Source: Promethearchaeota archaeon
GTDB taxonomy: Archaea > Asgardarchaeota > Lokiarchaeia > Sigyniarchaeales > SOKP01
Length of the DNA stretch: 64,000 nucleotides
Assembly (NCBI GenBank): GCA_030603385.1
Contig: JAUVXW010000013.1
Span: 1-64,000, forward strand
Reading direction: 5' to 3'
In this document: in pieces, positions 1 through 64,000 of the stretch
How positions within the stretch are numbered: the first letter of the stretch is position 1
Layout of the letters: each line of letters opens with the position of its first letter
Notes under the pieces: generated by a model
What the model was told of the DNA's origin: nothing
Databases searched by the model: none
What the model saw: only the letters and a program-made list of their open reading frames with translations
Position numbers and translations under genes: made by a program

Positions 1-150
1 CACGCCCAATATGCGACCGTGAAGCGAACGTGGAGAATCAGGGAGGTAAATACGGGAAACCTCGCACGATTTGAAGATAACCTGAAACAAGTAGGAGGAG
101 CCTAAATGATTTTGTCGAGTGAGTGGGGATCAACAATTAAGTTTTTTTTT
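1..150 (+). other. GC-rich stretch ending in a T9 tract: 3' end of an unidentified structured RNA or C-terminal tail of an upstream CDS
   Basis: About 50% GC versus about 30% for the window; potential stems CGTG..GAGGT/ACCTC..CACG, TCAGG/CCTGA, TAGG-AGGAG-CCTA; T-run at 142-150; frame 1 is also open to TAA at 103-105. Confidence 0.3.
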
Positions 151-279
151 AATTAAATCAAAACACACAAAATTTTATAAACTAAATTTTCTTTAATAAT
201 AAAATTCAAAATTTTTTACTTTTTAATTCGAGAATTCTTCAATTAAATAGTAAAATCTCTCGAAGTCGGTGATTTTTAG

Positions 280-1749
280 ATGTCAGGATATTACAGAAAT
301 AAAGTCCACTCAAATGAGCTTATAGCGACATTTGATGATGTTTTAATACTACCTGGTTTTACAGATTTTTCTCCAAGCCAAGTTGATTTATCTTCCAAAT
401 TAGGAAAGTATAATCTTAATCTTCCTATAATGTCATCTGCGATGGATACTGTTACGGAGGAAAATATGGCAATAAACATGGCTTTACATGGAGGTCTTGG
501 TGTTTTACACCGTAATTGTTCTTATGAAAGGCAATTGGAAATGTGTAGGATCGTCAAGAGGGCTAGGTCCTTTGTTATTGATGACGTAGCAACTATTAGT
601 CCAAATGCAAAGGTAACAAAAGCGAAATTTATGATGGAAAATTACAACATAAGCGGTATTGTAGTAACTAACGATGAAAAGAAGGTATGTGGAATATTTA
701 CTAAAAGAGATATTCCTTTCTTTGAACCAGATATAAAAAATGGAGCTATTAAAGACTACATGACTAAAGAAGTGATTTCTATTAAACCAGGTGCATCGCG
801 AGAAGAGGCACTGAAAATTCTATATGATTCCCGCAAAGAAAAATTACCCATTATTGATGAAGACGGTTTTTTAAAAGGATTAATTACAAAAAAGGATTTA
901 GCCCCAGAATTTCCGTTAGCTTCTAAAGATGAAGAGGGACACTTGCTATGTGGAATGGCTTTATCTCCTAAATTTCCAGAATCATCCCATTCCCAAGATT
1001 TATTGAAAGAAATAGACAAATATGTTGATATTTTCTTTATTGATGTAGCTGATTTTTTCAAGAAAGATGATATTGAGGGTACAGTAAAATTAATGAAATT
1101 TTTAGATTCTGATTTTGTGCTAGGTAATATAGGTACCTATCAAGCAGCAGAATATTTAATGACAAAAGTCGATTTTGTAGAAGAGAGATTTATTGGATTA
1201 AAAGTAGGAATGGGTTCAGGTTCGATTTGTACAACTTCGCAACAAACAGGTGTAGGTGCTCCAACCCTTTTTGCAACAGCTCATGTAGCTGATGCTATAC
1301 AAGATTATAATCCCCACCTATCATTAATTGCAGATGGGGGGTTTAAGAATCCCGGTGATTTACCAAAAGCATTTGCAGTGGGTGCCGATTTAATCATGTC
1401 TGGACATTTCTTTGCAGGTACCGAAGAATCTCCCGGTTTTATAGATACTATCGCTGGGAGAAAAGTAAAAGTTTATAGAGGTATGGGATCAAAAGAAGCG
1501 AGGACTTCAGGATATATTTCGGATAGATACGTTGAGGGGTCGAAAATGCTAACAGAGGGTGTATCTAATTATGTCCCTTATGTAGGAGATGTTTTAGGTG
1601 TATTAGCAACTTTAAAAGAAGGTTTAGCAAATGGAATGATTTATGCAGGTGCTGGATCTATTAATGATATGAAGAAAGTAACACTTGGGATCGTCTCTGT
1701 TGTAGGTCAACGCGAGACCGCCCCTCATGATCTAATTGGAAAATATTAG
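280..1749 (+). CDS. guaB: IMP dehydrogenase with tandem CBS domains
   Basis: [30 protein letters not shown] (catalytic Cys), IADGG, YRGMGS, TEGVS motifs; GGTGA SD 7 nt upstream. Confidence 0.95.
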
Positions 1750-1806
1750 ACTTTTCCATTTTCTCTTTCCAATTTATCAAATATCTATTAAATAATTTTT
1801 AACCAC

Positions 1807-1824
1807 AACAAACTTTAGTTTGTT
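1807..1824. promoter_or_regulatory. 8-bp inverted repeat upstream of purH, candidate operator
   Basis: AACAAACT-TT-AGTTTGTT about 45 nt before the start. Confidence 0.35.
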
Positions 1825-1870
1825 AAGATTATTGTTACTAACCACTTAAGAACGAATAAAATGGTTGCTT

Positions 1871-3475
1871 ATGAAAAAAATCGAAAGAGCATTAGTAAGT
1901 GTATTTGATAAGAATAATGTTTTAAGTTTTGTTAAAGTGTTAGTAAACGAATTTGGAGTTGAAATTCTCTCAACTGGAGGAACAGGAAAATTATTAGAGA
2001 ATAATGGCATTAAAATTATCAAAATCTCTGAGTATACTGCGTCACCTGAAATGTTTGATGGGAGAGTAAAGACCCTGCACCCTAAAATTGAAGGTGGTAT
2101 TCTTTATCGCAGAGCTTTGGAGAAAGATATTGAAGATGCTAAAAAATATAACATCCTTCCAATTGATATGGTTATATGCAACCTATATCAGTTTAAAGAG
2201 GCTATATCTAAACCTGATATTACCTTGGAAGAAGCTTTAGAGATGATTGATATTGGTGGACCAACTATGATTAGAGCTGCTGCTAAAAATTTTCCAGATG
2301 TTGTAGTTGTTCCTCATGTAAGATATTATGATCAAGTTATTAAGGAATTAAAGGAGTATAACGGTCAAGTAACTGATAAAACAAGAGCAGAATTAGCTCA
2401 AGATGTTTTTACTATAATGGCGGACTATAATGCAGCAATAGCCAATTTTCTTCAATCTTATTATAACCCAGATAAAGTTTTTGGAAAATATATAATTAAA
2501 GTTTATGAAAAAGTTCAAGACTGTCGATACGGGGAGAATTGGGATCAATCTGCAGCCTACTATAGAGATCTTTCAGCAAAATACGGGCTTCATCGCTTTA
2601 AACAGTTAGGAGGTAAACAGATTTCATTTAATAATTTTCTGGATATTGATTCTTGTGTACAAATGTTACTAGATTTTGATGAAGAACGCTATGTCACAGC
2701 AATTCTAAAACATACATCTCCTAATGGCATAGCAACTGACAAGAAAAATCAATTAAAATCTGTCCAAATGGCATACAATTGTGACCCAATGTCTGCATTT
2801 GGAGGAATCTGGGGTGTAAACAAAGAACTAACTCCTGATGTTGCAGATTTCATCATAAACAAGGAAAAAATCTTTGTAGACGTTATACTAGCACCTTCAT
2901 TTGATCCTAAAGCTCTTGAAATTTTGAAACAGAAGCAAAATATGAGAATATTAGAATTAGGTGATTTCCTTGAAAAAAAAAACGAAATCTACGAAAACTT
3001 AGAGATTCGCTCCACTTTAGGTGGTGTATTAATTCAAGAATATGATAGTAAACCTGTGATTAAAGAATGGAATGTAGTAAGTAAAAGGAAAGTAAATGAA
3101 GTCGAAAAGGAGGCATTAATTTTTGCTTATAAAGTTTCAAAATGGGCTAAATCAAATTCTGCCTGTTTTGCCCAAGAACATGGGGGTGGATTTTATACAA
3201 TTGGGATAGGTGCTGGACAACAAAGTAGGGTGCATGTAGTTAAATTAGCTGCTCAAAAGGCACGTGAATTTGGCCATGAAGAAGAATTAAAGAATTCTGT
3301 AATGGGAACTGACTCTTTCATTCCATTTCCTGATGCCTTAGAAGCTGCTGTTAATGTAGGTGCAAAAGCAATAATACACCCTGGCGGGAGTATAAGGGAT
3401 GAATTAATTATTAATCGTGCTGACGAATTAGGATGTGCATTAGTATTTTGTGGCAAAAGAGTATTCCGACATTAA
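1871..3475 (+). CDS. purH: Bifunctional AICAR transformylase / IMP cyclohydrolase
   Basis: RALVSVFDK, STGGT, GRVKTLHPKI, IDIGGPTMIRAAAKN, RYGEN, KHTSP, SAFGG, PGGSIRD, C-terminal RVFRH; ATG at 1871 preferred over TTG at 1865. Confidence 0.95.
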   Translation: MKKIERALVSVFDKNNVLSFVKVLVNEFGVEILSTGGTGKLLENNGIKIIKISEYTASPEMFDGRVKTLHPKIEGGILYRRALEKDIEDAKKYNILPIDMVICNLYQFKEAISKPDITLEEALEMIDIGGPTMIRAAAKNFPDVVVVPHVRYYDQVIKELKEYNGQVTDKTRAELAQDVFTIMADYNAAIANFLQSYYNPDKVFGKYIIKVYEKVQDCRYGENWDQSAAYYRDLSAKYGLHRFKQLGGKQISFNNFLDIDSCVQMLLDFDEERYVTAILKHTSPNGIATDKKNQLKSVQMAYNCDPMSAFGGIWGVNKELTPDVADFIINKEKIFVDVILAPSFDPKALEILKQKQNMRILELGDFLEKKNEIYENLEIRSTLGGVLIQEYDSKPVIKEWNVVSKRKVNEVEKEALIFAYKVSKWAKSNSACFAQEHGGGFYTIGIGAGQQSRVHVVKLAAQKAREFGHEEELKNSVMGTDSFIPFPDALEAAVNVGAKAIIHPGGSIRDELIINRADELGCALVFCGKRVFRH

Positions 3476-3672
3476 ATTTAGCTTAAGATTAACCGCTTTA
3501 TCTCTTACTTTTTTGATAAATTTAGACTTTTAGGTAATTCTTTTTTAGAATAAAAAAACTTTATAAAGATTAAATCACAAAGATCAAAAAGATCATTTTG
3601 ACTTTTTAAATTTATAATTTAATTGAGGAGAGTATAACTAAATAGTTTCTTTTAAGAGGAGCTCTTATAACT

Positions 3673-3960
3673 ATGGATTTTTTCTTGAATAACTTGAAAG
3701 AGACGCTTGATGCTATAAATAAATTAATTGAAAATAATGTATATATAGTTAATACTAAAAGAATTAGAAGATGTTTTAATATTAAATCATCAAATCGTTC
3801 TAAGATTAATTTTATATGGAGAGCCCTAAAATTCCTTGAGGATGAAGGAATTTTAACTTTAAATGGCATCACAAATCCTAAAACATATAAAATATTGGCA
3901 GACCAAAAAATAGATGTACATAAATTCCTTACTCAATTAGAAAAAGATAAAAAACATTAA
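3673..3960 (+). CDS. Small winged-helix-like hypothetical protein
   Basis: 95 aa; IWRALKFLEDEGIL followed by a hairpin ending PKTYKI, typical of wHTH recognition helix plus wing. Confidence 0.55.
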   Translation: MDFFLNNLKETLDAINKLIENNVYIVNTKRIRRCFNIKSSNRSKINFIWRALKFLEDEGILTLNGITNPKTYKILADQKIDVHKFLTQLEKDKKH

Positions 3961-6740
3961 CTTGAATTTAAATATAATTTACTCACCAATTCCATAAGTT
4001 TATTTTTAGAATCTATATCCTCTGGATTATTAATTAATCGTTTTTGGTAAAAGATTATATTTGGATATTTCACTTCAAGTCTATTAAACAGCTTTACCCA
4101 GGATTCAAAGTTATTTAAATTTTCATATACTTCTGGATCATCTTCAAATAATTTTAGCTCCTTCTTCTCCTGAGTTGAGAAAATTTTTTTATATTTTTTA
4201 ACGCTAACACCTTGATCTTCTAGAAATTTCTTATTAGCTCTACGAACAAAAGCATCTAAGCCACTTCTCCACCTTACATATTTCTCATTTATTTTATCAA
4301 TTATTTCCTGGATTATTTTAATTTCTTGAGGAAAAATTGTTTCTTCATTCTTTGTTAATATTTTTTTAATCTTTTCAAATTCTGATTCAAATATTTGAAT
4401 ATAATTATTTACATTTTTCTCTAATTCAAATAGAACTGTATTATAATCCTTAGCAAATAATACTTCATCACTATAAAAAGTTAAAGTTTCTTCATCGAAT
4501 GTGCCTTTTAACTTCCTGTTTTTTATTAAATCATCAAAAATTACTCTCAATAATTCAATTTCATCCTGATTTAAATCTTTTCCATAAAATAAATCACTAA
4601 ATGAAAAAATGCTACTATTTTCCAGCATTAAGTTACGAATTCCTCTTTCTGTAAAAAATTTTATTTGTCCTTCATGTTCATAGAAAAGACCTTTCAATTT
4701 ACCATCCTTAAGTAAATCCTTTGTTAAGTCTTCAATCAAATTAGATCTAATATTTAAATTTCCTAAAACAAGGTAATCTTCTGATTTTGATTTATCTAAC
4801 AACAAATATTTAATATCCTTCTTGGCCTCTTCAATTTTTACTGGATTGAATATTAGTAGATCATCTTTTTTAAAGTAAGTAATCCCTAATTCATCAATAT
4901 ATTTTATAAAAGTTTCTAAATCCATTCCTGTTTTCTCAAGATACTCACTTGCTTTTATCTGATCTTTTTTCTTAATCTCTTCACCAATTAATTGTAGGTT
5001 CTCATCAATTTTTGTCACTATTAGATTTTTATCAATATTCAACTCTCTAGCTAATAAATCAATTTGCTTAGATTTTTCTCCTTCATCTGAAATCGAACTA
5101 ATTTTTTCTATTTTCTCTGTCAAATATTTAGAATAGTAGAAAACTTCCTTTCTTTTGTCCCAAATTCCACTTCTCTGATCAACGGTGTGATCAAATACAT
5201 CTATTAATAGGATTTGTCCTATATTTATTTTTTTTGAGTTCTTAATTATATCAAAGAATCCAAATATTTTCGAGCTTTGAATTTCATTTGATATTTTAAG
5301 AGTACCTAAGTTAGTTAACCATTGAGTTCCTTTATGATAATTAGATAAATAACCTTTAGGTAAATTTTTAATTAAATTAATAAAATCTTCATCAATCAAT
5401 CTTTCTCGATATGATTTTAAATCAATTACACTATTTTTTGCTGCCTCTCGATTTATTTGTTTTTGTATCTTCTTTAAAGAATAATAAATATTCTTATTTT
5501 TTCCTAATAGTAGTTTATCCTTTTGAGAAAGCCTTATGTCTTTTATTATGCCTCCTATAAACGGAGGTGGAAGGTAATTGTATTTCTTTATATTTATAAT
5601 TCCTTTTTGAATCAGGTCATCAACTAGTCTTGATTTAATGTAATTGTATGAATAGAATAATCCCAAATTTGAATAATAACCCTTAATAATTTTTAAATTT
5701 ATCAAAGTTTGGATAAAAATTTTTAATTCTGACTCATCTTGTATTATTTGAGAAAAAGTTTCTTGTATTTTTTCTTTAGATATTTTTAAACCTTCTTCAA
5801 AAAAGTCTATTAGCTTATCTCTTTCAAGTTCGTAAACAAATATTAAATTCGTTTTTGTTTTTGTATAGAAAAAAAACTTCTCATCTTTCAGCTCTGATTT
5901 TTTGATTTTTTTTATGTAGTCTTTTAATGATAAATTAGAATTTCTTGATATTTTAGTAAAATTATATTTTTTCATAAGAAACTGCTTATCTAATAAGTCC
6001 AATAAATCATTAATTCTCACAGTTTCTAAATTTTTCTCTTTCAAATCCGGAAAAAACCGAGAAATGACTTTTAATAGATCTGCAACAATTTTAGGCTCAA
6101 CATCATAATAAGATGAGACTAATGATTTTGAAATATCTCTCAGATAATATAACTGGTTAAAGCCCAAATCTTTACAGTATCCAAGCAAATTAAATAAAGA
6201 CAATAAATTTTCTTTAATTTGTTCCACAGAAAGACTCTTTAATATATTATCTTTAATAGAATTAACTAAATTTGGATTTTTTCTCACTAATTCAAGCAAA
6301 AAAAAGTGAACATTGTCTCTCATATCATCCAATTGGTCTGTTAAAAATTCTGCGAATTTATTAAAATACTTTTTAACAAGACTTTGATTTGCTAGAAGGG
6401 CAAATCCTATAACGATTAGTGAATTTACTCTTAATTTTGTATCGTCAGAATAGAGAAAAGTTTCTACTTTTTGAATAATTCTCTCGGTTATAAGATCAGT
6501 ATCATGTTCTGCTAAGATACTTAAAATATATGTTATAGGTACAGCATGTTCAGATTGATCTAATAAACTCTCTAATTCTTCTATTACTTTTATTACTTTT
6601 TGGGTTTTATTCTTACTTAGAAATTTGTTAAGCTTGTCAACAATAGGTTCAAGGACCAAATCGTTTTGAAATTCTTTTAGATTAAACATATATAATGCAC
6701 TGTAATTCTTAATCCAATAAGAATTTTTTGAATGGTTCAA
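3957..6740 (-). CDS. Large protein: N-terminal HEAT/ARM repeats, tandem winged-helix (PCI/UFL1-like) units, C-terminal helical region
   Basis: HEAT-like LYSDDTKLRVNSLIVIG and LTDQLDDMRDNVHFFL; repeated WH wings IKGYYS, LKGLFYE, LKGTFDEETLTF; true start may be TTG at 6659 since the longest ORF overlaps the HAD gene. Confidence 0.7.
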   Translation of the reverse strand: MNHSKNSYWIKNYSALYMFNLKEFQNDLVLEPIVDKLNKFLSKNKTQKVIKVIEELESLLDQSEHAVPITYILSILAEHDTDLITERIIQKVETFLYSDDTKLRVNSLIVIGFALLANQSLVKKYFNKFAEFLTDQLDDMRDNVHFFLLELVRKNPNLVNSIKDNILKSLSVEQIKENLLSLFNLLGYCKDLGFNQLYYLRDISKSLVSSYYDVEPKIVADLLKVISRFFPDLKEKNLETVRINDLLDLLDKQFLMKKYNFTKISRNSNLSLKDYIKKIKKSELKDEKFFFYTKTKTNLIFVYELERDKLIDFFEEGLKISKEKIQETFSQIIQDESELKIFIQTLINLKIIKGYYSNLGLFYSYNYIKSRLVDDLIQKGIINIKKYNYLPPPFIGGIIKDIRLSQKDKLLLGKNKNIYYSLKKIQKQINREAAKNSVIDLKSYRERLIDEDFINLIKNLPKGYLSNYHKGTQWLTNLGTLKISNEIQSSKIFGFFDIIKNSKKINIGQILLIDVFDHTVDQRSGIWDKRKEVFYYSKYLTEKIEKISSISDEGEKSKQIDLLARELNIDKNLIVTKIDENLQLIGEEIKKKDQIKASEYLEKTGMDLETFIKYIDELGITYFKKDDLLIFNPVKIEEAKKDIKYLLLDKSKSEDYLVLGNLNIRSNLIEDLTKDLLKDGKLKGLFYEHEGQIKFFTERGIRNLMLENSSIFSFSDLFYGKDLNQDEIELLRVIFDDLIKNRKLKGTFDEETLTFYSDEVLFAKDYNTVLFELEKNVNNYIQIFESEFEKIKKILTKNEETIFPQEIKIIQEIIDKINEKYVRWRSGLDAFVRRANKKFLEDQGVSVKKYKKIFSTQEKKELKLFEDDPEVYENLNNFESWVKLFNRLEVKYPNIIFYQKRLINNPEDIDSKNKLMELVSKLYLNSS

Positions 6741-7434
6741 TTTCTAAAATATCCTTAATCTCTTTAAGTATAAAGGAAGGCTTTGAATCCTCTAAACTTT
6801 CTTTAGTGCCATGACCAGAAAGTAACGCAATACTATTGATTTCTGCGTTTTTAGCACATTGAACATCATGAGGGAGATCACCTACATAATAAACGTCGTT
6901 GTTATCTATTAAAAGTTTAAAATCTTTCTTAATTTCTTTTAAGGCGGCATAAATTGGATAAGGATTTGGTTTCCTGTAAGGTGTATCGTCTCGTGAGATA
7001 AAAACAGAAAAATATTTGTGTAAATTAAACTTTCGAATGAAGTGATCTAACCGATTTCCCCTTGTATTAGAAATTATTCCTAAGATAAACTTATTTTCCT
7101 TAAGTTTGATTAATACATTCTCTAAATTGGGCTTTAGAGTTTCATATTTTTCATATTTAGGATAAGTATTCCTGAATTTCATAAAGAATAGAACTCTTTT
7201 CCATAAACGGGGTATATATTGTTTATAGTCTTTAACTATTCGTAATAAAGCTTTTACTCTATTCTTTGAATCTGCCTCTTCAAACATTCGAGCTAAGTCT
7301 ATAAGCCTTAAATTTTCAGTATTTCTCCAATTATAAAAGCTTTTTTTTAAAAAGACAGAAGCTGTATATTCTAAAGATTTTTGTGTAATGATAACTCCAT
7401 CAAAATCAAATAGTACTATAGGTTGATGAGACAT
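6709..7434 (-). CDS. HAD-superfamily hydrolase (phosphoglycolate phosphatase-like)
   Basis: LFDFDGVI motif I, GIISN motif II, KPNP motif III, YVGD...D motif IV. Confidence 0.9.
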   Translation of the reverse strand: MSHQPIVLFDFDGVIITQKSLEYTASVFLKKSFYNWRNTENLRLIDLARMFEEADSKNRVKALLRIVKDYKQYIPRLWKRVLFFMKFRNTYPKYEKYETLKPNLENVLIKLKENKFILGIISNTRGNRLDHFIRKFNLHKYFSVFISRDDTPYRKPNPYPIYAALKEIKKDFKLLIDNNDVYYVGDLPHDVQCAKNAEINSIALLSGHGTKESLEDSKPSFILKEIKDILEIEPFKKFLLD

Positions 7435-7542
7435 ATGTGTATTTAAAAGTGCGATTTAACACTTAAATTTAATCATATAGGTTAAACAGTAAAAAAGTAA
7501 AATATTAAAAAAAATTAGAATAATTTAATTTCTTATATTTTA

Positions 7543-8217
7543 TTAATCCATTTCATCTGGTTCCACAGATACGTGAGAAAGCAACCAATCAAGTTGTTTT
7601 TCAATTTTATTGATGTTGAGAACTGTGTTTAAGATCATGACCTCGTCAGCTTTTCCTGGCATCATTGTGAACCTTCCAGCGCGGAGCAAGAAAAATTCAA
7701 AGACATCCGGAATCTCTTTCTTAAATCTTAGACTTTTTGAAGGGAATCTCTCAGCTGAACTAAATATACCCTTCTTATGTATAATCTCGTTTCTTTCAAT
7801 TTTGTAATACTCGAATCTTGTACTAATCACCACTATCCCTAATATAAACACCAAAATTATTGACATCACCATATAGAATTGCCATGGTAACCCTAAATCA
7901 ATTTCAATCCCAGTAAGAGATACCGAGAAATTTGGTAAGACTAAGAAAACTACGAGTAAAAGAACTACCACAATGGCTAAGATTAAAACAAAGAATTTGG
8001 TTGATGAAAAATCAAAAGCAGTTACGAAAATATTAACAAAGAACACAATAAACCAAGCATAACCTAATCCTAAAGAATTGGTAGTAGAATTGGTTTTAAG
8101 AAGTGCTTGTATTATCCATAGGATAATGGATGTTATCAGTAGAGGCCAATAAAATATTACTTTGGGATAACTCCTTATAAATATTTCAGTTGGATGTTTT
8201 ACTTTTTTTTCAGACAT
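7543..8217 (-). CDS. Membrane protein, about 4 TM helices plus soluble C-terminal domain (bacterial PH-like)
   Basis: Hydrophobic segments followed by YYKIERNEIIHKKGIFS...EIPDVFE. Confidence 0.7.
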   Translation of the reverse strand: MSEKKVKHPTEIFIRSYPKVIFYWPLLITSIILWIIQALLKTNSTTNSLGLGYAWFIVFFVNIFVTAFDFSSTKFFVLILAIVVVLLLVVFLVLPNFSVSLTGIEIDLGLPWQFYMVMSIILVFILGIVVISTRFEYYKIERNEIIHKKGIFSSAERFPSKSLRFKKEIPDVFEFFLLRAGRFTMMPGKADEVMILNTVLNINKIEKQLDWLLSHVSVEPDEMD

Positions 8218-8419
8218 AATATATATTCACTACGTCTTAATTTTTTTTTATAATTCAAAGAGAATTATTAAAATAAATAATAGATGTGTTATTTAAATAT
8301 TAGTATCTTATAGATTTACCTTAAATATAGAAAAATTGTGGTAAAGTCATTTACATTTGAGTAGTCTAACTTTTCCATTAAAGAAGATTTTTGAAAAATA
8401 TTATCATAATTTGAAAATT

Positions 8420-8620
8420 TCATGAAGTTGTTCTCTTTAAAATGTATTCAGCTTTTTTTTTCACATTTAGAACAGTATTAAGGTGAACATTTTTATTATT
8501 TTTTGCGAATATAAGAGTAATTGTTCCTGTTTTGACCATTAAATACTCAAACAAATCTGGAATCTCTTTTTTAACTCTAAGGCCTCTTACTGGAAAACGT
8601 TTTAACGAAGTAGAAAAAAT
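8420..8620 (-). pseudogene. Truncated paralog fragment of the C-terminal domain of the 7543-8217 protein
   Basis: Translates IFSTSLKRFPVRGLRVKKEIPDLFEYLMVKTGTITLIFAKNNKNVHLNTVLNVKKKAEYILKRTTS*, aligning with IFSSAERFPSKSLRFKKEIPDVFEFFLLRAG...LNTVLNINK; preceded by in-frame TAA TAG TAG. Confidence 0.8.
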
Positions 8621-8685
8621 CTACTATTACTTAATGAAAATCTACTAAATGCAATCTAAAAAAGGATTATGCTTTTCTAAAGTTA

Positions 8686-9435
8686 TTAATAAAAGGAACC
8701 CATTGTTTTAATCATTCGATAAGAGAGTTCCACTGACTTATTTCCATTTTCACTAATCCCCATATGACCTGGAAGAAGATATTTTATATCTAAATCATTT
8801 ACAAACTTTATTGAATTAATCAGTGTCGATAATGAACCACCTGGAAAATCATATCGTCCAAAACTACCTCCTATAAAGATCAGATCTCCAGGAATTAAAA
8901 CTTTTTTTTTAGGCTCATAATAACAGACAGAGCCCAAAGAATGACCAGGAGTATGATGAGTTTCAAAAACAAATTCAGAAGAAATTTTAATTTTTTTTAA
9001 ATTACGTAAATCATTAACTTGTAAAGGAATAATCTCAATTCCAAATCTTCTTGCAGTTAAACCGAACATTACTGGTAGAATTTTTGTTTCTTCTCCTTTT
9101 TCTAAGATTTTTGCAGTTTCTCCATAAGCATAAATCTCTGGAGGGTCAGCCTTTAATATATTCAATAATTTATAGATTCCTAAGACGTGATCAACGTGTT
9201 CGTGAGTAAGAAATATTTTAGTAATGTTTTCGTAATCCAAGTTTAATTTTTTCATTCCCTTAAATAAACCCTCAAGTGAAATAGCATTTCCTCCATCAAA
9301 TAAACTTAACTCACCAGTATTATTATCTTTAATAATATACTGATTGCAATCAAGCGTCTGATTTTCTGAGAAGTAATAAAGATTTGTGATAACTTCCTTA
9401 CCTAATTTCTCAGAATCATCCTTAGAAAAAAACAT
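8686..9435 (-). CDS. Metallo-beta-lactamase fold hydrolase (glyoxalase II-like)
   Basis: THEHVDH, TPGHS, GDLIF, GRYDFPGGS, LPGH. Confidence 0.9.
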   Translation of the reverse strand: MFFSKDDSEKLGKEVITNLYYFSENQTLDCNQYIIKDNNTGELSLFDGGNAISLEGLFKGMKKLNLDYENITKIFLTHEHVDHVLGIYKLLNILKADPPEIYAYGETAKILEKGEETKILPVMFGLTARRFGIEIIPLQVNDLRNLKKIKISSEFVFETHHTPGHSLGSVCYYEPKKKVLIPGDLIFIGGSFGRYDFPGGSLSTLINSIKFVNDLDIKYLLPGHMGISENGNKSVELSYRMIKTMGSFY

Positions 9436-9541
9436 TATATTTCAATTCAAATCCTCTTTTAAACAAATAAAAATAGCTTGATTTTAATGTTTTTCTTTTA
9501 AAAGATATAAATTATTAATAATCGAAAAATAAATAATAATT

Positions 9542-9922
9542 ATGGCTAAAGAACCCAAAATTGAGAAATTAAAATCTAAAATCAGTTTTGGAATAAAATT
9601 TTGGCTACAATTTGAGAATAAGAGTATTTTGGGTAGCGGATGGGCGGAGTTGTTAAAAAGTATTGAGAAAAATAAGGAAGGCTCTCTAACTCAAGCGGCT
9701 AAAGAGTGTAATTATTCTTATAAGTATGCTTGGAATATTCTGAAGAGAATTGAAACGAGAACAGGAATGCCTATTGTAACAACAGGTAAAGGTGGTCCTG
9801 GAGGTGGAGGGTGGGTTAAATTAAATGAATGGGGTCATTATCTTTTATCAATCTTTAATCAATACTTTAAAGAGATTAGTAAAATTGAACAAAATCTTGG
9901 AGGAACCGTAAAAACCAACTAA
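9542..9922 (+). CDS. ModE-family winged-helix regulator (N-terminal domain only)
   Basis: LGSGWAELLKSI, GSLTQAAKECNYSYKYAW, GKGGPGGGG. Confidence 0.85.
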   Translation: MAKEPKIEKLKSKISFGIKFWLQFENKSILGSGWAELLKSIEKNKEGSLTQAAKECNYSYKYAWNILKRIETRTGMPIVTTGKGGPGGGGWVKLNEWGHYLLSIFNQYFKEISKIEQNLGGTVKTN

Positions 9923-10029
9923 TAAATAAATTTTAATTTAAATAATGACTATTTTCATTAAGATTAGTAAAATGAAATAGATTTTTTTAGAAAAGGGTTT
10001 TAGAAAAATTACATGTATGGGGTTTTAAT

Positions 10030-10458
10030 ATGGGGGAAGATCGCTTACAAAAGTTTAGTGAAATAAAAGTATCAGAGATCATGATCAAAGATCCCCTTTC
10101 TATAACTCCAGATGGAAAAATTAGTGCAACAGAACTTTTAATGTTAAGGAAAAAAATTGGGGGACTCCCTGTAGTTAAGGATCAAAAAAATAATCAATTA
10201 ATTGGAATTATCACACAAAGAGATATACGATTAGCTAGGTTTGCTATGAGTTTAGAATCACCAAATACAACTGTTAAAGATTTAATGACTTCTGAACCCT
10301 TTATAGTTAAAAAGGATGAGGTTTTAATAAACGTTTTAGAGTTGATGTTTGATAATAACATACAACGTTTACCTGTTGTAAATGATAATAACCAATTAAT
10401 TGGATTAATTGTACAAAACCAAATCTTAAAAAAATTATTTGACTATATGAAAACATAA
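10030..10458 (+). CDS. CBS-pair domain protein
   Basis: KVSEIM, GGLPVV..LIGIITQRDI, TVKDLMT, QRLPVV..LIGLI. Confidence 0.9.
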   Translation: MGEDRLQKFSEIKVSEIMIKDPLSITPDGKISATELLMLRKKIGGLPVVKDQKNNQLIGIITQRDIRLARFAMSLESPNTTVKDLMTSEPFIVKKDEVLINVLELMFDNNIQRLPVVNDNNQLIGLIVQNQILKKLFDYMKT

Positions 10459-10540
10459 TAAAACTAAAAAAACTATAAAAATCATAGTTTTGGAAATTAA
10501 TAGCAATAATTAAAAATAATAATAATAATATTGATTCAAA

Positions 10541-12064
10541 ATGGCATTACCCCTACCTGGCACACCAATTATAGTTGATATAGGCTCCGCTTATGTGAAG
10601 GTTGGATTTGCAGGAGAACCAAGCCCTAGGTTTGTATTTCCATGCATTACGGGTACAGAAAAATATAAAGCTGTAATGGTTGATGTAAGTGCCAGAGGTA
10701 TATACGTTGGTAACGACGTCTCACGAATGAGGGGTGTACTTAAAATCAAACATCCAATAGAAAGGGGCGCAATCATGGATTGGGATAGCTTCTACGAAAT
10801 CCTCAACTATATCTTCTACACTTTGCTTCGAATTGAAGATTTATCCGATTATCCAATATTTTACTGTGAATCACCTTTCATGAATAAAGAAACTAAAGAA
10901 TACATCGCAAGACTTTTATTTGAAACTCATAAAATTAAAAGTCTAATTATGATGCCAACACCCTTATTGTCATTATTCAGTGTAGGACTAACAACAGGAT
11001 TAGTCATAGAGTCAGGAGACGGTCTAACTTGGGTAGTCCCTATTATAAATGGTCAAATGATTCAACATTCCGTACAAAAGCTTCCCCTAGCTGGTGTTGA
11101 CGTCAATCACAATCTGAAAAATCTTTTAATGAGGGAAGGAATAAATATAGCATCAAGTGCAGTCGATGAAATTATTCAAGAAATTAAAGAAAAAAATTGT
11201 TATTTTGTTTTAGATCCGAACAATCCCCCCAAAACGAATGAGATGTTCAGTACTCCAATGCCAGACGGCTCTACTATAAAAATGCCTAATTATATTCTCT
11301 CTCAAGCACCAGAAGTTATGTTTAATCCAGGTATGTTAGGTTATAGCTCTGTTATGAATTTACCTGATGCTGTAATAGCTAGCTTAAGAGTATTAGATAA
11401 TAATTACTGGCACGAATTATTATCTCATATTGTAATTTCAGGAGGAAATCTTTCATATAGCGGTTTTGAGGAAAGATTCGAATCTGAGATGAATGCTGTA
11501 CTTCCTCAATTAGGTTCAATTCCACGACCAAAACCAACACTAACTACTGTAAAAAATGAATTAATTCAACTCCAAGCAACTGAAATGTCCAAGAAAAAAC
11601 ATGATACATGTAGTCATTGTGGAGCATTCGTAGATTTATCCTCTGGTATTGAATATTGTCCTTCATGTGGAGGGAGATTAGTTTTGCCTGAAATAAAAAT
11701 CGATTTATCTCCCCAAAGTGGAAAAAGAGCACTAAAAAAAGGGAATTGTCCCTTCTGTAATAAAGAGATTGCAGATATGTCATCCTCCTTTTGTCCTTAT
11801 TGTGGAAGATCAATAGAAAGTTTAGAGAAAACTGATATTCCCGAAGTTGTAAAAACAAAGACACCTGCTCAAGAATTTACTGAATACATGGAGGCTTCTA
11901 GCAAAGTTTTGAAACTCTTTGTGCCTGACAATCTACAATTTACTATTTTCAATGGAGCAGCTATTCTAGGAAGTTTACCCTCGTTTCAGAATCTTTTTAT
12001 CACCTATGAGCAATTTCAATCTAATAAAGATCTGTTATATAGGGATATAAGCGAAATTCTTTAA
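10541..12064 (+). CDS. Asgard actin-related protein with inserted double zinc ribbon
   Basis: DIGSAYVKVGFAG, PIERGAIMDWD, TTGLVIESGDG, IKEKNCY, MPDG, APEVMFNP, ISGGN, GAAILGSL; about 130-aa insert with four CxxC motifs. Confidence 0.92.
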   Translation: MALPLPGTPIIVDIGSAYVKVGFAGEPSPRFVFPCITGTEKYKAVMVDVSARGIYVGNDVSRMRGVLKIKHPIERGAIMDWDSFYEILNYIFYTLLRIEDLSDYPIFYCESPFMNKETKEYIARLLFETHKIKSLIMMPTPLLSLFSVGLTTGLVIESGDGLTWVVPIINGQMIQHSVQKLPLAGVDVNHNLKNLLMREGINIASSAVDEIIQEIKEKNCYFVLDPNNPPKTNEMFSTPMPDGSTIKMPNYILSQAPEVMFNPGMLGYSSVMNLPDAVIASLRVLDNNYWHELLSHIVISGGNLSYSGFEERFESEMNAVLPQLGSIPRPKPTLTTVKNELIQLQATEMSKKKHDTCSHCGAFVDLSSGIEYCPSCGGRLVLPEIKIDLSPQSGKRALKKGNCPFCNKEIADMSSSFCPYCGRSIESLEKTDIPEVVKTKTPAQEFTEYMEASSKVLKLFVPDNLQFTIFNGAAILGSLPSFQNLFITYEQFQSNKDLLYRDISEIL

Positions 12065-12215
12065 AATTAAAGGATTTTTGATAAAAAATTAATAAAAACC
12101 CATTTTGTCTTTTTTTTTAGGATATCTAATTAATAAGTGCCATTGATAGATAATTTTTAATTTCAAGGTAAATTTAAAATATTAAAATTTTATTCATTTA
12201 GCTTAGGTTTTTTAT

Positions 12216-13304
12216 TTGAAGAGCAAATTTCGGTATTTCACTATTCTATTCCTAGTGTTTTTTTTTACATTGAATATAATTCCGATTGTATTAGGTAAAA
12301 CACGAAATGCATATTTAATCGATTTTCTTTTTAGCACTGAGATTGAAGGTGAAGGATTTAAAAATGGGATTGAAGGGGAAGGACCCAGTAATGAGGCAAC
12401 GGCTTATGCTTTAGAGATTTTAGACTATTATGGTCGAACAGCTCATGACGTTACTGATCTCGAAACATACTTAGAAACAGAATTAGAGACTATGTTTGAC
12501 GATGATGAAATTGTACTTTATGAATTATACTACTTACTTAAATCCTTAAATGTATTAGATTTTAATTATTCAAGTTTAAAAAATAGAATCCATCAGTTTA
12601 TTAATGGAACTGAACAAATTGGCGGAGGATTTTCATTTTCAAATACATCTACATTAGCAAGTATGAGCTCAACATACTTTGTTGTTCAAGTTTTTAATTT
12701 AATAGAAGAATCTATACCAAATAAAACTGTTCATAGAGATTGGATTATATTATGTAATAATAGTGATGGTGGATACGGTGGTAATAGAAGTTTATCTTCT
12801 ACTTTACTTACCACATATTATGCCGTTTATCTTTTGGATGTATTAAGCTCATTTAATGATTTAGCAGATATAAATCTGACTTCAACCTATTTAAATTCTT
12901 TTTACATACAGAATCCATCAGATACGAATAATTTTGGGGGGTGTAAACCTGACCTCACAGCTAATTACGCCTTGATAAGCAGTACGTATCACTGTGTAAG
13001 TGCGATTTATATCATTAATGAAAGTATGCTTAATAGTGGTCAAACTACAAAATGGATATTATCTCGTCAATATTTTCAAGATGGAGGTTTTGCAGATATA
13101 ACAGAGGGAACCAGCCAGCGAATCTCATCTGTAATTTCATCGTATTATGCCTTTGAAACTTTAGATTTATTTGGTTCATTGGGAAAATTGTCAGCAGCAG
13201 TATTTATGGTAGAATTTGACTACTGGATTTTAATAATCATATTGGGGAGCATTGGCTTAGTTGCGGCTATAGGTGTAATTCTTTGGCGAAGAAGAAGAAT
13301 TTAA
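12216..13304 (+). CDS. Secreted, C-terminally membrane-anchored prenyltransferase/squalene-cyclase repeat (alpha-alpha toroid) protein
   Basis: Signal peptide; repeats GGGFS, DGGYG, FGGCK, DGGFA each followed by (S/T)(T/S)Y-aromatic helices; C-terminal TM plus RRRR. Confidence 0.8.
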   Translation: MKSKFRYFTILFLVFFFTLNIIPIVLGKTRNAYLIDFLFSTEIEGEGFKNGIEGEGPSNEATAYALEILDYYGRTAHDVTDLETYLETELETMFDDDEIVLYELYYLLKSLNVLDFNYSSLKNRIHQFINGTEQIGGGFSFSNTSTLASMSSTYFVVQVFNLIEESIPNKTVHRDWIILCNNSDGGYGGNRSLSSTLLTTYYAVYLLDVLSSFNDLADINLTSTYLNSFYIQNPSDTNNFGGCKPDLTANYALISSTYHCVSAIYIINESMLNSGQTTKWILSRQYFQDGGFADITEGTSQRISSVISSYYAFETLDLFGSLGKLSAAVFMVEFDYWILIIILGSIGLVAAIGVILWRRRRI

Positions 13305-13396
13305 TATTTTTTTACTAAAAAATAAAAGAAAATTCAAATGAGTCTTTCTTATTTTAATATGACTATAATTCTAGATTTAAAAATATATATCAAATT

Positions 13397-14263
13397 ATGA
13401 ATGATAAAATATTAGATGGAAAGTCATTAGCAGAAAAACTAAATTTGGCATTGAAAGTTAAAATTAAGGAAGCAGTAGATAGAATAGGTATTAAACCTAA
13501 AATAGTTACTATATTAGTTGGAGAAGATCCCGCTTCAAAAGTCTATTTGAATATGAAGAAGAGAACCAGTGCTTTTGTAGGTATAGAATCAGAAATTTTA
13601 GAATTAGATGAACATATTTCAAAAGAGAAAATTACAGAAAAAATCAATAAACTTAACACAAATGATAATGTACATGGTATTTTACTACAACTACCTCTTC
13701 CAAAATCCCAAGCTTCTAATACACTAAAGTATATTGAAAATATATCCCCAAAAAAGGACGTAGACGGATTAACTCCTGTAAATAAAGGTAGACTTTACGA
13801 TTATAACGAAAACCTAGCACCATGTACTCCTACAGGAATTATTACATTACTAGAATATTATAACATTGAACTAAAAGGGAAAGAAGTAGTTATCATTAAT
13901 CGTTCAAATCTTGTCGGTAAACCTTTAATCTTTATGATGCTTAAACGGAATGCTACTGTTTCAGTTTGTCATACATCCACAATAAATATTGAAAACCATA
14001 TGAGAAGAGCAGATATCTTAGTTGTAGCTGTTAGGCATCCAAATTTTGTAACTAAAGAAAAAATAAAAAAGGGTGCAATAATAATCGATGTAGGTATCAA
14101 TAGAGTCAATGGAAAATTATGTGGAGATGTAAATTTTGAAGATGTTTTTGAAAAAAGTGGTAAAATTGCTCCTTCTCCTGGGGGTATTGGCCCACTAACT
14201 GTTCACTTTTTGCTACAAAATACTTTTACAGCATATAAAAATCAATTAGGAATTAATTTTTGA
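13397..14263 (+). CDS. folD: Methylenetetrahydrofolate dehydrogenase/cyclohydrolase
   Basis: ILDGK, ASKVY, VHGILLQLPLP, KDVDG, PCTP, RSNLVGKP, DVGINR, PGGIGP. Confidence 0.95.
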   Translation: MNDKILDGKSLAEKLNLALKVKIKEAVDRIGIKPKIVTILVGEDPASKVYLNMKKRTSAFVGIESEILELDEHISKEKITEKINKLNTNDNVHGILLQLPLPKSQASNTLKYIENISPKKDVDGLTPVNKGRLYDYNENLAPCTPTGIITLLEYYNIELKGKEVVIINRSNLVGKPLIFMMLKRNATVSVCHTSTINIENHMRRADILVVAVRHPNFVTKEKIKKGAIIIDVGINRVNGKLCGDVNFEDVFEKSGKIAPSPGGIGPLTVHFLLQNTFTAYKNQLGINF

Positions 14264-14429
14264 CTAAAGTATAATTCTATAATAACCTTTTATAAAATTA
14301 AAAACAATTAAAATTATATTTAATTGAAATTTTAAAAAAAGATAGTAATAAAAACTTTCATTATTACTATAAAACAAGATAACGAACATTAATAATATCT
14401 TAGAGTTAGAACAAAGTTCCTTATAAAAA

Positions 14430-14885
14430 ATGGCAATATTAGAAGTTGGAATCAATATCGGAATGAAAAGCTTAATTGAGATTAAGTATTATTCATCTTC
14501 GGATAATTTATTAGATCCAGATTTGCGTGCTGGATTTCTAACTGCATTGGAAAGTTTTACTAGTGAAGTTTTTGGTGACGATATTAACGTAATCTCTCTT
14601 GCAAGCTTTAAGTTAGTCTGCTATTGTGAAATGATACAAATGCCCAGCAATGATGCTGAAAATACACAACCATTATTATCGTTTGCCATTATTGAAAAAG
14701 GAACAGAAGTTCCGGTAGTTAAAGATCAATTAAACGAAATTGTTACTTATTTTCTAAACCGATATTCATTGAATGATATTTTTTCTAAAAAACCTAAATA
14801 TTTTAAAGATTTTGAAACTCGTATAAATGAAATCTTAGGAGACTTAAAACTAAAAACAGAGGATCGTTTTAGATCCATATTTTAG
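14430..14885 (+). CDS. Longin-like domain protein (Asgard type)
   Basis: DPDLRAGFLTALESFTSEVF helix then beta strands and FLNRY...FKDFE helix; resemblance only. Confidence 0.6.
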   Translation: MAILEVGINIGMKSLIEIKYYSSSDNLLDPDLRAGFLTALESFTSEVFGDDINVISLASFKLVCYCEMIQMPSNDAENTQPLLSFAIIEKGTEVPVVKDQLNEIVTYFLNRYSLNDIFSKKPKYFKDFETRINEILGDLKLKTEDRFRSIF

Positions 14886-14952
14886 AGGGACTCTTGAAGT
14901 TCCACGTATCAAGATGGAAAGATATGTAAATAACTTTTACAGGGATTGATTT

Positions 14953-16149
14953 TTGAGTTCGAATATTGGAGCACCAGCTAAAGCGAAGTACCAAGAATAT
15001 TTAGATGCGGGATCTTTAGAGCAAAAAATAAAACTACTGGGGGAATTCATTTCTTTAGTTCCTAAACATAAAGCAACAGAGAAGATTATAGCACTAAATA
15101 AATCTCGTGTTGCTAAGATGAAACGTGAGATTGAAGACCGAATACAGCAGCAGAAGATTACTCAAAAGGTTGTCAGCCCCTTTTCAATCAAAAAAGAAGG
15201 AATTCAAATAATATTGATAAGTGCGTATTATACACCTGGAGTTGGTAAAACTTCTCTTTTAAACTTTTTAACTGGTGCTGCGGAAGAAAAAATTGGTAAA
15301 TTTACTGCTCTTCCTGAAATAGGAATCTATCAATATAACAAAATTCGATTTCAAATCGTAGAAATGCCTTCCATCATGAGAGGAGCATCAGAGGGTATAG
15401 GAAATGGAAAAGAAATATTATCTCAACTTAGATCTTGCGATTTAATTTGTATATGTGTGGATCTATCGAGAAGTTTTGAAGAGCAGATGAGTTTACTTTT
15501 AGAAGAATTATCTAAAGCTGAAATTAGAATAAATATACCTCCTCCTCCTCTAAAAATTCAAAAGACAGGTTCAAATAAAATTCAAGTCCTGTATTTAACA
15601 AGTGATGCCAAAAATGTCGAGGATATTAAAGACTTTACTGAAAAAATTAAAGAAATTATACTTGAAAATGGGATAAGAAATGCTATAGTAAAAGTTTATG
15701 GAGCTATTTCTTTTGATGATCTTGTAGATGCTTTAAATCCTTCTGTTGTCTATAAAAAAGCTATGGTTATAGCAACTAAAGGTGATCTCCCCCACACCGA
15801 GGAACCATTCGAAAAATTAAAACGGGAGTATTCTGATAAATTTTCAAAAATAATAGGGACTAGTGTACATAAAAGAAACGTCCCTCAAGATTTTGGTGAA
15901 GTAATTCTAAGATTTTTAAAGAAAATACGAATATATACAATGAGCGTTGGAGGAGATATAGCAGAGAAACCATTAATAATGGAGGAAAATTCAACTATTA
16001 AAGATGCTGCAATTAAGATTCATAAAAGTTTCTATGAATCTTTTGATCACGCGATAGTTATAAGGCAAGACGCTCGTCAAAAACGTAAAAGGGTTGGACT
16101 AGATTACGAATTACATGATATGGATATAATTGAAATCTCTACTATGTGA
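14953..16149 (+). CDS. DRG/OBG-family GTPase-like protein with C-terminal TGS domain and degenerate G-motifs
   Basis: VPKHKATE N-terminal DRG signature, GVGKT, GASEGIGNGKEIL, TKGD, TIKDAAIKIHK, RVGLDYELHDMDIIEI. Confidence 0.85.
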   Translation: MSSNIGAPAKAKYQEYLDAGSLEQKIKLLGEFISLVPKHKATEKIIALNKSRVAKMKREIEDRIQQQKITQKVVSPFSIKKEGIQIILISAYYTPGVGKTSLLNFLTGAAEEKIGKFTALPEIGIYQYNKIRFQIVEMPSIMRGASEGIGNGKEILSQLRSCDLICICVDLSRSFEEQMSLLLEELSKAEIRINIPPPPLKIQKTGSNKIQVLYLTSDAKNVEDIKDFTEKIKEIILENGIRNAIVKVYGAISFDDLVDALNPSVVYKKAMVIATKGDLPHTEEPFEKLKREYSDKFSKIIGTSVHKRNVPQDFGEVILRFLKKIRIYTMSVGGDIAEKPLIMEENSTIKDAAIKIHKSFYESFDHAIVIRQDARQKRKRVGLDYELHDMDIIEISTM

Positions 16150-16176
16150 TTTTCTTTATTTTATAATTAGGTCTAT

Positions 16177-18846
16177 TCAATATTTTATCTGTTCGATTAA
16201 ATTAGGAATCTCTTGGATCTCCAATTTATATTTTGAATCTAAATCGAAAATTCCTTCTAATATATTTTTTATACTCTCTAAACTATAGATTAAATTTTCT
16301 AGATAACCGATCATATCACCTTTGTGAATTACTATTTTATATTCTTCCACAAAATAATTACAAATTTCCTCTATTGTTAATTTATGCTCTACTCGTAAAT
16401 TTAATATGATTTTCTCAAGGTTTAATCGTCCACAATCGCAATATGGTGAATCTTTACAACTACAATTGAAAATTTCACTAATCCATTTCGAAATGAATTC
16501 TATAAATTCCTGAGAAAATGTTTTTCTTTTTCTTACATAATCTGCATTCAAAAGAGAAAGAACGCTACCACTAAATAAATTATTACTAAGATACCTCATA
16601 TTCACATTTTTAGCTAAATCTGCTACAATTCCTTTAGACAAATATACGTTTTTAATAGGTTTAAGGTCAAGAGCAATTGTAATTACTGTCTTCTCCTTAT
16701 TCTTTATTATTTCCACAATTTCTAAACATTGTTCTGTAGTTAGGAATGACTTTGCGATAGCTTGCCCTAAATGAGTGGATTTATAGACAAAATTTTCTTT
16801 TATTCTTATTGTCCTCATCAGATTTAATTTTTTCAAAAATGAATCTAACTCATATTTGTTATTAATTAAAAGTTCGAAATATTTATAGATTATCTCTTTT
16901 TTAATGCCTTGATTAAACATAGATATAAAGGCTAATAATTCTGTTAAACTTTTACTTTCATTTGGGAGTAATTCAAAATCTTTAATTTTTCCATTTAATA
17001 ATTTAATAGCTATTACTTCTTCAGTTTCTTTCATTTTAGGAGAATAAACCTTTTCTGGCTCCACAAGTAAATATGCATAACCTAAATCATGCTTTCCTAG
17101 CCTTCCACTGCGTCCTAACATCTGTTCAAATTCTGCTACGCTTAGCCATTTAATACCCATAGCTAAGGATTCAAAGATTACTTGACTTGCTGGAAGATCC
17201 ACACCAGCAGCTAATGCAGCAGTCGCGATTACTCCGGCAATTTTTTGAGCTCTAAAGTCACCTTCAATTGCTTTTCGTTCCTCATTAGTTAACCCAGAAT
17301 GGTATGAAGATACATTGATTCCTCTTTCTTGCAAGTGAGCGGTGATAATTTCACATTTGTTCCTAGTGTTGGTAAAAATTATCGACTGACCTTTAAAACC
17401 ATATTTAGATTTTTTAAAGTAAGCCGCTTTAACTAATTTTGAAATTCGTTTGTATTTTTGAACTTCATTAAGGCATAGTATTAGATGTCTCTCAATGGGA
17501 ACAGGTCTGTTGTTATACATAATCAACTTGCAATCTAATTTTTCAGCTAAAAGTTTTGGTTCTCCTAACGTTGCACTTAAATATAAAAATTGAGCTTCAT
17601 TATAAAGCAACTTCATACGAGCAATGAATCCATCTAATAAGTAACCTCTCTCTAAATCAATCATGGTTTGAATCTCGTCAACAATAATCGTACTAATATT
17701 TCCTAGTAGTGACTTTTTGCCACTTCTTAAAACATAATCTATTGCTTCATATGTAGCTATAATTATATCTGCATTGATTAAATCCTCTTGGGCTGTTTCT
17801 TCACTTTTTTCAAATAAAGATGCCCCTACTTTTTTTAATATTTTTAAGTTTAAAGATTTATATCTTTCCTTAAATTCTTCAGTTCTTAAATTAGCTAAAG
17901 CTACAATTGGTACAAGATAAAGTATTTTTGCACTTCTATTCTTTAAAACTTTCGAGACACCTGCTAATTCTCCTACTAATGTTTTCCCTCCTGAAGTTGG
18001 CGCTATTATTAATTGGTTTGAAGATTCACTTATTAAACCTTTTTCAATAGCTAGAGCTTGTATTGGCAACAATAAATTTAGATTAAATTGCTTTAATACC
18101 TTTTTAAAAGGCTGCGGGATCTCTAAGTCCTCAATTTTTTTATTAAGATATTTTTTATTAATTGGAGATTTTTTTTCAATATCGTAAAGTGTAATATCTC
18201 TATTGGTTGCAGGATTAAAATCCGCTTGAAATGCGGTTAAAATTTTTTTTATATTTTTAAATTTTAGAATCATATGTGTAAAAAAGCTTTTTAACTTTGG
18301 ATTAATCCGACCTTGATTAACTAAACCTCTATGTCTTAGTTCCCTAGAAATGATATTATATGCACATTCAGAGCATAATATTTGATTTTTAAATGATAAT
18401 ATTTGAGATCCCTCGTTTAAAATTGTGAATTTCTGAGTACTTAAGCAAGATTTACAAAAAGTTAAATTCTTTATTTTATTTTCATCAAATTGAAAGTTTT
18501 TAAGCATTTCATTTATAATGGTGAGATTTTCAAGAGAAGATTGGCTTGAAAATGCAATAAATCTGTTTTTATCAGAAAGTAAAAATTTTTTAAAGAGGTG
18601 AGGGTTAATTGGAGCGACATTTCCATCTTTTTCAATTTTATTAAAACTTAATGGACGAATTCTATTTTTGAAATCTAAACCAAAAAGAACAATCCCCCTA
18701 AAAAAAGGTTCGTTGATATAGGAAAATTTGAAACCTTTTTCCTTAAACTTTTTGATATAAAAGAAATTAACATTAAAAATCAGATCTTTCTTAGATTTTT
18801 CTTTACGATCTAAAACAATAAAAAAATCCCTTGAAGATATGCTCAA
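16177..18846 (-). CDS. Archaea-specific Ski2-like SF2 helicase (ASH-Ski2 / DUF5814 type)
   Basis: APTSGGKT, DEIQ, LSAT, YHSGL, ATAALAAGVDLPA, QMLGRSGR; N-terminal CxxC pair and C-terminal CSCKDSPYCDC. Confidence 0.88.
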   Translation of the reverse strand: MSISSRDFFIVLDRKEKSKKDLIFNVNFFYIKKFKEKGFKFSYINEPFFRGIVLFGLDFKNRIRPLSFNKIEKDGNVAPINPHLFKKFLLSDKNRFIAFSSQSSLENLTIINEMLKNFQFDENKIKNLTFCKSCLSTQKFTILNEGSQILSFKNQILCSECAYNIISRELRHRGLVNQGRINPKLKSFFTHMILKFKNIKKILTAFQADFNPATNRDITLYDIEKKSPINKKYLNKKIEDLEIPQPFKKVLKQFNLNLLLPIQALAIEKGLISESSNQLIIAPTSGGKTLVGELAGVSKVLKNRSAKILYLVPIVALANLRTEEFKERYKSLNLKILKKVGASLFEKSEETAQEDLINADIIIATYEAIDYVLRSGKKSLLGNISTIIVDEIQTMIDLERGYLLDGFIARMKLLYNEAQFLYLSATLGEPKLLAEKLDCKLIMYNNRPVPIERHLILCLNEVQKYKRISKLVKAAYFKKSKYGFKGQSIIFTNTRNKCEIITAHLQERGINVSSYHSGLTNEERKAIEGDFRAQKIAGVIATAALAAGVDLPASQVIFESLAMGIKWLSVAEFEQMLGRSGRLGKHDLGYAYLLVEPEKVYSPKMKETEEVIAIKLLNGKIKDFELLPNESKSLTELLAFISMFNQGIKKEIIYKYFELLINNKYELDSFLKKLNLMRTIRIKENFVYKSTHLGQAIAKSFLTTEQCLEIVEIIKNKEKTVITIALDLKPIKNVYLSKGIVADLAKNVNMRYLSNNLFSGSVLSLLNADYVRKRKTFSQEFIEFISKWISEIFNCSCKDSPYCDCGRLNLEKIILNLRVEHKLTIEEICNYFVEEYKIVIHKGDMIGYLENLIYSLESIKNILEGIFDLDSKYKLEIQEIPNLIEQIKY

Positions 18847-18963
18847 ATATGAGACCTTTTAAAATGTTAAGTTGTAATTAAAATGAATGAAAAAAGCCAC
18901 TTCAATTTTACTATTTACAATACGTAAATACAATGAAATAAGTTATTAAAAAAGAATAGAAAT

Positions 18964-19125
18964 TTAAAAACCAAAAACTTGTTTGATTTTATCATAGACT
19001 TCCTTAATCTGTCTTAGCTTTCCTTCATCTCCTTGATTTAAAAAATGCTCGACCCATTGCCCAAAAGCGCCGCCTTTAATCCATTCAAGGAAAAATTCAA
19101 CTGATTGACGTTCCTCTGCAGACAT
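18964..19125 (-). CDS. 53-aa small protein missed by the ORF track
   Basis: ATG..TAA ORF MSAEERQSVEFFLEWIKGGAFGQWVEHFLNQGDEGKLRQIKEVYDKIKQVFGF; GC-richer than flanks, amphipathic pattern. Confidence 0.7.
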   Translation of the reverse strand: MSAEERQSVEFFLEWIKGGAFGQWVEHFLNQGDEGKLRQIKEVYDKIKQVFGF

Positions 19126-19279
19126 TTTATATTCGTTTTTTTTTCTAATTTGGTTTTTTATTTTTAATTTGCTTCTATATAAAAGTTATAAATTATTCTA
19201 TTTTATATTTTTATAATTTCAAATTTGAATAAAATAAAGTTATTGAAATTTTAAAATAAATTTTTAAGATGATAAGAAA

Positions 19280-20239
19280 ATGCCCGATATAAGAATAAAA
19301 ACACCATCATTGGATTTAATTTTCGAAAAATGGAAACAAAAGGCTGCAAGAACTGATCGCAAAAGGATGGAGAAAGAATTTGGAACAAAAGGAGCAGTTT
19401 TTTCATTAGATGCTGTTAGCGGTGCAGAATATGTAAAGGATACGATGAAAGAAGTAGCAATATATTTTGCTGTTAAGAAATCTCTTGGTCCCGCACCAAA
19501 AGGAAAGGAAGAAAATACGGTGACTGCTCCAAGGGTAAGTAGAGAGCAGTTCTATTCATTTAAAGGATCAGGTAAGATTAATAAAGAGGAATGGAAAGGA
19601 AACGAAATTGTCCCTCAGTTTGAATCGATCCAAGCAGTTTCCTGTAAGACATGCAGAGGAAAAGGATACATTGAAAATAAATGCAAAATGTGTAAAGGTA
19701 CCGGAAAAATTGAAGAAACATTTACTGTATTAGTTGGTGAAGAACAAAATAAAGAGAAAAAACCGTTTACTTATCCATGTGGCGCTTGTTATGGGACTGG
19801 AAATAGAACAGAACCGTGTAAAGAATGTGAAGGTCATAAAAATCTGTACAAATATGAGGAGCTTCCTGTTCCATTTCAAACAGTGGTTACAGGGGTCCCT
19901 ATTCTTCAATCTAGTGCCCAAACGAAATATGAAAAAGAGATTGGAGACGATCTCCATAAAATGATTGAAGATATCGAAGGTATAAGATTTAACAATTTTA
20001 AAGAATTAGAAACAAAAGCAGAGGCGTCATTAGGATATTGGAATAAAAATATTAAAAAAACCATAAGTTCAGCTGGCAGCGATTATAAATCTTACGAAAA
20101 AGATAAAGATGCTCAAATTACTACACAAATCTATCTTTTCCCTATGATACAGATGTATGCTGAAACAAAACGAGGCAAAAAATTTGAAATATATAGTCTT
20201 GGTTCAGGAACTAAATTTATGGTATATTCCAACTTTTAA
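19280..20239 (+). CDS. SSUH2-like protein with four DnaJ-type zinc-finger repeats, no J domain
   Basis: CKTCRGKG, CKMCKGTG, CGACYGTG, CKECEGHK; C-terminal QIYLFPMIQMY...KKFEIYSLG resembles the SSUH2 C-terminus. Confidence 0.7.
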   Translation: MPDIRIKTPSLDLIFEKWKQKAARTDRKRMEKEFGTKGAVFSLDAVSGAEYVKDTMKEVAIYFAVKKSLGPAPKGKEENTVTAPRVSREQFYSFKGSGKINKEEWKGNEIVPQFESIQAVSCKTCRGKGYIENKCKMCKGTGKIEETFTVLVGEEQNKEKKPFTYPCGACYGTGNRTEPCKECEGHKNLYKYEELPVPFQTVVTGVPILQSSAQTKYEKEIGDDLHKMIEDIEGIRFNNFKELETKAEASLGYWNKNIKKTISSAGSDYKSYEKDKDAQITTQIYLFPMIQMYAETKRGKKFEIYSLGSGTKFMVYSNF

Positions 20240-20390
20240 TTCATTTTTTTTTATTTTAATCCTAAATTTTATTTTTTCTTTACTTGATATTAGATTAGCA
20301 CAAATTAAAAAACATGTCAAAAATTAATAAATATGCATTTTAATATAAGAAAATTTTAAAAACAAAAAAAACAAAACATTGATTAGGATT

Positions 20391-20978
20391 ATGGAAAAAA
20401 AAAATCAAAAATCAAGTTATGCTTTTAAAGGTTATTTTTTACCAAATAATTCACTAATAATCTCTATAATAGGTATTTTTGCGGCATTAATTTGCGTGTT
20501 TACTTTGCTAATAAGGATACCTGTTCCTGCTACAACGGGCTATATAAACATTGGAGATTTTGGAGTAATGTTCACAGGATTACTTTTTGGCCCTATTATT
20601 GGAGGAATTGCTGGAGGATTAGGTTCTGCTATTGCAGATATTATAGGATTCCCACAATTTGCTATACCAACATTAATTATTAAAGGTTTAGAAGGATTTT
20701 TTGTAGGATTAATTGCTAATCCAAAGAGAGAAAGTTCTAGAATTGGTTTTAGGTATATTATTGCTGTATTAATAGGTGGGTCAATAATGGTTATCGGATA
20801 TTTTGTTGTTGAAATTTTCATGTATGGATTGAGTGCAGCTCTTATTGAAGTTCCTGGTAATCTATTTCAATTATTATTTGGAATAGTAACGTCATTGATT
20901 CTTATAACAACTGCTAGAAAACCCATTGTTAATAATCTACCTCAAGTATTTGATAAAATCTTTATTAAATTAGAGTAA
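20391..20978 (+). CDS. ECF transporter S-component
   Basis: IRIPVPATTGYINIGD, GLLFGP..GG.AGGLGSAIADI, TLIIKGLEG, EVPGNLFQ. Confidence 0.9.
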   Translation: MEKKNQKSSYAFKGYFLPNNSLIISIIGIFAALICVFTLLIRIPVPATTGYINIGDFGVMFTGLLFGPIIGGIAGGLGSAIADIIGFPQFAIPTLIIKGLEGFFVGLIANPKRESSRIGFRYIIAVLIGGSIMVIGYFVVEIFMYGLSAALIEVPGNLFQLLFGIVTSLILITTARKPIVNNLPQVFDKIFIKLE

Positions 20979-21020
20979 AATGAGAAAAAATTGTAATAAA
21001 GTACTATTACATTATTTTTA

Positions 21021-21046
21021 AAAATTTACGATCCTTCGTAAACTTT
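21021..21046. promoter_or_regulatory. Candidate DtxR/MntR operator upstream of the ZIP transporter-regulator operon
   Basis: TTTACGA-TCCT-TCGTAAA inverted repeat directly before a TTTAAAT TATA-like box; second IR TGTAATA-N6-TATTACA at 20992-21011. Confidence 0.55.
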
Positions 21047-21101
21047 AAATTAGCATTAATACTATTTTTTACAGTTTAAAATTCAATAGAAGTGATAAAA
21101 A

Positions 21102-21860
21102 ATTCTATTATGGATAATTTTATTTAGTATATTAGGTAGTGTTGGGGCTATAATAGTAGCAGGTGCTTTTGTTTTTTTAGGTGAAAAATATCAAGAAATA
21201 CTCATCCCGATCCTTATTTCATTTGCTACAGGAATTCTCCTAGCAGCAGCATTTTTAGGATTAATTCCAGAGGCTATTGAAGAATTGGGTGGAGAGGCAC
21301 ATTTGATTATGCCATATGTTTTAGGAGGGATTTTGTTTTTCTTTTTTATGGAGAAGTTAATCATTTGGAGAAATTGTAGAAATAAAGAATGTGAGGTTCA
21401 TTCTCATGCTTCAGGTCCTATTATACTTATAGGCGATTCACTGCATAATCTAACAGACGGAATTGTGATTGCGACTGCTTTTTTAACAAGTACAAGCCTT
21501 GGTATAAGTGCAGGATTAACAATTTTGGTTCATGAACTTGCTCATGAAACTGGAGATTTCGGTATTTTACTTCATTCAGGATATTCAAAGAAAAAGGCAT
21601 TTATGTATAATCTTGTTTCGAGTTCTACAACAATACCCGCTGCAATATTAGGTTATTTTATATTAGGTGCTATTTCTTCAGTAGTTCCTTTCATCTTAGC
21701 AATCTCCGCATCTAGTTTCATATATATTTCTTTATCTGATTTAACACCTGATCTTCATCAGCATAGTGATTTAAAATATAGCATTCAGCAATTGTTTTTC
21801 ATTATCGTTGGAATTCTCTTAATGTATTTATTACTAACATTGGGGGGCCATAATCATTAA
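21102..21860 (+). CDS. ZIP-family (ZupT-like) metal transporter; N-terminus extends upstream of the ORF track to an ATT codon
   Basis: Open frame from 21099 encodes LLWIILFSILGSVGAII...SFATGILLAAAFLGLIPEA (ZIP TM1-2); GDSLHNLTDG and HELAHETGDF metal motifs. Confidence 0.88.
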   Translation: MLLWIILFSILGSVGAIIVAGAFVFLGEKYQEILIPILISFATGILLAAAFLGLIPEAIEELGGEAHLIMPYVLGGILFFFFMEKLIIWRNCRNKECEVHSHASGPIILIGDSLHNLTDGIVIATAFLTSTSLGISAGLTILVHELAHETGDFGILLHSGYSKKKAFMYNLVSSSTTIPAAILGYFILGAISSVVPFILAISASSFIYISLSDLTPDLHQHSDLKYSIQQLFFIIVGILLMYLLLTLGGHNH

Positions 21861-21880
21861 AATATTATATCTTGATTGAA

Positions 21881-22297
21881 ATGTTAGAATTAGATTATAA
21901 GGTTCTGAAGAAGATATATCATTCTTCAAAATATTTAAAGGTTGGAGATCTTGCCAAAATTCTTCGTTTTCCCCATTCTACAATTGGGAGTTGCATCAAG
22001 AGATTAGAAGAGAACGGATATGTTATATATGAGCGATATAAGCCAGTTTTTTTATCAAAGGAAGGAGAAGGTCTTGCTGCTGAACTAACACGTCATGCCC
22101 GACTTCTTGAATTGCTATTGCACAATGAATTGGGATTGACCCCTAAAGATGCTCATAATGAAAGTGAGAAATTCTATTTACTTTTCTCTTGTAATACGAT
22201 TAATAGAATCTGTGCTAAATATTCTCACCCAAAAATGTGTCCTTGCGGAGAAGAAATTTTAAACTCTTCAGAATGTTTTTGTGAGAAAAAAAATTAA
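21881..22297 (+). CDS. DtxR/MntR-family metal-dependent transcriptional regulator
   Basis: HTH DLAKILRFPHSTIGSCIKRLEENGYV, YERYKPVFLS, RHARLLE, HPKMCPCG. Confidence 0.88.
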   Translation: MLELDYKVLKKIYHSSKYLKVGDLAKILRFPHSTIGSCIKRLEENGYVIYERYKPVFLSKEGEGLAAELTRHARLLELLLHNELGLTPKDAHNESEKFYLLFSCNTINRICAKYSHPKMCPCGEEILNSSECFCEKKN

Positions 22298-22301
22298 GGT
22301 C

Positions 22302-22778
22302 TTATTTTATAATATCATTCGAAGCATATGCAGTTAATATTTTTCCATAAAAATAGTGATGACTAGTCATATTTGATTCGCTAGAATGAATAATCCTACA
22401 TTCATAACTTAAGATACAGTCTTTTATAGTAGGCACTTTTATATTTTTTCCGGGGATCGTTATCAATCCAGCTTTATTTAATTTATCAGTATTTCTCCCT
22501 GAATAAAATCCTGCAATATCTATAGCATGGTAAGTTTTCTCTGAGGGGATATTAATAGTAAAATCATTCATACCCTCAATTAATAAAGTATATGTATATC
22601 GACTATAGGCTACTTGAGCTCTAATAACAGGGATACCCTTAAATTCAGTGATTTTTTTCCAATCTAATGCCATAACATTACAATTTCCTTTTTTATCCAT
22701 TGTTACCATTAATGCCGTATTTCCATTAAATTGTTCAATATATTCATATGGTCCTATTTCTTTCCTATTATACGACAT
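22302..22778 (-). CDS. Flavin reductase-like FMN-binding split-barrel protein
   Basis: NVMA, SRYTY, FTINIP, SGRNTDK, ECRI, H..F.GKI. Confidence 0.85.
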   Translation of the reverse strand: MSYNRKEIGPYEYIEQFNGNTALMVTMDKKGNCNVMALDWKKITEFKGIPVIRAQVAYSRYTYTLLIEGMNDFTINIPSEKTYHAIDIAGFYSGRNTDKLNKAGLITIPGKNIKVPTIKDCILSYECRIIHSSESNMTSHHYFYGKILTAYASNDIIK

Positions 22779-22831
22779 TTTTCTAAGCTTATTATTTAGT
22801 TTTAATGTGATTTATATAAACAAATTAATGA

Positions 22832-23659
22832 TCAAGGAAGCCCAGTTCCTGGTACCTCCACTTTCACATATTCAATTTTTCCACCCACTCTTTCAGAGGT
22901 AGATGTAGTTATAAAGAGTATATCACGATTAGGTCCACCAAGCATACAAGAGTATGCATCTGTTTCGATTTTTACTTTATGTGTAATTTTACCACCCTCA
23001 AGAACACGAACTACCCTATGTCGACCTGGAGAAGCAACCCAAATAGCACCTTCAGTATCTAAACAAATTCCATCTGGTGCGATGGATTTCAGGTTTGCCC
23101 ACACTCGACGATTTAATAAAGAACCATCTTCAATGATATTAAATGCAGTAAGACGAGCTGCGTAAGTTTCTGCAACAATAAGATTAGTCTCATCTGGTGT
23201 AATAATAGTTCCATTTGGAAAAGCCATATCGCCAGCTACAATTTTAGAATCCCCATTTGGTTCTACAAGCACAATTTCAGCAGGTTTAAAAGGTTTAGTA
23301 TTAAAAAAATCGAAACCAAAATTCCCAACATATGCTCTCCCTTTATTATCAACTACCATATCATTACAATGAAAAGTTGCTAGGCCGTTTAAGTCAGCAT
23401 GTTCCGTTACTCCTTTAGGATCAAGACGAAGTAATCGACAATCCTCCATTGAAACTATTAATAATCTACCATCAGGCAACCATCCTAAACCAGAAGGTCT
23501 ATTTGGTATTTCTAATACGGTTCCTATATTTCCATCAAGATCTACCGTCATTACCTTATGAGTGTCCATATCAGAAAACCAGAGTCTATCATCATGCCAA
23601 CGTGGGCTTTCTGGGAATAACAAACCATCAATAAGCACTTTTGTTTCTAGCATTACCAT
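22832..23659 (-). CDS. SMP-30/gluconolactonase/LRE family protein
   Basis: FPESPRWHDDRLWFSD, CNDMVVD, FPNG, PDGICLDTEGAIW, LGG; start at ATG 23659 or 23653. Confidence 0.92.
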   Translation of the reverse strand: MVMLETKVLIDGLLFPESPRWHDDRLWFSDMDTHKVMTVDLDGNIGTVLEIPNRPSGLGWLPDGRLLIVSMEDCRLLRLDPKGVTEHADLNGLATFHCNDMVVDNKGRAYVGNFGFDFFNTKPFKPAEIVLVEPNGDSKIVAGDMAFPNGTIITPDETNLIVAETYAARLTAFNIIEDGSLLNRRVWANLKSIAPDGICLDTEGAIWVASPGRHRVVRVLEGGKITHKVKIETDAYSCMLGGPNRDILFITTSTSERVGGKIEYVKVEVPGTGLP

Positions 23660-23680
23660 TGTTCTTATAATTATCAATAA

Positions 23681-23920
23681 TTATGGTTCAAATTTTTTAT
23701 CGTGAATCGCCTTATCTATCGCGAGAAGGCAAGCCTCTTCCCAATCACCGTTAGGATCAATACTTTCACAGCAATCAGGGCACCAATCCTCAGAATAACC
23801 ATCATCAAAATCACCAGCTTCCATATCACCATTTAGGATGCTACCACAATAAAAACAAACACCTTCATCATACCTATCTAAAATTTCAGAAATTAATTTG
23901 ATTTTTTTTTTTGCATTCAT
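23681..23920 (-). CDS. Small acidic Cys-rich (zinc-finger-like) protein
   Basis: CFYCG and WCPDCC motifs; ATG at 23920 (MNAKKKIK) preferred. Confidence 0.7.
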   Translation of the reverse strand: MNAKKKIKLISEILDRYDEGVCFYCGSILNGDMEAGDFDDGYSEDWCPDCCESIDPNGDWEEACLLAIDKAIHDKKFEP

Positions 23921-24139
23921 CTTTACAAGAGAATTTTTATTTAAAATATTATAGAATAAGAAAAGAAACAATATAAGTATTTAATGTAATTTCTAATAAA
24001 ATTGATAGTATAAGAACCGGAAATAATAAAAAGTTTTTATCCTTTTGAAAAAGAGTTTTTAGAAAGGATTAATTATTGAAACCAAGTTATATTTATTTTT
24101 TGATTTAGATATTATGGTTCAACTCTATAGATTAGCTAA

Positions 24140-24360
24140 ATAAATTTAAATATATGTATCCTATTTTGTTTTTAAGAATTAAATTGCATTTAATAAATAA
24201 TTGAGGACATTTTTCAAATTTTTTATAAAGATATTTCTATTGTTATTCTAATAAATTTAAATATATGTATCCTATTTTGTTTTTAAGAAATAAATTGCAT
24301 TTAATATATAATTGAGATCTTTTTCAAATTTTCTATAAAGATATTTCTAATGTTATTCTA
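24140..24360 (+). repeat. Tandem direct duplication (111 + 110 bp) of the promoter region of the Rab-like gene
   Basis: ATAAATTTAAATATATGTATCCTATTTTG...GATATTTCTA(T/A)TGTTATTCTA at 24140-24250 and 24251-24360 with few differences. Confidence 0.95.
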
Positions 24361-24373
24361 GGCGATATAATAA

Positions 24374-25410
24374 TTGGATGACATAATTAACCTGAAGCTA
24401 ATTGTTCTTGGAGAAGGAGAAGTAGGAAAATCATCAATAATAAACGCATTTATGGGAGAAGAAATTTCTGAGAGATATATGCCTACAATCGGGAGTGTTA
24501 CGTTTAGAAAAGAATATACATTAAAAGAAATATCAAAAATTATTAGACTGACTATCTGGGATCTTGGTGGTCAAAAATCCTTCAATCCTTATAATCCCGC
24601 CTATTACGCCAATGCCGATTTAGCTCTATTAGTTTTTGATGTAACCAAACCAGAAATCACATTGAAGAACCTTAAAAAAGAATTTGAGGAAAAAATGAGT
24701 ATTTCATCAGAAGAATGTATATCTATCTTTGTAGGAAATAAAATGGACCTGCTTGATGTAGATAAAGGGTTTAAAAACACACTCCAAGACTTTTTTAATA
24801 ATAGGGATCATTTTATTTTACTATCTGCTAAAACTGGTTTAAATATTAAAGAGAGTTTTGAACTATTAATTTTTACATATCTACAGAGAGCAGAATTATT
24901 AGCTCCTGAACTTGTTCAAGAAAACTCTGCAAAAATTTTTTAAAATCAATAGGGAGAGATGAGAAGTCTTTAAAGAGTAAAATAGTAAATTTAAAATCCA
25001 TTGATTCAGCTTTAGAAAAGCTCAAGTCAATACCTAAAGCCGAAGTAGAACTTTCCACTGAAAATGACACAAGTGAATTAAAGTATCATGAATTTATTCA
25101 ACAGGAATTACATAAAGTTGGATATCAGAAAGATAATATACTTGATCAGTTTTTAATAAATTTATCTGAATTAGAAAAAGCTTTGACTCACGTAAGGAAA
25201 TCTCATATCAAATCGACTGGTGACGTGATTGATAACTTACGAGATCTATTAACTACTTCAAAAAAGGATTTTGAACAAAATCTTGAATTAATCCAAAAAT
25301 TGAATAGAGAGGAGAATGAATTAATGATAATCAGCTCCAAACTCAAAAACGAAAATCTAGAAGTAAATAATGAAGATCCAGATCATCAAAATAAAATTTA
25401 TAATGTTTAA
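24374..25410 (+). CDS. Rab/Ras-like small GTPase fused to a C-terminal coiled-coil region, split by a -1 frameshift at about 24935
   Basis: GEGEVGKS, PTIG, WDLGGQ, NKMD, SAK motifs; after the A5T6 run the -1 frame is open from 24931 through the 25183-25410 ORF. Confidence 0.8.
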
Positions 25411-25420
25411 TAAGATATAG

Positions 25421-26341
25421 GTGATTAAAATTTCAAATACCGAAGAAACACCAACAAAAGATTTACAGAATTTAAAAGAGCAAATAAAGAAAATTGATCA
25501 GAAATTGAATCAACAGATAAAAACGTTTGACCAGAAAACACTTGATCATGTGAACAAATCTGATAAGAAATTTACTGATCAATTGAAGAAAATAGGACAG
25601 AAAATTGATGATGATGTAAAGAAACTTGATCAAACTATAACTAACCAAATTAGTAAACTAGAGCAAGGTTCAAGGGAGAAAATAGGCAAACTTGATAAGA
25701 GTTTAGATGAACAAATTAATAGTATCAATAAAAAAATTGAAGATATTACTAATCTTTTCGATCAAGAGTTAGAAGATAAATTCAATACTCTCAATAATAA
25801 AATAGAAGGAAATAACAAAGCATTAATTGAAGAATTGGAGAGTGCATCCAGCAAACTTGATAAGAATCTTAATGATCAAATCTCTAATGTAGAAGATAAA
25901 ATTAAAATCATAATTGATAGTATAAAAGCGGTAAATGACGATTTTTCCCTAAAATTTCAGAGATTGAAAGAGGAATTTGATACAAAGGAAGAAGTTCTTA
26001 GTGATATGTTAAAGAAATTTGAAGAAGAAACTATTGAATTTAAAAACAGCCTCAAACCAGAGTTAGAAGATCTTAAAAGTCAACAAGATTTGGTCAAAAT
26101 AACAGTAGATATACTTAAAAAGCAAATTTTTGAAAGTGCTAGAGAATGGATTAATGATGAGATTAAATTAGCATGTAAAAATAAAGAAAGAGAAATCTTA
26201 ATGAATTTATGGATTGATGAGCTAAAAGAAGTTATTGGGGATTTAGATAAATTAAAAAAAACAAATCCTAAAGAATTAAAAATTCATATAAATGAAATTT
26301 CAACTACTATTGAATCATTTCGCCAAAAGTTTGTCAAATAA
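25421..26341 (+). CDS. Helical repeat (apolipoprotein-like 11/22-mer) coiled-coil protein
   Basis: Recurring K(L/I)D(Q/K)xxxxQI units: KIDQKLNQQI, KLDQTITNQI, KLDKSLDEQI, KLDKNLNDQI; start may be ATT at 25430. Confidence 0.75.
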   Translation: MIKISNTEETPTKDLQNLKEQIKKIDQKLNQQIKTFDQKTLDHVNKSDKKFTDQLKKIGQKIDDDVKKLDQTITNQISKLEQGSREKIGKLDKSLDEQINSINKKIEDITNLFDQELEDKFNTLNNKIEGNNKALIEELESASSKLDKNLNDQISNVEDKIKIIIDSIKAVNDDFSLKFQRLKEEFDTKEEVLSDMLKKFEEETIEFKNSLKPELEDLKSQQDLVKITVDILKKQIFESAREWINDEIKLACKNKEREILMNLWIDELKEVIGDLDKLKKTNPKELKIHINEISTTIESFRQKFVK

Positions 26342-26517
26342 AATATTAATTCTAATTTTTCTTACTAAATTTTCTTAGTCTGGCAAAAATAATTCTTACT
26401 ACTTTTTTTTTATCCGGCAAATTGTCTATAAGTTACTCATAAATCATATACCTAATTTTATTACCTTTAGAATTTAATATATAGAATAATAAATTTAGAA
26501 AAAACTTAGTACAAGGA

Positions 26518-27489
26518 ATGATATCACAAATGACTCCAGATATAATTTCACTTGGAGAATTATTAGTTGAAATTATGCGAACAGATTTAAATACTCCACA
26601 TGGAGTAACTGGTGCTAATTATCGGGGACCATTTCCTAGTGGAGCACCAGCAATTTTTATTGACTCTGCCTCTCGTATGGGAAAGCCATTTGATTTCACT
26701 ACAGGGTTTATTGGTGTTATAGGAAATGATGAATTTGGGGCTAGTATAATTAAGAAGTTGGAAAAAGATGGTGTTGATGTATCGCAAATTAGAAGTTCGG
26801 ATACTGAGACTACTGGAATTGCTTTCAATCAATACAATTCGGATGGTTCTCGTAAATTCATATTCGCGGCAGGTGCAGCAGGCGCAACAACTCCCGATGA
26901 TGTAAAGGAAGATTATTTTAAAGATATTAAAAATCTGCATATTACTGGAAGTGCCCTTTCAATTAGTAAAAATTCACGTGAAGCATGTTATAAGGCGATA
27001 AAAATAGCTAAAGAAAAAAACCCTAGTGTCTTAATTTCATTTGATCCAAATTTAAGACCTGAATTACTCGATTTAGAAGTTATACTTAAAATCTGCAAGC
27101 CTGTTTTAGAAATGACAGAAATATTGTTTCCAAGTGGGGAAGAAGCTGAAATGTTGGCAGGTATTAATGATCCAATTGAAGCCTGTCAAAAATTGCTAGA
27201 AAAAGGTCCAAAGATCATAGTATTGAAACGAGGGAAAAGAGGATGTACAATCTTTACCAAAGATAATCTTAAGGGCGCTAATATAGAGGGATTCAAAGTT
27301 AATGAAGTGGATCCAACAGGAGCAGGGGATTCTTTTGGTGGTGCTTTTATTGTAGGCTATTTAGCTGGATGGAACTTGAAAAAGACAGCTAAATTTGCAA
27401 ATATTATTGGAGCAAAAAAGGTAGAGCATTTTGGACCTATGTCGGATACAACTTATGAAGAAGTTATTGAATTAATGAAGAAAGATTGA
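26518..27489 (+). CDS. PfkB-family sugar kinase
   Basis: GELLVEIMR, GPFPSGAPAIF, SFDPNLR, DPTGAGDSFGGAF. Confidence 0.92.
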   Translation: MISQMTPDIISLGELLVEIMRTDLNTPHGVTGANYRGPFPSGAPAIFIDSASRMGKPFDFTTGFIGVIGNDEFGASIIKKLEKDGVDVSQIRSSDTETTGIAFNQYNSDGSRKFIFAAGAAGATTPDDVKEDYFKDIKNLHITGSALSISKNSREACYKAIKIAKEKNPSVLISFDPNLRPELLDLEVILKICKPVLEMTEILFPSGEEAEMLAGINDPIEACQKLLEKGPKIIVLKRGKRGCTIFTKDNLKGANIEGFKVNEVDPTGAGDSFGGAFIVGYLAGWNLKKTAKFANIIGAKKVEHFGPMSDTTYEEVIELMKKD

Positions 27490-28055
27490 TTTTAATTCAA
27501 TTAGAAGTGTGGTAAAACTGACCTGAAAGAAAACAAGTAAATTTTATTAATGATTAGAAGCATAAAATCTTAAATTACAACCTCATATTAACTATATCCA
27601 ACAGAAATAATATGCTTTATGTTTTGATAAGAAAAACAACAGATTTAGTAATTCTTTTAAAGGTAAGTAAACTTAGGAGTGGTAATTGAGTCTGTTATAA
27701 CGCGAATCTTAGATAAAGTTTTATTGTTATCATACAATCCGACCAATAGACTTCAAAGACCCCACTTTAGAAAGATTCCAAATAAAAATTAAAATAAGTG
27801 CTTATTTAAACTTTTTTATTGATTCTGTGATTTTCCAGAGAAGTAAAAGAGAAAAGATTAAAATTTAAATATCTGAATTAAGTATATTTCATAAGATACT
27901 TATTAGTATTAGATGTGGGAATAAATGATCGATTATTTAAATCGACAAATATTTAAGCAAATTTGCAATCACAATAATTAAATTTTATAATTTCTAATTC
28001 TAATTTTATATTATTATAAAGATATTATAAATCCAATATTCAGAAACGTGAAATA

Positions 28056-29516
28056 ATGACTAACGAATTTAATGGAGAAGATAAGGAAAGTAAACCAGAC
28101 AAGGAAAGCGAGAGGATAGATAAGGAATTTTTAACTAAAGCAAAAAATTCCAGAGATATGATAGATAAAAAATTGAGAACTTTTGAGAATAGTATAGAAG
28201 ATATCTCAGAAACAATTACTAACGGCGAAACAGAAGAAGAAAAAGAAAAAAGTAAAAAAGAAGTAGAAGAAATTAGTGAAGAGATAAAAGAAGCACAACT
28301 AAAACTTGATACGGTTTCAAAGAAAATTGATGATAAAGAAGAATATTTAACTGCTCTTGAAGAAACTATATCTGCTCTTGAAGAAAAGTATAATCGGAAA
28401 ACAGAAGAAATGAAAAATCTGGAAGAACGATTTGAAATTATAAAAGAGAGCAAAGATAATCTAGAAGATGATTATAAAGAACTCTTAAGAAATAACGAAC
28501 AATTAGTAAAAACATATGAAAGTAGACAAGTTGATTTAATTGTTCTTACAGATTCTGTAAAAGAGAAAGTTTCATCTCAGGATGAACTGAGAAATCAAAT
28601 CTCAAAATTAAATCAAGAAATATCAGAAAAGGAAGCAAAACTGGAGAAACAAAGGGAAGAATCAGAGGTTCTAGAGAAAAAAATAAAAAGCCAGAGTGCT
28701 GAAAACGAAACTTTAAGATTTTATCTTAATAAAAATAAAGTTGAATTAGAGCATTCTAATTCTGAAATTGAAGCAAAAGAAGAGGAAAGAAAACTTTTAA
28801 CAGAACAAATTGAAAAAAAAGAAATAAGAATAAAGGAAGTAGAACAAAAAATTGAAGAATATCATGATGGATTTCCTGAAATGGAAAAACAAAGAGAAAC
28901 ATATGAGGAACTTCTTGCTAAGTATAAAGTTCAACTAACTGATAAACAACAACAATTAATTGACATGGAATCTCGAATTCAAGAGCTCAAAGACGCAACT
29001 GAATCCTTAGATGAACAAACAAACGCCAAACAAAATTTAATTGATGCGAATGAAAAAAGGATTGAAGACTTAAAACAAGATATAGAAACGTCAAATACAG
29101 AATATCTTGAGAGAGAAGAACGGCTCGACGCCATAACAGAGAAATTGACACGTATGGAATCAGATCATGAAAAATTAAAAAAAGCTAAAGAAGCAATTGA
29201 GGGTAGTACTAATGACTCTCGAATTATACTTCAACAATTGAAAGAAGAATTAGAAAATCAAGAAAAGGAAATTAGAGATAAAGAGAGTCGGATCCACAGA
29301 TTAGAAATATTATCCGCTATTTATAGAGCTTCGAAATTCTTCGGCGGAATTTTAATAGGTGCGGGAATATTTTTTATAATTTGGTCAATAGGAATATTTA
29401 CTAATACAATAGATTTAGGGGATGTAAATATAAATACATTTTTAATGGTTATATTCCTGTTAGTTGGAGCTATATTATCAATTATTTCTGGAATATTCCA
29501 CCTTGAGAAATCATAA
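28056..29516 (+). CDS. Long coiled-coil protein with two C-terminal TM helices
   Basis: About 400 aa of E/K/Q-rich heptads then FFGGILIGAGIFFIIWSIGIF and FLMVIFLLVGAILSIISGIF. Confidence 0.8.
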   Translation: MTNEFNGEDKESKPDKESERIDKEFLTKAKNSRDMIDKKLRTFENSIEDISETITNGETEEEKEKSKKEVEEISEEIKEAQLKLDTVSKKIDDKEEYLTALEETISALEEKYNRKTEEMKNLEERFEIIKESKDNLEDDYKELLRNNEQLVKTYESRQVDLIVLTDSVKEKVSSQDELRNQISKLNQEISEKEAKLEKQREESEVLEKKIKSQSAENETLRFYLNKNKVELEHSNSEIEAKEEERKLLTEQIEKKEIRIKEVEQKIEEYHDGFPEMEKQRETYEELLAKYKVQLTDKQQQLIDMESRIQELKDATESLDEQTNAKQNLIDANEKRIEDLKQDIETSNTEYLEREERLDAITEKLTRMESDHEKLKKAKEAIEGSTNDSRIILQQLKEELENQEKEIRDKESRIHRLEILSAIYRASKFFGGILIGAGIFFIIWSIGIFTNTIDLGDVNINTFLMVIFLLVGAILSIISGIFHLEKS

Positions 29517-29585
29517 TTTACCCTTCTATTAATTCACGAATATATTTGAAATTTAAATTAATAATACTATTTTAATGATTTAGGT

Positions 29586-31448
29586 TTGACTGAAAAAGAA
29601 CAAGAAGCAGTTGTCCGTAAAAGAACGATTAAGTTATCATCGGGAATCCTTTACGGAATTGGATGTGGAATTGGGGGTTCAGTTTTTATATTATTAGGCA
29701 CAGCTATTGGACAAGCACAATCTGGTGTTTTTATTAGCTTAATCTTAGGTGGAATTTTAATTTTCATCACTGCTTTGAATTATAGTGAATTATCAACTAG
29801 TTTACCCGTTTCTGGAGGAGCTTATAACTTTAGTAAGGAAGCATTGGGTGGATTTTTAGCATTTATAATAGGTTTCTTCTTATGGATTGCTAGCATTGCT
29901 ACATTCTCTTTTTCTGCTCAAGCTTTTGTTGTTGTTATTGAAGCCTTTTTTCCATTACCTATAATGAAAAATTTATTCATTCTTATTGCATTATTATCAA
30001 TATTATTTACTACTATAGTTGTTTTTAGAACTCAGATATTAGCACTAAGGACTATAATTTCTTTAACAATTATATTATTAATTATATTTGGTATCTTTAT
30101 CATAACGGGGTTCCTAATTTCTCCAATTACTAATACTTCAAATTTTAATACAGATTTTCTAACCTCGGATACGAATTTTCTTAGTGTAATCCTTATGTTT
30201 TCATTCTTGTTTATTTTTTTTACTAGTATCACTTCAAATTTAGCTTATCTAAATGCTGATCTAAAAAATCCTTCTAAGAATATCCCTAAAGCAAATATTT
30301 TTGCGATACTAATTACACTTCTTATCTATTTATTAATAACAACTGTATCTATGATTAATATTGGTAATAATCCAAATGAATCTCCAATTTTATTAGCTTT
30401 AATCCTAAATGATGTATTAGGATTTTCAGGGTATTTGTTAATGGGTATAGCAGCCACAATCTCGACCTTTATTGCAATGAATGCGGCTTTGGGATCAGCA
30501 GTCGCCGTAATGCATGCATTGGCAAGAGATCACTATGTTTCACAGAAGCTCTTGAAAGTAAATAAAAAAACAAATGCACCTACTTTCATATTAATAATTA
30601 CAACTGGAATTGCCATATTATTTACAATTTTGGCAATACTATTCGCTGATATAGGTTTCACAGCGAATATAACAACTTTTATTTATTTTGTTGGATTAGC
30701 TTTCGTTAATTTTGCTGCTGTTAATCTTAGATACAAGAGAAAAGAATTAGATCGCCCATTTAAAGCTCCATTTTTTCCTTACTTACCATTAATTGTTGGT
30801 TCCAGTTGCCTAGTTTTTGCTTTTGCTTTAAATATTAATGCTATTCTTTTAGGTCTAATTATTTTTATTATTGGGGTTACCTATTATTTATTGACGATTA
30901 CAGATCGACATTCAATAGTCTTTACGTTAGCAGGCTTGAAATTTTTTGCGCTTGTTCTTGTCGGTATTTTTATTTGGATCATAAATAATTTAGGTACAAT
31001 ATATTCTCCCATTTTTTCTTTTATACTGCTCCGTATCTTAATATTTATTTGCATTTTTTCAATTGGTACGATTTTCTTTGATATATTTCCACTCAAAGAA
31101 TTAGTTTATTATTTTATAAAAAAAGTAAACAAAAAGGAAGTAGCAATTGATATTGGAATTGGTACTATAATAGAGTTGAAAAAAGCTAAGGCGAAAAGCA
31201 TCTATTATATTAATATAATGATTAGTATTATTCAAATAGCATCTTCATTTTTTATTTTTTCTTTAATCACATTATTTACTTCAGACATTATTTCAATAGA
31301 AAATATCATCATTGGCAGTACCCTAATTTCACAAAAAACAGCCGAATTTCTTTTCATTTCATTTTTATTGTTTTTTGGGACAACATTATTGTTTGGGGGT
31401 ACAATTAGTTTGTATGTAAATCGAGAAACAAAAACCCTTGGAATTTAA
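29586..31448 (+). CDS. APC-superfamily amino acid permease with extra C-terminal TM helices
   Basis: GIGCGIGGSVF, YSELSTSLPVSGGAY, KNPSKNIP, LARD, RPFKAPFFP. Confidence 0.9.
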   Translation: MTEKEQEAVVRKRTIKLSSGILYGIGCGIGGSVFILLGTAIGQAQSGVFISLILGGILIFITALNYSELSTSLPVSGGAYNFSKEALGGFLAFIIGFFLWIASIATFSFSAQAFVVVIEAFFPLPIMKNLFILIALLSILFTTIVVFRTQILALRTIISLTIILLIIFGIFIITGFLISPITNTSNFNTDFLTSDTNFLSVILMFSFLFIFFTSITSNLAYLNADLKNPSKNIPKANIFAILITLLIYLLITTVSMINIGNNPNESPILLALILNDVLGFSGYLLMGIAATISTFIAMNAALGSAVAVMHALARDHYVSQKLLKVNKKTNAPTFILIITTGIAILFTILAILFADIGFTANITTFIYFVGLAFVNFAAVNLRYKRKELDRPFKAPFFPYLPLIVGSSCLVFAFALNINAILLGLIIFIIGVTYYLLTITDRHSIVFTLAGLKFFALVLVGIFIWIINNLGTIYSPIFSFILLRILIFICIFSIGTIFFDIFPLKELVYYFIKKVNKKEVAIDIGIGTIIELKKAKAKSIYYINIMISIIQIASSFFIFSLITLFTSDIISIENIIIGSTLISQKTAEFLFISFLLFFGTTLLFGGTISLYVNRETKTLGI

Positions 31449-31486
31449 ATGATTTATTAATTCATTCCACAAAAGAGAAATTATAT

Positions 31487-32254
31487 ATGAAAAAAAATTT
31501 ACCTCGAATTAACCTTCATATTCATTCAAATTTCTCTGACGGAAAAAATAGTATTAGACAAATTGTTGATAGAGCTTTAAAAATGAACCTGGACTTCATT
31601 GCAATAACAGATCATTTTACTGATTCATGGAAGGAATGGGTTTCTAAATTAAAAGATGAGGATAAAATTTCAGAATATTTAGCAGAAATAACGTTATGCC
31701 AAAATTATTTAAGAGATAAAGGAAAAAAATTAACTGTCTTTAAAGGTCTTGAAGTAGATCTCTCGAGTTCTGAACAATTTATTAAAAAGATTAAACCTTA
31801 TAAATTTGACTTGATCTTATTTGAATATCTCCAAGGTATAGAAACTATTGCATTTGTAAAAAACATATTTAACTTCTGGAGAGGAACATCAAGAAATATG
31901 GGCAAATTCCCTATTTTAGGATTAGCACATTTCGATCCTTCCTATTTTATTTATGAAAATCTTGATATTCTAGTTTCATTTCTTAAGGAATATAATATCT
32001 ACTTTGAATTCAACCCAAGTTACCCTAATTTTTATGCGCGTAAAAATCAAATATTCTTCGATAAACTAAGAGAAACTAATATTCCTGTGGCGATAGGATG
32101 TGATTCTCATAGTATAACGAGTTTAAATAATATAGAAGAACCACTTGAAGTAATACGTTATTACAATTTAGAAGATAATCTTCAGATCCTAATAAGAGCC
32201 CTGAAAAATAATTTTAACCTTGATTTCGGTAATAATAGTCAAGGAAAAACTTAA
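31487..32254 (+). CDS. PHP-domain phosphoesterase
   Basis: NLHIHSNFSDG, AITDH, GLEVD, LAHFD, GCDSH. Confidence 0.88.
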   Translation: MKKNLPRINLHIHSNFSDGKNSIRQIVDRALKMNLDFIAITDHFTDSWKEWVSKLKDEDKISEYLAEITLCQNYLRDKGKKLTVFKGLEVDLSSSEQFIKKIKPYKFDLILFEYLQGIETIAFVKNIFNFWRGTSRNMGKFPILGLAHFDPSYFIYENLDILVSFLKEYNIYFEFNPSYPNFYARKNQIFFDKLRETNIPVAIGCDSHSITSLNNIEEPLEVIRYYNLEDNLQILIRALKNNFNLDFGNNSQGKT

Positions 32255-32699
32255 AGGCTTTTTCAAATGAAATATCAATTAAAATCTCATTCTTGTCTTT
32301 AGGATCTGAAAGCATTTCCTTTACCATTTTTTTCCCAATACAAAAGATTTCTTTTACAGCATTTAAACCTTTTCCAATTGGCATATCAGAAATTACGGTA
32401 ATACTACTCTTATTTCTAATTTCCCATTCTCTTAAAGCTTTCAATGCTGTACCTTTCATAGCCAGCTCTGGTATGTTTATAAAATCACAGATAATTTTTG
32501 TTATCCCTCGAATTAACTTTGATTGTACTTCTGAACATGTATCTTTTCTATAATCTTGTTCGATATTCTTAAGAGTTATTTCATCAAAATTTACTGTATA
32601 TGAGAAAATAATCCTCAACTCCTTATTTTCTAAATATGATATCATATAATTGTTATTTAAACTTATATTAAAGCAAAATCCTTTATTTGTAAAGCTCAA
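32214..32699 (-). CDS. Hypothetical protein (start uncertain)
   Basis: 161-codon ORF with protein-like C-terminal half, no recognisable motif. Confidence 0.5.
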   Translation of the reverse strand: MSFTNKGFCFNISLNNNYMISYLENKELRIIFSYTVNFDEITLKNIEQDYRKDTCSEVQSKLIRGITKIICDFINIPELAMKGTALKALREWEIRNKSSITVISDMPIGKGLNAVKEIFCIGKKMVKEMLSDPKDKNEILIDISFEKAFKFFLDYYYRNQG

Positions 32700-32841
32700 A
32701 TGGTCATCTAATATTTCGATCGATTTTTCGTCTATATCAACTTATTTAAACTCCTTTATTTTCATAGTTCTAGCGCGTCTTAAACTTAATATCTAAATTG
32801 ATATATTAATTTCAAAAATCTTTTTAAATCCTCTTTATTTA

Positions 32842-33609
32842 ATGTTTTTTATGAATTTAGAAGAAAAAATTAATCTAGCGGCTAAATGGATAGCTGAATC
32901 AGAAAGATTAGTTGTGTTTACGGGGGCAGGATGTTCAACGGGTAGCGGTATACCAGACTTTCGTGGGCCAGATGGTCTTTGGACTAGAAGAGATAAAGGT
33001 TTAGCGCCTAAAAAACCAAAAGTCCCTTGGGATCAAGCTAAACCGAACCCTAATCATTATGCTATTGCAGAGTTAATGGAAATGGGAAGGTTAAATTATC
33101 TCATTTCTCAAAATATAGATGGATTACACGCTAAATCAGGTATTCCATTTGAAATGCTAGCCGAGCTTCATGGTAACCAATTCTTTATGAAATGCTTATC
33201 GTGCAATAAAAAAATGTTATTTGAGGAAGCAAAATGGGATAAGAAGATTTGGGGTCGAGGATTTAGAAAAGACCCAGTTCGAGAAGATCAGCCAACTTGT
33301 CCCCATTGTGGGGGAAGAATCATTAATAGCATAGTTGATTTTGGAGATCCTTTACCATATGATGAACTTCAAGAATCAATGATACGATCTCAAAATTCAG
33401 ATGTGTTTTTAGTAATTGGATCATCGCTGGTCGTTACGCCAGCCGCTAATATGCCTGGTATTGCCAATCAGAATGGAGCAAAATTGATTATCATAAATAA
33501 AGGTGATACTCCTTATGATATGGTGACAGATATAAAATTTGACGATAAAATTGAAGACGTTCTCCCACCCATAATGGAAAAAGTAAAAGAAATGACAAAA
33601 AGTAGTTAG
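32842..33609 (+). CDS. NAD-dependent deacylase, sirtuin (class IV/SIRT6-7-like), copy 1
   Basis: FTGAGCSTGSGIPDFRGPDGLWT, SQNIDGLH, AELHGN, two CxxC, GSSLVVTPAA; start may be ATG 32851. Confidence 0.92.
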   Translation: MFFMNLEEKINLAAKWIAESERLVVFTGAGCSTGSGIPDFRGPDGLWTRRDKGLAPKKPKVPWDQAKPNPNHYAIAELMEMGRLNYLISQNIDGLHAKSGIPFEMLAELHGNQFFMKCLSCNKKMLFEEAKWDKKIWGRGFRKDPVREDQPTCPHCGGRIINSIVDFGDPLPYDELQESMIRSQNSDVFLVIGSSLVVTPAANMPGIANQNGAKLIIINKGDTPYDMVTDIKFDDKIEDVLPPIMEKVKEMTKSS

Positions 33610-33706
33610 CGTATTTTTTTACTATTTATTTATTACTATAATATTTCTTAATTTCATTACGACATGGTAATTATCTTTTTATAATCAAGATCGTTATTTT
33701 TATAAT

Positions 33707-34462
33707 ATGGACTTAAAAGATAAAATTGATCTAGCGGCTAAATGGATAGCTGAGTCTAAAAGATTAGTTGTGTTTACCGGTGCAGGAATCTCCACTGAAA
33801 GTGGTATACCTGATTTTCGAGGACCTGATGGATTGTGGACGAGAAGAGATAAAGGACTTCCTCCTCCTAAGAGCCCTCCCTGGGATCAGGTAAAACCAAA
33901 CCCTGGACATTATGCAATTGTTGAATTATTAAAAATGGGTAAATTGGATTATCTTATATCTCAAAATGTTGATGGTTTACATGCTAAATCTGGAGTTTCA
34001 TTTGAAAAATTAGCCGAACTTCATGGAAATATGTATTTCATGAAATGTTTAAGTTGCGGTAAGAAAATGTTGTTTGAAGAAGTTGGTTGGGATCAAGAAA
34101 CTTGGGGGAAAGGATATAGGTCCAGCCCAGTCAAGAAAGGACAGCCACCGTGTCCCAATTGTGGGGAACGAGTTATTAATAGCATAGTCAATTTTGGTGA
34201 TCCGTTACCAGAAGATGATTTATCTGAATCCATAAGAAGATCTGAAAGAAGCGATGTTTTTTTTGTAGTAGGCTCCTCACTTGTGGTTGTCCCTGCTGCT
34301 AATATGCCATTATATGCAAAACAGCATGGTGCGAAATTAATAATTTTGAATAAGGGAGAGACTCCTTATGATGGAATAGCTGATTTAAGGTTTTCTGATC
34401 AAATCGGAGATGTGTTACCACCTATAGTTGAGAAAGTAAAACGATTGATGAATGTAGAATAA
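33707..34462 (+). CDS. NAD-dependent deacylase, sirtuin (class IV/SIRT6-7-like), copy 2
   Basis: FTGAGISTESGIPDFRGPDGLWT, SQNVDGLH, LAELHGNMY, two CxxC, GSSLVVVPAA. Confidence 0.93.
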   Translation: MDLKDKIDLAAKWIAESKRLVVFTGAGISTESGIPDFRGPDGLWTRRDKGLPPPKSPPWDQVKPNPGHYAIVELLKMGKLDYLISQNVDGLHAKSGVSFEKLAELHGNMYFMKCLSCGKKMLFEEVGWDQETWGKGYRSSPVKKGQPPCPNCGERVINSIVNFGDPLPEDDLSESIRRSERSDVFFVVGSSLVVVPAANMPLYAKQHGAKLIILNKGETPYDGIADLRFSDQIGDVLPPIVEKVKRLMNVE

Positions 34463-34491
34463 TATCATTGAATCAAATTAATTTTTAACTT

Positions 34492-36201
34492 TTATTTTTT
34501 CCTTGCATAGATCTCTTTATTTCTATCAATTTCTTTAAGAATTTTTCTTCCTTCTTTATTAAATAATGATAGATTTATTTCACTTTTTCTACTTAATGAA
34601 CCTGTAAAAATTTCTTCTTGATTAGCAAATATTATTATATTCTGACTTGCATACAACGGCGCAGCTCTTAAGATAATTCTATCTTTCCCTACTTCAAGGT
34701 CAAGATTAATCCTTTCCTTTTTTGATTTACCGGTTCGATAAGTGGATAGATTAGTATATTGATCTGATCTAAATTTTGATTTTTTAGGTGCTATTGGATT
34801 AATTACAATATCTTGTCCAAATGAATAAATTTCGAACTCTAATTTACGTGTTTTATAATCTCGTACTTCAACTACCGGACGAGCTAAATCTTTATCTCTA
34901 AATCCTGATGGAACTTTAACTGTCATTTTTATAACTAATACTGCAGAAATGTCACCACCCTCTATGAAGATTATTGTATCTATTATTGAAGGCAACATAC
35001 CAAGTTCTATTCGACCCATAAACCTTTGGAGTGCATCTATTGCAGAAGAGGAGTGAACAACACCAACCATTCCTACACCAGACAAACGAAAATCAGCATA
35101 TACTTCGAAATCTTTGGTAGTTCTTACCTCATCAAAAATTGTAAAGTCTGGTCTAACGAGTAGGAGAATATCAGCAGAATTTTCAAGACTTCCTTCTAAT
35201 TTTGTATATTGAGTAATTTCTGGGCTTACCTGTAAATCTCTCACACTTTCTAATGTTTTTACTACTTTATTTTGACTTAAATAAAAGTTTGCTAATGCGG
35301 CGCAAAATGTACTTTTTCCTGCTCCGGGAGATCCACATACTAAAATACCTTCTGCTGTTTCTAACCTGTTTTGTAATTTCGCATCAATTGAATAGTCAGA
35401 TAGCTTCAAACTCACAAGTGGTCGAACTGCGGTAATCTCAACATCATTAGAAAAGGGAGGTCTTGTAATAACTATTCTAAATTCTCTTAGTTGAGCAACT
35501 ACCGCTCCAATTTTCTCAATCTCAATAAAAGAGTGATCGTCTTCCCTTACATTCTCAATTACTTCAAGAGCAATATCTTCAATGAGCTTAGGTGTAATCA
35601 CTTCATTATCAATTTTTTCTAATCGCCAATTTCCGGGTGATCCTCTCTTCGCATAGGCAGGTAGATTCCTTTTGAGATGTACACTCATTGTCTTATCGTC
35701 AAAATAATCTAATAGTTTAAGAGAGAGAGCTTCTTTTGTTTTATGGATCCCTCTTTCTTTTACATAAAAAACATCTAACCCTTCAAAAATCCCTACATCA
35801 CCCTGAATTCTATCAGCAGTTATTAATACAGCGTTGTTTTTCAGTGTGGTTTCCCTTATCAGAGCATCAAGTTCTCCTCCTGGTGCCATTTTTATTTCTT
35901 CTCTAGTAGGACGTTTTCCTACTATTTCCAACTTTATTTTATTTTCTGCATTTAATTCACGTAATGATTTTAGAACATTTAAGCCAAAGAATCCAATTTC
36001 TTTATGGATATTTGTCCTATATTCAATTTCAGCAATAACAATGTTGGGAATTAAAATTTCTGGTTCTTCCCCTAACTCTCCATCTTCAATTAAATCAAGG
36101 ATTAAACCGTTAAATATTACAGACGTGTCACAAACGAATTTATCTGATCGCTCCTTAACCAAACCCTCCCCGGGCGTTAATTTCCTTATATTATTCACCA
36201 T
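34492..36201 (-). CDS. PIN domain-VirB11-like ATPase (PINA)
   Basis: N-terminal PIN (DTSV, ELDALIR, LITAD), MSVHLK, GSPGAGKST, LLVRPDFTIFDEVR, GVGMVGVVH, RPVVEV. Confidence 0.9.
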   Translation of the reverse strand: MVNNIRKLTPGEGLVKERSDKFVCDTSVIFNGLILDLIEDGELGEEPEILIPNIVIAEIEYRTNIHKEIGFFGLNVLKSLRELNAENKIKLEIVGKRPTREEIKMAPGGELDALIRETTLKNNAVLITADRIQGDVGIFEGLDVFYVKERGIHKTKEALSLKLLDYFDDKTMSVHLKRNLPAYAKRGSPGNWRLEKIDNEVITPKLIEDIALEVIENVREDDHSFIEIEKIGAVVAQLREFRIVITRPPFSNDVEITAVRPLVSLKLSDYSIDAKLQNRLETAEGILVCGSPGAGKSTFCAALANFYLSQNKVVKTLESVRDLQVSPEITQYTKLEGSLENSADILLLVRPDFTIFDEVRTTKDFEVYADFRLSGVGMVGVVHSSSAIDALQRFMGRIELGMLPSIIDTIIFIEGGDISAVLVIKMTVKVPSGFRDKDLARPVVEVRDYKTRKLEFEIYSFGQDIVINPIAPKKSKFRSDQYTNLSTYRTGKSKKERINLDLEVGKDRIILRAAPLYASQNIIIFANQEEIFTGSLSRKSEINLSLFNKEGRKILKEIDRNKEIYARKK

Positions 36202-36793
36202 TCTTTTCTTTGTTTAAAATTTGAAATTTCTTAACACTGTAATATATCGGCTTGCTTAAGCGATCTACTGTTGCTACGATTAAGTCTTTACGAGAACTTA
36301 AAGCTACTCGAGACATTTTATCCAAGTCTCTTAGCTCTATAGGGGCACCTTCAAATACGGGGAATATTAAAAATTTTGCAGTATCCTTTTCAAAATCAGC
36401 CCCTCTCTTATAAACACGAAATTCTATTCCATTTCCATACCCTGTTCTTACGATATACCCCCGTTTTCTTAAGTCCATGTATATAATGTATTTATGCCAT
36501 AAGCGTTCGTCAAACTGAGTGAAATAAATCAATAAACTTTCAAAATCGTGCAATCCTTTATTCTTATCATTATCTTCCCATAATAGTATTCTATTTCTTT
36601 CACTTAGGAGTAATATTTCAATAGCATTAAAAACTAAAATGTCTTGTTTATCACTATTTTGCTCAATAGTTCCAATATAAGAAGTATTATAAAATTCTTC
36701 TAATCCTTTACTATCACTGATAATAACTTTATCCTTTTTGATTATTCCCTCTAACTGAATCTTTTCAGTTTTCTCATTTGATTCTTCAGTCAT
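36191..36793 (-). CDS. endA: tRNA splicing endonuclease subunit, probably the structural subunit (catalytic His absent)
   Basis: YMDLRKRGYIVRTG, FRVYKRG, RVALSSRKDLIVATVD..PIYY. Confidence 0.85.
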   Translation of the reverse strand: MTEESNEKTEKIQLEGIIKKDKVIISDSKGLEEFYNTSYIGTIEQNSDKQDILVFNAIEILLLSERNRILLWEDNDKNKGLHDFESLLIYFTQFDERLWHKYIIYMDLRKRGYIVRTGYGNGIEFRVYKRGADFEKDTAKFLIFPVFEGAPIELRDLDKMSRVALSSRKDLIVATVDRLSKPIYYSVKKFQILNKEKNGE

Positions 36794-36990
36794 GTAATAT
36801 TAATAAAAAATTCATAATAATTAATGAATTTAACCCTTCTCTTCTTAATTTTAAAAAACAAGAAAAAAAGTAAAATGATTCATAAAAATAATTATCCCGT
36901 TTGTATTTATTTTTATTTAAGATAAGATTATAAATTTGAGTGAGTATCTATTAATCATTCATTTCACATAAATAATGTTTACAGTTTGTT

Positions 36991-37560
36991 ATGAAGGAAC
37001 TACTAAATAAAATATTAGATAAATTAAAGGATTCTTCAAAAATCGCTTTCATGGGCATAGGGGAAGAGAAATTAGCTGATGATGCAGTTGGAATTTACAT
37101 AATCAGCGAGTTATTAAAATATTCAAATGATAAATTCTTGTTTATTAATGCGGGTATTGATCCTATGAGTAGAATTGATGAGATTATAGATTTTCAATCA
37201 TCTCATCTTGTTCTTTTAGATACTTGCACTCTAGATAAACCACCAGGAACTATTGCAATAATAGAGCGTGAAAACATTCATGAATACGTTCCAATTTCAT
37301 CACATACGATTCCAATTCATATTGTAATTGATTTACTAGCTGAGAAATTACCAGATATAAATGTCTTTATGATCGGATTTGTACCTGAAAGTCTTGAGGG
37401 ATTCACTCAATTAAAGCTATATAAAGAAAATGAGTTCTCTTTTGAAGAAAGGAGTGAGAATGAGGATCTACCTTTTTTTGATTTTAATCTAACAGATACT
37501 ATTCAAAAAGCAGCAGAAAGCGTAATAAAGATTTTAAAGGATATAATTACCATATTGTAG
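36991..37560 (+). CDS. Hydrogenase maturation protease (HycI-like)
   Basis: GIGEEKLADDAVG, AGIDP, VLLD, PGTI, SSHTIP. Confidence 0.85.
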   Translation: MKELLNKILDKLKDSSKIAFMGIGEEKLADDAVGIYIISELLKYSNDKFLFINAGIDPMSRIDEIIDFQSSHLVLLDTCTLDKPPGTIAIIERENIHEYVPISSHTIPIHIVIDLLAEKLPDINVFMIGFVPESLEGFTQLKLYKENEFSFEERSENEDLPFFDFNLTDTIQKAAESVIKILKDIITIL

Positions 37561-37563
37561 TTT

Positions 37564-37752
37564 TTATTTTCCTTCCTCAGAAAGTTTCGAAATAAAATTC
37601 ATAATTATTTCTATAACTTTGGTTACATGTGCCTGTTCATCATGATTTAACTTATCTTTTAATTCTTCAAGAAATTCTATGACCTCATCAGCTTTTCTTA
37701 TTTTTCTCAAATAATCAGAACCTTCTTTATTAAGTGACCCTCCCCATACCAT
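37564..37752 (-). CDS. Small hypothetical helical protein
   Basis: MVWGGSLNKEGSDYLRKIRKADEVIEFL..., coding-like composition. Confidence 0.6.
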   Translation of the reverse strand: MVWGGSLNKEGSDYLRKIRKADEVIEFLEELKDKLNHDEQAHVTKVIEIIMNFISKLSEEGK

Positions 37753-38106
37753 TATATACACTATATTTCAATAATTAATTAAATTAATATGAAAAATGAA
37801 CATTATGAGTTTAAATAATTCATGAATACTTAACTAATTAGTCATTCATCTAATTAAATAATCTTTCATTTATAGTTTTTTTATAAAAAATAGTCTAAAA
37901 TCGAAATTTTAATGACTCTATAAACCAAGTTTTGTCTGAAAACATTTATTTTAGGTCAATTCTGAAAAAATGATATGTTGAAAATCAAACTAACACTTTC
38001 TATGAAATTATAACAATTCTATCTCATAATTGCTATCTCAACTTAAGATTTTAATAAAAATTACATGAATTTTTAATAATATCTTTTTGAATTTAATACT
38101 TCTGAT

Positions 38107-38161
38107 AGTGTGTTTTCATGTAATAATTTTATAAATGAATTTTTGATAAAAATAACTAATC
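38107..38161 (+). promoter_or_regulatory. Conserved promoter block shared with the second NMO paralog
   Basis: AGTGTGTTTTCATGTAA, TTTATAAA and TTTTGATAAAAATAACTAATC recur at 39505-39560. Confidence 0.7.
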
Positions 38162-38228
38162 GTTTAATTTAATAATTAAAGATTTATTTTATTAGAATTT
38201 GAACTGTTTTAAAATAGAGTGATTCGCT

Positions 38229-39281
38229 ATGGTAATAGAAACAAATATTACAAGTATGTTAGGGATTAAACATCCAATTCTAAGTGCTCCAATGGGACCT
38301 TTCTATACTACTAAATTAACAGTTGCCGTATCAGAAGCGGGAGGGTTAGGTGTTTTAAGCCATGTTACTATACATGGAACTGTAACTATAGATGAAATGA
38401 AAAAAAGTATGGAATATGTTGTAGAACATACTGATAAACCTTTTGGATTTAATATAAGAACAGCTAGATTGCAACCAGATGCTATAAAACTTTGCAGACA
38501 ACTTCCGAGATTTATTATGGAGAATCCAAAAATAAAAGAACAATGTGTTTATTTAATTACAAGTGCGGGTTCTCCAAGATTGATATATAATAAACACTTT
38601 GAAAAATTAAAAGAAAGTGGTTCAAACATCAAACATTTCCATGTCGCACCTTCATTATATCTCGCTGAAAAATTGTTAAATAGTGGTGTCGATGGGCTGG
38701 TTATTACTGGAACTGAAGGTGGTGGGCATCAATCATATGAAAACATAAGTACATTGGTGCTATTACAACAAATAAGAAAACATATACCAGAAGTTCCTAT
38801 TATCGCCTCAGGGGGTTATGCTACTGGTGAAGGGTTAGCTTCTGCTTTATCTATGGGAGTGGGAGCTATTGCTATGGGTTCTAGATTTATTTCTTCTAAA
38901 GAATGTGAATTTCACGAAAATTATAAAAAAATGGTTGTTGAATCAACTGCTTCAGATACTGAGCTAATAACCGGGATTTTTGGACGCGCCAGGGTTTGGA
39001 AAAATAAAATGTCTGAAAAGCATAGCCTTGTTGAAAGTAAAGAAGAAAAGCAAGCTGAGGAGACTTCAATGTCAAAAATAGAAAGAGAGTTAGCTGATCT
39101 AGAAAAAACTTATGAAGGAAACATTGAGGAAGGTATAGCTTATTTAGGTCAAAGTGTCGAACTCATCGACAGCGTAGAATATGTGTCTGATATAATAAAA
39201 ACTATTGTAAATGATGCTGAAAAGTGTTTAACAGCTGCTTTTAACAACATCAGAAAAATTCCAATTGAACAAATTGCTTAA
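38229..39281 (+). CDS. Nitronate monooxygenase / FabK-like FMN oxidoreductase, copy 1
   Basis: LGIKHPILSAPMG, AVSEAGGLG, KPFGFN, EGGGH, IIASGG, AMGSRF. Confidence 0.9.
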   Translation: MVIETNITSMLGIKHPILSAPMGPFYTTKLTVAVSEAGGLGVLSHVTIHGTVTIDEMKKSMEYVVEHTDKPFGFNIRTARLQPDAIKLCRQLPRFIMENPKIKEQCVYLITSAGSPRLIYNKHFEKLKESGSNIKHFHVAPSLYLAEKLLNSGVDGLVITGTEGGGHQSYENISTLVLLQQIRKHIPEVPIIASGGYATGEGLASALSMGVGAIAMGSRFISSKECEFHENYKKMVVESTASDTELITGIFGRARVWKNKMSEKHSLVESKEEKQAEETSMSKIERELADLEKTYEGNIEEGIAYLGQSVELIDSVEYVSDIIKTIVNDAEKCLTAAFNNIRKIPIEQIA

Positions 39282-39504
39282 ATTAGATTCTAATTATTCA
39301 AATTTTTTATTATTACAAATAACTGTCTTTTCCCCTCTGGGATATACACAACCTGAAATCCTTGAAACATAAGGTGTTCCATTATATCAGCTCAAGATGA
39401 AAATAAAGGGGAATCAATGAAAAACTTTAGAAATTGAAAGTATATGGAGATTAAATGATCTTAAGAAATTTTTATAATATCTCAAATATTTCAATAATTG
39501 TTAA

Positions 39505-39560
39505 AGTGTGTTTTCATGTAAAAACTTTATAAAATAAACTTTTGATAAAAATAACTAATC
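39505..39560 (+). promoter_or_regulatory. Conserved promoter block shared with the first NMO paralog
   Basis: Same AGTGTGTTTTCATGTAA / TATA / TTTTGATAAAAATAACTAATC blocks as 38107-38161. Confidence 0.7.
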
Positions 39561-39620
39561 ATTTGATTTTATTTAAAGTTTTAATCTATTAAATTTTCGC
39601 AATAAGAAATGTGATCGAGA

Positions 39621-40655
39621 ATGGTTATAGAAACGAATGTTACCAAGATGTTGGGCATTAAACACCCAATTTTAAGTGCCCCAATGGGTCCATTTTATAC
39701 TACTAAGTTAACAGTCGCAGTATCGGAAGCTGGTGGTTTAGGTGTTTTAAGTCATATAAATTTAACTGGGAAAAATAGTTTGGATGAATTAAAAAAGGCT
39801 ATGGAATACGTTGTTGAACACACAGAGAAAAATTTTGGTTTTAATATTAGAACTGCAAGATTACAACCCGATGCAATAAAGTTATGTAGACAAATTCCAA
39901 GGTTTATCATGGAAAATCCAAAAATAAAAGAGCAATGCACGTACTTGATTACCAGTGCTGGTTCTCCAAGATTGATATATAATAAACACTTTGAAAAATT
40001 AAAAGAAAGCGGTTCAAACATCAAACATTTCCATGTCGCGCCTTCATTATATCTTGCTGAAAAGTGCGTAAATAGTGGTGTCGATGGGCTGGTTATTACT
40101 GGAAGTGAAGGTGGAGGGCACCAATCATATGAAAATATAAGCACATTAGTCCTATTACAACGAATTAGAAAGAAATTACCAGATGTCCCTATAATTGCGT
40201 GTGGAGGATATGCTACTGGTGAAGGTCTCGCTTCTGCTTTATCTATGGGAGTGGGTGCTATTGCGATGGGTTCAAGATTTATTTCATCAAAAGAGTGTCA
40301 ATTTCATGATAATATTAAAAATGTTATTATAAAATCAGAAGCATCTGATACTGAGTTAGTTACAGGTGTTTTTGGGCCTATAAGGGTCCTAATAAATGAA
40401 TTTTCCCAAAAACATGGGCTTGTTTCTAATAAAGCAGAGAAATTATCTGAAGAAACTTTAGCTTCAGAGATAGTTGATGAAGTAAAGCACTTGGAAATGT
40501 CTTACGAAGGAAACATCAAAGATGGCGCTGTTCTTTTAGGACAAAGTATTGGAATTATAGAAAATGTAGAAGGTGTATCAGATATTATTAATTCGATAGT
40601 CAATGATGCTGAAAAATGTTTAACAACTGCTTTTAACAACATATTGAACAAATAG
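39621..40655 (+). CDS. Nitronate monooxygenase / FabK-like FMN oxidoreductase, copy 2
   Basis: Close paralog of 38229-39281 with the same motifs. Confidence 0.9.
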   Translation: MVIETNVTKMLGIKHPILSAPMGPFYTTKLTVAVSEAGGLGVLSHINLTGKNSLDELKKAMEYVVEHTEKNFGFNIRTARLQPDAIKLCRQIPRFIMENPKIKEQCTYLITSAGSPRLIYNKHFEKLKESGSNIKHFHVAPSLYLAEKCVNSGVDGLVITGSEGGGHQSYENISTLVLLQRIRKKLPDVPIIACGGYATGEGLASALSMGVGAIAMGSRFISSKECQFHDNIKNVIIKSEASDTELVTGVFGPIRVLINEFSQKHGLVSNKAEKLSEETLASEIVDEVKHLEMSYEGNIKDGAVLLGQSIGIIENVEGVSDIINSIVNDAEKCLTTAFNNILNK

Positions 40656-40943
40656 GTTAATAATCATTTTTATTGTATTCTTCTCTTTTTTATTAAATTT
40701 TTTTATTCAGGCAACCATCTACTTGATTTTTTTAGGGTATTAATATATAATCATCAAATTTTAAGGGAAATTATCCCCCTAATAAGGTTATTTTGAAGTA
40801 AATAAATTCTAGAATAAAAGTTTAAAAATCAATTGTCCCATAAGTTATGTGAAAATCATTCAGAGTTACAGTTTCTTAACATTTATAAACTCAGCAAGAA
40901 TATCCAAAAATTATCTAAATAACAAATTAATAACCAGGTCAAA

Positions 40944-41369
40944 ATGATCCAAGAGTTAATGATTATTAATAAGGCAGGTATAGCTTTATTTTATCATAAT
41001 TTTGTAGATGTAAATAATTTCGATGATCAACAATCATTAGCAAGTTATTTTGATATTATTTGTCGTTTTACAAAAAACAGTTTTAAAGAAAGTTTAAGAA
41101 TGTTAACTTTGGATAGCGTTATATTTTTCTTTTATACTCATAAATCTAATTATCACTTAGTTTTAAAATGTTTGAATAAAGAAATTAACAGAAAATTGTT
41201 AGAAGATGCTGCTGAAAGTATAATCGAAAGTTTTTTTAAAAAATATAGTGAGAAATTAAAAGATTTCAACGGAGAAGTCTCTCATTTCAAATCATTTGCG
41301 AAAATTGTTCAGGATATTGTCTCAACAAAATTAACAGATTTTAAGGAGGCTATTTCTGTAGAACACTGA
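40944..41369 (+). CDS. Longin-like domain protein
   Basis: MIQELMIINKAGIALFYHNF opening strands and FFKKY...FNGEVSHFKSF closing helix typical of Asgard longin-like proteins. Confidence 0.75.
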   Translation: MIQELMIINKAGIALFYHNFVDVNNFDDQQSLASYFDIICRFTKNSFKESLRMLTLDSVIFFFYTHKSNYHLVLKCLNKEINRKLLEDAAESIIESFFKKYSEKLKDFNGEVSHFKSFAKIVQDIVSTKLTDFKEAISVEH

Positions 41370-41486
41370 GGATAATATTAAATTATATGGAAAAAGATAA
41401 AAAAAAAAAATAAGAGAGAAAAATTAAAAGATGATTTAATGGAATTCTATATTATCAAAAGTTAGTTAATCTTTTGATCTATAGTC

Positions 41487-42785
41487 CTAAATTTCTTTGA
41501 GATGGTTTAATATTAAATCCCTTTTTTCATTAATTACAAAGATATATGGTAATTCTTTCATGGATCTCGGTACTATTTCAGTTTCGAATAAATCAGTAAA
41601 TCTATAAGTTTCATCATCGATCAAAATGTAAATATGGCTGGATTCACCAGGATTAAATGGCTTATACTTAGCAATCACAACATATAATTCATCCTCATTT
41701 AAAGAGAGTTGTGATTTTAATTTTTTCTCAAGGTCAAATTTTGCTTGAGCTAAAATATTATCTTGCTGATCTGGAGTTAAAATGTTTTTAAATTCAAAAG
41801 GTGTTTTCCAAAGTGGTTTTAAGTATTGTCTATTAAGAATTTGGTCAAAAAGCTTTTTTGTATGTTCATCCTTATTTTTATGTAATTTAAATAACGATAT
41901 TATATCATTATCATCAATATGATCTTCATTGATTGCTTTAAAAGAAAAATAATTGCTTTTAACACTAACATCTAATTCAATTAAATATTCAATAAAGCGT
42001 TGGATTAAACTGGTATAATAAGTGACTACATGGTGATTGTAAACCCATCTAAACATGGCATTTCTTCCATATATTAAATTAGAAATAACACTAAGTGATT
42101 TAGAAGATAGTACTAATCTTTTATTGTGAATTACATAAGATTGAACTATTCTATCTGTATCTAAATTTATCCCATAAAATCCAGTCATTTTACTATCTCG
42201 TAGAATATAATCTAACTTGTCAACATCAATATAGGAATTTAATAGACTAATAAGTGGATTAAATTCACTCCCTTCTAAATCCCTCTCATATTCAACTCCT
42301 AAAATCATTCTACAAAATAGTTCTTTATCAATTTTCAATTTGGTAAATTCATCGTCAAAATTTCCTAACGCTACGATGCAACTCATCAGCTCATGAGGAG
42401 CAGATGTTAAATTATCAACATCAAAAGAAAATTGGTGTTCTTTTAATTTACTTTTACACTCATCTTCATCAAAAAAATCCTCGGTTGCATGGGAAAAAGG
42501 AGCATGTCCAATATCATGAAGTAGACAAGCATATTTTACAGTATTATCGAGATTAATATTATCTCTCGTAGGAAACTCCGAATTGATTAAACCAAAGATT
42601 TTAAACCCCAAATGCATAACACCTATCGAGTGTTCAAATCGGGAGTGTGTGGCATTAGGGTAAACTACATGAACGGATGTTTGTTTAATTCTTTTCAATC
42701 TTTGGAATAGTGGTGTATCAATAAATAAGAGATCATTCTCGTTTATCGATATATAACCGTGCGTTAAGTCTCTTATTATTTTCAT
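41487..42785 (-). CDS. HD-domain phosphohydrolase, SAMHD1/YwfO-like dNTP triphosphohydrolase
   Basis: RDLTHGYI, FQRLKRIKQ, YPNATHSRFEHSIG, LLHDIGHAPFSHATE, HE, DVDKLDYILRD, VYNH. Confidence 0.9.
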   Translation of the reverse strand: MKIIRDLTHGYISINENDLLFIDTPLFQRLKRIKQTSVHVVYPNATHSRFEHSIGVMHLGFKIFGLINSEFPTRDNINLDNTVKYACLLHDIGHAPFSHATEDFFDEDECKSKLKEHQFSFDVDNLTSAPHELMSCIVALGNFDDEFTKLKIDKELFCRMILGVEYERDLEGSEFNPLISLLNSYIDVDKLDYILRDSKMTGFYGINLDTDRIVQSYVIHNKRLVLSSKSLSVISNLIYGRNAMFRWVYNHHVVTYYTSLIQRFIEYLIELDVSVKSNYFSFKAINEDHIDDNDIISLFKLHKNKDEHTKKLFDQILNRQYLKPLWKTPFEFKNILTPDQQDNILAQAKFDLEKKLKSQLSLNEDELYVVIAKYKPFNPGESSHIYILIDDETYRFTDLFETEIVPRSMKELPYIFVINEKRDLILNHLKEI

Positions 42786-43213
42786 TATTCAGACAAACTG
42801 TCAATTGTAGAATTAATGGTTTCTCTTAGAATCATCTTGGTCTGGTTTGAAAGGCTTTGATTAATTTCAGAATCCAATTTTTCCTTACAAAATAGAATTC
42901 TCGCTTTTTCAGTAAACTCTACTAGAATTTTATTTTCCTCAACACTTTTTTGATTTATAAAACCGTTTGAAATCCAATACCATAACTCATTAGATATTGT
43001 TTCTCCTCTTATATTCCCATCTTTCCTACACCCATGAAAGACAATATTTCCAATTACTTTTTTCTTATTTAAAGAAATAAAAATCTCATCTAAAGCAAGT
43101 AATAATTTGTCATAATCTTGTCTTCCCCCTACAAGACATAGATAATTTAGAAGTAATTGTGATGCATTTATAAATTTATTTTCAGATGGCATACTATTAT
43201 TTAATTCATTCAT
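42785..43213 (-). CDS. Small winged-helix-like protein translationally coupled to the HD gene
   Basis: TAATG stop/start overlap at 42783-42787; ISNELWYWISNGFI...VEFTEKA wHTH-like pattern. Confidence 0.65.
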   Translation of the reverse strand: MNELNNSMPSENKFINASQLLLNYLCLVGGRQDYDKLLLALDEIFISLNKKKVIGNIVFHGCRKDGNIRGETISNELWYWISNGFINQKSVEENKILVEFTEKARILFCKEKLDSEINQSLSNQTKMILRETINSTIDSLSE

Positions 43214-43731
43214 AGATCCTCAATTTTTTTAATAATTTCCATTATTAATATAAGTGCACAATGTTTCTATTAAATTTTATTACATATTTCTTTGTTCATG
43301 AGAGAATATTTTCTAATTAACAACTAAAGAAGTTAAATTGGACTCCTTTTATTATGATATATATTATGTTCTTTATTCAAAAATAGTATAAAAATGATAT
43401 AACACATATTATTTATTAAATTCACCTAATTAGTGAAACAAATTAGAAGCTATTTTTTTTTTCTATAAAAAAAATCCTATTCAATATAGGATTAGAGGTA
43501 TTCTTTTTATTTTTATATTCATAACCCTAACTTATTTTAATTCAATATATCTGAACTCATAGCATATTTGTATGATTTCGTTGTTGTACTAGTGAAAAAA
43601 ATAATAGAATTACGCTTTTAGTTCAAGAACCTTAGTTTTAAATTCTCCCTACTTTTTCAATAACCCATTTCAAGAAAATTTAAAATGTTTTTAGTTACAA
43701 ATTTCTTGCTTATGAAATGTCTAATATCAAT

Positions 43732-45288
43732 TTAAAAAAAGATAAAATCTAGATCCTCAGATTCACAAAACCTATTTAGCTTTCCGGGAAGGTCATTGTT
43801 AGATAAATCGATGTATTGTAATGAATTAAGCTCTTTTTGCTCCTTGAACTTAATAATTTGATTATTTTCTAAGCTAACTCCTTGTAATCTCCTTAGCCCA
43901 TCTAATCCTTCCAGAATAGTGATCTTATTATTTTTAAGTCGAAGGTATCTTAAATCATGTAATAATTTTAAACCTTTTATTTTTGTTATTTGATTATAGC
44001 TTAAGTCTAAATCATTTAGATTCTTAAGCGTTTCCAACCCTTTAATCTCTGTAATGCGATTTTTCTCCAATCTTAAACTTTGTAAGTTCTCAAGATATGC
44101 CAATCCTTCAATATTATAGATGCCGTTCTTGTTTAGATTTAACCCCTGTAATTTATGTAAATTACTCAATCCTGTGATTCTTTCAATATTATTATAACTT
44201 AAAATTAATCGTTCCAAATTTTTTAAATTTTCTAAACCTTTAATTTTATGAATAGAATTGAAATAAATATCTAATTTTTTTAGGTTTTGAAGATAATCAA
44301 GCCCTTTAATTTCATTAATTTTATTACTTGCAAGATATAACTCCTCCAAGTTTTTTAAATTCTCAAGTCCAGAAATCTCTTCGATCTTATTAGATGATAA
44401 ATTAAGGAACTTCAAGTTTGTTAATGCGCTTAATCCATTTATAGCCTTGATTTTATTTCGATCTAAATTCAACCTTTCCAAGCTTTTTAGATTCTCAAGA
44501 TTATCAATAAAAGTTAGTGATTCTTGTGAAATATTTAATCCTTTTAATCCGGAAAGCTTACTCAGACCTTTTATATCGCTTATTCTCTCAACATTCTTAA
44601 CAGTTAGTGTTCCATTTTTCATGAAAGCCTTTTTTCCCTTGCACAAGACATATTGATAATTCAATAATTCTTTTTCGGGGCACATTACTTGCATATAATC
44701 AAATAACTTATCCTTCATTTCATAAAGTGTTTTTGTGTTGTTGAATTTCTCAATGAAAAAGTCTTTGATCCTATCTTTTTCGTCTAAAGCTAAGTTCTGA
44801 AAAAGGGAATGGAATTCTTCATGAGTCAAAAAATTATAATACTTCTCTTCTAATAAAAATTGAATTGTGCTCCAGTTTTTGCTTGATAATTTTTTCGCAA
44901 TCTCTTCTTTAAAAACTTTTTTGGCTAATGGGTCTCCTACTTCTGTTAATTTTTTTAGTAATGGGAAGGCAAGGTTTGAATGTATAAGGTTTGTATTATA
45001 ATCTTCCTCGTACCACACTTGAAGATTACTGCTATGTCCCAAAAACTCTAATTCAGGTGAGATTCTCTTTGATTTATTATTGTAAGAAGGATCTAAAGAC
45101 ATATCGAGTTTTACAGCAACTTCATCAATAGATCCAACGTCGTCTAAAAGGTAGATCTCGTCTACAGAAATATCCAATAATAAAAATTTACATTGGTCAA
45201 ATCTCTCCCCGTTTACATATATGATAGTTTCTTTTCCTTCAAGCTTTAAGGCAATATATTCATTTACCTTGAACTCTTTAGTATCCAT
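43732..45288 (-). CDS. SDS22-type LRR protein with uncharacterised N-terminal domain
   Basis: About 11 repeats of LxxLxLxxNxIxxIxGLxxL; N-terminal EFKVNEYIALKLE...GHSSNLQVW...LAFPLLKKL..GDP.AK..FKEEIA. Confidence 0.9.
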   Translation of the reverse strand: MDTKEFKVNEYIALKLEGKETIIYVNGERFDQCKFLLLDISVDEIYLLDDVGSIDEVAVKLDMSLDPSYNNKSKRISPELEFLGHSSNLQVWYEEDYNTNLIHSNLAFPLLKKLTEVGDPLAKKVFKEEIAKKLSSKNWSTIQFLLEEKYYNFLTHEEFHSLFQNLALDEKDRIKDFFIEKFNNTKTLYEMKDKLFDYMQVMCPEKELLNYQYVLCKGKKAFMKNGTLTVKNVERISDIKGLSKLSGLKGLNISQESLTFIDNLENLKSLERLNLDRNKIKAINGLSALTNLKFLNLSSNKIEEISGLENLKNLEELYLASNKINEIKGLDYLQNLKKLDIYFNSIHKIKGLENLKNLERLILSYNNIERITGLSNLHKLQGLNLNKNGIYNIEGLAYLENLQSLRLEKNRITEIKGLETLKNLNDLDLSYNQITKIKGLKLLHDLRYLRLKNNKITILEGLDGLRRLQGVSLENNQIIKFKEQKELNSLQYIDLSNNDLPGKLNRFCESEDLDFIFF

Positions 45289-45381
45289 TACTATTATAAT
45301 TATATATCTCCCTTTTAAATCTTAGGTGGATAATAATTTTTTAAACCACTTTAATTGGTTATGTTATCATGACAATAGTTC

Positions 45382-45470
45382 AAAAAAAAAGAATATTAAT
45401 TATGGGAAAATAACGTCAAGGTTCTTTCCCGTTTTTACCCGGTGTCCCGAATATCTCTTATGAGATCGCT
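45382..45470 (-). other. Structured 3' UTR and U-tract terminator of the ubiquitin-like gene
   Basis: Minus-strand hairpins AUCUC-AUAA-GAGAU, UCGG-GACA-CCGG, GGGAAA-N15-UUUCCC, then U9. Confidence 0.45.
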
Positions 45471-45473
45471 TAA

Positions 45474-45731
45474 TTACAGGAATCCGCCTGCTTGCGTAGC
45501 CATTACTGTTATAACGTCTTTCTTTGGATGAATTCCTATTTTAGTGAATTTTAATTGATCAGGTAATACTTTTCCTTTAAATATGAATTGTATAGCTAGG
45601 ATAGGGTTCAACTTATATTCACGTTGTACAGTTTTCTTAATCTCTGCTATTGAATTATTAGGATCAAGTTCAATTAGTTTAATTGCTTGATCAGGGGGTA
45701 CACCAGTAAGTCTAAATCTATATTGAGTCAT
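45474..45731 (-). CDS. Ubiquitin/SUMO-like protein with di-Gly and two-residue pro-extension
   Basis: 85 aa beta-grasp pattern: SIAEIKKTV, FIFKGKVLPD (cf. ubiquitin LIFAGKQLED), ITVMATQAGG-FL. Confidence 0.85.
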   Translation of the reverse strand: MTQYRFRLTGVPPDQAIKLIELDPNNSIAEIKKTVQREYKLNPILAIQFIFKGKVLPDQLKFTKIGIHPKKDVITVMATQAGGFL

Positions 45732-45882
45732 TTTAAATCATAACTTTTTTTTTAATTAATTCTTTCTATATATTATTAAAAAGATATTGGGTAATTTTCT
45801 ACTTAAGGTCTTTGGTATTTTTTTGTTGACTCTGGTATACTTAAATCAATGTTAAATGTTTAATATTATCAATGGACATTTT

Positions 45883-46077
45883 TTAGTCTTTTTTAAATCG
45901 AAAAGGTTCTAGTGGAGGCCCTGGTGGACCAGGTGGAGATGGAATGGGTCCAGGTTGTGGGCGTGGTGGAAAGCGTCCTAATCTACTTTCTATATAGGAT
46001 ATACGTTGTTCTAATTTATTTAATCTCTCTTCAATCACCTTTATTCTCTTTAATATGTTTGGATCTTCAATCGACAT
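45883..46077 (-). CDS. Small coiled-coil protein with proline-rich tail
   Basis: ILKRIKVIEERLNKLEQRISYIESRL heptads then FPPRPQPGPIPSPPGPPGPP. Confidence 0.75.
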   Translation of the reverse strand: MSIEDPNILKRIKVIEERLNKLEQRISYIESRLGRFPPRPQPGPIPSPPGPPGPPLEPFRFKKD

Positions 46078-46214
46078 TTGCAATAAAATTCTTAAATAAT
46101 TATGATTACTATATCAAGTTTTAAAATTAATTCCTAAGTTATTAAAATTTTATGTTAGATTAATTTTTAAACAAAATATACTCAATTTAATGCGATTAGT
46201 ATTTCACCAGTTTT

Positions 46215-46261
46215 TTAGTATAAGTATAATAAAAAAGTATACTTTTTTATAGTTATACTAA
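46215..46261. promoter_or_regulatory. Long inverted repeat (operator candidate) between divergent genes
   Basis: Perfect 22-bp palindrome ATAAAAAAGTATACTTTTTTAT (46229-46250) flanked by TTAGTATAA / TTATACTAA arms. Confidence 0.65.
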
Positions 46262-46273
46262 TATTATATTATT

Positions 46274-47383
46274 ATGGAAACCTGGAACATTTCAAAAAAA
46301 TTAAAGAGTGAGCTATTAAAAAAATCTAGCAATATCGAGGATAATAGTAGGAGAATATTATTTATTCTTAGAAATTTAGGTCCACAAAGATTCACTAATT
46401 TAATAAAATATTCAAATTTAAGCAGATCGACCGTATCTAAATATCTTAATTTTCATAGAAAAAATAAAAACGTAGAACAAAGATTATTTACAGATAAACA
46501 AACAAATAAGCAATATCGTGGTTACGTGATTACTGAAAGGGGCATCGAAAAACTTGGAGAAGGACCTTTAAAATTAAAAGATGAGTTATTTTTAGTTAAT
46601 GAATTAAAAGAAAATGTCAGAAAACTCGAAGATCTAATAGATTTTTATAAGGAAATAAATGTAGTAGATGCATTTATAATCCATATAGTAAGAATTATAT
46701 CTAAAATAGGTGATAATTTTTTTGAGCTACAGCAAGATAGAGATCTGTATTTATCACTTTTTTACATCTTTTATAACTCGATCTTAGGACAAGGTGCTTT
46801 TGCAAGAATTTATTGGCATTTTGATAAGTCTAGTTCTCAAAAATTTGTTGGCTATAAATTAAATTTAGATCAATTTTGTGAAGTTTATAAGGTTTCAAGA
46901 GAGGCAATTAATTATTTAGCTAGGTCTAAGTTGATAAAGAGTAATTTTGGGTTTTATTTAATTCAAAGAGAAGATACAGATTTCTTTTTTCACGAGGAAG
47001 ATTTGTTGGGAACAACAACTCTTAGGCTCATTAAAGACAAATTAATTGATGAGATCATTAATCTTCAAGAAGGCATTTACGATATGATTTATGATTTAGA
47101 CATTATGGCTGAAGAAATTACAAACCAATTAAAAGAAATGGGTTTAATATGGGATGCAATTCAAGCACAATTTCAGTTATTGGTCTTAAATCAAATTATT
47201 AAGAACGCAATAGAAATGGGTTTTTTAGATATAGAAAGAGAAAAATTAATGGAAGGAATTACCCAATCAAAAAAATTGTTAATGTCTAAAGAAGGTAAAA
47301 TGCTTAAGAAATCCATTTTTAATGGCTTTAATATTGATTTAAATTTGAATACCCTTACTTTAACGTCAAATCAAGAATCTTAA
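46274..47383 (+). CDS. Winged-helix (MarR/ArsR-like) regulator with large helical C-terminal region
   Basis: ILFILRNLGPQRFTNLIKYSNLSRSTVSKYL...YVITERG. Confidence 0.75.
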   Translation: METWNISKKLKSELLKKSSNIEDNSRRILFILRNLGPQRFTNLIKYSNLSRSTVSKYLNFHRKNKNVEQRLFTDKQTNKQYRGYVITERGIEKLGEGPLKLKDELFLVNELKENVRKLEDLIDFYKEINVVDAFIIHIVRIISKIGDNFFELQQDRDLYLSLFYIFYNSILGQGAFARIYWHFDKSSSQKFVGYKLNLDQFCEVYKVSREAINYLARSKLIKSNFGFYLIQREDTDFFFHEEDLLGTTTLRLIKDKLIDEIINLQEGIYDMIYDLDIMAEEITNQLKEMGLIWDAIQAQFQLLVLNQIIKNAIEMGFLDIEREKLMEGITQSKKLLMSKEGKMLKKSIFNGFNIDLNLNTLTLTSNQES

Positions 47384-47462
47384 CGACTGTGGTATTTTAA
47401 AAGGATTGGGATTTTAATTAAATACATCTTCAAACCAACAAAAATCCTAACTCGTTTGGAAT

Positions 47463-48983
47463 ATGCTTGAATTTCAATTATATGGTGTGTTAATTATCCC
47501 ATTAGTTATCTTTTTCATAGCGATTAGACAATTAAATCAAAAAAAAGAATTTAAAATTAACCAATATCTCAAATTAAAACTTGAGGGCGGAAGAACTAAT
47601 GTATATGTAAATAATCGACGATTTATGCAATGTATGTACCTGTTATTAAATATTGCCGTTGATAGAATTGAGGAATATGATGAGATTGGATCAATCGATG
47701 AAGCTGCTGTAAAATTAGATCGTTCTATGGAAAGAAATCATCGTAAAGTTCCACCAGAAACAGAATTTTGGGGGCATTGTTCTAATATACAAGCTTGGGC
47801 TGACAATGAATATGATACAAGAATTCTTCATCGAAATATAGCTTTCCCTTTACTAAAAGCACTTGTTGATGCGGGAGATCCTATTGCTAAACGAAAATTT
47901 AAAGAAGAAATTGCGTTAAGATATGCAACAGGACACCCTACTGTTATTAGATTCTTAACCCAAAATGGTTATTTACATTACTTAACCGAAGATGAATTTG
48001 AAAGTCTGTTAATTGATATAGACTTTCCAAGTATTGATGAATATTCCAGAAAAATCATACCAAAACTAGATAAAGCTTTAGATCCTGAATCTATCAAACT
48101 AATAAGACAACATACTTCTACCTTCATAAATAAATTTCGATTTAAATATAAATATCTAATTTTATTGAAGGTTTTAGAGAAAGTGCCGGATAAAAGACAA
48201 GAGTTTGTAGAAATTATTTATAATAAATATAAGAATGTTAGAAGCTTTCCTATACTTAAATTTTTGAATAAGGCTCAAATCAATTTCAACAAATTGGACC
48301 TTAAAATTATTTCTTATAATGAAAGATTAATTGGTCTAATTTTAGATTCAAAAACTAACTTAAAAAACAAAATGATTGAAAAAATAGAAGATATCAAAGG
48401 ATTTGAAGAATTTTCTGAAGATATTGAAGAAATAGATTTGAGTAATAATAGGATAAATAAAATAATAGGACTTGAGAATCTTAAAAACCTAAAGAAATTA
48501 TATTTAAAAAACAACTACATTGAAAAAATCGAAGGGTTGGAAAACCTAACTAATTTGGAATTTTTAGATCTTTCGGGAAATATTAATATCGAAGAAATTC
48601 CGGAATGTTTAAATAAATTATCTAGCCTAAAAACTGTTAAATTAACAGGATGTAGAATTGGAAAATTCTCTGAATCAACATCACGATTTTTTTGGATGGG
48701 ACAAAATTTTAGATATTTTACAAAATATACAAGCGAAGACATTAAATATTATGAAGAAACTCATGCTTCAAGGGCAGGAGTTAATGGAAGACTTTATAAA
48801 AATTTTGTGAAATGGTTATTTAAAATAAGGAAAATGATGAAGAAATGTAATTTCAATTATGACGATATCAAAAATTTCGAAAAGAAAACCAATTTACAAG
48901 CAATTTATTCCGGAAAACCAACAAAAACTTTCTTGAAGCACCTTGATGACAAAAAACAAATAAGAATAACAAAATTTATGTAA
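47463..48983 (+). CDS. LRR protein with N-terminal TM segment and the same uncharacterised domain as 43732-45288
   Basis: LYGVLIIPLVIFFIAI; EFKINQYLKLKLE...EFWGHCSNIQAW...IAFPLLKAL..GDP.AK..FKEEIA; about 4 LRRs. Confidence 0.88.
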   Translation: MLEFQLYGVLIIPLVIFFIAIRQLNQKKEFKINQYLKLKLEGGRTNVYVNNRRFMQCMYLLLNIAVDRIEEYDEIGSIDEAAVKLDRSMERNHRKVPPETEFWGHCSNIQAWADNEYDTRILHRNIAFPLLKALVDAGDPIAKRKFKEEIALRYATGHPTVIRFLTQNGYLHYLTEDEFESLLIDIDFPSIDEYSRKIIPKLDKALDPESIKLIRQHTSTFINKFRFKYKYLILLKVLEKVPDKRQEFVEIIYNKYKNVRSFPILKFLNKAQINFNKLDLKIISYNERLIGLILDSKTNLKNKMIEKIEDIKGFEEFSEDIEEIDLSNNRINKIIGLENLKNLKKLYLKNNYIEKIEGLENLTNLEFLDLSGNINIEEIPECLNKLSSLKTVKLTGCRIGKFSESTSRFFWMGQNFRYFTKYTSEDIKYYEETHASRAGVNGRLYKNFVKWLFKIRKMMKKCNFNYDDIKNFEKKTNLQAIYSGKPTKTFLKHLDDKKQIRITKFM

Positions 48984-49018
48984 AAAATAAATTTTCTATT
49001 CTTTCCATAACATTTCCT

Positions 49019-49963
49019 TTAAGAATACTCCAACATCTTTTCAATTGGTTTTTTTGCCCGCTTTGCTACATTAGGGGGAACTTTCACCTCGAAAGCTTCA
49101 TCATCTAGATTCTCCAAGATGTATTTAATCAGTTCGAGATTATGCTTCTTCATATTATGGCAAACGAGCTTTTCCTTTGCCAAATAGAACTTATTGGTGG
49201 GAAAATCTTGAGCCATTCTTTCTAAAAGACCTACTTCTGTTCCAATGATGAATTCAATAACTTTTGATGAATTCTCTTTAACATAATTGTACATCCGAGC
49301 AGTTGATCCAACAATATCTGCTAGTTCTCTAACACCTCTTATACATTCTGGGTGAACAAGAAGTTTTGCGTTAGGGTATTTCTTCTTTATTTCTACAATA
49401 TCATCAACAGTGATCTGGGAATGAACATAACAATGACCATGTGAGGGCATCTGCCAACATTTTATACCTGATTCTTGTTCTGCATAATCGGCCAAATTCG
49501 CATCTGGACCAAATAAAACTTCCTTAGTACTAAATTCTTTGCTAATTCTCTTTACAATTTCTACTGCGTTTGATGAAGTGCAACATATATCTGATTCTGC
49601 TTTCACAGCCGCAGTTGAATTGACGTACACTATAACGGGTAATCCAGGATGTTTTTCTTTATATTCTCTAACCATTTCAGGAGTAAGGAATGCGGCCATA
49701 GGACAACATGATTCATAATTCGGAATCATTATATGTTTATCCTGATTCAAGATAGAAGCAGTCTCACACATAAAATCAACACCAGCAAATATAATATAAT
49801 CTGTATTTGCTTTTTCTTTAGTTGTTCGAGATAATCCGAGAGAGTCTCCTAAATAATCAGCAATTTCTTGAATTTCAATTGGTTGATAATAATGAGCTAA
49901 AATAATAACGTTTTTTTGCTTTTTTAGTGTTAAAATTTCTTCTTGCAGTTGTTTGACAGTCAT
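49019..49963 (-). CDS. nadA: Quinolinate synthase
   Basis: ILAHYYQ, GDSLGLS, GVDFMCET, CPMA, YVNS, CTSSNA, HPEC, GST, GTE, C.NMKK. Confidence 0.95.
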   Translation of the reverse strand: MTVKQLQEEILTLKKQKNVIILAHYYQPIEIQEIADYLGDSLGLSRTTKEKANTDYIIFAGVDFMCETASILNQDKHIMIPNYESCCPMAAFLTPEMVREYKEKHPGLPVIVYVNSTAAVKAESDICCTSSNAVEIVKRISKEFSTKEVLFGPDANLADYAEQESGIKCWQMPSHGHCYVHSQITVDDIVEIKKKYPNAKLLVHPECIRGVRELADIVGSTARMYNYVKENSSKVIEFIIGTEVGLLERMAQDFPTNKFYLAKEKLVCHNMKKHNLELIKYILENLDDEAFEVKVPPNVAKRAKKPIEKMLEYS

Positions 49964-50202
49964 TTTTACAAAAAGGAATCAGTTTTTACTATATTATATA
50001 AGGATTTAAGAAAAGATAAGTTGTTTGATTATAAAAAATTTGAACAGTGTAATTAAATAGAGATTAATCAAGAATTATTTGAATTAGTAAAATTATTATA
50101 TTCTGGTAATTATAATGCGAAAAAAGGTCAAACTTTCAAATAATTTTTTGACCAAAATTCATAATAAGGAAAACCTATATTTACTTATTTTTTTCTTTTT
50201 GA

Positions 50203-50943
50203 TTATTTAGAGCAAAAACAACTTTCATTCTTAACAATATCTATAATATTAAACCTTAAATCTATTAAATTAACCATCAGAACTTTATTTTCCAGATTCG
50301 GGAGACCTAAGGCTGTTTTTATTACTTCTAAAGCTTCTAATGTACCTAAAATACCAGGAGTCACACCAATTACTGGTAAAGGACCTTCCTCTGGAGGGGC
50401 TTCTATAGGTTCTGAAAAAACACATTGATAACAAGCAGTCTTTTTTGGATTTATTGTGATAATTTGTCCGTAAAAATCTTTGATCCCCGAAATAACACAT
50501 CTTAAATTGTTTTCAATAGCTATTTTGTTAACTAGGAATTTAGTTTCAAAATTGTCACTACAATCGACTATAAAATCATAATCCTTTTCTTCTAAATATT
50601 TCTTTATCGATTTTTCATCAATAAAATCTTTATATACATTAATTTGAACATCTGAATTAAGTTTTGATAATACTTCTTTAGCAGAATTCACCTTGTCTTT
50701 TCCAATTTGAGATTCATTATAAAGAATTTGTCTTTGCAGATTTGAAAGATCTAAAACATCATTATCTATTATTGTTAATTCTTTAATCCCTGCTGCCGTT
50801 AAATACAGTGAAAAGGGCGAACCCAAGCCTCCACAACCTATCTGTAGGATTTTTAACTTTGAAATCTTTTCTTGTCCTTTTTCTCCAATTTCTGGAGATA
50901 TAATTTGGCGTGAATATCTCTCCTTTTGCTTTTCAGTTAATAT
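50203..50943 (-). CDS. ThiF/MoeB/HesA-family adenylyltransferase; true start at an ATA codon upstream of the ORF track call
   Basis: Frame open from ATA at 50943: (M)LTEKQKERYSRQIISPEIGEKGQEKISKLKILQIGCGGLGS; SNLQRQ, DCSDN, CYQC; in-frame TAG two codons upstream. Confidence 0.9.
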   Translation of the reverse strand: MLTEKQKERYSRQIISPEIGEKGQEKISKLKILQIGCGGLGSPFSLYLTAAGIKELTIIDNDVLDLSNLQRQILYNESQIGKDKVNSAKEVLSKLNSDVQINVYKDFIDEKSIKKYLEEKDYDFIVDCSDNFETKFLVNKIAIENNLRCVISGIKDFYGQIITINPKKTACYQCVFSEPIEAPPEEGPLPVIGVTPGILGTLEALEVIKTALGLPNLENKVLMVNLIDLRFNIIDIVKNESCFCSK

Positions 50944-50949
50944 AAACTA

Positions 50950-51324
50950 TCACCTATTTATTATTTTTTTTACGTTTTTAATTGTTTCTTCAATTTCTAT
51001 GAATATTAAACCTAAATTAGTATTCAAATTTAATAATGAAACCAAAATTAGTTGTTCATCAGCCCCCATAATAATAAGTTGAAAATCGTTAAATTCTACT
51101 GTTAGATTCTCAACAAACTTGCTTCCTATTGTTGAAGCTGCTGTTTCAATAGCACCAAACATAGTGGCGGCCATAGCACAAAATTTCCGATCATCGATAT
51201 CTCTAGGTAATTTTGAAGCAATCAATAAACCATTACGGTTAACAAGAGCCGTACCTACAATATCGCTTATACCTTCCAGTTTTTCTAATTCTTTATGGAG
51301 ATTTTGAACTTTTAAGCTATTCAT
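50950..51324 (-). CDS. Roadblock/LC7 domain protein
   Basis: GTALVNRNGLLIASKLP, AMAATMFGA, NLGLIFIE. Confidence 0.9.
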   Translation of the reverse strand: MNSLKVQNLHKELEKLEGISDIVGTALVNRNGLLIASKLPRDIDDRKFCAMAATMFGAIETAASTIGSKFVENLTVEFNDFQLIIMGADEQLILVSLLNLNTNLGLIFIEIEETIKNVKKIINR

Positions 51325-51459
51325 TTCTATTCAGAAGTTAGCTTCATGTTAATTTCAATTAAGATATGAATTATATAAAGATATCTATTTGAAATTTTAA
51401 ATCATTAATAATTACTATCCAAACTTGAAGAAAAAGAATCTTAAAAAAATTGCTTATAA

Positions 51460-51681
51460 CTAAGCCGTAGCTTTTTTTCTATTGCGGTAAAATGATTTCT
51501 GGCCATTAAATGCTCGTGTTCTATTCCTCCACCCTGGCTGACGTAATTTCGCAGATTTACCAAAACCGCAACTGGCACAAAATTTCTTTCTTCTGTGATA
51601 TGAATGGTTTCCACAACGACGACATGTTTTATGGCTAGCTGCCTTATTTTTCTTTCCTTTGCTTGGTGTACCTTTTCCCAT
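51460..51681 (-). CDS. rpl37e: 50S ribosomal protein L37e
   Basis: [24 protein letters not shown]. Confidence 0.95.
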
Positions 51682-51686
51682 CTTGC

Positions 51687-52013
51687 TTAAACCTCTTCAG
51701 TTTCTTCTCGATGCATTAAATTCTCTTCTGGATCGCCTGCGAAAACTAAACTTTCACGATCCTGGGCTACAAAGATAACGCTGGCACCCCTGATCATCAC
51801 TGTGCCTAAATTCTTGCTTCTTTTTCCACCACGACCAAAATATATTTCTTTAGCGTCTTCAACAATTAAATTCATATAATTATCGAATTTTACAAGCTTC
51901 CCCGTTAAAAATGTGTTCCAAATCTTTAATTTGATGTTTACTTCATCTTTCAGGATAGCCTTTGACAAGGTCCTAGATATCGTGTGTTGTGTGTGTTGTG
52001 TGTGTTGCGACAT
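51687..52013 (-). CDS. Sm-like (LSm) archaeal RNA-binding protein
   Basis: Sm1 [19 protein letters not shown] and Sm2 [11 protein letters not shown]; directly upstream of L37e as in many archaea. Confidence 0.9.
51981..52007 (-). repeat. 9-bp coding tandem repeat x3 giving QHT-QHT-QHT at the Sm N-terminus
   Basis: (C/T)GTGTGTTG repeated three times on the + strand. Confidence 0.85.
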
Positions 52014-52128
52014 TGAAATGAAATCTCTTGAAAATTATTCTACGTTATGTTTTTAATTACTTAATCAAATAAATATTTTTTTAAATATATAAGAATTTAA
52101 ATGAAATATTATTAGATAAGGGATATAA

Positions 52129-53166
52129 ATGAAAAAAATCGCATATTTTGATGCATGTGTTGAAACTCCCGAAGAGATTATCCTTGCTGCCGATATGCTC
52201 CCTATTAGACTTTTTGGCGATCCAGAAATCGGAATAGATAAAGCGAATGAACATGTACCTCCAACTCATTGCGTTTGGGCAAGAAATATCCTTGAACAAG
52301 CTATTAATGGGTTGGATGATAACATTAAAGGAGTCATTACAACACACGGATGTGATTGTACTAATAGAGAGTTTGATATTTGGTTAGAATGTGTAAATCT
52401 AGAGTTCCTTTTTTTTCTCAATGCTCCATTGAAGCGAAATGAGACTGCCTTAAACTTCTTTATGAACGATATTAAAGAATTAATTAGTCAATTGGAGGAA
52501 AAATTTAATGTTAATATAACCTCTGAAAAGATTAATGAAGCCATAAAAAAAATGAATAAAATTAGGAAATTATTAAGAGAAATATCAAGTTTTCGAGTAG
52601 ATATGAAATTAAAGGGTTCTGAATTCCATGCTCTAGTTAAAAAAGTTCAACAATCTGATAAAAGTAAAATGATTGAAATTCTTGAATTAAAATTGGCAGA
52701 AATTAAAGAAAGAAAACCTTTTCCAAATGCTAACCTCAAAAAAGTATTGTTAACAGGTTCAGTAATAGATGATACCGAATTCATTAAGTTTCTCGAAGAA
52801 GTTGGTTTTCAAATCGTAATTGATGATTTATGTATAGGGACCAAATATTTTTGGAATAGCGTTGATGAAGATGGAGACCCAATAAAAGGTTTAGCTGAAT
52901 TTCATTTAAGCAAGCCAATCTATTCTACTAAATTTCCTTCATATGAGCGATTTAGAGTATTAAAGAATTTAGCAGAAAAATATAAAGTTGATGGGGTAAT
53001 CAATATCGCACAAAAGTTTTGCGAGCCAGTTTTGTATGACCATCCATATTTTAATAAAAAATTTAAAGAATTAGAAATTCCATATCTTTTTGTTGAGATG
53101 GAATACAATAGAGAATCATATAAACAATTAACAACCAGATTTGAAGCATTTAGAGAAATAATTTAA
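52129..53166 (+). CDS. 2-hydroxyacyl-CoA dehydratase / benzoyl-CoA reductase subunit (HgdB/FldC/BcrC-like)
   Basis: TPEEIILAA, CVWAR, GCDC, DDLCIG, DGVI..QKFCEP, TRFEAF. Confidence 0.88.
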   Translation: MKKIAYFDACVETPEEIILAADMLPIRLFGDPEIGIDKANEHVPPTHCVWARNILEQAINGLDDNIKGVITTHGCDCTNREFDIWLECVNLEFLFFLNAPLKRNETALNFFMNDIKELISQLEEKFNVNITSEKINEAIKKMNKIRKLLREISSFRVDMKLKGSEFHALVKKVQQSDKSKMIEILELKLAEIKERKPFPNANLKKVLLTGSVIDDTEFIKFLEEVGFQIVIDDLCIGTKYFWNSVDEDGDPIKGLAEFHLSKPIYSTKFPSYERFRVLKNLAEKYKVDGVINIAQKFCEPVLYDHPYFNKKFKELEIPYLFVEMEYNRESYKQLTTRFEAFREII

Positions 53167-53181
53167 AGGAGGGCTACAATA

Positions 53182-54444
53182 ATGTCAAAAGTGAAGAAAA
53201 CTGGAAAGATGTTAAACGCAACTAATAAATTAAGAAATGAAATGGGAAGACATTTTTTAGCTATTGAGCAAGCTTTTCGAGAAGGAAAACCAACTGCTTG
53301 GGCCACGGCGGGAACTCCTGTTGAACTTTTATATTCTATGGGTGTTCAACCAATGCTTCCTGAAAATTCAGCTACAATTTCAGCGGCTCTTAAAAAATCT
53401 CAAAATTTTATTGAACTTGCTGAAGATCAAGGATATTCCTATGATCTATGTTCATATTTCAAGACGAATGTTGGGGCTGTGCTTAGTAATGCTGAAATGA
53501 GCGAGGGTGGTACAAGAAAACCGACTTTTATGCTGTCAAGCGACGTAATATGTGATACTCATGTCAATTGGTTTCAAGTACAATCTGAAAGAATGGGTGG
53601 TGTGCCCCACTTTACAATTGATATACCACATGTGGTAAGTAATACAAATAACAGGCAACGAGAATATTTCAAAAAATATATTAGAGAACAGCTCTGGGAG
53701 TTATTGGATTTTATAACTGAAGTTACTGGAAACGAATATAATGAAGAAAAGGCACGAGAGGTTGCTCAGAATTCGTATGAAATGGGAAAAATTTGGCAAG
53801 AAGTCTTCGAGTTAAGAAAGAATATTCCTTGTCCTGTATCCACAAGGGATACTTTTGGAGGATTATTCCCTTTATTCACTATGACAGGATTAAAATCACC
53901 AATAAAACTTTACAAAAGAATGTATAGAGAAGCCAAAGAACGCGTAGATAATGGAATTGGAGCGTTAGAGCAAGAAGATTACCGTTTACTTTTTGAAGGT
54001 ATCCCTTTCTGGCATAACCTGAAATTCTTCGCTAACTTAGAACGTTGGAACGCTATTATAGTGTATGAACCATACGTATACGCTTTCACTAAATATACAA
54101 ATCCAAATATTACCAAAGAACATGTTTTAAATAACCCCGTAGAGTCAATGGCAGAACTGATACTTAGTTTTTGGTATGTCTATGACTTAGAGACTCGCGT
54201 TCAAAAATTCAAGGAAACAGTAAGAGATTGGAAAATTGATGGTGTGATCTTGCATAATAATATGTCATGTCGTCCAAATGCATGTGGTATGTATGATTTG
54301 AAACGTAGATTAATGGAAGAAGCTGATATTCCCTGTTTAATTGTGGACGGAGATATGAATGACCCACGTAAGCTGAATGAGACTCAAGTCCTAAACCAAA
54401 TCGAAAGTTTCATAGAAATTCTCAGAAAGAGGAAGAAGAAATAA
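53182..54444 (+). CDS. 2-hydroxyacyl-CoA dehydratase / benzoyl-CoA reductase subunit (HgdA/FldB/BcrB-like)
   Basis: PEN, GYSYDLCSYF, ICDT, DGVILH..SCRP, DGDMNDPR, IESFIE. Confidence 0.88.
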   Translation: MSKVKKTGKMLNATNKLRNEMGRHFLAIEQAFREGKPTAWATAGTPVELLYSMGVQPMLPENSATISAALKKSQNFIELAEDQGYSYDLCSYFKTNVGAVLSNAEMSEGGTRKPTFMLSSDVICDTHVNWFQVQSERMGGVPHFTIDIPHVVSNTNNRQREYFKKYIREQLWELLDFITEVTGNEYNEEKAREVAQNSYEMGKIWQEVFELRKNIPCPVSTRDTFGGLFPLFTMTGLKSPIKLYKRMYREAKERVDNGIGALEQEDYRLLFEGIPFWHNLKFFANLERWNAIIVYEPYVYAFTKYTNPNITKEHVLNNPVESMAELILSFWYVYDLETRVQKFKETVRDWKIDGVILHNNMSCRPNACGMYDLKRRLMEEADIPCLIVDGDMNDPRKLNETQVLNQIESFIEILRKRKKK

Positions 54445-54509
54445 TTTATTTTTTACTAAGTTTAACTTTAATATATATAAAATTTAAGGTATCACTTAGG
54501 TGAATTTTA

Positions 54510-56024
54510 TTGAAAAAAACAGGAATTGTTGAGATAAGTACTGGAAAATTACAAGGTTATATTGATAAAGGTATAGAAGTGTATAAAGGAGTTCCGTATG
54601 CTGAACCTCCTGTTGGAGATTTAAGATTCAATGCACCAGAACCAAAAAAATCATGGGGTCATGTGTTAGATGCAACAAGATTCGGTCCTGTGGCACCACA
54701 GCCACCTAGTCCTTTCACACCACAGCCACCCCCTCCACAAAGTGAAGAAGACTGTCTTACACTTAATATTTGGACACCTGCACCTGATGACAAAAAACGT
54801 CCTGTCATGTTCTGGATTCACGGAGGTTCATATAAGACAGGAGGTGCAACTAATTATGATGGAATACCTTTAGCAACTCGCGGAGATGTAGTCATAGTTA
54901 TAATTAATTATAGATTAGGACCTTTAGGTTTTCTCTATCTTCCCGATGCCCCTAATTTTTCAGCAAATGTTGGATTGCTCGATCAAATCGAAGCGTTAAA
55001 ATGGGTTAAAGAAAATATCGTGAACTTCGGGGGAGATCCAGAAAATGTTACTGTGTTTGGAGAATCTGCTGGTGCGGGAGCAATTTGTTGTCTACTTGGC
55101 ATGCCTGCAGCTAAAGGTTTATTTAATCGCATTATCCCACAATCTGGAAGTACAAGCCCACTTGGTTACCAAAAGGGTAGGGCAATAGCAACTGCACAAA
55201 GGTTAGCTTCGCTTCTGGAAATCGAAAAAGATGATATTGACCGCTTAAGAAAAATTTCATCAGAGAAGATTATCAAGGCTCAGACAAAGATGGATCAACA
55301 AGTATTAGAAGGAGGAACTGCATTTGCCTTAGGATATTCTCCCCTAGTTGATAAGAATACCATGCCAAACCATCCTTTAAAAGCTGTGCTTGATGGTGAA
55401 ACAAAAAACATTGAAGTTTTACATGGTACTAACAAGGATGAAATGAGATTGTGGGAATTGTGGTATCCTGGTGTAAAAAACTCGGAAGAACTGTTCAATA
55501 GACTGAATGTAATGACGAAACCAATGGGACAATCCGAAGAAAAAGTTCGTGAAATAATCAATATTTATAGTGAAACGAGGGAAAATCCTACTGAGATATT
55601 TAATGCTATAATAACCGATACATTTTTCCGAGTACCTTCCATAAGATTAGCAAAAATGCAATCTAGAGTACAACCTGACACCTATATGTATATGTTTACT
55701 TATCCCTCACCTATACGTGATGGATCCTTAGGAGCTGTCCACGCAATCGAAATCCCCTTTGTGTTTGGTACATTAGATATGCCCCGGATCTTTGAATTAT
55801 TCCCTGTTTCCAACAAAGAAACTGAAAAACTCAGTGCAAAAATGATGGATAGTTGGATTTCATTCGCTCGAAGTGGGAATCCAAATCATAAAGAAATCCC
55901 AAAATGGGAGCAATATGGAAATGATAGGGCAACAATGATGTTCGGAAAAGACGTAAAAGCAATAAATGATCCTTACGGCAAAGAAAGATCCGTGTGGGAT
56001 GATGTCATAACTTTTAAGGGATGA
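54510..56024 (+). CDS. Type-B carboxylesterase (para-nitrobenzyl esterase-like)
   Basis: GVPYAEPPVGDLRF, SEEDCLTLNIW, WIHGG, NYRLG, FGESAG, GAVHAIEI. Confidence 0.95.
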   Translation: MKKTGIVEISTGKLQGYIDKGIEVYKGVPYAEPPVGDLRFNAPEPKKSWGHVLDATRFGPVAPQPPSPFTPQPPPPQSEEDCLTLNIWTPAPDDKKRPVMFWIHGGSYKTGGATNYDGIPLATRGDVVIVIINYRLGPLGFLYLPDAPNFSANVGLLDQIEALKWVKENIVNFGGDPENVTVFGESAGAGAICCLLGMPAAKGLFNRIIPQSGSTSPLGYQKGRAIATAQRLASLLEIEKDDIDRLRKISSEKIIKAQTKMDQQVLEGGTAFALGYSPLVDKNTMPNHPLKAVLDGETKNIEVLHGTNKDEMRLWELWYPGVKNSEELFNRLNVMTKPMGQSEEKVREIINIYSETRENPTEIFNAIITDTFFRVPSIRLAKMQSRVQPDTYMYMFTYPSPIRDGSLGAVHAIEIPFVFGTLDMPRIFELFPVSNKETEKLSAKMMDSWISFARSGNPNHKEIPKWEQYGNDRATMMFGKDVKAINDPYGKERSVWDDVITFKG

Positions 56025-56059
56025 CATGAATGAATATCATATTATGAAAAATTATATAG

Positions 56060-57643
56060 GTGTTAAAAATTAGCGAGAAACTGAATTTTTTATTTATTTT
56101 TACAGATCAGCAGAGAGCTGATCATTTAAGTTGTTATAATAACAAAATGGTATTAAAAACGCCAAATATAGATCTTATCGCTAACGAAGGAATTAAATTT
56201 ACCAATTTTTACTGTAATAATCCAATTTGTATGCCTAATAGAAGTACTATTTTTACAGGGCAATATCCTTCAGTTCATGGAGTCACTACGAATGGAAGAA
56301 ATTTACCAGAGAAAACGAGAACATTTATCGATGTTTTTTTAGAATCCGGTTTGTACCACACGGCAAGCTTTGGAAAAATACATTTAAATTACTTTGGGGA
56401 ATATTCTGGCAAATTTCAAAATCCAAATAAAAGTCAAGAATTTATTCGCGTTAAAAACTATCCTAAATTAACGAATCTTACACCATATTTTGGATTAGAA
56501 GAAGTTAAACTCATTTCGGGGCATGGAACTTTTTGTGGGCATCCAGATTACATTAATTGGGTAAAAAGAAAAATTGAAGATAACATATCATTAGCAAAAC
56601 CTCTTAGGATACGACTGAAAGATCCTATTGGTAGTTTTCAAAATAAACTTAATCTATGTTTTGATATCTCATATCCATTCATAAAATTACAAGTAATAAA
56701 ACATCAACTACCTGAGGAACTTTATTCAACAACATTTGTTAAAGAAAACACTATTAGCTTTTTAAAGAGATTTGCTGAAGGACAGTATTCAAAACCAAAT
56801 TTTTTCGCATTTTGTTCCTTTCCTGATCCACATCATCCATTTTCTCCACCAGGTAAATATTTTGATATGTACAAACCCGAAGATGTAATTCTACCTAATA
56901 GTTTTAATGATACCCATGCTAAGAGTTCCTTATTCAATAAAAAACATTATAATGAGATTTTAAATACTGAAGGAACTGTAAAAGGTATATTTCCAAAACC
57001 TAAAGATTTGACAGAAGAGGATGCTAAACGTGCAATTGCTGCTTCATATGGAATGGAAAAAATGATAGATGATGCCATCGGTGAAATTTTTGAAACTTTG
57101 GAGAAAAATAATTTAATAGATAATACTGTGGTTATTTATACATCTGATCATGGTGATTTAGGTGGAGATCACAGGTTCTTTTTTAAAGGTCCATTTCTAT
57201 ATCAAGGTTTAATTAAGATCCCATTTTTAATTAGAATTCCTAATGGAATAAGTAATCAAGTATGTAATTCCCTAGTGAGCTCAATTGATATTCCTGAAAC
57301 AATTCTAGAATTAGCTGGATTTGAAATTCCAGATACAATGCAAGGAAAGAGCATGGTTCCAATTTTAAAGAATCAAGATGAGATAATAAATGAAGATATC
57401 TTAATCGAGATGGATGATGATCACAACAATGAAAAAACTAGGACACTAATTAGAGACAACTGGAGAATTACTATTTTTCGTGAACATGGAGAATTGTATA
57501 ATTTAAAGGAAGATCCAGACGAAATGAATAATTTGTGGAACCATAAACCTTTCTCAGAAAAAAAGGATGAGCTACTTCTAAGGATATTTAAAAAGTGTAT
57601 ACGAAATCAACCAAAAAGAATTAAAAGGGATTGTGGTTTCTAA
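56060..57643 (+). CDS. Formylglycine-dependent sulfatase
   Basis: TDQQR, CMPNRSTIFTG, GKIH, DPHHPF, SDHG, ELYNLKEDP; probable start ATT at 56069. Confidence 0.93.
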   Translation: MLKISEKLNFLFIFTDQQRADHLSCYNNKMVLKTPNIDLIANEGIKFTNFYCNNPICMPNRSTIFTGQYPSVHGVTTNGRNLPEKTRTFIDVFLESGLYHTASFGKIHLNYFGEYSGKFQNPNKSQEFIRVKNYPKLTNLTPYFGLEEVKLISGHGTFCGHPDYINWVKRKIEDNISLAKPLRIRLKDPIGSFQNKLNLCFDISYPFIKLQVIKHQLPEELYSTTFVKENTISFLKRFAEGQYSKPNFFAFCSFPDPHHPFSPPGKYFDMYKPEDVILPNSFNDTHAKSSLFNKKHYNEILNTEGTVKGIFPKPKDLTEEDAKRAIAASYGMEKMIDDAIGEIFETLEKNNLIDNTVVIYTSDHGDLGGDHRFFFKGPFLYQGLIKIPFLIRIPNGISNQVCNSLVSSIDIPETILELAGFEIPDTMQGKSMVPILKNQDEIINEDILIEMDDDHNNEKTRTLIRDNWRITIFREHGELYNLKEDPDEMNNLWNHKPFSEKKDELLLRIFKKCIRNQPKRIKRDCGF

Positions 57644-57658
57644 TCCACAAATTAAGAA

Positions 57659-58000
57659 TTAATTTGCTATTTTTATATGAGTATTAGGTGTAAGTATTAG
57701 GTAATGATCACCAAGACGTCCCATTGAACCCCCATTTTCTCTTAAAAATACCTTTAATTCTTCTATACCTCTCTTAAGCTCAGAGATTTCTACGTTCTCT
57801 AAAATTTCTTTTGCATTAATTAATAGTATTCTTCGTCCAAGCAACTGTTTTTTTATATCTTCCACTTGATTAAGATTAGAGAAATCATACTTCTTTATTA
57901 TAAAATTATGAAGAAGTGACGAATACTCTTTAGAAAATCCCATGGTTTCTTGTGGTGAGCCTAAAAGCTCGTTATCCTTACGGTTTCGAAACTTACCCAT
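57659..58000 (-). CDS. sepF: Cell division protein SepF (archaeal type)
   Basis: N-terminal amphipathic MGKFRN; core NLNQVEDIKKQLLGRRILLIN...ELKRGIEELK...GGSMGRLGDHYLILTP. Confidence 0.8.
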   Translation of the reverse strand: MGKFRNRKDNELLGSPQETMGFSKEYSSLLHNFIIKKYDFSNLNQVEDIKKQLLGRRILLINAKEILENVEISELKRGIEELKVFLRENGGSMGRLGDHYLILTPNTHIKIAN

Positions 58001-58280
58001 ATATCAAAATCAACCTCTTATTAAAATTAAAAATCAAATAGCACTATTTTCACTAATATAGAGATTTTGAATGATTTTAAATAGAAGAATCATTGTGATA
58101 CATATTCTCATGTTATGCAGATATTATTCAAGCAATATGCAATACAAGGTTATTATACAACAAACTAAAATTAATATCACAAATCAATAGATACAACCCT
58201 AATTTTTATCTTAAAATTTGCCTTACTTTTTTTTCATCTTAGATAAACTTTAAATTAATTAGTTCACCAATGTTTTTAAT

Positions 58281-58817
58281 ATGGAACTAATAAAAAATGA
58301 ATTTATAGAATTCATAAAAGAAAGAAAGAGCGTTAGGAGCTTTATTTATAAAAAGATAAGAAAAGAAGTCATACTTGACATACTTGAGGCTGGTCGTTGG
58401 GCACCTTCTGGAAATAATAGTCAGCCATGGCGAGTTTGTGTTGTCATTCATCCTACAGTCAAAAGGATGCTTTCTGAGCTCACTAAATACGGTGGAATAC
58501 TTGAGGATGCTTATGTGGATCTTGTAATATTTTTGGATCTAGAAAGAGGTTATGATAGAACAAAAGATATACAAGCAATTGGAGCCTTTGTACAAAACAT
58601 CCTTTTAGGTGTTCATGCTCAAGAGGATCTTGGTGCGGTGTGGATAGGTGAAATTTTGAATCGAAAAGAAGATGTCAATCAAATTTTTAAGTTTCCCGTA
58701 GAAAAGTTTGAATTAATGGGGGTTGTTGCAATAGGAATGATTGATGACGCGCGAGAAAAAGCACGGAAAGAATCAAGAGAACGACGCCCAGTAGATAAGT
58801 TTATTGATTGGTATTAG
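58281..58817 (+). CDS. Nitroreductase family protein
   Basis: RKSVRSF, AGRWAPSGNNSQPW, LGAVWIG. Confidence 0.92.
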   Translation: MELIKNEFIEFIKERKSVRSFIYKKIRKEVILDILEAGRWAPSGNNSQPWRVCVVIHPTVKRMLSELTKYGGILEDAYVDLVIFLDLERGYDRTKDIQAIGAFVQNILLGVHAQEDLGAVWIGEILNRKEDVNQIFKFPVEKFELMGVVAIGMIDDAREKARKESRERRPVDKFIDWY

Positions 58818-58848
58818 AGATTTCTAGCTAAGAGCCTAACATATTTTT

Positions 58849-60171
58849 TTATTGACTTTTCTTATCTTCTAGCGATTCTACCACTCTCGGGTTTAGAATC
58901 CATATCCCAAAAACGAAAAATGGAATCAAAGCCCATTCAACCAAGATTGAAATAATAAAAGGCGTTGTGTGGCTAATTTCATAAACAAGACCACCCAAAA
59001 TAGGACCTATAATAAATCCCATTGAGTCGAAAGAAGTAATTAATCCGAAGATTTTTCCTCGATGTTTTACCGAAATACGGCTGAGGAAATTTATAAAAAC
59101 GAAACCTACCGTAAGCATAATTGTATTATCAATTACGAGCAGTAAAGAAAAAATCCATAGGTTTTTAGTTAAAAAGACAATAACCCATGTTAAAATACCT
59201 CCAACAATACTTGCTATTGAGATAACAAGATAAGGATTAATTTTATCCGCAATAACACCTAATTTGGGAGCAACTAATGTTCCTACTATCATTGCTGGAA
59301 GATAGAACCAACTAATTAAAGCAGGGGGTTCCTTCATATTTTCGAAGATAATTGGTAATATAAATGGTCTATATATGCCTGCATTGATAGCACCTAATAT
59401 AAGAGCAAAAAACAGCAATATTATGCCTAATATATATAAATGTACTGATCTTTCAGTTGATGTAGTATCATTGATTTTCAGTTCTGAGAGATCATCAATT
59501 TCATCAATTGATTCGCTAGGATATTGAAATTTCTTATCCTCATCGACACTTAGAAAAAACCTAATTCCTGCATAAAAATTTGCTATCCCAAATATAGGAA
59601 TTCCACTAAAGATAAGAAAGACGTTATCAGGAGTAAAATAACTAGCTAATCCAAAAATTGAAAAACCGACTATTGTCCCTATTACTTGACCAATACCTAA
59701 CGCAAATCTTCTGCGTCCGAAAGCTGAAGAACGGTGATGTTTGGAGGATTTTTCAGAGATAAGGGTGTCTAACGGGACCCAAAAAAGCATCGCACCAAGA
59801 CCTAAAAGAAACGAGCTAATATAAATTCCAGGTAGTGATTGTAGAATTATAGAAGAATAAAGACCGAAGTATGACAATCCTCGTCCGAACGATCCTATCA
59901 TAACTAATTTCTGTTTAGAGACGTGATCTGTTAGATAGCCAATAAATAGAGAGCTAATTAGACCCCCAAAAGTTAAAAATGCTGGAAAAAGACCAATTGC
60001 TAAGCCAGGTCCTTCCCAAACCTGACTTATCATATAGATCATAATGAAATCTACAAAAAAAAATCCAAGTGAATTCCAGATAACTATAAAAATGACTGAA
60101 TCGAAATCTGAGGTAAATTTATGACTCGGTGGCACCGATTGCTTTTTTAATTTCTTTAAGGGTGATTGCAT
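58849..60171 (-). CDS. MFS transporter
   Basis: 12-TM pattern; GYLTDHVSKQ and GVIADKIN loops; HRGKIFG; GPILGG. Confidence 0.9.
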   Translation of the reverse strand: MQSPLKKLKKQSVPPSHKFTSDFDSVIFIVIWNSLGFFFVDFIMIYMISQVWEGPGLAIGLFPAFLTFGGLISSLFIGYLTDHVSKQKLVMIGSFGRGLSYFGLYSSIILQSLPGIYISSFLLGLGAMLFWVPLDTLISEKSSKHHRSSAFGRRRFALGIGQVIGTIVGFSIFGLASYFTPDNVFLIFSGIPIFGIANFYAGIRFFLSVDEDKKFQYPSESIDEIDDLSELKINDTTSTERSVHLYILGIILLFFALILGAINAGIYRPFILPIIFENMKEPPALISWFYLPAMIVGTLVAPKLGVIADKINPYLVISIASIVGGILTWVIVFLTKNLWIFSLLLVIDNTIMLTVGFVFINFLSRISVKHRGKIFGLITSFDSMGFIIGPILGGLVYEISHTTPFIISILVEWALIPFFVFGIWILNPRVVESLEDKKSQ

Positions 60172-60301
60172 GATAACTAGTATAAAAAAGGGGCAAAGAA
60201 AAAAAATTTTTGGTTTAGTAATTCAATTAATTTCTTTTTTAAATGTGTTTGATGTTTTACTTAATTCTACTTCACGTTCCTTCAATATGGAGGTCGTTTT
60301 T

Positions 60302-60949
60302 CTATAGCCAAAAATGGAAAATCTCTGAGAAAACAGGTCCAACCCAATAATAGAATTTGATCCAATAGATGTAAGTAACCCCAAGATACAATAAAGAGTA
60401 CAAAATACCAAAAATAAAACCAAAAATTACATCAATTGGAAAATGAACACCTAAAATAAGCCTTGAAATAGCTATAACTATGTCTAAAATAATAAAAATA
60501 GTTAAAACAATCCAACTTTGAAAGTGAAAGGTAAAAATGATACCAAAAAGTAGAAAGAAAGCAACGTGTCCACTTGGAAAGGATTGTTTTTCCGATTCTC
60601 GCATAAGGTACGGAATTTTAAGAAAATCATCATGTTTCTTTACCCCATCTTTCTTCAACTTGATATACGGTCGATTTCTCCGAATTATCTTATATCTAAT
60701 CAGACTATGAATAATAATTGATTGCTCAAATCCACTCGTAAATAAGACTAAAAGGTAATAGTTTTTTGTTATATACCCATAAATAAACCATATTAACCAT
60801 ATTAACCCCCAAAAATATAAGGAGCCAAGAAAACTAATAACTATTGCAAACTTTTTTGTTCTTTTACTAAAATCACTTTTGTAAATATTAAGGAATGCCT
60901 TATGATCCCATTCTTCTAATTTTTCAAGATATTCCGACAATAGCGACAT
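60302..60949 (-). CDS. PAP2-family membrane phosphatase
   Basis: RRNRPY, SFPSGH, SRLILGVHFPIDV; ATG at 60949 preferred. Confidence 0.9.
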   Translation of the reverse strand: MSLLSEYLEKLEEWDHKAFLNIYKSDFSKRTKKFAIVISFLGSLYFWGLIWLIWFIYGYITKNYYLLVLFTSGFEQSIIIHSLIRYKIIRRNRPYIKLKKDGVKKHDDFLKIPYLMRESEKQSFPSGHVAFFLLFGIIFTFHFQSWIVLTIFIILDIVIAISRLILGVHFPIDVIFGFIFGILYSLLYLGVTYIYWIKFYYWVGPVFSEIFHFWL

Positions 60950-61198
60950 AAAATTAACAAGGTGTGGATTTGAGTTAATGTGTAAAAATAGATATATATA
61001 GTTTTTCCTATTAATAATCATCTTGATTGATTCTATTGATAAGAATATAATTAGTATTACCTTTAAGAAATTGGTGATTTCAAGCGATCTAATTGCTATG
61101 TAGAAACAACAAATATAAAAATGTTATAAAATATTATTAAATTAAAAACCACGTTTCATTATCTGAATATACGTCCTTACATATTTATCGTGATAATT

Positions 61199-61705
61199 AT
61201 GAGTGTAAATTCAGGATTTTCAGAAGAAAGCCTTAGAAAAATTGCTGCACAGAAAGTTAGTTTTAGGTTCTCTGTGAAGATTCACGTAGCAATTTTTATT
61301 GTTGTAAATGTATTGCTCTTAATGGTTAATTTTTTCTATACACCAGAACTATATTGGGTTGTGTTCCCCTTCTTTTCATGGTTAATAGGAGTAAATATAC
61401 ATACATTATCTTATATTTTATATGCACGAGGAGTTTATCCAATGGCTAAACGAGGAATGATTTACCATTTAGATTCCTATATTTTTGTAATGCTTTTTTT
61501 GTTTATCATTAACTTAATAACACTTCCAGGGTTCTATTGGGTACTTTTACCAACACTTTTTTGGGGTACTGGAGTTATTGTTCATGTAATAATTTACGTT
61601 CTGTTTTATAGTGGAAAAAATAAGAAACCTGGCAAATTTGAATCAAGGATGGAAAGAGCAATTGAAAAAGAAATGAATAAAATGAGGAAAAAACAGAATA
61701 AATAA
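61199..61705 (+). CDS. Protein with two 2TM domains
   Basis: Two repeats of H...F..VN/IN....YW..FP...W.xG..xH; precedes a PadR gene. Confidence 0.8.
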   Translation: MSVNSGFSEESLRKIAAQKVSFRFSVKIHVAIFIVVNVLLLMVNFFYTPELYWVVFPFFSWLIGVNIHTLSYILYARGVYPMAKRGMIYHLDSYIFVMLFLFIINLITLPGFYWVLLPTLFWGTGVIVHVIIYVLFYSGKNKKPGKFESRMERAIEKEMNKMRKKQNK

Positions 61706-61726
61706 AAAATAAAAGGTATCAAATTA

Positions 61727-62353
61727 ATGTGGTTAGGAAAATTCTTAGATCTTGAAGATGATATAAATGAATTAAGGTCTAGGATTAAGGAAGAACTTTT
61801 GAATAGTCTTCGTAAGAATAAGCTAACTCCTCTTGAATTTACAATAATAGAAAGCATCTTTAATAGTAAGCAGCTTTCTGGATATGATTTAATAAAAAAT
61901 TTGAATAGACATTTTGCTGGAACTTGGGAAGCTCAATCTGGTACAGTTTATCCGATATTATCAAAACTAGAAAAAGATGGTTTTTTAAGCGCCCAAAAAG
62001 TTAAAAGTCCAATAGGCCCATTAAGAAAAGTATACTCTTTAACTGAAGCTGGCGGAGAATTATTAAAGTATAAGGTAAATAAAAATTATCTTGATCAACT
62101 TAAATTTATTGAGAATTTCTTAGTAGAACTCTCTTCAATTTATATTCATTCTTTTCCTGAAGAAGAAAAGGAAGAAAGGATAGAGGAAATACGAGAAATT
62201 TTGCAATTAACTTTAAAAAATGTTATGAATAACATTCCTGCTACTCTCGAATTTAAAACAATGTGTAATCAATGTGGATCTGAAATTGGTCGAGAAGTAG
62301 CATATTGTCCTACTTGTGGGGCCTCTTTATTTAATAGTATAGAAAGCAAATAA
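61727..62353 (+). CDS. PadR-family regulator with C-terminal zinc ribbon
   Basis: SGYDLIK, GTVYPILSKLEKDG, RKVYSLTEAG; CNQCG...CPTCG. Confidence 0.9.
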   Translation: MWLGKFLDLEDDINELRSRIKEELLNSLRKNKLTPLEFTIIESIFNSKQLSGYDLIKNLNRHFAGTWEAQSGTVYPILSKLEKDGFLSAQKVKSPIGPLRKVYSLTEAGGELLKYKVNKNYLDQLKFIENFLVELSSIYIHSFPEEEKEERIEEIREILQLTLKNVMNNIPATLEFKTMCNQCGSEIGREVAYCPTCGASLFNSIESK

Positions 62354-62393
62354 AAACTTAGAAAAAAAATTAAGTGAAATTTTTTAAAGCATT

Positions 62394-63653
62394 TTATTCA
62401 ATTTCAATGTTATATTTCTTGAAAATTTTTTCGAGCTCATCGCTAGCTAGATGCTTTAAAATATCTACTAATGGGGCTAAAACTTCCTCTTGCTTTGCCT
62501 TTCTATTTTGGCTAATTCTTCCTTCTTTTACTTGAAAACTCGATTGTGCCCAACTATATTCATCATTAAATGTGAACCAGATTTCTTTATAAGCGCCTTC
62601 TTGTCCTCCATTTCCAGCTAATGGCTTCTTATCGACAGGTACTTCAGGATCTTGTAGATAACACCAATCTAATATTACCCATTCGAGTTTCCTTGAAGAT
62701 TCAGGTCTATCTGCTAAATAGATACAATACGCGTGGCCTCCTTCCTCAGATGAGGGGAATAATGGATTTGTCATTACCTGAGCTGCAGCTACTTTTACTC
62801 TCCATGAAGGAATTCCCGCATTTATCAATAGACCTGCTATTAAAATGGCACCATCTTCACAGTCACCAATTTCCGATTGAATAGATTCAAAAGGGAATTG
62901 CCAAAACTCAGGACATTCGACAGATTCATCATCTCCGATATATTTAAGAAAATCACACACGAACTTCTGAATTACCCTTGCAGTTTCGTTTGCAGTTTCT
63001 CGTCTTAATCCCGCTTGACTTATGACATGCCAAAGAATTGCATCATTATCTTTTATAAAGGTTTTTACATCAGCATCAATTTGTTTTTTATATGATTCAC
63101 CTCTCAATGCCCTAGCTGTGTAAATGATTGGAGCTTTTTCCCATTTATCATTCCAGTATTTAAGACCATATTTGCCATAATCACCTTCAAATGGTGAAAT
63201 TTCAATTAATTCTGGAGGTGTAATAATTTCTTCGTCTTTCTTCCCTTTCTTCTCTTTCTTTTCTGGTTCTCCTGAAAGAGATTTAGCATTTATAATCCAT
63301 TTTTTTACTTCACTCTCTGTTGGAACCTTTGTAAGAACTTTTGGTTTTTCTTTTTTCAAATCCTTCAGTTTAGTTATAATACTTTTTGGATTTCTACGTG
63401 CGAATTCTTTTACAGAATCAATTCCAATTAGGTTTAGAGCATTTGCGATTTTTGGATTGACTCCATCAATCCTCATTAAATCTGCATGCTCTTGCCAGCT
63501 ATCAAGAAGTTCAGCGGATACTCCAATCTTTTTCGCCAGTTTTTTGATTTGACTTGTTGTTAGAGGTAATAGGTCTTCAACGTTCCCAAATCCTTGTTTT
63601 TCCAAAAGACTAGCATGTACCTTATCAATTCCTACAATTTCTATAATTTTCAT
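62394..63653 (-). CDS. DUF4332 (helix-hairpin-helix) domain fused to a transglutaminase-like cysteine peptidase domain
   Basis: IVGI, W..HADLMRIDGV, GIDSVKEFARRNP, VPTESEVKKWI; EFWQFP, GDCEDGAIL, GGHAY, ILDW triad. Confidence 0.82.
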   Translation of the reverse strand: MKIIEIVGIDKVHASLLEKQGFGNVEDLLPLTTSQIKKLAKKIGVSAELLDSWQEHADLMRIDGVNPKIANALNLIGIDSVKEFARRNPKSIITKLKDLKKEKPKVLTKVPTESEVKKWIINAKSLSGEPEKKEKKGKKDEEIITPPELIEISPFEGDYGKYGLKYWNDKWEKAPIIYTARALRGESYKKQIDADVKTFIKDNDAILWHVISQAGLRRETANETARVIQKFVCDFLKYIGDDESVECPEFWQFPFESIQSEIGDCEDGAILIAGLLINAGIPSWRVKVAAAQVMTNPLFPSSEEGGHAYCIYLADRPESSRKLEWVILDWCYLQDPEVPVDKKPLAGNGGQEGAYKEIWFTFNDEYSWAQSSFQVKEGRISQNRKAKQEEVLAPLVDILKHLASDELEKIFKKYNIEIE

Positions 63654-63740
63654 GTTTAACGCTCTAAAATTTTATTCTAATGCAAATAAATCAGTATAAC
63701 TATAAAAAGAAGATATTAAAATTCTATAAAAAAATTTAGA

Positions 63741-63998
63741 CTAAAAATGAATAACAAATTTCTTTTTTCGTTGTTCTAACGAAACAGCTAAAAACGCCTT
63801 ATTTTGTACTAAATTAAAAATCAACTCAGCAATTTCTTCATTATTCAGCTTAAGCGAACCACTGATTTCATAAAATAATTTTTCTAGCAAAAATCCGCCT
63901 TTAGTTTTATGAGCAAGGACTTTAGCGAATTGAAAAACTTTTTTAGATTTTGGAGATAATTTTTTTCCCTTCGTTGAGCCTAATTTATACGGTAAGGT
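63741..63998 (-). CDS. C-terminal part of a gene running off the window edge (wHTH-like tail)
   Basis: Open frame TLPYKLGSTKGKKLSPKSKKVFQFAK...ELIFNLVQNKAFLAVSLEQRKKKFVIHF*. Confidence 0.7.
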   Translation of the reverse strand, partial: TLPYKLGSTKGKKLSPKSKKVFQFAKVLAHKTKGGFLLEKLFYEISGSLKLNNEEIAELIFNLVQNKAFLAVSLEQRKKKFVIHF

Positions 63999-64000
63999 TA

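What the first reader, a model, noticed from the sequence alone, without database searches (positions are those of the whole stretch)
10541..12064. Actin-related protein with a double zinc-ribbon insert and altered ATPase residues
Seen: a full actin fold interrupted (about nt 11515-11905) by ~130 aa with CSHC/CPSC and CPFC/CPYC ribbons, placed between the equivalents of actin ITALAP and KIKIIAPPERK (about residues 322-326). By eye, actin Q137 aligns with Thr (MMPTPLLSL), H161 with Trp (TWVVPI) and D154 with Glu; a D-loop-like KYKAVMVDV is kept. Established: Q137 and H161 support ATP hydrolysis, this loop contributes to filament contacts, and Arp3 has a short insert here. Inference: a non-polymerising or capping/nucleating actin paralog with its own interaction module.
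Basis: partly seen in the sequence, partly recalled or inferred. Interest (0 to 1): 0.7.

Follow-up and report, generated by a model that had tools for sequence, protein, structure and literature searches.

The report
Asgard actin relative with zinc-ribbon insert
This is a real, strongly conserved actin-like protein of Loki-type Asgard archaea with two zinc-binding mini-domains inserted in a loop that normally joins actin subunits; it lacks actin's ATP-splitting residues, always sits beside a gene for a cell-surface membrane protein, and its function is untested.

Summary
ORF 10541-12064 (+) encodes a 507-aa protein with a complete actin fold (Pfam Actin E 9e-66; model TM 0.90-0.92 to actin). 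A ~130-aa insert (residues 324-455) lies exactly at actin's 322-325 loop and carries two CxxC...CxxC zinc ribbons. Actin Q137, D154 and H161 are Thr, Glu and Trp.

This is not a one-off. All insert-bearing proteins form one clade (SH-aLRT 99). They occur in 128 of 134 genomes of the window's GTDB family and in sister families of the same order. One of these is cultured Ca. Lokiarchaeum ossiferum, where the ortholog is the published but uncharacterised "ARP" UYP44711.1. Ten sampled genomes from other Asgard orders lack it.

Across the order Q137 is never Gln and H161 varies. The D-loop and hydrophobic groove are the best-conserved surfaces. The gene is almost always followed, on the same strand, by a type-I membrane protein with an alpha/alpha-toroid ectodomain.

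Best reading (about 0.4): a hydrolysis-poor accessory or terminal actin-fold subunit that docks on Lokiactin and uses the zinc-ribbon module to bind a partner. I found no paper describing the insert. This scan has noted the same family in other genomes.

The parts
10541..12064 (+). Gene for the 507-aa actin-related protein with zinc-ribbon insert (stop codon included)
10565..11509 (+). N-terminal part of the actin fold (residues 9-323; subdomains 1, 2, 4 and most of 3)
   Evidence: Pfam Actin 9-322; PDB alignments 6-323; pLDDT above 90
10652..10696 (+). D-loop equivalent (residues 38-52), the best-conserved segment
10958..10960 (+). Thr140 at the position of actin Gln137
11009..11032 (+). Phosphate-2 loop ESGDGLTW, with Glu157 at actin Asp154 and Trp164 at actin His161
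11510..11905 (+). Insert of about 130 aa (residues 324-455) at actin loop 322-325: linker, helix 334-351, ribbon 1, strand motif LPEIKI, variable linker, ribbon 2, variable linker, helix 442-452
11609..11668 (+). Zinc ribbon 1 (C357, C360, C373, C376)
   Evidence: pLDDT 72-81
11747..11803 (+). Zinc ribbon 2 (C403, C406, C418, C421)
   Evidence: pLDDT about 80
11906..12061 (+). C-terminal part of the actin fold (residues 456-507; equivalent of KIKIIAPPERK...C-terminus)
12216..13304 (+). Conserved downstream partner gene: 362-aa type-I membrane protein with N-terminal signal/TM, prenyltransferase-like alpha/alpha-toroid ectodomain, C-terminal TM and a short basic tail (WRRRRI)
   Evidence: adjacency
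9542..9922 (+). Conserved upstream gene: 126-aa ModE-N-like winged-helix protein
   Evidence: orthologs directly upstream of the ARP in f3 genomes
10030..10458 (+). CBS-pair protein, lying between the HTH gene and the ARP in the f1 loci read but not in the three f3 loci examined

Best explanation
The gene encodes an accessory actin-fold protein (an Asgard 'ARP'), not the filament-building actin. Shown: it has a full actin fold whose nucleotide-binding loops are under strong constraint, but the water-positioning Gln and the catalytic His are replaced. Two zinc ribbons on flexible linkers sit in the subdomain-3 loop that in F-actin touches subdomain 4 of the next subunit along the strand. Inferred: it binds nucleotide but hydrolyses it slowly or not at all, and so acts as a stable subunit rather than a treadmilling one. 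It uses its highly conserved pointed-end face (D-loop, 61-65, 200-208) and hydrophobic groove to dock on Lokiactin. Because its own barbed-side subdomain-3 contact is occupied by the insert, it would sit as a terminal (end-binding or capping) or side-attached subunit. The zinc-ribbon module would recruit a partner. The strictly conserved gene pairing makes the co-encoded type-I surface protein, or the membrane region around its short basic tail, the leading candidate. On that reading the pair would tie actin filaments to the cell envelope.
For: Fold: Pfam Actin E 8.8e-66. AF2 model pLDDT 83.7 with the core above 90. Foldseek TM 0.90-0.92 to actins. VIA Z 45.3, rmsd 1.9 over 346 residues to actin.

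Separate from the filament actin: the genome has its own 381-aa Lokiactin with Q137 and H161 intact.

One origin: all 35 insert-bearing sequences form one clade on core-only columns, SH-aLRT 99.

Catalytic loss is order-wide: position 137 is T, S or A and never Q. Position 161 is W, H, T, S, Y or N. D157 is often lost in family f3. Q137A abolishes hydrolysis in Arp2, Arp3 and ParM (PMC3587832).

Constraint: P1, P2 and adenosine loops score 0.94-0.99 consensus identity. D-loop 0.89, residues 61-65 1.00, groove helix 0.93. The subdomain-3 barbed face 283-294 scores 0.67, lateral 110-115 0.71 and the plug 0.75, against a core mean of 0.81.

Insert site is a filament contact: residues 322-325 contact 243-245 of the adjacent subunit (PMC7247010).

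Insert is functional: eight invariant Cys, ribbons 61-65% identical, linkers 14-28% identical.

Gene pairing: the toroid membrane protein lies directly downstream on the same strand in f1 (more than 25 genomes cross-checked), in f2 (G130) and in f3 (all 9 genomes with a full-length ARP, plus two of the fragmentary ones). The toroid protein itself is only 24-28% identical between families.

Low abundance fits an accessory role: in L. ossiferum, Lokiactin transcripts were several-fold higher than those of the other homologues (PMC9834061).
Against: No binding, ATPase or polymerisation data exist for any member. The complex prediction with Lokiactin was not run by the tool. The hydrophobic groove on the barbed side is also well conserved, so a barbed-side partner, or even self-assembly, is not excluded. 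The partner's cytoplasmic tail is only about 6 residues, which is little to bind. Part of the synteny (FolD) may reflect general gene-order conservation. Toroid homologues also occur in Asgard families that lack the ARP. Surface-conservation sets are small, and their residue ranges come from my memory of F-actin contacts.
Confidence: 0.4

Rival explanations
1. It is a scaffold subunit of a non-cytoskeletal complex, like nuclear Arp4 or Arp8 in chromatin remodellers. On this view it is a stably nucleotide-bound actin fold whose zinc ribbons bind nucleic acid or a regulatory protein.
For: Catalytic residues are degenerate while the binding loops are kept. This resembles eukaryotic Arps that are defined by insertions. 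Arp4 (Z 40.6) and Arp8 (Z 34.9) are good structural matches. A ModE-N-like winged-helix gene is conserved directly upstream in f1 and f3. One source auto-annotated a member with RPABC4/Spt4-type zinc-ribbon names.
Against: The insert is nearly charge-neutral (18 K+R against 16 D+E), and f3 inserts carry long acidic tails. No DNA-binding family matched. The D-loop, an actin-actin contact element, is the most conserved segment. Actin itself matches better than any Arp.
Confidence: 0.2
2. It forms its own homopolymer, a second and specialised filament system, with the zinc ribbons displayed on the filament surface.
For: Both the D-loop and the hydrophobic groove that receives it are highly conserved. 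Nucleotide-binding loops are intact in f1. ParM with the Q137A-equivalent mutation polymerises normally without ATPase activity (PMC3587832).
Against: The insert replaces the 322-325 longitudinal contact (PMC7247010). The lateral and subdomain-3 barbed-face segments are less conserved than the core. Only one filament type, assigned to Lokiactin, was reported in L. ossiferum cells, and the other homologues had lower transcript levels (PMC9834061).
Confidence: 0.15
3. It is a filament nucleator. It mimics an actin subunit to seed Lokiactin filaments, in the manner of Arp2/3 or a WH2-type nucleator, and the insert recruits or positions monomers.
For: The actin-like faces are conserved. f3 orthologs carry a conserved KLDRKEKKL(I/L)KKT motif inside the insert that resembles the LKKT motif of WH2/thymosin. 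Arp3 is a strong structural match (Z 40.3).
Against: The LKKT-like motif is absent from the window's family. Arp2/3 templates growth from its free barbed face, which is the face modified here. The ARPC subunits that Arp2/3 works with were not searched for in this genome. Four-residue motifs in Lys-rich sequence arise easily.
Confidence: 0.1

Closest known systems
Ca. Lokiarchaeum ossiferum actin homologue GenBank UYP44711.1 (one of three unnamed 'ARPs' in Rodrigues-Oliveira et al. 2022, PMC9834061)
   Same: It is the ortholog in the same clade (about 39-41% identity over the whole length). The insert is at the same site. Position 137 is Ser. The same downstream toroid membrane gene and upstream HTH gene are present. 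Identity with the published gene was shown by exact matches of both published qPCR primers inside the ORF.
   Different: The L. ossiferum protein has one zinc ribbon instead of two, keeps His at position 161, has Cys at D157, and carries a Lys-rich motif followed by an acidic tail in the insert. The paper places it in a tree and measures transcripts but does not mention the insert ('zinc' occurs 0 times).
Lokiactin / eukaryotic actin (Pfam PF00022; best solved sequence match 9wc4 'HC1 actin')
   Same: Full four-subdomain fold, 33-39% identity, an actin-length D-loop, a conserved hydrophobic groove, and the phosphate and adenosine loops.
   Different: A 130-aa zinc-ribbon insert at loop 322-325. 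Q137T, D154E and H161W. A separate, well-supported clade. The genome has its own canonical Lokiactin.
Eukaryotic insertion-bearing Arps (Arp3, Arp4, Arp5, Arp8)
   Same: They follow the same principle: an actin core kept, with family-specific insertions that carry the specific function. Some have reduced ATPase activity. Structural matches are strong (Arp4 Z 40.6, Arp3 Z 40.3, Arp8 Z 34.9).
   Different: Sequence identity is only 18-24%, lower than to actin. No eukaryotic Arp is known to me to carry zinc ribbons (from memory). Arp2 and Arp3 keep the Q137 and H161 equivalents (PMC3587832). The backbone of my tree did not resolve any link, and no named Arps were included.
DZR double zinc ribbon (Pfam PF12773) and related short zinc-ribbon families
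   Same: Two CxxC-(10-12)-CPxCG ribbons. The score is just above Pfam's cut-off (28.4 against 27.3).
   Different: Here the domain is an internal insert in an actin fold rather than a terminal or free-standing module. The other DZR proteins of this genome are only weakly similar (E 7e-6 or worse).

Membership tests
Actin family (Pfam PF00022) | Profile score above the curated cut-off | tested here: met
   222.6 bits against cut-off 27, residues 9-322. The C-terminal strand and helices align separately at 453-498.
Actin family (Pfam PF00022) | Complete four-subdomain actin fold | tested here: met
   AF2 pLDDT 83.7. Foldseek TM (target-normalised) 0.90-0.92. VIA Z 45.3, rmsd 1.9, 346 residues aligned.
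Bona fide actin / Lokiactin (filament-forming ATPase) | Catalytic Gln137 and His161 | tested here: not met
   Thr140 and Trp164. Across the order, position 137 is T, S or A.
Bona fide actin / Lokiactin (filament-forming ATPase) | Short, uninterrupted 322-325 loop (longitudinal contact) | tested here: not met
   A 131-residue insert here, against 3-11 residues in 57 of the 58 actin-family sequences without zinc ribbons (one has 31).
Bona fide actin / Lokiactin (filament-forming ATPase) | Groups with Lokiactins in a tree | tested here: not met
   It lies in a separate clade with SH-aLRT 99. The genome's own Lokiactin groups elsewhere.
Bona fide actin / Lokiactin (filament-forming ATPase) | Polymerises and hydrolyses ATP | not testable with these tools
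   Requires biochemistry.
Eukaryotic Arp2/3 (Arp3-like) | Closer to Arp3 than to actin | tested here: not met
   Arp3 (1k8k_A) gives Z 40.3 at 22% identity. Actin gives Z 45.3 at 33% identity. The best 60 PDB sequence matches are all actins.
   The paper (Liu et al. 2013) is not held, and no named Arp3 sequence was at hand.
Nuclear Arps (Arp4/Arp8-like) | Phylogenetic grouping with Arp4 or Arp8 | tested here: inconclusive
   Structural Z is 40.6 and 34.9. The tree backbone is unresolved and contains no named Arps.
DZR double zinc ribbon (PF12773) | Two four-Cys ribbons, with a score above the cut-off | tested here: met
   28.4 bits against 27.3. Eight invariant Cys. Zinc binding itself was not tested.
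Loki-order zinc-ribbon ARP clade (this report) | Actin core plus at least one zinc ribbon at loop 322-325, position 137 not Gln, and a toroid membrane gene downstream | tested here: met

The most novel reading that the evidence does not exclude
The ARP and the downstream type-I surface protein form a two-gene link between cytoskeleton and envelope. The ARP would cap or anchor Lokiactin filament ends at the membrane, and its zinc-ribbon module would dock on the surface protein's tail or transmembrane region. That would be an archaeal forerunner of adhesion-type coupling between actin and the cell surface. The f3 versions would additionally recruit actin monomers through an LKKT (WH2-like) motif.
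Probability: 0.12. Interest if true: 0.85.

Novelty: new variant of a known kind. Interest (0 to 1): 0.6.

Why it matters
[quoted passage not shown] This clade is the clearest case so far of an Asgard ARP built the way eukaryotic Arps are: an actin core, a degenerate ATPase site and a family-specific inserted module. It also comes with a fixed genomic partner that points to the cell envelope. An ortholog exists in cultured Ca. L. ossiferum (UYP44711.1), where Lokiactin filaments, protrusions and crawling have been imaged. The hypothesis can therefore be tested directly by localisation, pull-down and in vitro assembly assays. A result would show whether end-binding or anchoring actin-fold proteins predate eukaryotes.

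Tried and rejected
1. The first structure prediction used only 29 close orthologs and gave an unusable model (pLDDT 47). It was replaced by a run with 93 diverse sequences.

3. An Atlas feature search with the insert alone gave no usable hit.

4. VIA wide search of the whole model listed only actin-superfamily folds.

5. Literature searches for Asgard or Lokiarchaeota with actin/ARP and zinc ribbon or zinc finger gave 0 relevant papers.

6. The Arp3 insert paper is not held. P0267, which has a 31-aa segment at the site, turned out to be an ordinary actin-like sequence and not Arp3.

7. Contigs from two RNA-seq metatranscriptome runs (X17, X18, about 93-96% identical relatives) cover parts of the gene, including the insert (10605-11267, 11428-11813). 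DNA carry-over is not excluded, and no contig bridges the ARP and the toroid gene, so co-transcription is not shown.

8. Aligning the upstream intergenic regions showed only an AT-rich, TATA-like box about 55 nt before the ATG, and no conserved palindrome.

9. Other double-zinc-ribbon ORFs in the genome are only weakly similar (E 7e-6 or worse), so no donor for the insert was identified.

10. The two antisense ORFs inside the gene (10591-10776 and 11544-11864, minus strand) are mechanical ORFs within a conserved coding frame and were dismissed.

11. I rejected the idea of a chance or assembly artefact, because the architecture recurs in more than 150 genomes.

Full report
**What is in the sequence.** The ORF at 10541-12064 (+) encodes 507 residues. 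Pfam finds Actin at residues 9-322 (E 8.8e-66) and a double zinc ribbon at 357-422 (28.4 bits, cut-off 27.3). HMMER alignments to solved actins match query 6-323 and then 453-498. A segment of about 130 residues (324-455, nt 11510-11905) therefore interrupts the fold exactly between the actin helix ending ...ITALAP and the strand KIKIIAPPERK. The insert holds four Cys pairs: CSHC and CPSC, then CPFC and CPYC. In the same alignments actin Q137 is Thr140, D154 is Glu157 and H161 is Trp164.

**Structure.** A model built on close orthologs alone failed (pLDDT 47). With 93 diverse actin-family sequences the model reached pLDDT 83.7 and pTM 0.73. The actin core is above 90, and the two ribbons score 72-81. 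The linkers 383-398 and 427-437 are below 50. Two helices (334-351 and 442-452) flank the ribbons. Foldseek aligns the model to actins over the whole fold (target-normalised TM 0.90-0.92). VIA-align ranks actin first (Z 45.3, rmsd 1.9, 33% identity), ahead of Arp4 (40.6), Arp3 (40.3), Arp8 (34.9) and crenactin (34.5). It is therefore a full actin fold that is closer to actin than to any eukaryotic Arp class.

**A conserved family with one origin.** The homolog search returned more than 120 clusters at 63-93% identity. All are 501-510 aa apart from four shorter, truncated or partial entries, and all but one of those carry both the Actin and zinc-ribbon domains. In 29 orthologs all eight Cys, Glu157 and Trp164 are invariant, and Thr140 is nearly so. 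The exhaustive representative search found more distant proteins with the same architecture at 37-59% identity. On an alignment with the insert columns removed, all 35 insert-bearing sequences form one clade (SH-aLRT 99). The backbone of the actin-family tree stayed unresolved.

**Distribution.**
- With the insert alone as query, 128 of 134 genomes of the window's GTDB family (f1) have it. The six without a match range from 61% to 100% complete.
- Full-length searches found 38-44% identical orthologs of 499-557 aa in sister families f2 and f3, including closed genomes.
- Ten genomes sampled from other orders and classes of the phylum gave no insert-bearing ortholog. In eight the best hit was the roughly 380-aa Lokiactin, one had only a 215-aa fragment and one had no match.
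- The clade therefore appears restricted to one order of Loki-type Asgard archaea, as far as sampled.
- NCBI labels such as Thor-, Odin- or Heimdallarchaeota on proteins 72-83% identical to this one are probably loose MAG labels.

**Link to a published gene.** One f3 genome (G138) is a single contig of 6,035,313 bp. Both qPCR primers published for the Ca. Lokiarchaeum ossiferum 'actin homologue' UYP44711.1 (PMC9834061) match exactly inside its ARP ORF. That paper places the protein among 'ARPs' in a tree. It reports that Lokiactin transcripts were several-fold higher than those of the other homologues. It never mentions zinc or the insert. Another paper states that the functions of Asgard ARPs are unknown (PMC7444086). 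Four further literature searches found no description of the insert. The gene is thus known as an unnamed ARP, but its architecture is undescribed in the library I could search.

**The ATPase site.**
- The genome's own Lokiactin keeps Q137, D154 and H161.
- In 19 orthologs spanning the order, position 137 is T, S or A and never Q.
- Position 154 is mostly E.
- Position 157 is D in most of f1 but C, T, S or E in f3.
- Position 161 is W, H, T, S, Y or N.
- Within f1 the phosphate-1, phosphate-2 and adenosine loops are among the most constrained parts of the protein (0.94-0.99 consensus identity against 0.81 for the core).

Q137 positions the attacking water and H161 acts as the base. Q137A abolishes hydrolysis in Arp2, Arp3 and ParM without blocking nucleation or polymerisation (PMC3587832). 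From this I infer that nucleotide binding is kept while hydrolysis is weak or absent. I do not infer that the protein cannot assemble.

**The insert and the contact surfaces.** In F-actin, residues 322-325 of subdomain 3 contact residues 243-245 of subdomain 4 in the next subunit along the strand (PMC7247010). The insert sits in that loop. Its ribbons are conserved (61-65% mean pairwise identity) and its linkers are not (14-28%), as expected for folded modules on flexible tethers. The surface segments compare as follows in f1 consensus identity:

| Segment | Consensus identity |
|---|---|
| D-loop | 0.89 |
| Residues 61-65 | 1.00 |
| Residues 200-208 | 0.89 |
| Groove helix 139-148 | 0.93 |
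| Core mean | 0.81 |
| Subdomain-3 barbed face 283-294 | 0.67 |
| W-loop | 0.68 |
| C-terminus | 0.66 |
| Lateral 110-115 | 0.71 |
| Hydrophobic plug | 0.75 |

The residue ranges come from my memory of F-actin contacts and the sets are small, so this is suggestive only. The pattern fits a protein that docks through actin-type pointed-face and groove contacts but does not need the lateral and barbed-side subdomain-3 contacts of a two-stranded filament.

**Genomic context.** In f1 loci the gene order is MBL hydrolase (-), ModE-N-like HTH (+), CBS protein (+), ARP (+), prenyltransferase-like toroid membrane protein (+), FolD (+). In three f3 genomes the trio HTH, ARP and toroid protein is kept with spacers of 41-100 nt, with FolD next to it or two genes further on. 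The ARP there is only 34-39% identical to the window's, and the toroid protein only 24-27%.

Across f3, every genome with a full-length ARP on a contig has its single best toroid match directly downstream on the same strand (9 of 9). Two of the three genomes with only ARP fragments, G133 and G144, show the same arrangement; in the third, G134, the toroid neighbour is a zinc-ribbon ORF not shown to be the ARP. Cross-checking coordinates between searches gives the same adjacency in more than 25 f1 genomes and in f2.

The partner has an N-terminal signal/TM segment, an alpha/alpha-toroid domain, a C-terminal TM segment and a 6-7-residue basic tail ending in RI. It is therefore a type-I surface protein. 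Toroid homologues also exist in Asgard families without the ARP. The pairing is strong evidence of a functional link. What that link is remains inference.

**Expression.** The L. ossiferum ortholog was assayed by RT-qPCR (PMC9834061). Contigs from two RNA-seq metatranscriptome runs, about 93-96% identical to the window, cover parts of the gene including the insert. DNA carry-over is not excluded, and nothing bridges to the neighbouring genes.

**Explanation and rivals.**
- Best reading (confidence about 0.4): a hydrolysis-poor accessory actin-fold subunit that docks on Lokiactin and, because its own barbed-side contact carries the insert, acts as a terminal or side-attached subunit. Its zinc-ribbon module recruits a partner, most likely at the membrane with the co-encoded surface protein.
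- Arp4/Arp8-like scaffold whose ribbons bind nucleic acid or a regulator (0.2). The conserved upstream HTH gene favours it. The near-neutral or acidic insert argues against it.
- A separate homopolymer (0.15).
- A nucleator (0.1), hinted at by an LKKT-like motif in f3 inserts only.

The planned complex prediction with Lokiactin was not run by the tool.

**Novelty and earlier notes.** This scan has reported the same family from other genomes with similar conclusions. My checks of the order-wide spread, the L. ossiferum ortholog and the membrane-protein neighbour were made independently here and agree with those notes. The finding is a new variant of a known kind: an Asgard ARP with an undescribed inserted module and a fixed genomic partner, testable in a cultured organism.

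Noticed in passing
window 9542-14263; L027, L028, L029: The gene order ModE-N-like HTH, ARP, toroid type-I membrane protein is kept between GTDB families whose ARPs are only 34-39% identical. FolD follows directly in two of the three f3 loci read and two genes later in the third. Spacers between the first three genes are as short as 41-48 nt in one f3 genome. The CBS gene between HTH and ARP was seen in the f1 loci read and not in the three f3 loci.
   Followed up: yes
L028 5624-7297, L029 5460-7118, L027 5804-7303, L031-L035: In f3 orthologs the insert carries a conserved KLDRKEKKL(I/L)KKT motif followed by ...ESEYG and an acidic tail. The LKKT core resembles the actin-binding motif of WH2/thymosin-beta4. 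The motif is absent from the window's family.
   Followed up: partly
L027 5804-7303 (-): The Ca. L. ossiferum ortholog (UYP44711.1, identified by exact primer matches) and its congener G139 have only one zinc ribbon and keep His at the H161 position. Ribbon number and the residue at 161 therefore vary within the clade.
   Followed up: yes
L002 1489-2610 (+); L004 1438-2625 (-): The genome has two further insert-free ARPs with altered catalytic residues. One is 373 aa with Gly at Q137, Glu at D154 and Arg at H161. The other is a very divergent 395-aa protein. Degenerate ATPase sites seem to be the rule for Asgard ARPs.
   Followed up: partly
one search hit list: Proteins 72-83% identical to this one carry NCBI organism labels of Thor-, Odin-, Heimdall-, Hod- and Hermodarchaeota. 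The genome search shows that the clade is confined to one Loki-type order. These MAG labels are probably unreliable.
   Followed up: partly
window 12216-13304 and orthologs: The toroid membrane proteins all end in a short basic tail with a conserved C-terminal ...(K/R)(N/R)RI (WRRRRI in f1, YKYKNRI in f3). Homologues of about 406 aa occur in other Asgard families that lack the ARP (for example 13 of 19 genomes of family f19).
   Followed up: partly
window 10470-10485: An AT-rich, TATA-like box (CTATAAAAAT; TTATAAAAAA in a relative) lies about 55 nt upstream of the ARP start codon. This suggests the gene has its own promoter in f1 despite the conserved cluster.
   Followed up: partly

Follow-up and report, generated by a model that had tools for sequence, protein, structure and literature searches.

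Genes and features of the locus

In the window, i.e., the whole 64-kb stretch of DNA analyzed, five genes are arranged in the order LRR-A(-), Ubl(-), Pro-rich coiled coil(-), wHTH(+) and LRR-B(+). A sequence-only reading had listed these five ORFs, and all of them were found with the order, strands and coordinates that it gave. The features discussed here are the following (NTD, N-terminal domain; Ubl, ubiquitin-like protein).

43732..45288, minus strand: LRR-A, soluble NTD-LRR protein of 518 aa, directly downstream of Ubl (ORF and LRR Pfam matches)
44764..45288, minus strand: NTD of LRR-A, aa 1-175, GHSSN variant (sequence alignment)
45474..45731, minus strand: Ubl, ubiquitin-family, 85 aa (PF00240 match)
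45883..46083, minus strand: small coiled-coil protein with Pro-rich tail, 66 aa (ORF; homologues of relatives in the same position by BLAST)
46215..46261, no strand: AT-rich inverted repeat, shortly before the start of the wHTH gene (sequence)
46274..47383, plus strand: wHTH protein of 369 aa, wHTH at aa ~26-92, ~280 aa outside it unassigned (weak HTH_45, HTH_5, MarR and Sso10a matches)
47463..48983, plus strand: LRR-B, membrane-anchored NTD-LRR protein of 506 aa (ORF, LRR Pfam match, hydrophobic anchor)
47535..48062, plus strand: NTD of LRR-B, aa 25-200, GHCSN form (sequence modelled alone and with Ubl)
50203..50946, minus strand: ThiF/MoeB/UbaA-type E1-like adenylyltransferase (PF00899 match)

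Both flanking ORFs were identified as LRR proteins by tandem units matching Pfam LRR models: LRR-A matches LRR_4 in nine stretches (E 1e-39), with its repeats at about aa 235-500, and LRR-B in two stretches (E 1.3e-14). The two proteins are 41% identical across ~390 aa (E 8e-62) and 48% identical in the first ~170 aa, which confirmed that they share an N-terminal domain; it comprises ~165 aa and contains the motifs reported for it. The distinction between a membrane-anchored GHCSN copy and a soluble GHSSN copy likewise held, as LRR-B combines GHCSN with an N-terminal hydrophobic segment (~aa 5-22) and LRR-A carries GHSSN and lacks such a segment. A hydrophobic segment is also present at the N-terminus in 10 of 13 LRR-B orthologues. 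Basic residues come after the LRR-B anchor, which by the positive-inside rule would place the NTD in the cytoplasm, on the same side as the Ubl. The proposal of a designed pair, in which one copy is active and the other inactive, was not supported, since the Ser of GHSSN is a private substitution in LRR-A of this genome; an LRR-A orthologue with 62% identity has Cys.

The 85-aa ORF is, judged by its sequence, a true ubiquitin-family protein. It matches PF00240 with 36.6 bits (Pfam cut-off 25.4, E 3.9e-9), and a profile of 40 orthologues matches ubiquitin, the MDY2/GET5 UBL, the RAD23 UBL and ISG15 in the PDB. The end TVMATQAGG is invariant in the alignment of orthologues, with G82 and G83 present in 40/40 sequences; in the window protein a 2-residue tail (FL) comes after it, and the orthologues carry 0 to >40 variable residues at this position, many of them ending exactly at GG. 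The gene is nearly single-copy and its product 75-97% conserved; a search gave 196 homologues at 69-96% identity.

Upstream of the Ubl gene, a wHTH regulator and a palindromic operator had been proposed. The putative regulator lies in the right place and gives weak wHTH matches, but all of them are below the family cut-off: for residues 26-92 of the ORF, HTH_45 (21.2 bits), HTH_5 (20.3 bits) and MarR (18.2 bits) fall just short in Pfam, and Sso10a (19.6 bits) is sub-threshold in NCBIfam. Its language-model neighbours are all wHTH clusters (scores ≤0.87), and the gene adjoins Ubl in 39 of 40 relatives with 36-87% identity, making it a conserved divergent partner. The inverted repeat is also present, with 19-nt arms that are 89% complementary, 13 nt before the wHTH ATG, in a stretch of 559 AT-rich bases that contains 13 inverted pairs in all, this one included. 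A role as operator was not supported: in 17 relatives, the GTATAC core of the repeat was not found in front of the wHTH gene. The coiled-coil gene between Ubl and wHTH has BLAST homologues in the same position in many relatives; the real start of the protein is probably an ATG two codons in.

No E2, RING or JAB gene was found within the 64-kb window; for E2 and RING this had been noted before. An E1-like ThiF/MoeB gene, missed by the first reading, is located 1.2 kb past the end of LRR-B, beyond NadA. The ORF matches PF00899 with 182 bits and the MoeB, ThiF and UbaA models of NCBIfam with 190-240 bits, below the equivalog cut-offs, and the open frame continues beyond the listed TTG into an upstream stretch with the nucleotide loop GCGGLG (GxGxxG). 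This gene is a candidate for the activating enzyme of the Ubl, and Robl-ThiF is likewise encoded close to Ubl in other genera. A different contig (C41) carries the genome's canonical Ub/E1/E2/JAB cluster and its sole clear E2, and JAB proteases are present elsewhere in the genome.

The NTD defines a family restricted to one lineage

The shared domain had been called uncharacterized, and this was borne out, as it has no match in Pfam, NCBIfam, PDB sequences or folds. A profile of 132 NTD sequences did not match any PDB sequence at E ≤1. The NTD of LRR-B alone was modelled by AF2 with a pLDDT of 88, and the predicted fold consists of a four-strand beta unit and ~9 helices with a mostly helical surface; with this model the best Foldseek match has E >1, the best VIA-wide match has a Z of 3.8, and no NEL or DUB fold is among the matches listed. 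In sequence, specific candidates were not matched either. For a NEL domain there is no Pfam match at E ≤0.01 and no CxD, the conserved Cys motifs being Q-C-K/M and G-H-C-S-N; an F-box is not matched in Pfam, and the 132-sequence profile gave no PDB match; and UQ_con, expected for an E2, is matched in neither LRR protein. In sequence and fold searches the NTD thus resembles none of the NEL, HECT, RBR, SidC, E2, F-box or papain-like folds.

Clustered at 50% identity, the family amounts to 2,829 clusters, and the genomes that have it carry 1-22 copies each. Across 121 sampled genomes of the phylum, the NTD is present in 18/20 genomes of the family to which the window belongs (f1), in 0/2 of a second family (f2) and in 0/99 of all others. 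It is a previously undescribed domain that, within this sample, is expanded in one Lokiarchaeial family only. The Ubl, found in 16/20, 2/2 and 0/99 of the same genomes, is confined to the same order. The fused partners are mostly LRR, TPR or small GTPases, with WD40 and helical repeats also occurring among the paralogues; 101 diverse members include 39 with LRR, 10 with TPR and six with Ras/Roc, and none of these architectures contains a ubiquitin-system domain. Conservation of the Cys had been named as a check, and it is high: Cys of GHCSN (C82) is kept in 227 of 245 diverse members (Ser in 8/245), and C33 is found in 132/132 aligned members.

NTD genes recur beside Ubl genes

LRR-B is a conserved core member of the NTD family. 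In 13 of 40 family genomes, members of its clade lie one gene away from Ubl, in the order Ubl-cc<>wHTH>NTD-LRR, and a species-wide scan found Ubl within 4 kb in 25/26 orthologous loci. The LRR-A clade of the NTD tree ("slot A") includes the window, L031 and L052; LRR-A-type orthologues come after Ubl in G005 and in one metagenome contig, and on L032 the C-terminus of Ubl is encoded 198 nt upstream of the LRR-A orthologue. On L122, Ubl is located directly upstream of an NTD-LRR gene. A second Ubl paralogue has an NTD protein as immediate neighbour in 6/7 loci, where wHTH, coiled coil and NadA are missing. The NTD tree shows that at least three separate lineages (the LRR-B clade, the LRR-A clade and one more) have Ubl or a paralogue of it as a neighbour. 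The sequence-only reading had conceded that the linkage could be chance; since NTD genes of at least three lineages lie next to Ubl genes and both are confined to the same narrow clade, it is more than that.

Co-location is recurrent for three lineages but not general. At least 11 of the 13 copies in the same genome are far from Ubl, E1, E2 and JAB genes, and no such gene is near 5/6 copies on a closed chromosome or near about 45 of the best 80 NTD loci. Genomes with Ubl and no intact NTD occur (family f2, G008 and apparently G029 and G057), and the 95%-complete G059 has 29 NTD matches (~18 substantial copies) and no detectable Ubl or wHTH, although the locus may be unassembled.

A possible, if rather unlikely, explanation is that NTD and Ubl are functionally unrelated and that the NTD is a general module (serving oligomerization, localization or regulation) in repeat proteins that expand fast. 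In that case, one orthologue would sit in a conserved block next to Ubl, others in a hotspot downstream of Ubl, and the predicted complex described below would be a false positive. The scatter of most paralogues and the lack of ubiquitin-system fusions are consistent with this. In addition, the LRR-B/Ubl block is generally syntenic and retains the unrelated NadA as often as the NTD gene, or more often, so that inheritance alone could explain much of the adjacency, and the slot downstream of Ubl is highly variable, being occupied by DUF362, ParE, acetyltransferase, restriction-modification genes or an E1-like gene. Against it stand the independent placement of three NTD lineages beside Ubl genes, the duplicated Ubl and NTD pair that was kept without intervening genes, and the narrow phyletic range common to both.

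Predicted complex of NTD and Ubl

Prediction of the complex between the NTD of LRR-B and Ubl gave a median ipSAE of 0.75, compared to 0.16 for the best of three controls. At least 65% of contacts recur between runs, with a partner pLDDT of at least 83. Of 80 solved complexes, 58 reached the ipSAE mark, as did 2 of 110 mismatched pairs; these counts apply only roughly because the alignments of this analysis were used. A Ubl interface, suggested earlier as a check, is therefore predicted, and it falls precisely on the Cys/His surface. On the NTD side it is formed by the Q-C33 loop and the G-H81-C82-S83-N84-x-Q86 helix, on the Ubl side by the L8-T9-G10 loop, the I50 strand (an Ile44-type patch) and the whole C-terminal tail 75-83.

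Interface residues are better conserved than the rest in the NTD (0.77 vs 0.55, p 8e-5) and in Ubl (0.98 vs 0.76), and every conserved polar residue of the NTD lies within the predicted interface (C33 100%, H81 98%, C82 95%, S83 100%, N84 99%, Q86 97%). A score far above the controls, on invariant polar residues of both partners, argues against the absence of a functional link, although blind neighbour pairs are known to pass the complex test at times. Binding is predicted here by one method, and the mode on the Ubl side (Ile44-type patch and tail) is one that solved ubiquitin complexes often show, so that the model may in part be repeating what it has learned; profile and fold searches found no solved homologue of the NTD. 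Three outcomes named beforehand as speaking against the module, namely scatter without Ubl enrichment, a buried or unconserved Cys and lack of a Ubl interface, were not observed.

Proposed function

From what was computed here (the order of the genes, the size and range of the family, the repeated adjacency, the conserved residues and the controlled in silico interface), we propose, with a probability of about 0.5, that the NTD is a docking module, specific to this clade, for the Ubl encoded next to it. The invariant NTD surface (C33 loop and H81-Q86 helix) would hold the hydrophobic patch and TVMATQAGG tail of Ubl, and specificity for targets or signals would come from the C-terminal parts, which vary (LRR, TPR, WD40, helical repeats or small GTPases). 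We infer that this binding takes place in the cell and that the repeats pick the targets. LRR-A and LRR-B would accordingly be adaptors of a Ubl system, either E3-like substrate receptors or Ubl receptors, with LRR-B acting at the cytoplasmic membrane face and LRR-A in soluble form; the Ubl is presumably activated by a ThiF-type E1-like enzyme. Such docking would give the unexplained expansion of LRR proteins in Asgard archaea a testable function.

We regard it as unlikely that the NTD is a new class of enzyme, with a fold unrelated to E2, HECT, RBR, NEL or DUBs, that uses Cys33 and His81-Cys82 to move Ubl onto or off targets chosen by interchangeable modules. If it were, the thousands of NTD members would make up a set of archaeal ligases or deconjugases whose origin is separate from that of the eukaryotic E3 families. 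A putative Cys-dependent E2- or E3-like transfer enzyme, which would pass Ubl from a thioester on C33 or C82 to targets bound by LRR, TPR or WD40 and would thereby be the archaeal counterpart of NEL-LRR ligases, built on an unrelated fold, seems quite unlikely. The invariance of C33 and near-invariance of H81-C82 would fit such an enzyme, as would the position of both Cys segments and the whole Ubl tail in the predicted interface, the combination of a constant domain with variable recognition repeats, the E1-like genes in or beside the locus and the lack of an E2 or RING with Ubl in the window. However, sequence and fold searches gave no likeness to E2, HECT, RBR, NEL or SidC, C82 tolerates Ser in the eight members mentioned, and in the model it lies mid-helix, with the best-defined contacts made to the L8-G10 loop of Ubl and not to the terminal Gly, which is unlike a classic nucleophile. 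A putative Cys/His peptidase that trims Ubl after GG or releases it from repeat-selected targets is highly improbable: the order Q32-C33, H81, N84 resembles that of Gln-Cys-His-Asn sets, the predicted complex has the Ubl tail lying across these residues, Ubl genes differ in their extensions after GG and the window has no JAB gene, but neither a papain-like nor any known DUB fold is among the fold matches listed, the many orthologues ending at GG need no processing, up to 22 copies per genome would be odd for a processing enzyme, and the genome encodes JAB proteases elsewhere.

Comparison with known systems

The proposed docking module shares features with several known systems. Like the bacterial NEL-LRR E3 ligases (IpaH/SspH/SlrP), the proteins form multi-copy families in which LRRs are joined to a constant domain with a conserved Cys tied to a ubiquitin-type protein. 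Here the order is reversed, with the constant domain at the N-terminus; the domain has no NEL Pfam match or CxD motif, NEL is not among the fold matches listed for it, and its predicted partner is an endogenous Ubl instead of host ubiquitin. F-box/LRR and F-box/WD40 receptors of SCF also combine a short constant N-terminal module with interchangeable repeats of the LRR, WD40 or TPR type and show large lineage-specific expansion. In contrast to these, the NTD proteins have no F-box, the predicted partner is Ubl itself and not a Skp1-like adaptor, and no cullin or RING gene is present at the locus.

Helical readers of the Ile44 patch (VHS, GAT, UBA and CUE) resemble the NTD in that a mostly helical surface is predicted on the L8/I44-equivalent patch. 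The NTD is far larger and has no detectable sequence or fold relation to them, and its predicted contact extends to the entire C-terminal tail and involves an invariant cluster of Cys and His. The archaeal SAMP/UbaA system and the Ub-E1-E2-RING-Rpn11 operons of Caldiarchaeum and Asgard archaea (PMC5654768, PMC6043591) likewise pair a small beta-grasp modifier that ends in GG with an E1-like protein of the ThiF family encoded nearby. The Ubl described here is a separate, order-restricted member of the ubiquitin family, and its conserved partners are the wHTH, small coiled-coil and NTD-LRR proteins and not E2, RING or JAB.

The NTD-LRR locus in the window

In one large Lokiarchaeial family, many LRR proteins as well as TPR, WD40 and small-GTPase proteins have one undescribed domain in common. 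In the window this domain (NTD, about 165 aa) forms the N-terminus of two LRR proteins, LRR-A and LRR-B, which enclose genes for a ubiquitin-like protein (Ubl), a small Pro-rich coiled-coil protein and a wHTH protein. An ORF check confirmed all five genes at the coordinates and strands reported in the sequence-only reading. The features used here, including an E1-like gene beyond LRR-B, are:

43732-45288, minus strand: LRR-A, with LRR Pfam matches
45883-46083, minus strand: 66-aa coiled-coil/Pro-rich protein
46274-47383, plus strand: wHTH protein, with about 280 unassigned residues after the wHTH
47463-48983, plus strand: LRR-B, with LRR Pfam matches
50203-50946, minus strand: ThiF/MoeB-type E1-like gene, with GCGGLG and a conserved N-terminus upstream of the first ATG/GTG/TTG

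The N-terminal region that LRR-A and LRR-B had been said to share is indeed common to both (48% identity over about 170 aa; E 8e-62 overall) and has no Pfam match. As described there, LRR-B carries GHCSN and a hydrophobic N-terminal segment, and LRR-A carries GHSSN and lacks the segment. The 85-aa ORF between the LRR genes scores above the ubiquitin Pfam cut-off, in keeping with its earlier assignment, and its C-terminus is QAGG-FL. The statement that the window holds no E2 or RING gene also held, and no JAB gene was found there either. The palindrome before the wHTH gene, taken for an operator, stood only in part: an inverted repeat is present, but the AT-rich DNA contains many such repeats. 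A conserved operator was rejected, since 17 relatives lack the GTATAC core in front of the wHTH gene.

The most constant neighbor of the Ubl is the wHTH gene: 39 of 40 relatives have it next to the Ubl, with identities of only 36-87%. In many relatives BLAST also detects the coiled-coil protein at the corresponding place. For the Ubl, these two proteins may be of greater importance than the LRR genes.

A second ubiquitin-type modifier

Close homologues of the Ubl number 196 (69-96% identity); of 61 genomes of the family, 47 encode the protein, mostly in single copy. Its RLTGVPP loop and TVMATQAGG end are invariant, and the variable stretch after that end ranges from 0 to more than 40 residues; its profile matches ubiquitin, the MDY2/GET5 UBL, RAD23 and ISG15. 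Because the canonical Ub/E1/E2/JAB cluster of the same genome sits on contig C41, away from the Ubl locus, the Ubl is a second, distinct modifier. The canonical cluster, of Asgard type (JAB, E2, E1-like, ubiquitin; G000 C41:133762-136487), lies at a contig end, and a second E1-like gene (614-aa ORF) adjoins a JAB gene at G000 C30:69738-71146. A whole-genome search of relatives found 420-780-aa proteins with a near-N-terminal domain matching the Ubl at 31-53% identity (L089:351-1706, L090:926-2668, L091:36-2369, L092:1103-2371 and 11538-13142, L093:390-2036, L094:1428-3470); no NTD and no further Pfam domain were found in them.

The Ubl is probably activated by a ThiF-type E1-like enzyme; a gene of this type lies 4.5 kb from it in the window, and other genera also have one close to the locus. 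The frame of the window's gene is open for 40 codons 5' of the first ATG/GTG/TTG (50826-50946, minus strand), encodes the conserved N-terminus (..YSRQI..GCGGLG) and begins directly after the stop of a Roadblock gene; a non-canonical start codon or another read-through arrangement is thus implied. In two relatives (G017, G032) the Ubl orthologue overlaps at its 3' end with a different E1-like gene of the ThiF family, the two forming a Ubl-E1 operon (L055:5123-6285, L061:5131-6302). The product of this E1-like gene is 31% identical to the ThiF of the window, and no close orthologue was found in the window's genome, where the best match (32%) is on C41.

Family and fold of the NTD

The window's own genome encodes at least 13 full NTD copies plus fragments, fused to LRRs, Ras-like GTPases (three), WD40, a TM segment with zinc ribbons and helical repeats. 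An exhaustive profile search gave 2,829 clusters at 50% identity. The NTD is N-terminal in 208 of 245 members, and among 101 diverse members the partner domains include LRR (39), TPR (10) and Ras/Roc (6); a Rosetta-stone search of the same 101 found no fusion to ubiquitin, E1, E2, JAB or RING among the top 25 Pfam partner families listed. At one locus (L100, G021:C23) an NTD-only protein of 289 aa (4905-5774, minus strand) is divergent from a Ras/Roc-type small GTPase gene (6285-6794, plus strand), a pair which mirrors the NTD-GTPase fusions of the window's genome (C35 twice, C1).

In a 132-sequence alignment, C33 and S83 are invariant and N84 (99%), H81 (98%), Q86 (97%) and C82 (95%) are nearly so. 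Of 245 members, 227 have Cys at position 82 and 8 have Ser; the Ser in the LRR-A of the window is private, since its orthologue has Cys.

A first AF2 model based on 13 paralogues was poor at residues 34-70 (pLDDT 75) and was replaced by a 132-sequence model. The latter (AlphaFold2, deep alignment, pLDDT 88) predicts a beta unit of four strands and, after it, about nine helices. The NTD has no match in Pfam or NCBIfam; its profile hit nothing at E <= 1 among PDB sequences, Foldseek against the PDB gave best E-values above 1 with both models, the best Z in VIA-wide (48,161 chains) was 3.8, and the ESM Atlas, queried by features and by shape, returned the family alone. Among the searches run (PDB profile, Foldseek, VIA-wide), no solved structure resembling the predicted model was found.

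Co-location of NTD and Ubl genes

The core of Ubl, optional coiled-coil gene and divergent wHTH gene is kept in 39 of 40 relatives, and in 13 the LRR-B slot, next after the wHTH gene, is occupied by an NTD-LRR gene. A wider scan placed the Ubl within 4 kb of 25 of 26 LRR-B orthologues; in one of the 25 (L122) no gene separates the Ubl from the NTD-LRR gene downstream of it. For a second Ubl paralogue (75-89% identical), the immediate neighbor is an NTD protein in six of seven loci, without wHTH, coiled-coil or NadA gene, five of these loci counting as one inherited locus because their flanks are common to them. In G005 and on a metagenome contig, an LRR-A-type orthologue comes after the Ubl; on that contig the ORF preceding the orthologue has the C-terminus ...TVMATQAGGL. 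In a maximum-likelihood tree, LRR-B-slot and paralogue-adjacent NTD proteins form one short-branched clade (support 96/91), LRR-A-slot proteins a second (88/92), with a third lineage for the G001 case. In the three genomes with two NTD copies (G021, G028, G036), one copy is the LRR-B-slot gene.

These pairs stand against the reading that NTD and Ubl have no functional link, which we consider unlikely. On its side are the scattered copies: at least 11 of 13 in the window's genome are away from Ubl, E2, ThiF and JAB genes, and apart from the window locus no copy there is near a ubiquitin, E2, ThiF or JAB match. The same holds for 5 of 6 copies in a closed chromosome and, in a species-wide scan that found 481 NTD loci, for about 45 of the best 80, whose neighborhoods were tallied. 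In more distant Lokiarchaeia the neighbors of the Ubl orthologue are unrelated, and in Lokiarchaeum ossiferum it has no LRR or wHTH neighbor. Moreover, the functionally unrelated NadA is kept in the same block; therefore, inheritance explains part of the pattern.

Phyletic range

Among 121 genomes of the phylum with completeness of at least 80%, the NTD was detected in 18 of 20 genomes of the window genome's own family, in neither of two from a second family of the order and in none of 99 from 23 other families; the corresponding counts for the Ubl are 16/20, 2/2 and 0/99. Taxon labels on NCBI MAG records (Thor-, Odin-, Hod-, Hermodarchaeota, one 'Nanopelagicaceae') were not used for the range, since they conflict with this GTDB-based sample. 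Near-identical LRR-B-slot loci (L119, several JBHL... records) occur in MAGs labelled Hod-, Hermod-, Thor- or Odinarchaeota and in one 'Nanopelagicaceae bacterium', likely through mislabelling or contamination.

In three genomes that score as 'Ubl-negative', a contig stops next to the wHTH gene, within about 100-450 nt of its 5' end or inside it (L096 G057:C36, L097 G042:C64, L098 G029:C141), and the Ubl locus may be a recurrent assembly break point, perhaps through Ubl paralogues. The entire Ubl locus is missing from one genome that has 29 NTD matches, about 18 of them substantial copies. Owing to these contig ends and the one wholly absent locus, presence and absence within the family are confounded and uninformative. 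The Ubl does not depend on the NTD, since it occurs without it (in the second family, G008 and apparently G029 and G057); no well-assembled case contradicts dependence of the NTD on the Ubl.

A predicted NTD-Ubl complex

We modelled the LRR-B NTD (alignment A2) with Ubl residues 1-83 (A3). The median ipSAE was 0.75, and the best control reached 0.16. Of 80 solved complexes, 58 attain the ipSAE mark, as do 2 of 110 mismatched pairs; these counts are only a rough calibration here because our own alignments were used. Runs agreed in at least 65% of contacts, with partner pLDDT of at least 83. The predicted interface joins NTD residues 32-39, 79-87 and 90-102 (the Q-C33 loop and the GHCSN helix) to Ubl residues 8-11, 42-50 and 75-83 (an L8/I44-type patch and the C-terminal tail), and comprises the most conserved residues of both partners. 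Many solved ubiquitin complexes show this same mode on the Ubl side, which the model may in part have reproduced from its training; for the NTD side no solved relative was found. The model favors NTD-Ubl binding, short of proof.

Taken together, three lines of evidence tie the domain to the Ubl: gene pairs are conserved, the two occur in a common phyletic range, and a prediction with controls places their interface on an invariant Cys/His surface. We give about even odds (roughly 0.5) to the reading that the NTD is a Ubl-docking module and that NTD-LRR proteins are adaptors or receptors of this Ubl system; LRR-B would be its conserved membrane-anchored core member. The Cys-dependent chemistry raised in the sequence-only reading, with the Cys/His cluster forming a thioester with the Ubl for transfer, could draw on the conserved C33, H81 and C82, set against the Ser found at position 82 in some members, and appears improbable. 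Cleavage by the same cluster, as in a peptidase, is very improbable.

Comparison with known systems

The excess of LRR proteins in Asgard archaea has been stated to be of unknown function (bioRxiv 10.64898/2026.10.28.762692, 2026 preprint), and full-text literature searches turned up no description of the NTD or of this Ubl/LRR pairing. If Ubl docking is correct, a role would be assigned to thousands of hypothetical proteins, and these archaea would have a second ubiquitin-type system without E2 or RING. The NTD was rejected as a member of the NEL-LRR or F-box families: their sequence motifs fail, and no fold match was found. The proposed arrangement, a constant Ubl-handling domain with variable repeats, would nevertheless work like NEL-LRR or F-box receptors, whose design it is, and this combination with variable recognition repeats would then have arisen outside eukaryotes too.
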